This document shows, in pieces, positions 1-26,713 of a stretch of 26,713 nucleotides of DNA. Made by a program: the position numbers and the translations under genes. How positions within the stretch are numbered: position 1 is the first letter of the stretch; every line of letters begins with the position of its first letter. The stretch comes from a virus (taxonomy: Duplodnaviria; Caudoviricetes), in the IMG/VR virus record IMGVR_UViG_3300037851_000756, positions 1 to 26,713 of that record. The stretch is one strand, 5' to 3'. A model generated the notes under the pieces. It had not been told where the DNA came from and ran no database searches. It saw nothing but the letters and a program-made list of their open reading frames with translations.

Positions 1-1770
1 GCCGCAGGCCAGCGCACCGCGAACGGGGCCGCGACCCTTGCCGCCGTCTCCGGGCTCACGGCCGCCGGGCAGCGCACGACGAACGGCACAGCGACCCTCG
101 CGGCGTCCTCGGGCCTCACGTCGTCCGCTCAGAACGAGGCACGCGGCGCGGCGACCCTCGCGGCCACCTCCGGGCTGACGGCCACCGGCTCGCGCGCGGT
201 CGACGGGGCGGCGACCCTGCCGGCCGTCTCGTCCCTGACCGCGGCCGGCGAGGCGAGCGTCACGGGCGCAGCCACGCTCGCCGGCACGACCACGCTGGTG
301 GCCACGGGCCAGCGCACCGCCAACGGCGCGGCGACCCTCCCGGCGACCTCGGGGCTCACCGCCGCCGGGCGCAACGAGGCGCACGCGGCGGCGACCCTGC
401 CCGCCACGTCGACGCTCACCGCGAGCGGCCAGCGGACGGTCAACGGCACGGTGACGCTCGGCGCGGCCTCGACGCTGACGGCCGCCGGCAACGCGAACCC
501 GACGGGCTCCGCGACTCTTGCGGCCGCGACGACCCTCTACTGCGAGGGCGACGTTCAGGGGCAGCTGACCGGCTCCGCGACCCTGCCCGCCGTCTCGGGC
601 CTCACCGCCAGCGCGCAGGTGGAGGTGCGCGCGGCGAGCACGCTCTCGTCCAGCACCACCCTCACGGCCGCGGGCCAGAACACGGCCTTCGGCGCGTGCG
701 CGCTTCCCGCCTCCTCCTCCCTCGCTGCTGCTGGCGTTCGGGTGGTTTCCTCGGGCGCGACGCTGGCGGCGGCGAGTACCCTGTCGGCCGACGCCTCCGC
801 GATCCAGACCGGGGCGGCGACCCTCGCGAGCACGAGCGCGCTCACCGCCACGGGCACGGCGAACCCGGTCGGCGCAGCCGCGCTCGCGTCGACCTCAACC
901 CTCACGGCGAGCGGGCAGCGGACGGCCGTCGCCTCGGCGGCGCTGCCCGCGACCTCGGGTCTCGCCGTCGCCGGCACGACGTACCCGACCGGCACCGCCG
1001 TCCTCGCCGCCGTCTCGGGGATGGATGCGGTCGCGGAGGGCGGCGCGACCGGCACGGTGGTGCTCGGGGCAACGAGCGCGCTCGCGGCGAGCGGGCAGCA
1101 CGATGCGCTCGGCTCCGCGACCCTGCCGGCGGGCTCGACGCTCGTCACGGCCGGCACCGCTCTGCCGACGGGGACCGCGGTCCTCGGCGTGGCGAGCGGC
1201 CTCACCGCAATCGGGCAGCGCACCGCCTTCGGCGCGGCCTCGATGGCGGCCGTCTCGGACGTGGTCGCCGTCGCGGAAGGCGAGCAGGTCGGAGCGGCCA
1301 CGCTCGGCGCGTCGAGCGTTCTCTCCGCGAGCGCAACGAAGGACGTCTTCGGCTCGGTCTCGCTTGCCTCCTCCTCGGGCCTAGCGGCGAGCGGGCGAGC
1401 CGAGACGTTTGGTGGCTGTGCCGCAGGGGCGGCCTCCAGCCTGACGGCGGCGGGCCATATCGACATCATCGCGTCGGCCACGCTCGCGAGCGCGTCGGAC
1501 CTGACTGGAAGCTCGGAGGGCGAGCTAACAGCCTCCGCGCTGCTCGGGTCCAGCAGCGGGCTCTCGGCGACGGGAGCGCGCGACGCCGTCGGCGCAGCGA
1601 CGCTCGGTGTGGCATCTGGCTTCGCGGCCTCCGCGACGAACGAGGCGCTCGGCGCAGCGGCGCTCGACGCCGCGTCCTCGCTCGCGGCCACGATCACCGG
1701 GATCTACGACGCCGGTGCCGACATCCCGGCCATATCCGGCCTCGTGGCAGCGGGCGTGGTCGGGACCGAG
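1..1770 (+). repeat. Degenerate ~60-nt tandem coding repeat
   Basis: Successive 60-nt lines align (gcgaccct..g.c..c..ctc....ctcac.) at 1-540; later units drift with occasional 1-2 codon insertions. Confidence 0.9.
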
Positions 1771-1896
1771 GAGCTTGCCCAAGAACTCGTCGCCGTCACG
1801 GCGCACTTCGCCACCGACCGCGGGATCGTTTCGCACCACGCGCCCGCCGTCTCGGTGGTCGCGCACTTCCACCTCGACGTGGACTGGAGGATCTGA
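1..1896 (+). CDS. Ala/Thr/Ser/Gly-rich 20-aa tandem repeat protein, probable virion fibre/beta-solenoid (5' end outside window)
   Basis: Frame 1 is open from base 1 (AAGQRTANGAATLAAVSGLT...) to TGA 1894-1896; repeat consensus GxATLxAxSxLTAxG recurs about 29 times; stop overlaps next ATG (TGATG). Confidence 0.8.
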   Translation, partial: AAGQRTANGAATLAAVSGLTAAGQRTTNGTATLAASSGLTSSAQNEARGAATLAATSGLTATGSRAVDGAATLPAVSSLTAAGEASVTGAATLAGTTTLVATGQRTANGAATLPATSGLTAAGRNEAHAAATLPATSTLTASGQRTVNGTVTLGAASTLTAAGNANPTGSATLAAATTLYCEGDVQGQLTGSATLPAVSGLTASAQVEVRAASTLSSSTTLTAAGQNTAFGACALPASSSLAAAGVRVVSSGATLAAASTLSADASAIQTGAATLASTSALTATGTANPVGAAALASTSTLTASGQRTAVASAALPATSGLAVAGTTYPTGTAVLAAVSGMDAVAEGGATGTVVLGATSALAASGQHDALGSATLPAGSTLVTAGTALPTGTAVLGVASGLTAIGQRTAFGAASMAAVSDVVAVAEGEQVGAATLGASSVLSASATKDVFGSVSLASSSGLAASGRAETFGGCAAGAASSLTAAGHIDIIASATLASASDLTGSSEGELTASALLGSSSGLSATGARDAVGAATLGVASGFAASATNEALGAAALDAASSLAATITGIYDAGADIPAISGLVAAGVVGTEELAQELVAVTAHFATDRGIVSHHAPAVSVVAHFHLDVDWRI

Positions 1897-2216
1897 TGCT
1901 CGGCGGCGCGATGGACTACTCCTTCGTGGCGGGGGACACGAACACCGTCCTCACCGTCACCTGTCGCCATGCGGACACCGACGCCGTGATGGATCTCTCC
2001 GGGGCCACCGTGACGCTGCGCTGGCGCATCGACGGCGGGACGCTCGTCACGAAGACGATGACGATCACCGACGCGCCCAACGGCGTCTGCACCTACACCT
2101 TCGACGCGGCCGACCTCGTCGCTGGCATCATGCAGGCCGAGGTGCGCGTGACGCTCGCCGGGAAGTTCACGACGAGCGTCGAGCCCTTCTTCTTCACGGT
2201 GAGGCCGACGACATGA
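1896..2216 (+). CDS. BppU N-terminal-like Ig-fold virion protein
   Basis: GGAGG at 1886-1890, ATG 1896; motif GDT...DLSGATV...G.CTY...D..AG..QAEV resembles BppU_N/DUF2479 domains. Confidence 0.65.
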   Translation: MLGGAMDYSFVAGDTNTVLTVTCRHADTDAVMDLSGATVTLRWRIDGGTLVTKTMTITDAPNGVCTYTFDAADLVAGIMQAEVRVTLAGKFTTSVEPFFFTVRPTT

Positions 2217-2470
2217 ACACGATTCCGCATTGGATCGCGCCGGGCAAGGGCGGCCCGCCCGACGCTCGAACGATCGAGCATGCTCTCGCGACGCTGCGCG
2301 CCGCGCTGCCGCCCTCGCTGCTCGTCCTGCTCGCGCTTCACCTCGATGCGATGAAGGCCGAGCAGGCGTTCGGTCACGTCGCCGTCGAATTCCACATGCA
2401 CCGCGGGGACGTGCGCTCCGCTGCGTTCCAGCGCCGCACGACGTGGCAGGCGTCGGAGTCGAAGCCTTGA
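2213..2470 (+). CDS. Small hypothetical protein, YezD/DUF2292-like C-terminus
   Basis: ATGA overlap with previous gene; 85 aa; FGHVAVEFHMHRGDVRSAAFQRRTT resembles the FGxVxIxxHxGxV pattern of DUF2292 proteins. Confidence 0.6.
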   Translation: MNTIPHWIAPGKGGPPDARTIEHALATLRAALPPSLLVLLALHLDAMKAEQAFGHVAVEFHMHRGDVRSAAFQRRTTWQASESKP

Positions 2471-2496
2471 CACCTCCGTAGGAGCGCCCACAGAAT
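2467..2496 (+). promoter_or_regulatory. Candidate sigma70-type late promoter
   Basis: Perfect TTGACA (2467-2472), 18-nt spacer, CAGAAT (2491-2496) at the only sizeable intergenic gap upstream of the head genes. Confidence 0.55.
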
Positions 2497-2520
2497 CCCG
2501 TTCGGCCAAGAAGGTCCGAC

Positions 2521-2559
2521 AGACCCCGGCCACCGCAAGGTGGGCCGGGGTTTTCTTTT
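2521..2559 (+). terminator. Intrinsic terminator/attenuator before prohead protease
   Basis: ACCCCGGCCACC-GCAA-GGTGGGCCGGGGT stem-loop (one bulge) followed by TTTTCTTTT; SD GGAGG follows at 2560-2564. Confidence 0.8.
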
Positions 2560-2570
2560 GGAGGCAGCCG

Positions 2571-3623
2571 ATGTCGCTGGAGTTCCTGAGCGCCGCGATC
2601 ACGACGGGAGCCGAGGGAACCTTCCGTGCGGTCGCGAGCGCGCGCGACTCCATTGCGAACGGCGAGCGCGGGCCGACGCGCTTCGCCGAGAACGCCTTCC
2701 GCGAGTCGCTGGAGCGCAGCGCGCGCTACCCGCTGCTCTGGCAGCACAAGGACGACGCGCCCGTCGGCGTCGCGCACCTCTCGATGGACAGCGCCGAGGG
2801 GCTCGTCCTCGACGGGCAGTTGGCCCTCGAAGTCCAGCGCGGGCGCGAGGCGCGCGAGTTGCTGAAGATGGGCGCGCTCGACGGCGTGTCGATCGGCTTC
2901 ACCGCCGAGAAGGCGCGCATGGAGACGCACGGCGGGAAGTCGGTGCGCGTCGTCGAGAAGGCGAAGCTGATGGAGGTCTCGCTCGTCACCTTCCCGGCCG
3001 ACCCGAACGCGCGCGTGCTGACGGTGCACCGCGAGGGCGACCCCGACGAGCAGCTCGCCGACTGGATGGCTGAGGTCGAGGCGACGCTGCTCAACGGCGA
3101 CATCGAGGCGCACGCCGGCCGCGTCTTCTCCGAGGGCAACCTGACGAAGCTGCGCGCGGCGCTCGGCACGCTCGTCGACCTCGTCGAGAAGGTCGATCCG
3201 GGGCACATCGCCGCGCTCGGCCGGCGCGCTGCGAAGACGCTGAAGAAGTCGATCATCCTCATGCCCGGGAAGGCGAAGAAGGCGACGGCCTCCGCGGCGG
3301 TGCGCGCCGACCGGATGCGCCGCGCCGAGATGCACGCGGCCGGCATCGACGTGCCCCTGCTGCGGCTGGAGCCTTATCCGGCCTACGTCGCCGAGGGCGT
3401 GAACCCGGACGACGCCCTGCTCAACGCCATCAGCGGTGCGTGCTCGTACCCGAAGGACGCGCGGCGGATGCTGACGGTCGAGTCGGTCAAGCAGTACCTC
3501 GTTGCCATCGGCGAAGCCGAGGAGGCCGACGACGACGACGAGATGCGCGCGCCCGAGGACGGGCGCGAGCCGGCGAACGCGCCCGAGGACGGGAGCGCCA
3601 CGAAGAACGAAGGCGCGGCCTGA
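2571..3623 (+). CDS. HK97-family prohead protease (peptidase S78) with C-terminal extension
   Basis: LLWQH, LDGVSIGF and LMEVSLVTFPA motifs; AGRVFSxxN helical extension; directly upstream of capsid gene. Confidence 0.92.
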   Translation: MSLEFLSAAITTGAEGTFRAVASARDSIANGERGPTRFAENAFRESLERSARYPLLWQHKDDAPVGVAHLSMDSAEGLVLDGQLALEVQRGREARELLKMGALDGVSIGFTAEKARMETHGGKSVRVVEKAKLMEVSLVTFPADPNARVLTVHREGDPDEQLADWMAEVEATLLNGDIEAHAGRVFSEGNLTKLRAALGTLVDLVEKVDPGHIAALGRRAAKTLKKSIILMPGKAKKATASAAVRADRMRRAEMHAAGIDVPLLRLEPYPAYVAEGVNPDDALLNAISGACSYPKDARRMLTVESVKQYLVAIGEAEEADDDDEMRAPEDGREPANAPEDGSATKNEGAA

Positions 3624-3651
3624 AGGCCGCTTGAACGAGAGGAGAAGCGAG

Positions 3652-4983
3652 ATGTCCCTTCAGGTCCAGCAGAAGGAAGCGCGTGAGCGACTCGGCAAGG
3701 CGCAGACCGACGCGCGCGAGATCGGCGTCAAGCTGACCGACGCCGAACTCAAGGGCGAGGCCAACGCGGCCGAACTCAAGGAGCAGTTCGACAAGGCGAT
3801 GAAGGACGTGGAGGTCTTCGCCGGCACGCTCCAGCGCATCGACCAGATGATCGCCGCCGAAGCGCGCGCGAACGAGGTCATCAACGGCCTGCCCAACGAC
3901 CCGAGCGAGGCGTATCGCGAGGGCTCGCGGGCCGAGGGGGTCGTGTCGAAGGAGACGGCCGAGCGCTTCGCGGAGGGGATCCGCGAGTGCCAGAACGCCT
4001 ACTTCCGCCACGGCGCGTCGCACCCCGCTTACATCACGGCGCGGGAGAAGCTCTCGGCGCAGACGACTGCGCTCAAGCCCGAGGAGCGGCAGGCACTCGT
4101 CGGCTCCATCGGCACGCTCGGCGGCGCGCTCGTCACCGAGGACTTCAAGGCCGAGGTCATCAAGAACATGGCGGGCATCAGCGTCGCGCTGGCATCGGGC
4201 GTGCGCGTCGTGCCCTGCTCGTCCAACACGCTCGTCTTCCCGTCGATCGTCGGCGGGACCGACCCGTGGTCGACGGGCTACTCGGGGACGTGGCGGCCGG
4301 CCGGCGCGGTCGGCACCGACGGCACCGCCCCCACGGTCCAGAACCAGCCGACGTTCGGGCAGGAGCGCATCCCCGTCCACGAGTGGCAGCCGGACGCGGT
4401 CGTCGTCGACCCGTCGCTGCTCGAGGACGCCGCGGTGCCGCTGGAGTCGATCCTGCAGGAGGCGATCGCCGAGACGCAGGCGCTCGACTGGGACTACGCC
4501 TTCCTGCGCGGCGACGGCATCGGCAAGCCGCGCGGCATCTTCGACTACATCGGCTCGGGCGTGTCGTCCGTGAAGACGGGCGACGCCTCGCTGATGACCT
4601 ACAACGGGCTCATCGACCTCATGATGACCCTGCCCGCGCAGTACCGCGAGGGCGCGGTCTTCTACATGAAGTCGCTGACCTTCGGCGCGATCCTGAAGCT
4701 GAAGGACTCCGCGAACAACCCGATCATGTACTCGGGCCAGATCCCCGGCACGCTGTTCGGGAAGAAGGTCTGGATGACCGAGCACATGCCGTCGGTCGCC
4801 GGCGCGGCGTACCCGGTCCTCTTCGGCAACCCGCGCTACTACGTCGTGGCCTCTCGCCGCGACCTGCGCGTGCAGCGGCTCATCGAGCGCTTCGCGCCCA
4901 ACGTCGGGTTCCTGCCGACCGCGCGCGTCGGCGGCGCGCTCGTCCGCACCGTCGCGTTCCTCGCGCAGAAGGTCGAGGCGTAA
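3652..4983 (+). CDS. HK97-fold major capsid protein
   Basis: GAGGAG SD then ATG 3652; N-terminal coiled-coil delta-like domain; GGALV, FLRGDGIGKPRGI, LKLKDS, VLFGN, RVGG motifs. Confidence 0.93.
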   Translation: MSLQVQQKEARERLGKAQTDAREIGVKLTDAELKGEANAAELKEQFDKAMKDVEVFAGTLQRIDQMIAAEARANEVINGLPNDPSEAYREGSRAEGVVSKETAERFAEGIRECQNAYFRHGASHPAYITAREKLSAQTTALKPEERQALVGSIGTLGGALVTEDFKAEVIKNMAGISVALASGVRVVPCSSNTLVFPSIVGGTDPWSTGYSGTWRPAGAVGTDGTAPTVQNQPTFGQERIPVHEWQPDAVVVDPSLLEDAAVPLESILQEAIAETQALDWDYAFLRGDGIGKPRGIFDYIGSGVSSVKTGDASLMTYNGLIDLMMTLPAQYREGAVFYMKSLTFGAILKLKDSANNPIMYSGQIPGTLFGKKVWMTEHMPSVAGAAYPVLFGNPRYYVVASRRDLRVQRLIERFAPNVGFLPTARVGGALVRTVAFLAQKVEA

Positions 4984-4999
4984 CAGCGACCGCCTGATA

Positions 5000-5115
5000 G
5001 GCCAGCAGCGAGGAGTGGTCCGGCCCTCGCTGCTGGCCCGTAGCTCGAGCCCGGACCCTGCAACTCGTCGGGACTGCCGGCAAGGCCGCCCGACGACTCG
5101 AAAGGTCCGAAGCTC
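5000..5115 (+). promoter_or_regulatory. Structured intergenic RNA element between capsid and decoration genes
   Basis: Perfect 14-bp stem 5000-5013/5025-5038; nested stems 5047-5050/5112-5115, 5052-5057/5104-5109 and 5065-5072/5089-5096 ending at the next ATG. Confidence 0.65.
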
Positions 5116-5580
5116 ATGGCACAGCCCGCCACCGGCGGCTCCAGCGTCAACCGCGATCTCGGAGCCAAGCTCAAGGCCGTCCAGTCCATCGCCGCCATCG
5201 TCGGCAACAACACGACCGAGGGGACCGGCGTCGCGGTCGACCTCAAGGGGTATGAGGGCGCGCTCGTCCTCTTCAACATCGGCACCTCGCTCGACACGCT
5301 CTCGGGCTCGGTCTACGTCACGCTGTCGGTGCAGGACAGCGACAACGGCTCGACCGGCTGGGCCGACCTCGCCACGACGAAGTACCGCATCGACGAGGGC
5401 GCGCTCGTCATCGACGACCCCGCCGAGGACAACATCCAGACGGCGATCACCGTGCTCGCGGGCGCGGGCGTGAAGCGCTACATCCGCCCGCTGATCACCT
5501 TCACGGGCACCCACACGAACGGCTTCCCCATCGGGGCGACCGTCGTCAAGGGCTTCCCGCGCGTCGAGTCGGCTGCCTAG
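5116..5580 (+). CDS. Probable capsid decoration/cement protein (Bbp16-like jelly roll)
   Basis: Follows capsid gene; G..VDLKGY, VQDSDNG..WADL and KRYIR motifs typical of this beta-sandwich family. Confidence 0.65.
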   Translation: MAQPATGGSSVNRDLGAKLKAVQSIAAIVGNNTTEGTGVAVDLKGYEGALVLFNIGTSLDTLSGSVYVTLSVQDSDNGSTGWADLATTKYRIDEGALVIDDPAEDNIQTAITVLAGAGVKRYIRPLITFTGTHTNGFPIGATVVKGFPRVESAA

Positions 5581-5592
5581 TAGCGCTTCATG

Positions 5593-5628
5593 ACGGGGGT
5601 CGGCGGCTCAGCTGCCGCCGACCCTCGT
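5593..5628 (+). terminator. 15-bp GC-rich hairpin after head genes (no U-tract)
   Basis: ACGGGGGTCGGCGGC-TCAGCT-GCCGCCGACCCTCGT after tandem TAG TAG. Confidence 0.5.
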
Positions 5629-5644
5629 GCTCGGGAGAGGGATC

Positions 5645-6235
5645 ATGGCGACCTACGACGCGGTCACGCTGATCGAAGTGAAGACTGCGCTGTCGATCGA
5701 CGGCACCGCCGAGGACGTGAGCCTCGCCCGCCTGATCTCCGCGACGACGCTGGAGGTCGAGCGGTTGCTCGGCACGCAGTTCGTCATTCGCGAGGTCGTC
5801 GAGCAGCACGAGGGCGGCGAGCGCCGCATCTACCCGCAGGTGCTCCCGATCGTCGCCGTCTCCTCCGTCGTCGATCCCGCCGGCAACGCCGTACCGGCGG
5901 GCCAGTACGTCGTGCGGCAGAAGCGGTGGCTGGAGCACTGGGGCCACTTCCCGCTCGCCTTCAACTCGGCGGGCCAGCAGACCGACTACACCGTGACCTA
6001 CACCGCCGGGCACTTTTCCTCGACGAGCACCGTCGCGCCCGACGTGAAGGCAGAGATCGTCCGCGCCGTCGGAACGTTGCGCGAGGCCCCTGCCGCGGGC
6101 GTCACGTCGGTCAGCGTCGGCGACCTGTCCATCTCCTACGCTGGCCGATACGCGAATCAGGGCAGCGCCACGCTCTCTCCGGCGATCGAGGCGGCGGCCA
6201 ACTCACTCGATCGCTACCGAGGGGTCGTCCTGTGA
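5645..6235 (+). CDS. Head-tail connector/adaptor (HK97 gp6/SPP1 gp15-like)
   Basis: VTLIEVK..L...ED..L..LI.A N-terminus, VTYTAG, SVSVGDLSISY and LDRYR motifs; GGAGAGGG SD. Confidence 0.85.
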   Translation: MATYDAVTLIEVKTALSIDGTAEDVSLARLISATTLEVERLLGTQFVIREVVEQHEGGERRIYPQVLPIVAVSSVVDPAGNAVPAGQYVVRQKRWLEHWGHFPLAFNSAGQQTDYTVTYTAGHFSSTSTVAPDVKAEIVRAVGTLREAPAAGVTSVSVGDLSISYAGRYANQGSATLSPAIEAAANSLDRYRGVVL

Positions 6236-6600
6236 TCCACATCCTTCAGCGCGCGAAGGTCCATGCGCTCGCTGCCGTCGCCGTGCCGGGCGCGGGCCTC
6301 GCCGTCGCGGCGAACGAGCCGTCGCTCCAGCCCGCAACGCCGCAGGACGTGCTGGTCGTCCTCGGCGGCTTCATCGTCGTCGTCGCTGGGGCGCTGGCGC
6401 TCGCCTTCGTCCGCTGGCTGAACAAGGTCGAGCACAACGTCCCGCGCGACCCGGACCGCCTCTCCGATGCCGTGCGCCACGTCCATCGCGAGGTCGAGGG
6501 GCTGCGTAGCGACGTGCGTGGCATCGACCGCCGCGTCGCCCGGATCGAGGGCAGCCTCGTCGGACTCACTGTGGTCGAAGAGAAGGAGCATCGCGGATGA
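6232..6600 (+). CDS. Membrane protein: N-terminal hydrophobic segment, TM helix, coiled coil (holin/XhlA-like?)
   Basis: GTGA overlap; VLVVLGGFIVVVAGALALAFV TM segment; heptad tail VEGLRSDVRGIDRRVARIEG. Confidence 0.6.
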   Translation: MIHILQRAKVHALAAVAVPGAGLAVAANEPSLQPATPQDVLVVLGGFIVVVAGALALAFVRWLNKVEHNVPRDPDRLSDAVRHVHREVEGLRSDVRGIDRRVARIEGSLVGLTVVEEKEHRG

Positions 6601-7010
6601 CGACGACCGAGATTGTGACTTTCGAACAGCACGCGCTCCCGCTCGTCAACACCTTGCTCATCCTGCTCGTCGCGCTCGTCTTCTATCACCGCTCGCGGCA
6701 GTGGACCGGCATCTCGCAGAACGCGCGGATCGAGAAGCAGGACGCGCGACTGTCGATCGCAGAGGCGAACATCCGCAGCCTCCGCGCCGACATGGAGTAC
6801 TTCACGAGCACCTATCAGGAGACGCTCGACGAGGTGCTGAAGGAGGTCCGCTCGATCACGCGCAACGGCGCGAAGGAGCATGCGATCGAGACGCGGCTGA
6901 CCGCGCTGCAGGATCAGGTCATGGCGATCGAACAGGACGTGACGGGGCTCCCGTGCTTCGTGGGATCGAAGCTCCTGTGCCAGCAGGACAAGGTGGAGGA
7001 GAAGGGCTGA
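6597..7010 (+). CDS. Single-TM coiled-coil membrane protein
   Basis: ATGA overlap, AAGGAG SD; LPLVNTLLILLVALVFY TM followed by long heptad region and C-terminal CxxxxxxC. Confidence 0.65.
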   Translation: MTTTEIVTFEQHALPLVNTLLILLVALVFYHRSRQWTGISQNARIEKQDARLSIAEANIRSLRADMEYFTSTYQETLDEVLKEVRSITRNGAKEHAIETRLTALQDQVMAIEQDVTGLPCFVGSKLLCQQDKVEEKG

Positions 7011-7327
7011 TGCCGCTGCCGGGCGCGATCCTCGCGCAGATGCGGGACACGGTGACGGTGACGCTCGCCGGGGCGAAGGACGCCTACGGCGAGACGGCCG
7101 CCGGCTCGTCCTTTCCGTCTGTCGCGCGCGTCACGTACTCGCGGTCGAATCGAGAGACGACGCGAGGCGACGAGAGCACCACCGGGCTGACGGTCTACAT
7201 GCCCGACATCGACGGCTTCAACGGAGACGCGGTGCTGCTGCTCCCTGACGGGCGCTCGTACCCGGTGAAGTCGTACACGCGGCCGGCATGGCCCGATGGC
7301 ACGCGCCACCTGCGAGTGAGCCTCTGA
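7010..7327 (+). CDS. Head closure protein (SPP1 gp16/HK97 gp7-like)
   Basis: TVTV....DAYG, LPDGRSYPV motifs; 105 aa; position in neck module; TGATG coupling. Confidence 0.7.
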   Translation: MPLPGAILAQMRDTVTVTLAGAKDAYGETAAGSSFPSVARVTYSRSNRETTRGDESTTGLTVYMPDIDGFNGDAVLLLPDGRSYPVKSYTRPAWPDGTRHLRVSL

Positions 7328-7800
7328 TGACGCTCGGAATCGGCAAAATCGTCAGCGGTGGCGGGACGACGAAGCCCGCTTCGTGGGGAGTCGACTTCCC
7401 GGGCCGCGGCGGGGACACCGGCAAGGAGGCCTTCTTTCTTCGGATGGAAGGACTCAACGCGTGGCTGCGCTCGATGGAGGAGGACTGGCGCGAGGCGAAG
7501 GAAGCGGCCGAGGAGGCGCTGCGCCTCTCGCTGGAGCGCCGCGTCATTCGGCCGTCGCTGCGCCTGTGCCCGATCGACACGGGGGCGCTCCGGGCGAGCG
7601 CATGGGCCGACGCCTCGTACCGCGGCGGCTACCTGCAGGGGGCCTGCGGCTACGACACCGACTACGCGCTGTGGGTGCATGAGATCCCCGCGGCGCACAA
7701 GTCGCCGACGCAGTGGAAGTTCCTTGAGGAGCCGTTCTCGCTGAACGCGCACCTCGTCGCCGAGGACGTGCTGGCGGCCATCCGCGCGGAGTTCGACTGA
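7327..7800 (+). CDS. HK97 gp10-like neck protein
   Basis: CPIDTGALRAS, YDTDYALWVHE and KFLEEP motifs. Confidence 0.85.
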   Translation: MTLGIGKIVSGGGTTKPASWGVDFPGRGGDTGKEAFFLRMEGLNAWLRSMEEDWREAKEAAEEALRLSLERRVIRPSLRLCPIDTGALRASAWADASYRGGYLQGACGYDTDYALWVHEIPAAHKSPTQWKFLEEPFSLNAHLVAEDVLAAIRAEFD

Positions 7801-8228
7801 TGCTGCTCGACGAGGTCGCGTCCTACCTCGAAGCCGAGGGCATCGGCGTCGTGAAGACGACGGCGAACGACCCGGCGTGGCCGATCCACAAGGGCGGCCT
7901 GTACCCGGGATCGCAGGCGCACCCGAACGACGCGATCGGTTTGCTGGAGGGACCCGGTGACTTTCCGATCAACGAAATGGGCGCGACGGTGGGCTCCGTG
8001 GTTGCGGAAACGCCTTCGCTCGTCGTCCACGTCCGCAGCGCCTCCTACGCCACGGCTCGCTCGAAAGCAGACGCGGCATGGGGCCGGCTCCACAAGTACG
8101 CGGGGACGCTCGGAGGAGTGCGCTACCTGCTGATCGAAGCGCGGCAGTCTCCGTTTCCGATCGGCCGCGACGACGCCGGGCGCTGGATCATCGGCTGCAA
8201 CTACGGGGTCACGAAGGAGCGCGCATGA
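7800..8228 (+). CDS. Tail terminator (minor capsid 3-like family)
   Basis: EVASYL..GIG, QSPFPIGRDDAGR...CNY motifs; precedes tail tube genes. Confidence 0.75.
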   Translation: MLLDEVASYLEAEGIGVVKTTANDPAWPIHKGGLYPGSQAHPNDAIGLLEGPGDFPINEMGATVGSVVAETPSLVVHVRSASYATARSKADAAWGRLHKYAGTLGGVRYLLIEARQSPFPIGRDDAGRWIIGCNYGVTKERA

Positions 8229-8452
8229 GCCTACACCAGCAAATCCGCGCCCTGCGCGCGACGGCCGCGTCGATGCTGGCGCAGCTTGAGGCACTGGAGT
8301 CGTCCGCGGACGCGATGCGCGAGTCGGAGCCGTGCGAGCACCCGGAGCGCGCGCGGTCATCTCACGTCGCCACCTTCGACAACCCCGGGCGCTGGCAATG
8401 CCGCCGGTGCGGTCATATCGGCGGCGAGCAGGCCGCCCCGAGCAAGGAGTAG
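8225..8452 (+). CDS. Small coiled-coil + putative Zn-binding protein
   Basis: ATGA overlap; CEH...CRRCG; 75 aa. Confidence 0.6.
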   Translation: MSLHQQIRALRATAASMLAQLEALESSADAMRESEPCEHPERARSSHVATFDNPGRWQCRRCGHIGGEQAAPSKE

Positions 8453-8458
8453 GCACAC

Positions 8459-9238
8459 ATGGCAGTCGAAAAGTTCTACGACGCTGGGGTCTTCTTCAAC
8501 GGCTGGAACCTCACGGGCCAGACGAACAAGATGACCCTCACGCGCAAGGTCGCGATGCTCGATACCTCCGTCTTCGGCATCGAGACGAAGGTGAACTCCC
8601 CGGGGCTCGATGAGACCGCCTTGAACATCAGCGGTTGGTGGTACGCGCAGGACACCGTCGGCACGCAGGCTCCCGACCCCAACCTCTTCAACTCGCTCGG
8701 CTCGCCGACCGGGTCGCCGCTGCTCGTCTTCCCGAAGAATCAGATGAACGAGCCGGCGTACTTCTTCCCGGCCGTGCAGGGGGTCTTCAACTTCTTCGGT
8801 GCCTTCGGCGAGCTGGCCCCGTTCTCTGCCGACTTCTCCTACTCGCAGTACGGCGCGACTGGCACGCGAGTGAAGCACTGCCGCGGCGTGCTCGGCCTCC
8901 CATACGCCGCATACGCTGCGGCCACCGGGAACGGAACATACATCCAGTACGGTGCGCCGCTCACCGCGAACGACTGGCTCGTGCTGACGGTCCACGTGGT
9001 ATCGACCGACGGCAGCGTCGTCGTCGTCTTGGAATCCGACGACAACTCGGGCTTCTCCTCGCCGACCACGCGCATCACCTCTCCCTCGCTGTCGGGCGGC
9101 GGGAGCTACATCGCAGACCTTCAGGGGCCTATCGCGACGGACACGTACTTCCGCCTCAAGTACACCCGCACGGGTGGCACGACGTTCACCGCCGTAGCGG
9201 CGCACGGGAAGACGACCCCGGCCGGACTCGGCGCATAA
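8459..9238 (+). CDS. Tail tube-like protein with C-terminal beta-sandwich domain
   Basis: N-half is paralogous to 9254-9691; AAGGAG SD; C-half has LESDDNSGF...YFRLKYT pattern. Confidence 0.7.
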   Translation: MAVEKFYDAGVFFNGWNLTGQTNKMTLTRKVAMLDTSVFGIETKVNSPGLDETALNISGWWYAQDTVGTQAPDPNLFNSLGSPTGSPLLVFPKNQMNEPAYFFPAVQGVFNFFGAFGELAPFSADFSYSQYGATGTRVKHCRGVLGLPYAAYAAATGNGTYIQYGAPLTANDWLVLTVHVVSTDGSVVVVLESDDNSGFSSPTTRITSPSLSGGGSYIADLQGPIATDTYFRLKYTRTGGTTFTAVAAHGKTTPAGLGA

Positions 9239-9253
9239 GGAAGGAGAAAAGCT

Positions 9254-9691
9254 GTGGCTGTCACCAAGTTCTACGACGCGTGGGTGTACATCGTCGGCAC
9301 GGGCACGCCCCCGACCTCGGGGGGCACGCAGATGCCGCACGTCCACTCCGTCTCGATCACGCGGTCGAGCGACATGCTCGATATCTCGGAGATGGGCGTC
9401 ACGACGAAGATCAACATGGCGGGGCTCAACGAGTGGTCTGTCGACGTCGAGTGCCTCAACGACTTCGCGGGCTCCTCGCAGGTCGACGCGCTGCTCGACG
9501 GGCGCTACGGGCAGGCCCCGTTCAACATCGCGATCAAGCCGTCGAGCGGTGCGCTCGGCTCGGGCAACCCCGTCTTCTACGGCTCCTGCGTGCTGGAGTC
9601 GTACAACCCGATCGACGGCGGCGTCGGCGAGGCGATCATGGTGAAGGCGTCGTTCAAGTGCGCCGGCAACCTGAACCGCGCGACCGCGTAA
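9254..9691 (+). CDS. Major tail tube protein
   Basis: AAGGAG SD, GTG start; D.SEMG..K..AGL.EWSV, NPVFYG, GGVGE motifs; precedes chaperone and tape measure. Confidence 0.8.
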   Translation: MAVTKFYDAWVYIVGTGTPPTSGGTQMPHVHSVSITRSSDMLDISEMGVTTKINMAGLNEWSVDVECLNDFAGSSQVDALLDGRYGQAPFNIAIKPSSGALGSGNPVFYGSCVLESYNPIDGGVGEAIMVKASFKCAGNLNRATA

Positions 9692-9807
9692 CACGACTCC
9701 CCTCTCCCGGGGGCTGGCGATAGAGGGAGCGGCTAGTGGGGCCGCCGTGGCGGGACGGGGCAAGCCCGCCGTAACCGCGCGAAGACCGCGCGAAGGAGAT
9801 TGAAGAA

Positions 9808-10185
9808 ATGCGCGAACCGTACTCTCTGACCCTCAAGGACGGAACCACGCTCGCCTTGCAGTACTCGTTCAAGGCGCTGCGCTTCTTCGAGAAGCACACC
9901 GGCCAGCACTTCTTCGGCGACTCGGCCAACGGCCGGATCGGCGTCGACTACCTCTCCGTCGGGCTGGCGGCTGGCCTGCTCTGGAAGCAGCCGCACGTCA
10001 AGGTCGACGACATGGATGCCGCGATCGAGCGACACATGGACGCCGGTGGAGACCTCCCCGCGCTCGTCGAGGGGCTGATGGAGGCCCTCAAGCACAGCGG
10101 CGTGCTGCGGCGCTCCGAGGAGGAGGAGGGGGCCGCCTCGTCCGAGCCGCGCCCTACGATGCGGGTCACCGCCGTCGAGCGGTAG
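9808..10185 (+). CDS. Tail assembly chaperone (gpG-like)
   Basis: Between tube and tape measure; LQYSFKAL..FEK.TG motif; acidic tail; AAGGAG SD. Confidence 0.8.
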   Translation: MREPYSLTLKDGTTLALQYSFKALRFFEKHTGQHFFGDSANGRIGVDYLSVGLAAGLLWKQPHVKVDDMDAAIERHMDAGGDLPALVEGLMEALKHSGVLRRSEEEEGAASSEPRPTMRVTAVER

Positions 10186-10196
10186 AAGACCCGACA

Positions 10197-10472
10197 ATGC
10201 TCGCCGCGGATCCGGCTGGCGCGTACCGCATCGCGGTCGAGCGGCTGGACATCTCGTGGCGAGACTTCGAGCGCATCTCCCCGCTTGAGCTTGCGTGGCG
10301 ATTGTGGGGCGAGCGCAGGCGAACAAACGCGCGGACGAGGCGGCTCGCGTGGGCCGTCTCGACGCTCGTCTCGCCCCACATCGCGCAGTCCGACCGCAAC
10401 AAGGTGAGCCACTCCCGCCTCTTCATGCAGGCGACCGGCGGGAACCTCGATGAGGATGAGGTGCTGAGGTGA
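10197..10472 (+). CDS. Tail assembly chaperone gpT-like segment (probably made by -1 frameshift)
   Basis: ISWRDFERISPLEL motif; -1 frame relative to 9808 gene is open across its end; no clear SD. Confidence 0.7.
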   Translation: MLAADPAGAYRIAVERLDISWRDFERISPLELAWRLWGERRRTNARTRRLAWAVSTLVSPHIAQSDRNKVSHSRLFMQATGGNLDEDEVLR

Positions 10473-13400
10473 TCAAGCAACTCGACGTCGGGCTCGGCTT
10501 GAACACCCAGCCTTTCGAGTCTGGGCTCGCTCGCGCCGGCAGCCAGTTCGGTGCGTTCGCTCGGGATCAGGCGGCGAAGATCGCGCAGGTGACGCGAGAG
10601 GTCGAGAAGCTCGGCGGGACGATGCGCGGGATGCAGGGCTTCGACGCGCTCGGCAATCCCATCAAGTCCATGAACGCCGAGCTTTCGAAGACGCCGTACA
10701 TCCTTCGCGGCGTGCAGAGCGCGGCCGTCGGCGCGAGCGCCGTGCTCGGCGGCATCTTCGGGGTCGGCATCAAGCACGCGATGGAGTTCGAGGACTCAAT
10801 GGTCAAGATCCGCGCCTTGACCGTCTCCTCGGCCGAGGACATGAAGCTCTACGGCGAGAGCATCAAGGGCATCGCGAAGGACGTTGGTGTCGGGCCGACG
10901 AAGCTGGCCGATTCGCTGTACTTCATCTCGTCTGCCGGCGTGACAGGGCAAAAGGCGCTCGACGCGGTGAAGCTCTCCGCGATGGGCGCAAAGATGGGGC
11001 TTGGCGAGGCGAGTGACGTAGCGCGCCTCCTCGCGTCCACCGTCAACGCCTTCCCATCTTCCGGCCTGACGATGCAGAAGTCGTTCGACCTGCTGACGCA
11101 GGCCGTGAAGTACGGCGCAGCCGAGGCGAGCGAATACGCACGGACAATGGGCAACGTGCTGTCGGTTGCAGAGGCGACCGGGCAGTCGCTGGAGGAGGTC
11201 TACGGGGCTGTCTCCACGTTCACGCTGACGGGCCAGACCGCAGGGCAGGCCGTCACGTCGCTTCGGCAGTTGCTTCTGAACATCTCCGCGCCGTCGAAGG
11301 TCGCCGCCGACGCGTTCAAGATGCTCGCGGCCAGCGGATACGACATCAAGAAGACGCTCGCGGAGCAGGGGCTCAACGCGGCGCTCCAGCAACTGCATCA
11401 GGCGCTCGGGAACAACGCGGAGGCGTACCGCATCCTGTTCCCGTCCGTCGAAGCCATGAACATGGCTCTTGCGCTTGGCGGGCCGCAGGCTGAAAAGTAC
11501 GCGGCTGCGGTGCGCGGGATGAAGAGCGCCGCTGGCGAGGGGCAGAAGGCCTTCGAGGAGTACGGCAAGTCGACCTCCGCTCAGTGGGCGAAGATGAAGG
11601 TCGACCTCGAACTCGCCTTCGAGGAGGTCGGTTCGGCGGCGCTGCCGATGTTCCGCTCGCTTCTGCCGACCCTGACGAGCCTGAGCACGACCGTCATACA
11701 TCTCGTCGGTGCCTTCGCGAAGCTCCCGCAGCCAATGCAGGAGATCCTGCTCGTCACCATCGGCACGGTTGGGCCGATGTCGAAGCTGCTCGGATCGATC
11801 TCCGGGCTCGCGCCCGCCGCGAAGCTCGCGTACACGAGCCTCGCCGTCATGGGCGAGAAGCTCGTCCTCGGCTCCGCTGCGACAGAAATTATGGTCGCGA
11901 AGATGGGGCTGGCGAAGACCACGTTCGTTGCCTTCGCGGGCGCGGTTGCGAGTGCGGCCGCGGCGCTGGCGTCCTTCTACGTCGGCTACAAGGCGGGGCA
12001 GTGGTTCGAGGGCACGGCGGTCGGGCAGGCGCTCGTCGCGCACGACTCCAAGAAGCAGTGGGAGGCGCTCGCCGACGTCCGCAAGGGCACCGACTTCATG
12101 AAGAGCCTTTCGGACGAGCAGCGGGAGGTCTACAAGAAGTGGGTCGCGGACACGGCGACTCGCGCGAAGGAGGCCGTCGAGAATCAGGCGTCCATCGTGC
12201 GCGCGGTGAATGCGCTGAATCAGACGCAGTTCTCGCTGCCCAACATGCTGACGGGCGGCTTCAATATGACCGCGAAGCCGTTCTCGGTCGCGTCCGGGCT
12301 TCCGGCGGCGGCCAAGGCTGCCGAGGCTCCCGGCCCCGCGGCTGCCGGCGCTGGCGACGACGCGATGGCGCGACCGATCTCGCTCTCGCGCGACATGGTG
12401 AAGGAGTGGCGCAAAGAGGCGCAGTCGGCGAAGAAGACGGCCGACGACTGGAAGCAGTCGATTGCAGAGCTATCTGGCGCGAAGGCCGCGCAGGAGATGG
12501 ACGCGCTGCGCCAGCAGGTCGACGCGCTCGGTGGCGTCTCTGGCGGCGCGATCCGCGACGTGGAGGGGCTCGGCGAGAAGATCAAGAAGCTCGCGGAGGA
12601 GGGCGCGGCCGTTCCGCAGTCGCTGCTCGTCCCGTACCTGCAAGCTCTTGGGGAAGAGCTTGAGACGCTCGACCTCGGGCTCGGCGACGTCAGGGACAAG
12701 AACCTCGACGACATCTTCAAGCGCTCCGAGACGGAGCTTGCGTCGATGACGGAGGCCTTCCGCGTCGCAGGGCCGTCGGTCCGCACGGTGAGCGATCAGT
12801 TCAACTCGCTTCGCACCAGCGTCATTAGCGCGTTTGGACCGTCGGCGATGGGCGCAAGCAACCAGCAGTTGCAAGCGCTCGTCTCGAAATTCGAGGGGCT
12901 CGCAGACGCAGGAAAGCTCACCGCCGAGCAGTTCTCCTTCCTCGGCGATCTCTACGACGAGATGCTGCGCCGCGGCCTACTCGACGCAGAACTCGTAACC
13001 GAGAAGACCTTCGACTGGCAGACGGCGCTTCAGGGTGTGTCGCTTCTCGCGGGCGCGATCGGCGGGAAGTTCGGGGACGTGGCGCAGGTCGTCGGCAATA
13101 TCACCGAGAGCTTCAAGGACTGGAAGACGCTCAAGCCCGAGGAGCGCTTCGGCGCGATCGCAGGCGCAGCGGGGCAGATCGGCGGGCTGATCGGCGGCAC
13201 GGCCGGCGCGGGCATTCAGGGTGCGGCCGGCGGCGCGATGACGGGCTTCTCGGTCGGTGGGCCGATCGGCGCGGTCGTCGGTGGGATCGGCGGGCTCATC
13301 GGCGGCATCTTCGGAAACAAGAAGAAGAAGAAGGAGGAGGAGCGCAAGCGCAAGGAGGCCGAGGCCGCGGAGAGGAAGCGGCAGGAGGAGGAGAAGGAGC

Positions 13401-14455
13401 AGCGCCGCGTCGCCGGCTACGACACCGCCGCGAGCGGGATCACGAAGATGATCACGTCGCTCAAGCCCGCGACCGAGGCCGGAGCGATGGCGCAGGCGGG
13501 GCTGTTCTCCTCCGTCTTCTGGGCGACCGTCAAGGAGAAGGGGCTCGTCGCCGCATCGAGCGCGCTCGGCGAGGCGTTCAAGAAGCTGACCGAGGGCGCG
13601 AGCGAGGCGATGCTGGCCTACCTCGCCCCGATCCAGCAGCAGATGAACCTCGCGACGAGCGAGGCGTTCGCGGGCGCGACCGAGGGCGCGGTCGGGCTGG
13701 CGCAGGCGCTCAAGGGGATGGCCGACATGGGGGTCGTCTCGATCACCGACCTCTCGAACGCCAGCATCGTCGCGACCGACCAGTACAATCAGGCTCTCGC
13801 CGCGGCGCAGGCGCAGGGGCTCGCTGGCGCGGCGGCGCAGCAGGCGGCGATCCGCGCGGTGGGGCCGGCCATCTCCGAGATCATCGCGCAGTACCAAGCG
13901 CTCGGCCTCCCGCTCGACGAGAACCTCCTCAAGCTCAAGGAGACCGCCGAGGCAAACGGGATGGCGTTCAAGGAGGACCCGCTCATCCGCGCGGCGAACG
14001 CGATGGAGCGCGTCGCGGCGGCTCTGGAGCGCGCATACGGTGGCGCGAAGGGGCTCGCCGACGAGATCGGCCGCGGCGCGAACGCCTCGCACCAGTACCG
14101 CGTCCCGAGCTACGGCGGCGGCGGCGACTACATGGGTGGCGAGGAGGTCGCAGCAGCCGAGGGCTACAGCGGATGGGTCAACAAGCCGACGCGGTTCCTC
14201 GCCGGCGAGTCAGGCCCGGAGTTCGTGTCGGTCACGCCGCGCGGAGAGGCGGGAGCGCCGCCCCTCGACGCCGCCCCGGCGCAGCCGATGGTCTACTCGC
14301 CCGTCATCAACATCACGCAGGAGAGCGCGGTGCAGACGGTCGAGGGCCAGCGCGCCTTCGGGCAGTACGTCACGGCAGCCGTCGAGCGCGCGCTCGATCA
14401 GAACTACCGCGGCTTCCTCACGCGCTTCGAGGAGCTTGCCCGCAAGGCGAAGTAG
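10469..14455 (+). CDS. Tail tape measure protein (TP901-family core)
   Basis: 1328 aa, Ala/Gly-rich helical; AMEFEDSM...LY...SAG region; Gly-rich hydrophobic block; PTRFLAGESGPE C-terminal motif. Confidence 0.93.
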   Translation: MIKQLDVGLGLNTQPFESGLARAGSQFGAFARDQAAKIAQVTREVEKLGGTMRGMQGFDALGNPIKSMNAELSKTPYILRGVQSAAVGASAVLGGIFGVGIKHAMEFEDSMVKIRALTVSSAEDMKLYGESIKGIAKDVGVGPTKLADSLYFISSAGVTGQKALDAVKLSAMGAKMGLGEASDVARLLASTVNAFPSSGLTMQKSFDLLTQAVKYGAAEASEYARTMGNVLSVAEATGQSLEEVYGAVSTFTLTGQTAGQAVTSLRQLLLNISAPSKVAADAFKMLAASGYDIKKTLAEQGLNAALQQLHQALGNNAEAYRILFPSVEAMNMALALGGPQAEKYAAAVRGMKSAAGEGQKAFEEYGKSTSAQWAKMKVDLELAFEEVGSAALPMFRSLLPTLTSLSTTVIHLVGAFAKLPQPMQEILLVTIGTVGPMSKLLGSISGLAPAAKLAYTSLAVMGEKLVLGSAATEIMVAKMGLAKTTFVAFAGAVASAAAALASFYVGYKAGQWFEGTAVGQALVAHDSKKQWEALADVRKGTDFMKSLSDEQREVYKKWVADTATRAKEAVENQASIVRAVNALNQTQFSLPNMLTGGFNMTAKPFSVASGLPAAAKAAEAPGPAAAGAGDDAMARPISLSRDMVKEWRKEAQSAKKTADDWKQSIAELSGAKAAQEMDALRQQVDALGGVSGGAIRDVEGLGEKIKKLAEEGAAVPQSLLVPYLQALGEELETLDLGLGDVRDKNLDDIFKRSETELASMTEAFRVAGPSVRTVSDQFNSLRTSVISAFGPSAMGASNQQLQALVSKFEGLADAGKLTAEQFSFLGDLYDEMLRRGLLDAELVTEKTFDWQTALQGVSLLAGAIGGKFGDVAQVVGNITESFKDWKTLKPEERFGAIAGAAGQIGGLIGGTAGAGIQGAAGGAMTGFSVGGPIGAVVGGIGGLIGGIFGNKKKKKEEERKRKEAEAAERKRQEEEKEQRRVAGYDTAASGITKMITSLKPATEAGAMAQAGLFSSVFWATVKEKGLVAASSALGEAFKKLTEGASEAMLAYLAPIQQQMNLATSEAFAGATEGAVGLAQALKGMADMGVVSITDLSNASIVATDQYNQALAAAQAQGLAGAAAQQAAIRAVGPAISEIIAQYQALGLPLDENLLKLKETAEANGMAFKEDPLIRAANAMERVAAALERAYGGAKGLADEIGRGANASHQYRVPSYGGGGDYMGGEEVAAAEGYSGWVNKPTRFLAGESGPEFVSVTPRGEAGAPPLDAAPAQPMVYSPVINITQESAVQTVEGQRAFGQYVTAAVERALDQNYRGFLTRFEELARKAK

Positions 14456-14458
14456 CGC

Positions 14459-15754
14459 ATGGGCAACCTCAACGCGTCGATGCTCGCCGAGCTTCAAAAA
14501 GCCTCGCCGTCCGTCCTGTTCCTGCTACGCCTCGACCTCCCGTCTGGCGTGCGCTACTACTCGGAGCCCGGCGGGCTCGTCTCGGGCACCGGGCTGTACG
14601 AGCCGCGCGTGCTGGCGTGGGGGCCGATCTCGAAGTCGACGAACTACCGGCAGAGCACGCTGGAGCTTCCCTCGACCGAGGTCGTGCTCGACGACACGGA
14701 CGGCGACCTCTCGCGGCGCTGGCTTGGCAGCGAAGGGCGCACGATGCGCGGCTCGACGGCGACGATCTACCTCGCATCGCCGAACGTCGCGGCGGCGAAC
14801 TGGTACACCGCCTTCGTCGGGCGGATCGATTCGATGTACCAGCCCGCGCCGCTGACGTGGAGCGTGCAGCTGGCGTCGCTCGACCTGCCGCTGCGGCGCG
14901 AGACGATGCCGCGCGCCGTGATCTCGCTCGGCGACTGGCCGAATGCCGACCGCTCGGAGTTGAGCAAGCCGATCCCGATCGTCTACGGCACCGTCTCCTC
15001 GGCGCAGATGACGGAGCTTGGCGCGGTGAAGTGCCTCTACGTCGATCGCACCGGCTTCCGCTACGTCGTCTGTGCGGGGATCGCGAAGTCGGTCGTGGCC
15101 GTCTTCTCCGACGGCGTTCGCAAGACGCTGACGACGGACTACACGGTCACGAACCCGGTGGTGAACGGGCGGGTCTACACGGTCATCGACTTCGTCGCCG
15201 ATCAGGGCACGAAGCCGATCACGGCCGACGTGAAGGGGATGGAGTCGGTGGGCGACGGCAGCGGGACGCTCATCTCGAATCCCGCCGACGTGATCGCGCA
15301 CGTCCTCAACAACTGGGTCTACTCCGACTATCGCAGCGGAGCGTGGTCCTCGACGGCGATGGTCGAGACGACGCGGCTCGCCGCGCTCTCGTCCTACTTC
15401 TCCGCGCGAGGCGTCGAGGCGTCGGTCCACATCGGCTCGAAGACGACGGGCATCAGCTTCATCTCGCAATTCCTCGAGTCGTACCAACTGAAGGCGTGGT
15501 GGGAGGCCGACAAGATCGCGCTCGGCGTCGATGACCCGACCGACTTCTCCGCGCCCTATGTGCTGCGCTCCGACGAGGTCGACGGCTGGCGGCTCCAGTT
15601 CCCGACCGCCGACGCCATCGACCGCATCGACGCCTCCTACGCCTACTTCGACAGCGACTCCAGTTACCGGCAGTACCTGACGGTGCAGGATCTCCAGACG
15701 GGAGAGGGCGCACCGGAGTCGCTCGACCTCCGCTACTCGGCGGCCTTCATCTAG
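14459..15754 (+). CDS. Tail tip/hub protein (N-terminal part)
   Basis: Follows tape measure; KPIPIVYG and NPADVI motifs typical of siphophage hub/central tail proteins. Confidence 0.7.
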   Translation: MGNLNASMLAELQKASPSVLFLLRLDLPSGVRYYSEPGGLVSGTGLYEPRVLAWGPISKSTNYRQSTLELPSTEVVLDDTDGDLSRRWLGSEGRTMRGSTATIYLASPNVAAANWYTAFVGRIDSMYQPAPLTWSVQLASLDLPLRRETMPRAVISLGDWPNADRSELSKPIPIVYGTVSSAQMTELGAVKCLYVDRTGFRYVVCAGIAKSVVAVFSDGVRKTLTTDYTVTNPVVNGRVYTVIDFVADQGTKPITADVKGMESVGDGSGTLISNPADVIAHVLNNWVYSDYRSGAWSSTAMVETTRLAALSSYFSARGVEASVHIGSKTTGISFISQFLESYQLKAWWEADKIALGVDDPTDFSAPYVLRSDEVDGWRLQFPTADAIDRIDASYAYFDSDSSYRQYLTVQDLQTGEGAPESLDLRYSAAFI

Positions 15755-15759
15755 CCCCC

Positions 15760-18081
15760 ATGCCCACCATCTACTCCGAGGTCACCTTCACCGACGGCGG
15801 CGGCAGCGGCACGTGGTTCGGCTTCGCTGCCACCTATCCCGCCGGCATCGCAGCGAACGACTCGTCGGACGTTCGCACGGACGGCTCGGTCGCGGGCTAC
15901 TCGCAGGGGCACTACTACACCTTCACGGGGCTGCCGACCTACTGCGGCATCAATTGGGCCTACGTCGGCGGCGGCGGCAGCAACGGCTCGGGCGCGACGC
16001 TGACGATGTACCTCGGCGGGCAGGCGGTGCAGGTTGTGACGGGCGTCGGGGCGTACACGATCGGAGGCTACGTCTTCGGCCTGAGCCGCAACGCGGCAGC
16101 GAACATCGCGTCGCAGTGCTACTGCGCTGGCAACGGTAACGGCAACCCGTCGTCGATCAACCACATGCCCGTCACGCTCTCGTGGGACTACCTGCCGCTG
16201 CTCTCGCTGACCGCGAACGACGTCACGAACTACGCGCCGACCTCGGTCACGCTCAACGGCCAGTACAACGCGAACGGCGACGGTGGCTCGCAGTGGCGGC
16301 TCGTCTACAAGGAGTTCACGGCGGGCTCGTTCGACACGCCGTCCTACACCGCGGCCCCGGGGCAGATCGGGACCGTCGTCGGCTCGCGCAACCTGACGGG
16401 GCTCACGCCGGGCACGACCTACCTCTACAAGGTGCAGGCGCTCAACAGCGGCTCGGTGCTCTACGAGTCGCCCGAGCGGAGCTTCCAGACGAACGCCGGC
16501 ACGCCCGCGCAGAACAACCGGATCCGCGAGATCCTGACCCGCCGGCTGTGGACGCTGCGCCGGCCGCGCGCGTTGCTGGAGATCACCGCTCCGCTCTCGA
16601 TCCTCGACGCGAACGTGCTCGACCGCGTCGCCGTCGAAAGCCCGATCGGACCGACGCCGAGCGGCATCGGCTGGAGCGGCGGCGCGGAGTGGAAGCGCCG
16701 CGTGTTCTCGATCCAGCGCATGGAGATCGACGTGCACGCGCAGGTCGTCCGGCTGCTCCTGCTCGATCGACGCGAGCTTGACGTGCGGCTCTACGACACC
16801 GGGATGACCTCGCTCGCGAACCTCTCGGGGCTCGACCTCGAACGCGACAACGGCGTCGCGCGCCTCTCGCGCGGGGCCGCGCGCACCTACACGCGCACGG
16901 GCAAGGCGTGGGTCGCCAACCCGACGGACCCGACGAAGGTCATCGAGTGCAGCGCCGCCACGCCGGCCATCACCAGCACGGGCGAGTTCTTCGAGGCATC
17001 GCGCGCGAATCACTTTCTGAGGACGTCCGGCGTGTCGGGCCTGACCGGGCTGTCGCTCAGCGGCACGGGCACGAACGGCTCGACCATCACCGCCGACACC
17101 GCCGTCCTTCTCTTCAACCCGGAGTCCTCGCCGAACAGCATCAAGCTCACCGCCGGCTCGCCGCACACCGTCACGCTGACCGTCTGGCTGCCGACGAGCG
17201 CGACGATCACCGCGAACTCGGTCTGCGTGCTCTCGATCGACCACGCCGAGGACTCCGGGGCCAGCCTCTACTTCACGATGCGCCGCAACGCCGACAACTA
17301 CTGGTACAACGCTGGCAGCAACTCGTGGCAGGCGAGCGAGATTCAGAACACGCTGCCCAACGTGACGAGCCCGAACGAGGCGAGCCGCTATGTCTCGTCG
17401 GCCTTCTCCATCGGCGCGGCGAACTCGACGTTCCTCTTCGGGGTCGGCTTCCTCGGCGGCGGCACCGCCGGGCGCGTCGGCCGCCTCTTCCACGCGCAGC
17501 TCGAAGTCGGCGGCTACGTCGGCACGCGCGTCATCTGCGACGCCACCGCTTCCGTCACGCGCGGCGCGACGACGCTCACCTATGAGGTGACGACCGCCGC
17601 GAAGATCTACGACCCGACGGTGGGCACCTTCTTCGCCGAGGTCATCCCGACGTGGAGCGCGTCGCAACTCGGCGGCAGCGACAAGCGCTACGTCTACCAC
17701 ATGGAGACGAACGGCGGCGCGGACTACGACGCGCTCTACTACGACCGCGCGTCGTCGGCATGGCGCTTCGAGCGCAAGGTCGGCGGCTCGACCTACATCG
17801 CTTCGCGCGCGGCCTCGCCCGTCGCTGGGACGACGTACCGGCTCGCCGCGCGCTGGACGAGCAGCGCCGGCGAGCTTGACCTGCCGGCCTACTCGATCAG
17901 CGTCTTCGTCGATGGCGCGAAGGGCACCGACGCGACGAGCGCTGCGCCGACCTTCACGAGCCCCGAGACGCTGTGGGTCGGCAGCAACGGCTCCGGGGCG
18001 GGCCAGTTCGATGGGCGCATCCGCGAGCGCCGCGTCTTCCCGCACGCGCTCCTCGACGCTGAGATCGGCAGGCTCCCGTGA
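15760..18081 (+). CDS. Multidomain tail protein: FN3 + hub-like segment + fibre/LamG-like domain
   Basis: LTGLTPGTTYLYKVQALN (FN3); AQLEVG...TRGA motif; LWVGS...FDGRI...ALLDAEI LamG-like end. Confidence 0.75.
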   Translation: MPTIYSEVTFTDGGGSGTWFGFAATYPAGIAANDSSDVRTDGSVAGYSQGHYYTFTGLPTYCGINWAYVGGGGSNGSGATLTMYLGGQAVQVVTGVGAYTIGGYVFGLSRNAAANIASQCYCAGNGNGNPSSINHMPVTLSWDYLPLLSLTANDVTNYAPTSVTLNGQYNANGDGGSQWRLVYKEFTAGSFDTPSYTAAPGQIGTVVGSRNLTGLTPGTTYLYKVQALNSGSVLYESPERSFQTNAGTPAQNNRIREILTRRLWTLRRPRALLEITAPLSILDANVLDRVAVESPIGPTPSGIGWSGGAEWKRRVFSIQRMEIDVHAQVVRLLLLDRRELDVRLYDTGMTSLANLSGLDLERDNGVARLSRGAARTYTRTGKAWVANPTDPTKVIECSAATPAITSTGEFFEASRANHFLRTSGVSGLTGLSLSGTGTNGSTITADTAVLLFNPESSPNSIKLTAGSPHTVTLTVWLPTSATITANSVCVLSIDHAEDSGASLYFTMRRNADNYWYNAGSNSWQASEIQNTLPNVTSPNEASRYVSSAFSIGAANSTFLFGVGFLGGGTAGRVGRLFHAQLEVGGYVGTRVICDATASVTRGATTLTYEVTTAAKIYDPTVGTFFAEVIPTWSASQLGGSDKRYVYHMETNGGADYDALYYDRASSAWRFERKVGGSTYIASRAASPVAGTTYRLAARWTSSAGELDLPAYSISVFVDGAKGTDATSAAPTFTSPETLWVGSNGSGAGQFDGRIRERRVFPHALLDAEIGRLP

Positions 18082-19124
18082 TCCAGCGCGTGCAGATGAA
18101 GACGCACCGGCAGAGCCTCATCACCGACTTCACCGTCACGCTCGATGCGCCCGTCACCGCGGGCAACCGCGTCATCTTCCTCGTCGGCAACTACGCTTCC
18201 GACCTCGATGGCGAGACGTTCGCCGAGGATCTCACGCAGGCCGGCGGCACCGCGACCATCGGCACCGTGACGAAGGACGGCGTGCAGTCCGACGGCGACG
18301 TGGTCTACTCGACCGCGTTCTCGGTGCCGATCACCGGGAGCGGGACGCTCTCGCTCAACCTCGAGTTCAACACCGGCAACCAGACCGTGCTCGCGGTCAT
18401 GGCCGAATACAGCGGGATCGACAACGCCAGCCCGGTGGTCGGTTACGGCGGCTACACGACCTATGGCGCTGCGCCCTTCACGACCTCGATAACGAGCCCG
18501 GCGAACGGCGGGATGTTCCTCGGCGTGCTCGGCCTGATCGAGGGCGGCGACATCTCGATTTACGAAGACGCGCCCTACGGCCTCCTCTTCGAAGAAGAGC
18601 ACGGCGCGACCAATCACGTCGGGTCGTTCATCGAGCGCATCGCGACGGAGGAGACGACCGACACCGCGTCGTGGACGCTGGGGCACGAGGTCAACTGGAC
18701 GGCGCTGCTCGTCGTCTACCGTGCGGCGACCGGCGGCGAGGCCGCGCCGTACACGCCGCCGGCCGTGTCGACCACGGTCATTCTGGAGGAGCGAGTGGCG
18801 GCGACGGAGAGCCTTGCGCTCGCGACGGCCGACGACCTCACCGAGCAGGTGTCGTGGCTGCTGACGCAGGTGGCGCTGCTGACGGCGAGGGTCGACGCTC
18901 TCGGTGAGCGGACGAACACGCTCGCCGGTCTCTTCTTCGGCCACGCGCTGCTCGGGGCCGCGGCGGGCATCACCGCGACCGCGACGCTGACGATCACGTC
19001 CGCGACTGCTACCCTTGGCGCGTCCTCGGGCGGGCTGTTCATCGGACCGGCCACCGTCGAGGGCGCGGCGGCGCTCGACGCGACGAGCGACCTCGCGGCT
19101 GACGCGCAAACGGAGGCTCCCTGA
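18078..19124 (+). CDS. Virion structural protein: beta-rich domain, coiled coil, 20-aa repeat tail
   Basis: GTGA overlap; VTAGNRVI...AEYSG beta domain; heptads LTEQV...LTARVDALGER; terminal ATL repeats. Confidence 0.65.
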   Translation: MIQRVQMKTHRQSLITDFTVTLDAPVTAGNRVIFLVGNYASDLDGETFAEDLTQAGGTATIGTVTKDGVQSDGDVVYSTAFSVPITGSGTLSLNLEFNTGNQTVLAVMAEYSGIDNASPVVGYGGYTTYGAAPFTTSITSPANGGMFLGVLGLIEGGDISIYEDAPYGLLFEEEHGATNHVGSFIERIATEETTDTASWTLGHEVNWTALLVVYRAATGGEAAPYTPPAVSTTVILEERVAATESLALATADDLTEQVSWLLTQVALLTARVDALGERTNTLAGLFFGHALLGAAAGITATATLTITSATATLGASSGGLFIGPATVEGAAALDATSDLAADAQTEAP

Positions 19125-20173
19125 TGCCGTACTACTTCGCAGCCGGCGAGCACATGAACCTGCTGGGCCGGGCGAACGCGGTCGCGACCTCGCCGTCGGC
19201 GGCATCGTCCTTCCCGGTGGCGAACCTGTACGACTCGCGCCCGTCGCGCCCGACGCTGCTCGGCAGCAACGCGGCGAACCCGTCGGTCACGTTCGACCTG
19301 ACGGCCTTCGCGCCCTCGGGGCCGGGGACGAAGACGATCACCGTCCGCGCGGGCGAGCGGCGGCGGCTCACGTCGACGGGCACGACCTCGATCACCGTCC
19401 GCAACCTCGCCACGCTGAAGTACCTGACGAGCGGCGGCGCGTGGCAGACGGGCTCGACCACGTGCATGACGACGGCGACCTCGCTCGACTACCAGATCGA
19501 GAGCCTGACGGCGTGCCAGCAGCCGACGATGAGCCTCCAGATCGTCATCACGAACGGGACGAGCGTCGTCGATCACCCGCGCTGGAATGCCATCGTCGTC
19601 GCTGGCCACAACCTCGACGCCGGCCTGACGTGCGAGCTTCGGAGCAGCACCGACAACTTCTCCGGGTCGAACGTGCTGGAGGTGACGGGCACGATCCTGC
19701 GCCCGAGCTTCTACATGATCGACACGGGAGGCATCGCGAACCGCTATGGCCGGCTCCTGCTGACCGGGACGAACAGCGCGACGCCGTGGTTCGGCGAGGT
19801 CGTGCCGTGCTGGCTGGAGACGGCCGCGGGGATGCACATGGCGTCGGGTTACTCGCTCGCGTACAAGGAGCAGCAGATCCGCAACGAGAGCCGGTGGGGG
19901 ATCTCGAACGTCTACAACCTGCTGCCGTCGCCGCTGCGCGTCGTCGGGCTCACCTTCCGCGTGACCAGCGCCGCGGCGGCCGAGCTTCGCGACGGCATCG
20001 TGCTGCGCGGGCGCGGGGGCGCGCATCCGATGATCGTGGCCCCGATGTCGACCGAAGGGGTCGTCGTCTACGGAAGGCTGTCGGACTCATGGACGGAGCG
20101 CCGCGTGCTGCCGACCGTCTTCGAGACAGATCTCGTCGTTGCCGAAGACCCGATCGTGGTCCCGCTGTCGTAG
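19124..20173 (+). CDS. Distal tail-like structural protein
   Basis: TGATG coupling; SSFPVANL, VTFDL and AGHNL motifs seen in phage tail-tip proteins. Confidence 0.6.
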   Translation: MPYYFAAGEHMNLLGRANAVATSPSAASSFPVANLYDSRPSRPTLLGSNAANPSVTFDLTAFAPSGPGTKTITVRAGERRRLTSTGTTSITVRNLATLKYLTSGGAWQTGSTTCMTTATSLDYQIESLTACQQPTMSLQIVITNGTSVVDHPRWNAIVVAGHNLDAGLTCELRSSTDNFSGSNVLEVTGTILRPSFYMIDTGGIANRYGRLLLTGTNSATPWFGEVVPCWLETAAGMHMASGYSLAYKEQQIRNESRWGISNVYNLLPSPLRVVGLTFRVTSAAAAELRDGIVLRGRGGAHPMIVAPMSTEGVVVYGRLSDSWTERRVLPTVFETDLVVAEDPIVVPLS

Positions 20174-20181
20174 GAGGAAAA

Positions 20182-20430
20182 ATGGAGAAGGTGTCGATCC
20201 GCTTCGAGAACGGCGTGCTCGACGTGCGCGACGAGACGGGCGCGCGCATCGCGACGCCGCGCGTGACGGTCTACCTCGTCACGGGCAACGACGTGCCGGT
20301 CGCGCTGCTCGACGTGGACGGGTTGAAGCGCGAGGTGCACGTCACCTCGTTCATGGTGCCTGCGGCCGCGCCCGTCATGGCACCGACGGAGACGGTCACG
20401 GAGGGCGCGCCGAAGGGAGCCAAGCGATGA
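20182..20430 (+). CDS. Hypothetical protein
   Basis: AGGAGG SD, ATG 20182, 82 aa, ATGA coupling with next gene. Confidence 0.7.
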   Translation: MEKVSIRFENGVLDVRDETGARIATPRVTVYLVTGNDVPVALLDVDGLKREVHVTSFMVPAAAPVMAPTETVTEGAPKGAKR

Positions 20431-20975
20431 GGATGGAGACGCCGGACGGATACACGGTCGTGCTGAAGGACGGGTTCGAGCGGACGATCCTCGCGACCGA
20501 CAGCGCTGGCAACGTCGCGCTGCCGGCCGGGCTGACGCTGGGGACCGGCGTGCTCGCGCCGACCCACTACGCTGACGTGGAGTTCGACGCGGCGGCGGTG
20601 AAGCTGCTGAACACGCCGGCCACGCTCGTCGCCTCGCCGGGTGCCGGGCTCGCGCTGATCTTCGAGGGCGCGGTGATGTTCTACGACTACGTCTCGGCCG
20701 CCTTCACGATCGGCTCGGCGACGGGCCTCGGCATCCGCTACACCGACGGCTCCGGGCTGCAAGTCGGGCAGTCGCTCGTCACGGGCTTCCTCGACCAGAC
20801 GGCGGACAAGCTCCGCTGGGTGAACCGCTATGCCGCGGCCTCGGGCGACTCGTCGGTCGCTCCGGTCGCCGACGCGCCGCTCGTTCTCCAGATGCTCACG
20901 GCGAACGTCTCGGGGGCGGCGGTCGCCACGCTCTCGGTGCGGACCTACTACCGCATCGTTCCGGCCACGCTGTGA
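20427..20975 (+). CDS. Beta-rich putative virion protein
   Basis: ATGA overlap; P.TLVASPGAG...YDY pattern; codon bias consistent with neighbours. Confidence 0.65.
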   Translation: MRMETPDGYTVVLKDGFERTILATDSAGNVALPAGLTLGTGVLAPTHYADVEFDAAAVKLLNTPATLVASPGAGLALIFEGAVMFYDYVSAAFTIGSATGLGIRYTDGSGLQVGQSLVTGFLDQTADKLRWVNRYAAASGDSSVAPVADAPLVLQMLTANVSGAAVATLSVRTYYRIVPATL

Positions 20976-20983
20976 AGGAGGAC

Positions 20984-21856
20984 ATGATGAAGCGACTCGC
21001 GTTCACCGCGCTCGCGTTCGCGCTCGCCGCGGGCGCTTCGGCGCAGAGCACCTACCGCACCGTGACGGCGCTCGATGGCGTCTTCTGCCCGTCGCCCGAT
21101 GCGACGGCGTGGTGGGCCGTCAACTCGGGCGGGCAGGCGAAGGCGCGCTTCGGGCTCACTCTGACGACGCGCGGCACGACCGGCCTCGCCGACAACCCGA
21201 CGATCACCGTGCGCCCGATCATCCGCACCGGCGGCACCGCCGGGGTCTGCGGCATCGGCACCGCGGTCGCGGCGCAGCGCCCGCGCCTCGCCGACTCCGC
21301 TGCGAACTTCAAGGTGAAGAAGACGGTCGACAACGGGGCCAATTACACGAACTACTCGACGGAGGCGAACGACAACAACGCCGGCACCCACGTCGTGCTC
21401 AGCGCGCTCGACACGCTGGCGAACGGCGACTGGATCCTGTTCTCCGCGCCGACCCCGTTCATCGGACTCGCCTTCGACATGGACGCCTCGGTCAACGCGA
21501 ACGCGGCGAACACGACCTGCCAGTACTGGAACGGCGCGTGGGCCACCGTGGCGAGCTTCGTCGACGGCACCGACCCGGGCGCGAACTTCGCGGCCGACGC
21601 GCAAATGACGTGGGCGCTGCCGTCCGACTGGATCACCTCGACGATCGACACGGTCGACGGCTACCACCTGCGCTGCACGACCTCGGCCGCGCTCTCGGCG
21701 ACGGTCAACGTCGACGAGATCGAGGCGATCCTGCCGACGCGGGTCATCGTGGACGTGGTGGTCGACGGCGACGACGCGGGGCTGCTGCTGGAGTCGAACA
21801 GCGGCGGGACGGGTACGCTCGCCTTCGACGCGACGATCAAGGTGAACTGGAAGTAG
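20984..21856 (+). CDS. Protein with Sec signal peptide and beta-sandwich domains
   Basis: AAGGAGG SD; MMKRLAFTALAFALAAGASA|QS has n, h and AxA regions; mature part is Thr/Asn/Asp-rich. Confidence 0.8.
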   Translation: MMKRLAFTALAFALAAGASAQSTYRTVTALDGVFCPSPDATAWWAVNSGGQAKARFGLTLTTRGTTGLADNPTITVRPIIRTGGTAGVCGIGTAVAAQRPRLADSAANFKVKKTVDNGANYTNYSTEANDNNAGTHVVLSALDTLANGDWILFSAPTPFIGLAFDMDASVNANAANTTCQYWNGAWATVASFVDGTDPGANFAADAQMTWALPSDWITSTIDTVDGYHLRCTTSAALSATVNVDEIEAILPTRVIVDVVVDGDDAGLLLESNSGGTGTLAFDATIKVNWK

Positions 21857-21981
21857 GAGGGAGTGGGAGGGGGGCGATCACCCGGCTGCCAACCGTGCTC
21901 GCCCCTGTTGGCCCGCCTCCTCCCGGCCATGAGTCTCTCAGGGCCGGAGGTGCCCGGTCAAGAGGCTGCCCGGCGGGCCGC

Positions 21982-22713
21982 TCATCGCTCGCGGAGGCGC
22001 ACGCCGGGCACGTCGATGCCCGACGCGAGGGCGCGGTCGATGCGCTTCGCGACGACGGCGAGGTATTCGCGCGGCACGGCTGCGAGGTCGACGATCTCCC
22101 ACATGCGCGGCGTGGTCCGGCGGTGCGGCCGAAGGATCATCTTCCGCTTCGCCCACTCGACTAGCCGGCACGCCTGAGAGCAGAGCCGCGCGGCCGGACT
22201 CGCCGCCATGAACGCTACTCCGCAGGATTCGCACTTCTTCTCGATGGTCCGGTCTTGGCGAATCGGTGGGCGCGTGCGCGTCTTCCGCGGAGCAGCGACC
22301 AGCCGAGGATGCTCGTCGTCCCACGCCTTCCATGCGCACTCTTTCGAGCAGTGGCGCGCGGCTGGCTGCGACGACACAAACTCGCCCCCGCACCAGCCGC
22401 AGGCGCGCGCGGGCCGGTTGATGGGCTCGACGGCCACGAGGGTTTTGGACCCGTCCTTCAGCAGGGCGTCGAGGCAGTAGGCTCGGATCTCCGCAATCGA
22501 CCCAAACACCATCGATCCCTTGATCCGGTTGCAGAGGTGGCAGGAATGGATCGTCTTCCGCCCCCCGGCCGCCTTCGGGACGGGATGCTCCCGCTCGCGG
22601 CGAAGCCAAACGGGGCGGCCCCGCCATGTCACCCGGGAGCCAAAGGTGCGGAGGCAGTACGAGCAGGCGTTGGCGCTGTGGGCCTTTTCGGGAGGGGGGG
22701 TCGGCTCATTCAT
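21982..22713 (-). CDS. HNH endonuclease with two Cys4 zinc-finger repeats and Gp157-like C-terminal motif
   Basis: CSYC...EHPVPKAAGG...CHLCNRIKG; CGWCG..F...CSKEC; CESCG..F...CSQAC; WEIVD..VPREYL...VPGV. Confidence 0.75.
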   Translation of the reverse strand: MNEPTPPPEKAHSANACSYCLRTFGSRVTWRGRPVWLRREREHPVPKAAGGRKTIHSCHLCNRIKGSMVFGSIAEIRAYCLDALLKDGSKTLVAVEPINRPARACGWCGGEFVSSQPAARHCSKECAWKAWDDEHPRLVAAPRKTRTRPPIRQDRTIEKKCESCGVAFMAASPAARLCSQACRLVEWAKRKMILRPHRRTTPRMWEIVDLAAVPREYLAVVAKRIDRALASGIDVPGVRLRER

Positions 22714-22961
22714 CGGCGCTCCAATGTAGCGCTTGCCCTAGGCCCCTGCAAGGGCATTTGCGGGCCATCCTGAGCCGCCCCCCCCGGGGGTCGCCCCGGG
22801 CGGCCTTGCCCGCAGGAGGCCTTCCCCCGGCGGGGCTGGGATGATCCGTCGCCAGCCCCCCGGGGAAGCGCCCACAGGGGCGCGTAGCCCCCCACGCGGG
22901 GCTTCTGGCGGGGGGGCCGGGGCAGCGGCCGCGGTCGTACCGGGGGGGGGCGACCCCCCCC

Positions 22962-24287
22962 CTAGGGGGCTGGGGGGGGCGGCGAGGGGGGCATGGCCCC
23001 CCGGCTGGCCCGGATCTCCTCGAAGGTCCGACCGTCACCGGCCAGCGTCGCCTGCTGGCCGGTGAACTTCTGCCAGCGCAGCACCGAGACGTCCACGTAG
23101 TTCGGGGTCAACTCAACGGCGAAACACGCGCGGCTCGTCATCTCGGCAGCGATGATCGTCGTGCCGGCACCGACGAACGGGTCATAGACCGCGGAGCCCG
23201 GTGCCGACTGATGCTCGATCGGCCGCTTCATGCACTCGACCGGCTTCTGCGTCCCGTGGAAGCTGCGGTCGTCTTCTGGCCCCTTCTTGCCGCTCAGCGG
23301 ATGCAGGTTCGGGATCTCCCACACGGTCGTCTGCTTTCGGTCGCCGTGCCAGTCGGCGGTGCGCCCGTGCCTCACCGCATACCAGCAGCACTCATGACGC
23401 CAGTGGTACGCGCCGCGCGAGATTGGGGCAAGCTGCTTCGCCCACACGATCTGCGCGCGGATGTTGAATCCGCTCGCGACGATGCTTTCATGCACGCTTG
23501 CCGCTTGAAGGCCGCCGTGCCAGACGTACATCACATCGCCCGGGAAGAGCGCCCACGCCTCGCGCCAGTCGGAGCGATCGTCGTTCACGACAGCATCCCT
23601 CGCGCGCGCGCGCCCGAGATTTCCGATGCCGGAATGCTCGCGCCACAGCGGGTCGTAGTCCACGCCGTAGGGCGGGTCGGTCACCATCAGCACGGGCTTT
23701 GCTCCGGCAAGGACGCGAGACACCGTCTCCGCGTCTGTCGCGTCCCCGCAAATGAGGCGGTGCTTCCCGAGCAGCCAGACGTCTCCGTGGACGCTCGTAA
23801 CGACCGGCGGCTCCTCGACGACCTCGTCGGCGTCCGCGTCGATCTTCTTCGCGAAGCCCAGCCCGAAGTCGTCGTCGCCGAAGCCCCACTCGCGCAGCGC
23901 GTCCACGTCGAAGTCGTTCGCGAGCAGGTCATAGTCCCACTCGCCCGTGTTCTTGTTCAGCCTGATGGCAAGCTCGATGCCCTCGTCTTCGCTGAGCGGC
24001 CGGGATGGAATTCGCACGTCGACCATCGCGTCCGGCGACAGCAGTTCGCGGGCAATGGCGACCTTGCGCCTCATGTGGCCACCGATGATCGAGCGCCCGT
24101 CGGCGTTGACGACGATCTCCTCGACGTAGCCGAACTTCAGCAGCGACGTGGCGAGGTCGGCCTCCTGCTTCTCGGTCAGCCGGCGAGGATTCTTGTCCCA
24201 CTCGACGAGGTCGCCGATGCGGCGCTTCTCGGTGCGCCAGACGATTGAACCTTCGGCGGCCGCCTCGCCCTTTCTCCAGAACGCCAT
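22962..24287 (-). CDS. ParB-like N-terminal domain fused to N6A/N4C DNA methyltransferase (beta class)
   Basis: KNPR...IIGGHMR (ParB-like); HRLICGD, TDPPY, HGTQKP and DPFVGAGTT in beta-class order. Confidence 0.92.
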   Translation of the reverse strand: MAFWRKGEAAAEGSIVWRTEKRRIGDLVEWDKNPRRLTEKQEADLATSLLKFGYVEEIVVNADGRSIIGGHMRRKVAIARELLSPDAMVDVRIPSRPLSEDEGIELAIRLNKNTGEWDYDLLANDFDVDALREWGFGDDDFGLGFAKKIDADADEVVEEPPVVTSVHGDVWLLGKHRLICGDATDAETVSRVLAGAKPVLMVTDPPYGVDYDPLWREHSGIGNLGRARARDAVVNDDRSDWREAWALFPGDVMYVWHGGLQAASVHESIVASGFNIRAQIVWAKQLAPISRGAYHWRHECCWYAVRHGRTADWHGDRKQTTVWEIPNLHPLSGKKGPEDDRSFHGTQKPVECMKRPIEHQSAPGSAVYDPFVGAGTTIIAAEMTSRACFAVELTPNYVDVSVLRWQKFTGQQATLAGDGRTFEEIRASRGAMPPSPPPPAP

Positions 24288-24290
24288 TGG

Positions 24291-24806
24291 CTATCTCCCC
24301 TCGCGCGCATCATGGCGCGCGATCAGCTTTTCAAGCTGCGCTTCGAGCCCGCACGGCCCTCGGAGCTTCACTTCGTTGAGCAGCAGCAGGCGCAGCGGGA
24401 TGATCGCCTGCGAGTAGTCCACGCGCACCGGCACCAGCGCGTTGTGCTTGCGCTTCGACCACTCGACGACGCCGAAGGTCGTCTCCATGAGCGCGTCCCA
24501 TCCGAGCGGGTCCTCGGTGTAGCGCTTGTGGCAGTAGAGGCAGAGGCACCACGCGTTCGTGTCGTCGATGCGGCTGGACTCGTACCTGCGCGAGATCAGG
24601 TGGGCGCACTGCGTGAGGAAGTTCGACCGGCACAGGCGGCAGCGGTTGCCGTCGCGCACACGGACGTAGAGGGCGAAGGTGTCGTCGCAGAGCTTCCTCT
24701 CGCTGTTCCACGCCTTGAGCGCGGCGGCCCGGCCCCAATCACGGCTGCGCGCGATCGGCCGGCGCGGCTTGGGGCCTCGCCGCGCCGGCTTGGGGATCGC
24801 TGTCAA
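24291..24806 (-). CDS. NinG/Rap-like Zn-binding nuclease
   Basis: D..F..YVR.RD..C..C....CAH.ISR.....R.D..N...LC..CH; TTG start overlaps previous stop. Confidence 0.75.
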   Translation of the reverse strand: MTAIPKPARRGPKPRRPIARSRDWGRAAALKAWNSERKLCDDTFALYVRVRDGNRCRLCRSNFLTQCAHLISRRYESSRIDDTNAWCLCLYCHKRYTEDPLGWDALMETTFGVVEWSKRKHNALVPVRVDYSQAIIPLRLLLLNEVKLRGPCGLEAQLEKLIARHDAREGR

Positions 24807-25081
24807 CGGAGCCGCCGGACGCGACGCTCGCGGTCCAGCGGGAACGGCTCGCGCTCATCGTGCGCGGGCGTGATCGTGGGCTCGGCCGGCGCGACGATCT
24901 TGAGCCACGGCGGCGTTCCCGAATCGAGCGGGGCCTGCGGCGGCGGCGGATAGATCCACCAGTAGCCCCCCGAGTCGACCCAGCCGGCTCTATCGCTGGC
25001 CGTGCTGCCCCCCGAGGAGTCGCTCCAGCCGTTCGTGTCGCCGTAGGAGATCGGAATGATCGAGGTCGATGAGTAGTTCAA
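24803..25081 (-). CDS. Hypothetical protein
   Basis: 4-nt overlaps with both neighbours. Confidence 0.55.
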   Translation of the reverse strand: MNYSSTSIIPISYGDTNGWSDSSGGSTASDRAGWVDSGGYWWIYPPPPQAPLDSGTPPWLKIVAPAEPTITPAHDEREPFPLDRERRVRRLR

Positions 25082-25290
25082 TGCCGTTTCCCATTCTGCG
25101 TCTCCGCGGCCAGCATGTTCGCCTCCCAGCCGAGACGCTGAAGCTCTTGCGCGCGTTCGACGACACGGCGCACCTGCTCGATCGAGGCCGCCGTCTTCGG
25201 CTCACCGACCACGCGGAGGTATTCGATGAGCACCAGCGCCTCGGCGCGCATGAGCCCATAGTCTCCGTAGGTCGTCGTGGCCTTCATCAT
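25078..25290 (-). CDS. Hypothetical protein
   Basis: ATGA coupling; 70 aa helical sequence. Confidence 0.6.
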   Translation of the reverse strand: MMKATTTYGDYGLMRAEALVLIEYLRVVGEPKTAASIEQVRRVVERAQELQRLGWEANMLAAETQNGKRH

Positions 25291-25469
25291 TGGTCCAGCG
25301 TCTTCGCCGACATCTTACCGGGAGTGTCAACGGCGCGTGGGCTGACGATGATGCCGTGCCGGCACCACCAGCACGGCGTCGGCTTGTCGGGCGCGTCGGC
25401 CACCTTCGTGATCTGGCCGCGCCCGCACTTCGGGCAGAAGACGGCGACGATGGGCATCGGGCCGGTCAT
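25287..25469 (-). CDS. Zinc-ribbon protein
   Basis: CPKCG...CWWC; ATG at 25469 overlaps upstream stop. Confidence 0.6.
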   Translation of the reverse strand: MTGPMPIVAVFCPKCGRGQITKVADAPDKPTPCWWCRHGIIVSPRAVDTPGKMSAKTLDQ

Positions 25470-25546
25470 TCGCAGCTCCGGGTACGACGGCCGACCTCGG
25501 CACCGCAGGAGCGGCACGCGCGCTTCGGCCAGTTGTCTTCGCTCAC
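25466..25546 (-). CDS. 26-aa Cys-containing micro-ORF or gene remnant
   Basis: GGAGG SD, GTG start overlapping upstream stop, ATGA overlap downstream; MSEDNWPKRACRSCGAEVGRRTRSCE. Confidence 0.45.
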   Translation of the reverse strand: MSEDNWPKRACRSCGAEVGRRTRSCE

Positions 25547-25983
25547 GGGATGACCTCCATTTTCTCCACCGGGACGAGGTAGACCATGTCGCTGTCGCGC
25601 GCGTCGTCCCGGCCCACGCGCTCGCGCCTTACCGGATGCCCCGAGAGCAGGCGCACGCCATCCACGTCCATCGCGCGCATCATCCCGTCGGCCCACTCGA
25701 CGACGAAGAAGCCGGGGCACTCGTAGATGCCCGACCAGTGCGTCAGCGCGCGGACCTTCCGCTCCTCGGCCCACACCGTCGGGTATGCGGTTGAGCCGTT
25801 GTCGCGGCACTTCACTTCGATGACCTCCTCCGGGCGGCGCGTCTTCGGATCGCGCAGCACGAAGTCGATCGGCGCGAACGAACCGCCGGGCGCGGGCTCG
25901 ATCATCAGGCCGCGCGCCCGTGCGTAGCGCTCAGCGGCGCGGCGCTGGCGCTCGTCCGTCTTCTTCGTCGAGCGCTTAGGCAT
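25543..25983 (-). CDS. PD-(D/E)XK-fold nuclease
   Basis: FAPIDF...IEVKCR catalytic motif followed by YPT. Confidence 0.75.
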   Translation of the reverse strand: MPKRSTKKTDERQRRAAERYARARGLMIEPAPGGSFAPIDFVLRDPKTRRPEEVIEVKCRDNGSTAYPTVWAEERKVRALTHWSGIYECPGFFVVEWADGMMRAMDVDGVRLLSGHPVRRERVGRDDARDSDMVYLVPVEKMEVIP

Positions 25984-26446
25984 CCGCGAGGAACTCCGGG
26001 TGCGCGGCGAGCCACTCAGCCACGACGATCTCGCGCGTGGTCGCCTGCTCGCAGTTGAACGGGACGTACTCTTCGCGGATCGCCCGGCAGAGGACCTCAG
26101 CCGCAGCGATCACTCGGTCGGTCGGCTGGGTTGGCTCGTCACCGCAGTTGTGTTCCTCGTCCAGGGCTTCGTAGATCCGCTCGAGGATCACGTCCGGGTT
26201 GAGGATGTAGTCGGCGTCGAGCTTTATGCGCTTGTAGCCGTACAGGGTGACCCGCTCGGGGAAGTTTTTCACCTGCTCCTCGCGGGAAAGCGGCACCCAC
26301 TTGCCGTCGACGAACTTCGGCGGATCGCAGAAGCGGTCGAGCCAGTCCTCGATCGCCTCGTCATCGTCGTCGTGAGTCAGCGTTTCCGGTGAGTCGTCGC
26401 ACGTCCAGAAGTCGATCGGCACGACCGCTTCGTCAGGCGTCGTCAT
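25976..26446 (-). CDS. Acidic hypothetical phage protein
   Basis: GGAGGGG SD; overlaps neighbours; 156 aa. Confidence 0.7.
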   Translation of the reverse strand: MTTPDEAVVPIDFWTCDDSPETLTHDDDDEAIEDWLDRFCDPPKFVDGKWVPLSREEQVKNFPERVTLYGYKRIKLDADYILNPDVILERIYEALDEEHNCGDEPTQPTDRVIAAAEVLCRAIREEYVPFNCEQATTREIVVAEWLAAHPEFLADA

Positions 26447-26706
26447 TGGTCCCCTCCCTTCAGCGTCGGATCAAGTAGCAGCGCCACCTTGCACGGCCAC
26501 GCCCCGTCATCGCAGAGGGGGCAGTAGTCGACGGGCTTTCCGTTCGTGACGTTCACGCTCGGTTCGGTGCCGTGAACCTCCAGTAGCGCCTTTCGCAGCG
26601 CGTCCCGCTCGGCCTCGACCTTCGCAAGCAATGCCGTGCACTTGTCGTGTACATCATCAGGAACTACCGCCACGGTCCCCTCCCTCCAGAGCAGCGCGAG
26701 ATTCAT
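26443..26706 (-). CDS. Hypothetical protein with coiled coil and H...CxxC...WPC motif
   Basis: AERDALR heptad, CPLC...WPC; start near window edge is uncertain. Confidence 0.6.
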   Translation of the reverse strand: MNLALLWREGTVAVVPDDVHDKCTALLAKVEAERDALRKALLEVHGTEPSVNVTNGKPVDYCPLCDDGAWPCKVALLLDPTLKGGDQ

Positions 26707-26713
26707 CCCATGC

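Follow-up and report, generated by a model that had tools for sequence, protein, structure and literature searches.

The window, by which we mean the whole 26,713-nucleotide stretch of DNA that was analyzed, is a 26.7-kb virus contig with a GC content of 69% and a completeness of ~34%. The contig is present in freshwater metagenome runs, and the phage is uncultured. The last but one gene in a co-oriented run on the plus strand is a BppU_N-like gene (1896 to 2216; PF10651, E 5.7e-7), and its TGA overlaps the ATG of a gene for an 85-aa protein (2213 to 2470); judging from this overlap, translation of the two genes seems to be coupled. Behind the 85-aa gene on the same strand come a sigma70-type promoter-like site (2467 to 2496), a small hairpin at the predicted transcription start (2504 to 2516), an intrinsic-terminator-like stem with a U tract (2522 to 2559), and, directly 3' of the U tract, the Shine-Dalgarno (SD) sequence GGAGG (2560 to 2564) and the ATG at 2571 (together 2560 to 2573) of a prohead protease gene. 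The protease gene (2571 to 3623; Peptidase_S78, E 1.6e-21) and the gene for the HK97-type major capsid protein (3652 to 4983) would be the first and second genes gated by this arrangement, and head-tail connector, tail, and tape-measure genes continue after the capsid gene on the same strand to approximately 21856. The 85-aa open reading frame (ORF), its stop codon within TTGACA, the CAGAAT, the hairpin at 2500 to 2520, the terminator, the U tract, and the protease SD all lie where the original prediction had placed them. The large upstream gene at 1 to 1896 encodes an Ala/Thr/Ser repeat protein. On the minus strand, at 21982 to 24287, an HNH-like ORF and one ParB-like plus DNA-methylase-like ORF, both assigned by eye, converge on the tail genes.

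We compared the window with a strain variant recovered from runs X2 and X3, which carry identical differences and were counted once. The variant contig has 24 differences, 22 of which were listed, and one of the others lies at 2159. Among the differences listed, 15 fall in the 85-aa ORF and 14 of these are silent, a bias (p 1e-6) that rules out the possibility that the ORF is a shadow frame. Changes affect 14 of 85 third codon positions versus 1 of 100 intergenic bases (Fisher p 1.5e-4), and the sole intergenic change listed is in the promoter spacer. By these sequence comparisons, the 85-aa gene is real, conserved, and under purifying selection.

Protein searches returned 24 close homologues with 47 to 72% identity, and a wider search among 1.84 billion proteins gave 20 representatives at E values up to 0.001, two of which are probably spurious repeat proteins. 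Our broad alignment, A5 (37 rows), excludes four near-redundant close homologues, the 153-aa protein P0030, and the long repeat proteins P0041 and P0044, which were judged spurious; it contains two invariant glycines, G54 and G65. The C-terminal residues KP occur in 16 of the 24 close homologues versus 1 of 16 distant ones. Because KP is what the bases preceding the -35 box spell, this hints at the sequence level that the overlap of stop codon and -35 box is general among the close homologues, for one of which the DNA is in hand. Scans of viral, metagenome, and genome sequences for homologue DNA yielded just two contigs, G015 and another whose sequence stops within the gene, tblastn of the protein against GenBank phages gave no match, and a scan of 401 genomes of one phylum, run without a positive control, found no homologue. 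The 85-aa protein matches no family in the Pfam, PHROG, and NCBIfam libraries. MecA, its best sequence match in the PDB, was rejected as a relative at an E value of only 0.08.

The protein had been described as YezD/DUF2292-like, a family that we take to be linked to OscA. At the 22-bit cutoff for PF10055, neither the 85-aa protein nor any of 37 family members matches, and the window contig gives no PF10055 match even at a threshold of E 10. For a more sensitive comparison, we took 27 true PF10055 loci from bacterial genomes, excluding a match located at the end of a contig as well as two borderline matches that lay in long frames, and aligned 23 of the proteins (A4). The profiles of A5 and A4 align in register across both glycines (E 0.0035, probability 9.4%), and none of 100 column shuffles, a lenient control, scored as high. 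The narrower alignment A2 is not in register with A4, and 9 of 100 shuffles were equally good. Atlas scores for DUF2292 likeness were 0.76 to 0.85, a range that shuffled proteins also reach. The resemblance therefore stands as a weak one and a fair lead at the level of profiles, and family membership does not. Both groups are small proteins with a helix-G-strand-turn-G-strand pattern in which the two invariant glycines align, and both have a structured leader 3' of the gene; the 85-aa family differs in having an extra N-terminal helix, two more hairpin residues, and another RNA motif.

The original prediction was of a small basic beta-hairpin protein. The composition is only mildly basic (nine K+R versus seven D+E, pI 9.7). 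A single-chain model built from six sequences places a helix rather than a hairpin at residues 34 to 62, with pLDDT below 50 past residue 55. No arginine-rich N terminus is seen in the alignment of the family. A two-copy model scored 0.67 versus 0.01 for the best of three controls; 20 of 30 proteins whose solved structures are pairs attained the mark used for dimer scores, as did 1 of 23 whose solved structures are single chains. Runs of the two-copy model share at least 98% of contacts, with pLDDT of at least 82. The contacts between the chains (57:57, 59:57, and 55:61) suggest a pair of strands at residues 55 to 61 that meets across the dimer axis, and the 85-aa protein is predicted on this model to be a homodimer.

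The promoter-like site combines TTGACA (2467 to 2472), which contains the stop codon of the 85-aa gene, an 18-nt spacer, and CAGAAT (2491 to 2496). In a consensus promoter scan of positions 1 to 8000, this was the sole site (shuffle mean 0.2), and it is the best such site in the window, with one weak site elsewhere. The usual sigma70 spacing places the start of transcription near 2504, and we take ~2504 as the probable start. In the diverged phage represented by contig G015 (locus L001), both boxes and the 18-nt spacing are identical, the stop codon again lies inside the -35 box, and the spacer sequence differs at 8 of 18 positions.

The terminator was described originally as strong, and its predicted fold bears this out (-26.1 kcal/mol, z -4.9, matched by none of 500 shuffles). 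Its stem spans 2522 to 2552 and has a GCAA loop; the U tract has one interrupting C, and a simple terminator scan did not report this terminator. The 21-nt hairpin at 2500 to 2520, previously called boxB-like, is marginal when folded alone (z -2.0, 26 of 500 shuffles equally good). The outer part of its 5' arm is not conserved in the relative and would be missing from the transcript, since the predicted start at ~2504 lies inside the hairpin. We rejected the full hairpin as the functional unit. What remains is a 4-bp hairpin (2504 to 2516) with a 5-nt purine loop, which does not overlap the terminator and is compatible with termination.

A second fold of the same RNA does compete with the terminator. 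In this predicted antiterminator helix (2504 to 2531), 2504-2507 pairs with 2528-2531 and 2513-2516 with 2522-2525 on either side of an A-rich internal loop, so that GGUC pairs with GRCC at the terminator foot and the first bases pair with the middle of the terminator 5' arm. Ten nucleotides of that arm are used, and the two folds are mutually exclusive. Stepwise folding gave the same order in both phages: the 5' hairpin up to 22 nt, then the antiterminator helix, which is the minimum-energy fold of the 28- to 42-nt RNA, then the terminator. The helix is weak (z -2.4, 9 of 500 shuffles as good), and at full length forcing it costs ~17 kcal/mol relative to the terminator in both phages; it therefore needs a helper and must act kinetically. 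Each leader contains AAGGU twice, 26 to 28 nt apart, with the second copy in the terminator apex. The 14 nt of this apex (2530 to 2543) are identical in the relative, whereas the flanks differ, and when the antiterminator helix forms, the apex is still predicted to fold into a small hairpin next to it, possibly as a second site for the dimer. The part of the leader outside the terminator is as constrained as the terminator stem. A comparison of the leader with Rfam gave nothing at gathering score. On these predicted folds, the anatomy of the leader is that of a factor-dependent attenuator.

The diverged phage keeps the whole cassette and the gene order, with 70% identity in the 85-aa protein. 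It has a same-sized gene at the place of the BppU_N-like gene, the promoter boxes, and the SD, and it likewise retains AAGGUC, the terminator, and the distance of 7 nt to a GGCY start. GGUC is kept and its partner changes from GACC to GGCC (U-A to U.G), which preserves pairing, and the lower stem of the antiterminator pairs in a register different from that in the window. Changes in the antiterminator pairs are all one-sided, with no clean two-sided change between the two phages, and the comparison covers a single independent full cassette. The 5' hairpin is conserved as well as the antiterminator helix, so conservation is compatible with either of them as the bound fold. Gene and leader occur together in two phages and one strain variant, so the conserved leader that had been sought beside homologues was found in a single independent copy. 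Upstream, L001 also encodes a repeat protein (1 to 2229) in the same position as that of the window, with a different, Ser/Pro/Ala repeat.

In the related contig G031, small and large terminase-like genes, identified by eye, sit elsewhere, behind ParB-like genes, and for this reason the proposed gate would cover the head and tail genes and not packaging. A search upstream of these terminase-like genes in G031 detected no leader copy. The ParB-like genes there adjoin the terminase-like genes in the late orientation, an arrangement unlike that of the window.

We then asked where the core of the leader recurs. The motif GRCY-NNN-AAGGUCCGA, a pattern derived from the same data, matches the window twice, once at 2504 and once at 5095, and has no match in 100 shuffles. 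The second copy (5095 to 5110) lies between the capsid gene and the ORF that starts at 5116, and it is kept in G015, G030, and G031. Here GGUCCG (5104 to 5109) can pair with an upstream CGGACC (5052 to 5057) around an inner stem (pairing region 5052 to 5110, z -4.2) whose sequence differs between the window and G015. With this pairing, the AA-GGUC/GACC-C junction would form again, its parts permuted, and the likely ribosome-binding site of ORF 5116 would be covered. The motif can equally form a short 5' hairpin (5095 to 5107), and since both folds are possible, the second site supports a recognized element and is silent on the bound fold. It matches nothing in Rfam at gathering score.

Pattern searches in other phages gave many loci and few homologues. 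A promoter-only pattern matched 86 loci, with a gene for a homologue of the 85-aa protein in G015 alone. Adding the hairpin to the promoter gave 39 viral and 45 genome loci, an unspecific set in which the match continues with GRCC in 1 of 32 viral and 1 of 42 genome cases. A terminator-type pattern matched 37 viral loci, 27 of them distinct; a matching 5' arm is present in 9 of the 27 versus 2.6 expected, and G015 is one of the nine. Among the terminator-type loci, many of whose records are fragments, the homologue gene was found only in G015, and none of 31 records exceeded the PF10055 cutoff. The motif-bearing records that match A2 (1 of 31) and A5 (1 of 23) are G015 both times. At L151, L168, L100, L101, L108, L123, and L130, a GRYY-loop-GGUC hairpin or the alternative helix directly precedes a terminator-like stem, and the records of this type that were searched contain no homologue of the 85-aa protein. 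In L151, the unit is flanked on one side by a promoter-like site and on the other by a gene resembling, by eye, a small terminase.

The bacterial DUF2292 loci have an RNA element of their own. A CCRG-loop-CYGG hairpin with a one-base 3' bulge follows the DUF2292 gene in 23 of 27 loci and occurs twice in 14; the pattern was devised after viewing the loci, and shuffles gave a mean of 0.8 and a maximum of 4. It has no match in the window at 2470 to 2670, and one match, unlocated, in the 200 nt behind the G015 homologue of the 85-aa gene. Conversely, the motif of the phage leader was found in 0 of the 27 bacterial loci. Among the bacterial hairpins, which lie in the first 200 nt 3' of the gene (L222 to L251), the upper stem covaries, and in several loci the 3' side appears by eye to be able to pair over an SD. 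Ten of these loci were scanned against Rfam, and nothing reached gathering score for the hairpin. L251 additionally has a c-di-AMP riboswitch 5' of its DUF2292 gene.

Taken as sequence evidence, these data indicate that the conserved gate is real and that the 85-aa protein is a plausible partner. The mechanism that we tentatively prefer, although we put it at slightly under an even chance in its full form, is a protein-dependent attenuator that gates the head-tail genes. We infer that transcription by host RNA polymerase would begin near 2504 and end by default ~56 nt on, at ~2559, and that the 85-aa dimer, a candidate RNA-binding protein, would likely bind the nascent leader and hold the helix at 2504 to 2531, so that the terminator could not form and transcription would read through. 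Because the 85-aa gene ends the upstream run and seems to be coupled to it, head-tail transcription would be switched on only after the upstream late operon had been expressed. The same factor would have another site in the motif copy 3' of the capsid gene. A broader reading, to which we give a limited chance of being right, is that DUF2292-like proteins form a superfamily of tiny dimeric RNA-binding regulators in which every branch has a cognate internal-loop RNA, and that the 85-aa protein represents a distinct phage branch. This protein would open the head-tail operon by antitermination and act again behind the capsid gene, on the permuted helix junction, to set the output of the next gene.

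Known systems differ in how closely they resemble this arrangement. BglG, SacY, and LicT are dimeric antiterminators with CAT and PRD domains that act on RAT hairpins in sugar-uptake operons. They share with the system predicted here a terminator close to the promoter, the 5' arm of which also takes part in a weak internal-loop hairpin (predicted in both phages), and a dimeric protein that would stabilize the hairpin, here as a candidate. In contrast, the 85-aa protein is a single domain, the operon is a phage late operon, and there is no Rfam match. Antitermination of the BglG/RAT type is the most likely mechanism by this analysis, and family membership is excluded by the missing domains, since the protein has no Pfam or NCBIfam match to CAT or PRD. 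The exclusive antiterminator helix in both phages points to RAT-like logic rather than to lambda N or Q. The promoter-leader-terminator gate tied to the small gene survives from the original prediction, with the cassette conserved in a diverged phage and constrained in a strain variant, whereas the analogy to boxB/N or Q proved not to be the best fit.

The lambda pR'-tR' region, like this locus, has a strong sigma70-type promoter after a regulator gene, a short leader, a terminator, and then virion genes. The Q system uses a sigma-dependent pause and a conserved DNA element, located between the -35 and -10 boxes, at which Q loads; in the present locus, conservation is lowest in that spacer and high in the transcribed region. 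Library scans of the 85-aa protein and 34 further ORFs detected no similarity to Q. The earlier statement that the window encodes no Q homologue therefore holds for these 35 ORFs, on a contig that is ~34% complete and of whose minus-strand ORFs a minority were scanned. Lambda N, whose system comprises an arginine-rich-motif protein, boxA, and boxB, likewise has a small purine-rich pentaloop hairpin near the gene of a small protein, but here the protein shows no arginine-rich N-terminal motif and is a predicted folded dimer, the genes are late rather than early, and three of the five loop bases are changed in the relative. In the ANTAR and HutP systems, an oligomer binds repeated short RNA elements that overlap a terminator, which recalls the repeated AAGGU in both leaders; the differences are that no ANTAR or HutP domain is matched and there is no pair of hexaloops.

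Regulation of read-through at the leader, by whatever means, is probable in our view. It is unlikely that the regulator is another phage or host factor, for example one that is Q-like or RinA/ArpU-like, and that the 85-aa protein functions in virion assembly or translation. Such a factor could be encoded in the missing part of the genome, hairpin-terminator units resembling the motif occur in phage records with no detectable homologue, and the link between protein and leader is adjacency in two phages. However, the stop codon lies within the -35 box in both phages, most close homologues have the KP end that goes with that overlap, and the weak DUF2292 relatives travel with RNA hairpins; synteny within a late region could also account for this. 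More doubtful still is an arrangement in the style of N/boxB, in which the protein binds the 5' hairpin at 2504 to 2516 and modifies polymerase for this terminator and later ones. Both leaders have kept the 4-bp hairpin and its AA-ending 5-nt loop, the same hairpin reappears at 5095 to 5107 in four genomes, and the excess of matching 5' arms among terminator-type loci agrees with it. Against this, the promoter-plus-hairpin pattern is unspecific, and the 5' hairpin does not overlap the terminator and blocks antiterminator pairing, so a stabilized 5' hairpin would favor termination unless polymerase were modified. The 19 kb downstream contains few U-tract terminators, and processive antitermination would therefore be little needed.

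A touch less probable again is the absence of any switch: the terminator would end the upstream operon and damp the promoter by a constant leak, or a 56-nt small RNA would be made, with the antiterminator helix a by-product of GC content. Co-oriented genes do reach the terminator, which wins by 17 kcal/mol at equilibrium, the U tract is broken by one C, and GC content is 69%. Such an arrangement, however, would put a constant brake on the genes directly behind, which encode the most abundant virion proteins and for which no other consensus promoter was found, and it fits poorly with a leader whose remainder is as constrained as the stem and with a motif that recurs at a second intergenic site. 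We consider mainly translational control improbable. The dimer would bind AAGGU sites in the leader and at 5095 to 5110 in a CsrA-like manner and set the translation of the protease and ORF 5116. The U tract abuts the SD, the second motif copy lies over a likely ribosome-binding site, and several of the bacterial hairpins look by eye as if they could pair over an SD. Yet at the first site the SD is outside both predicted folds for a transcript ending at the U tract, and a stem followed by a U tract is terminator anatomy.

Control of phage late genes is known for few groups and involves Q, N, RinA/ArpU-type activators, or phage sigma factors. We found no published account of the switch proposed here in titles and the openings of abstracts of papers outside subscription; as far as this coverage goes, a late-gene switch of this type would not have been published before for any phage. 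If the protein-dependent attenuator is correct, an 85-residue protein and a 56-nt leader would constitute a very compact on-switch for virion genes, and this would be the first biochemical role for DUF2292-like proteins. The 85-aa proteins add to this picture a divergent family whose RNA motif is also different. Directly 3' of the capsid stop codon, at 4999 to 5039, the window also contains a long GC-rich hairpin without a U tract, and G015 has a hairpin of different sequence at the corresponding place; the hairpin at 4999 to 5039 is possibly an element that stabilizes the RNA or directs its processing.
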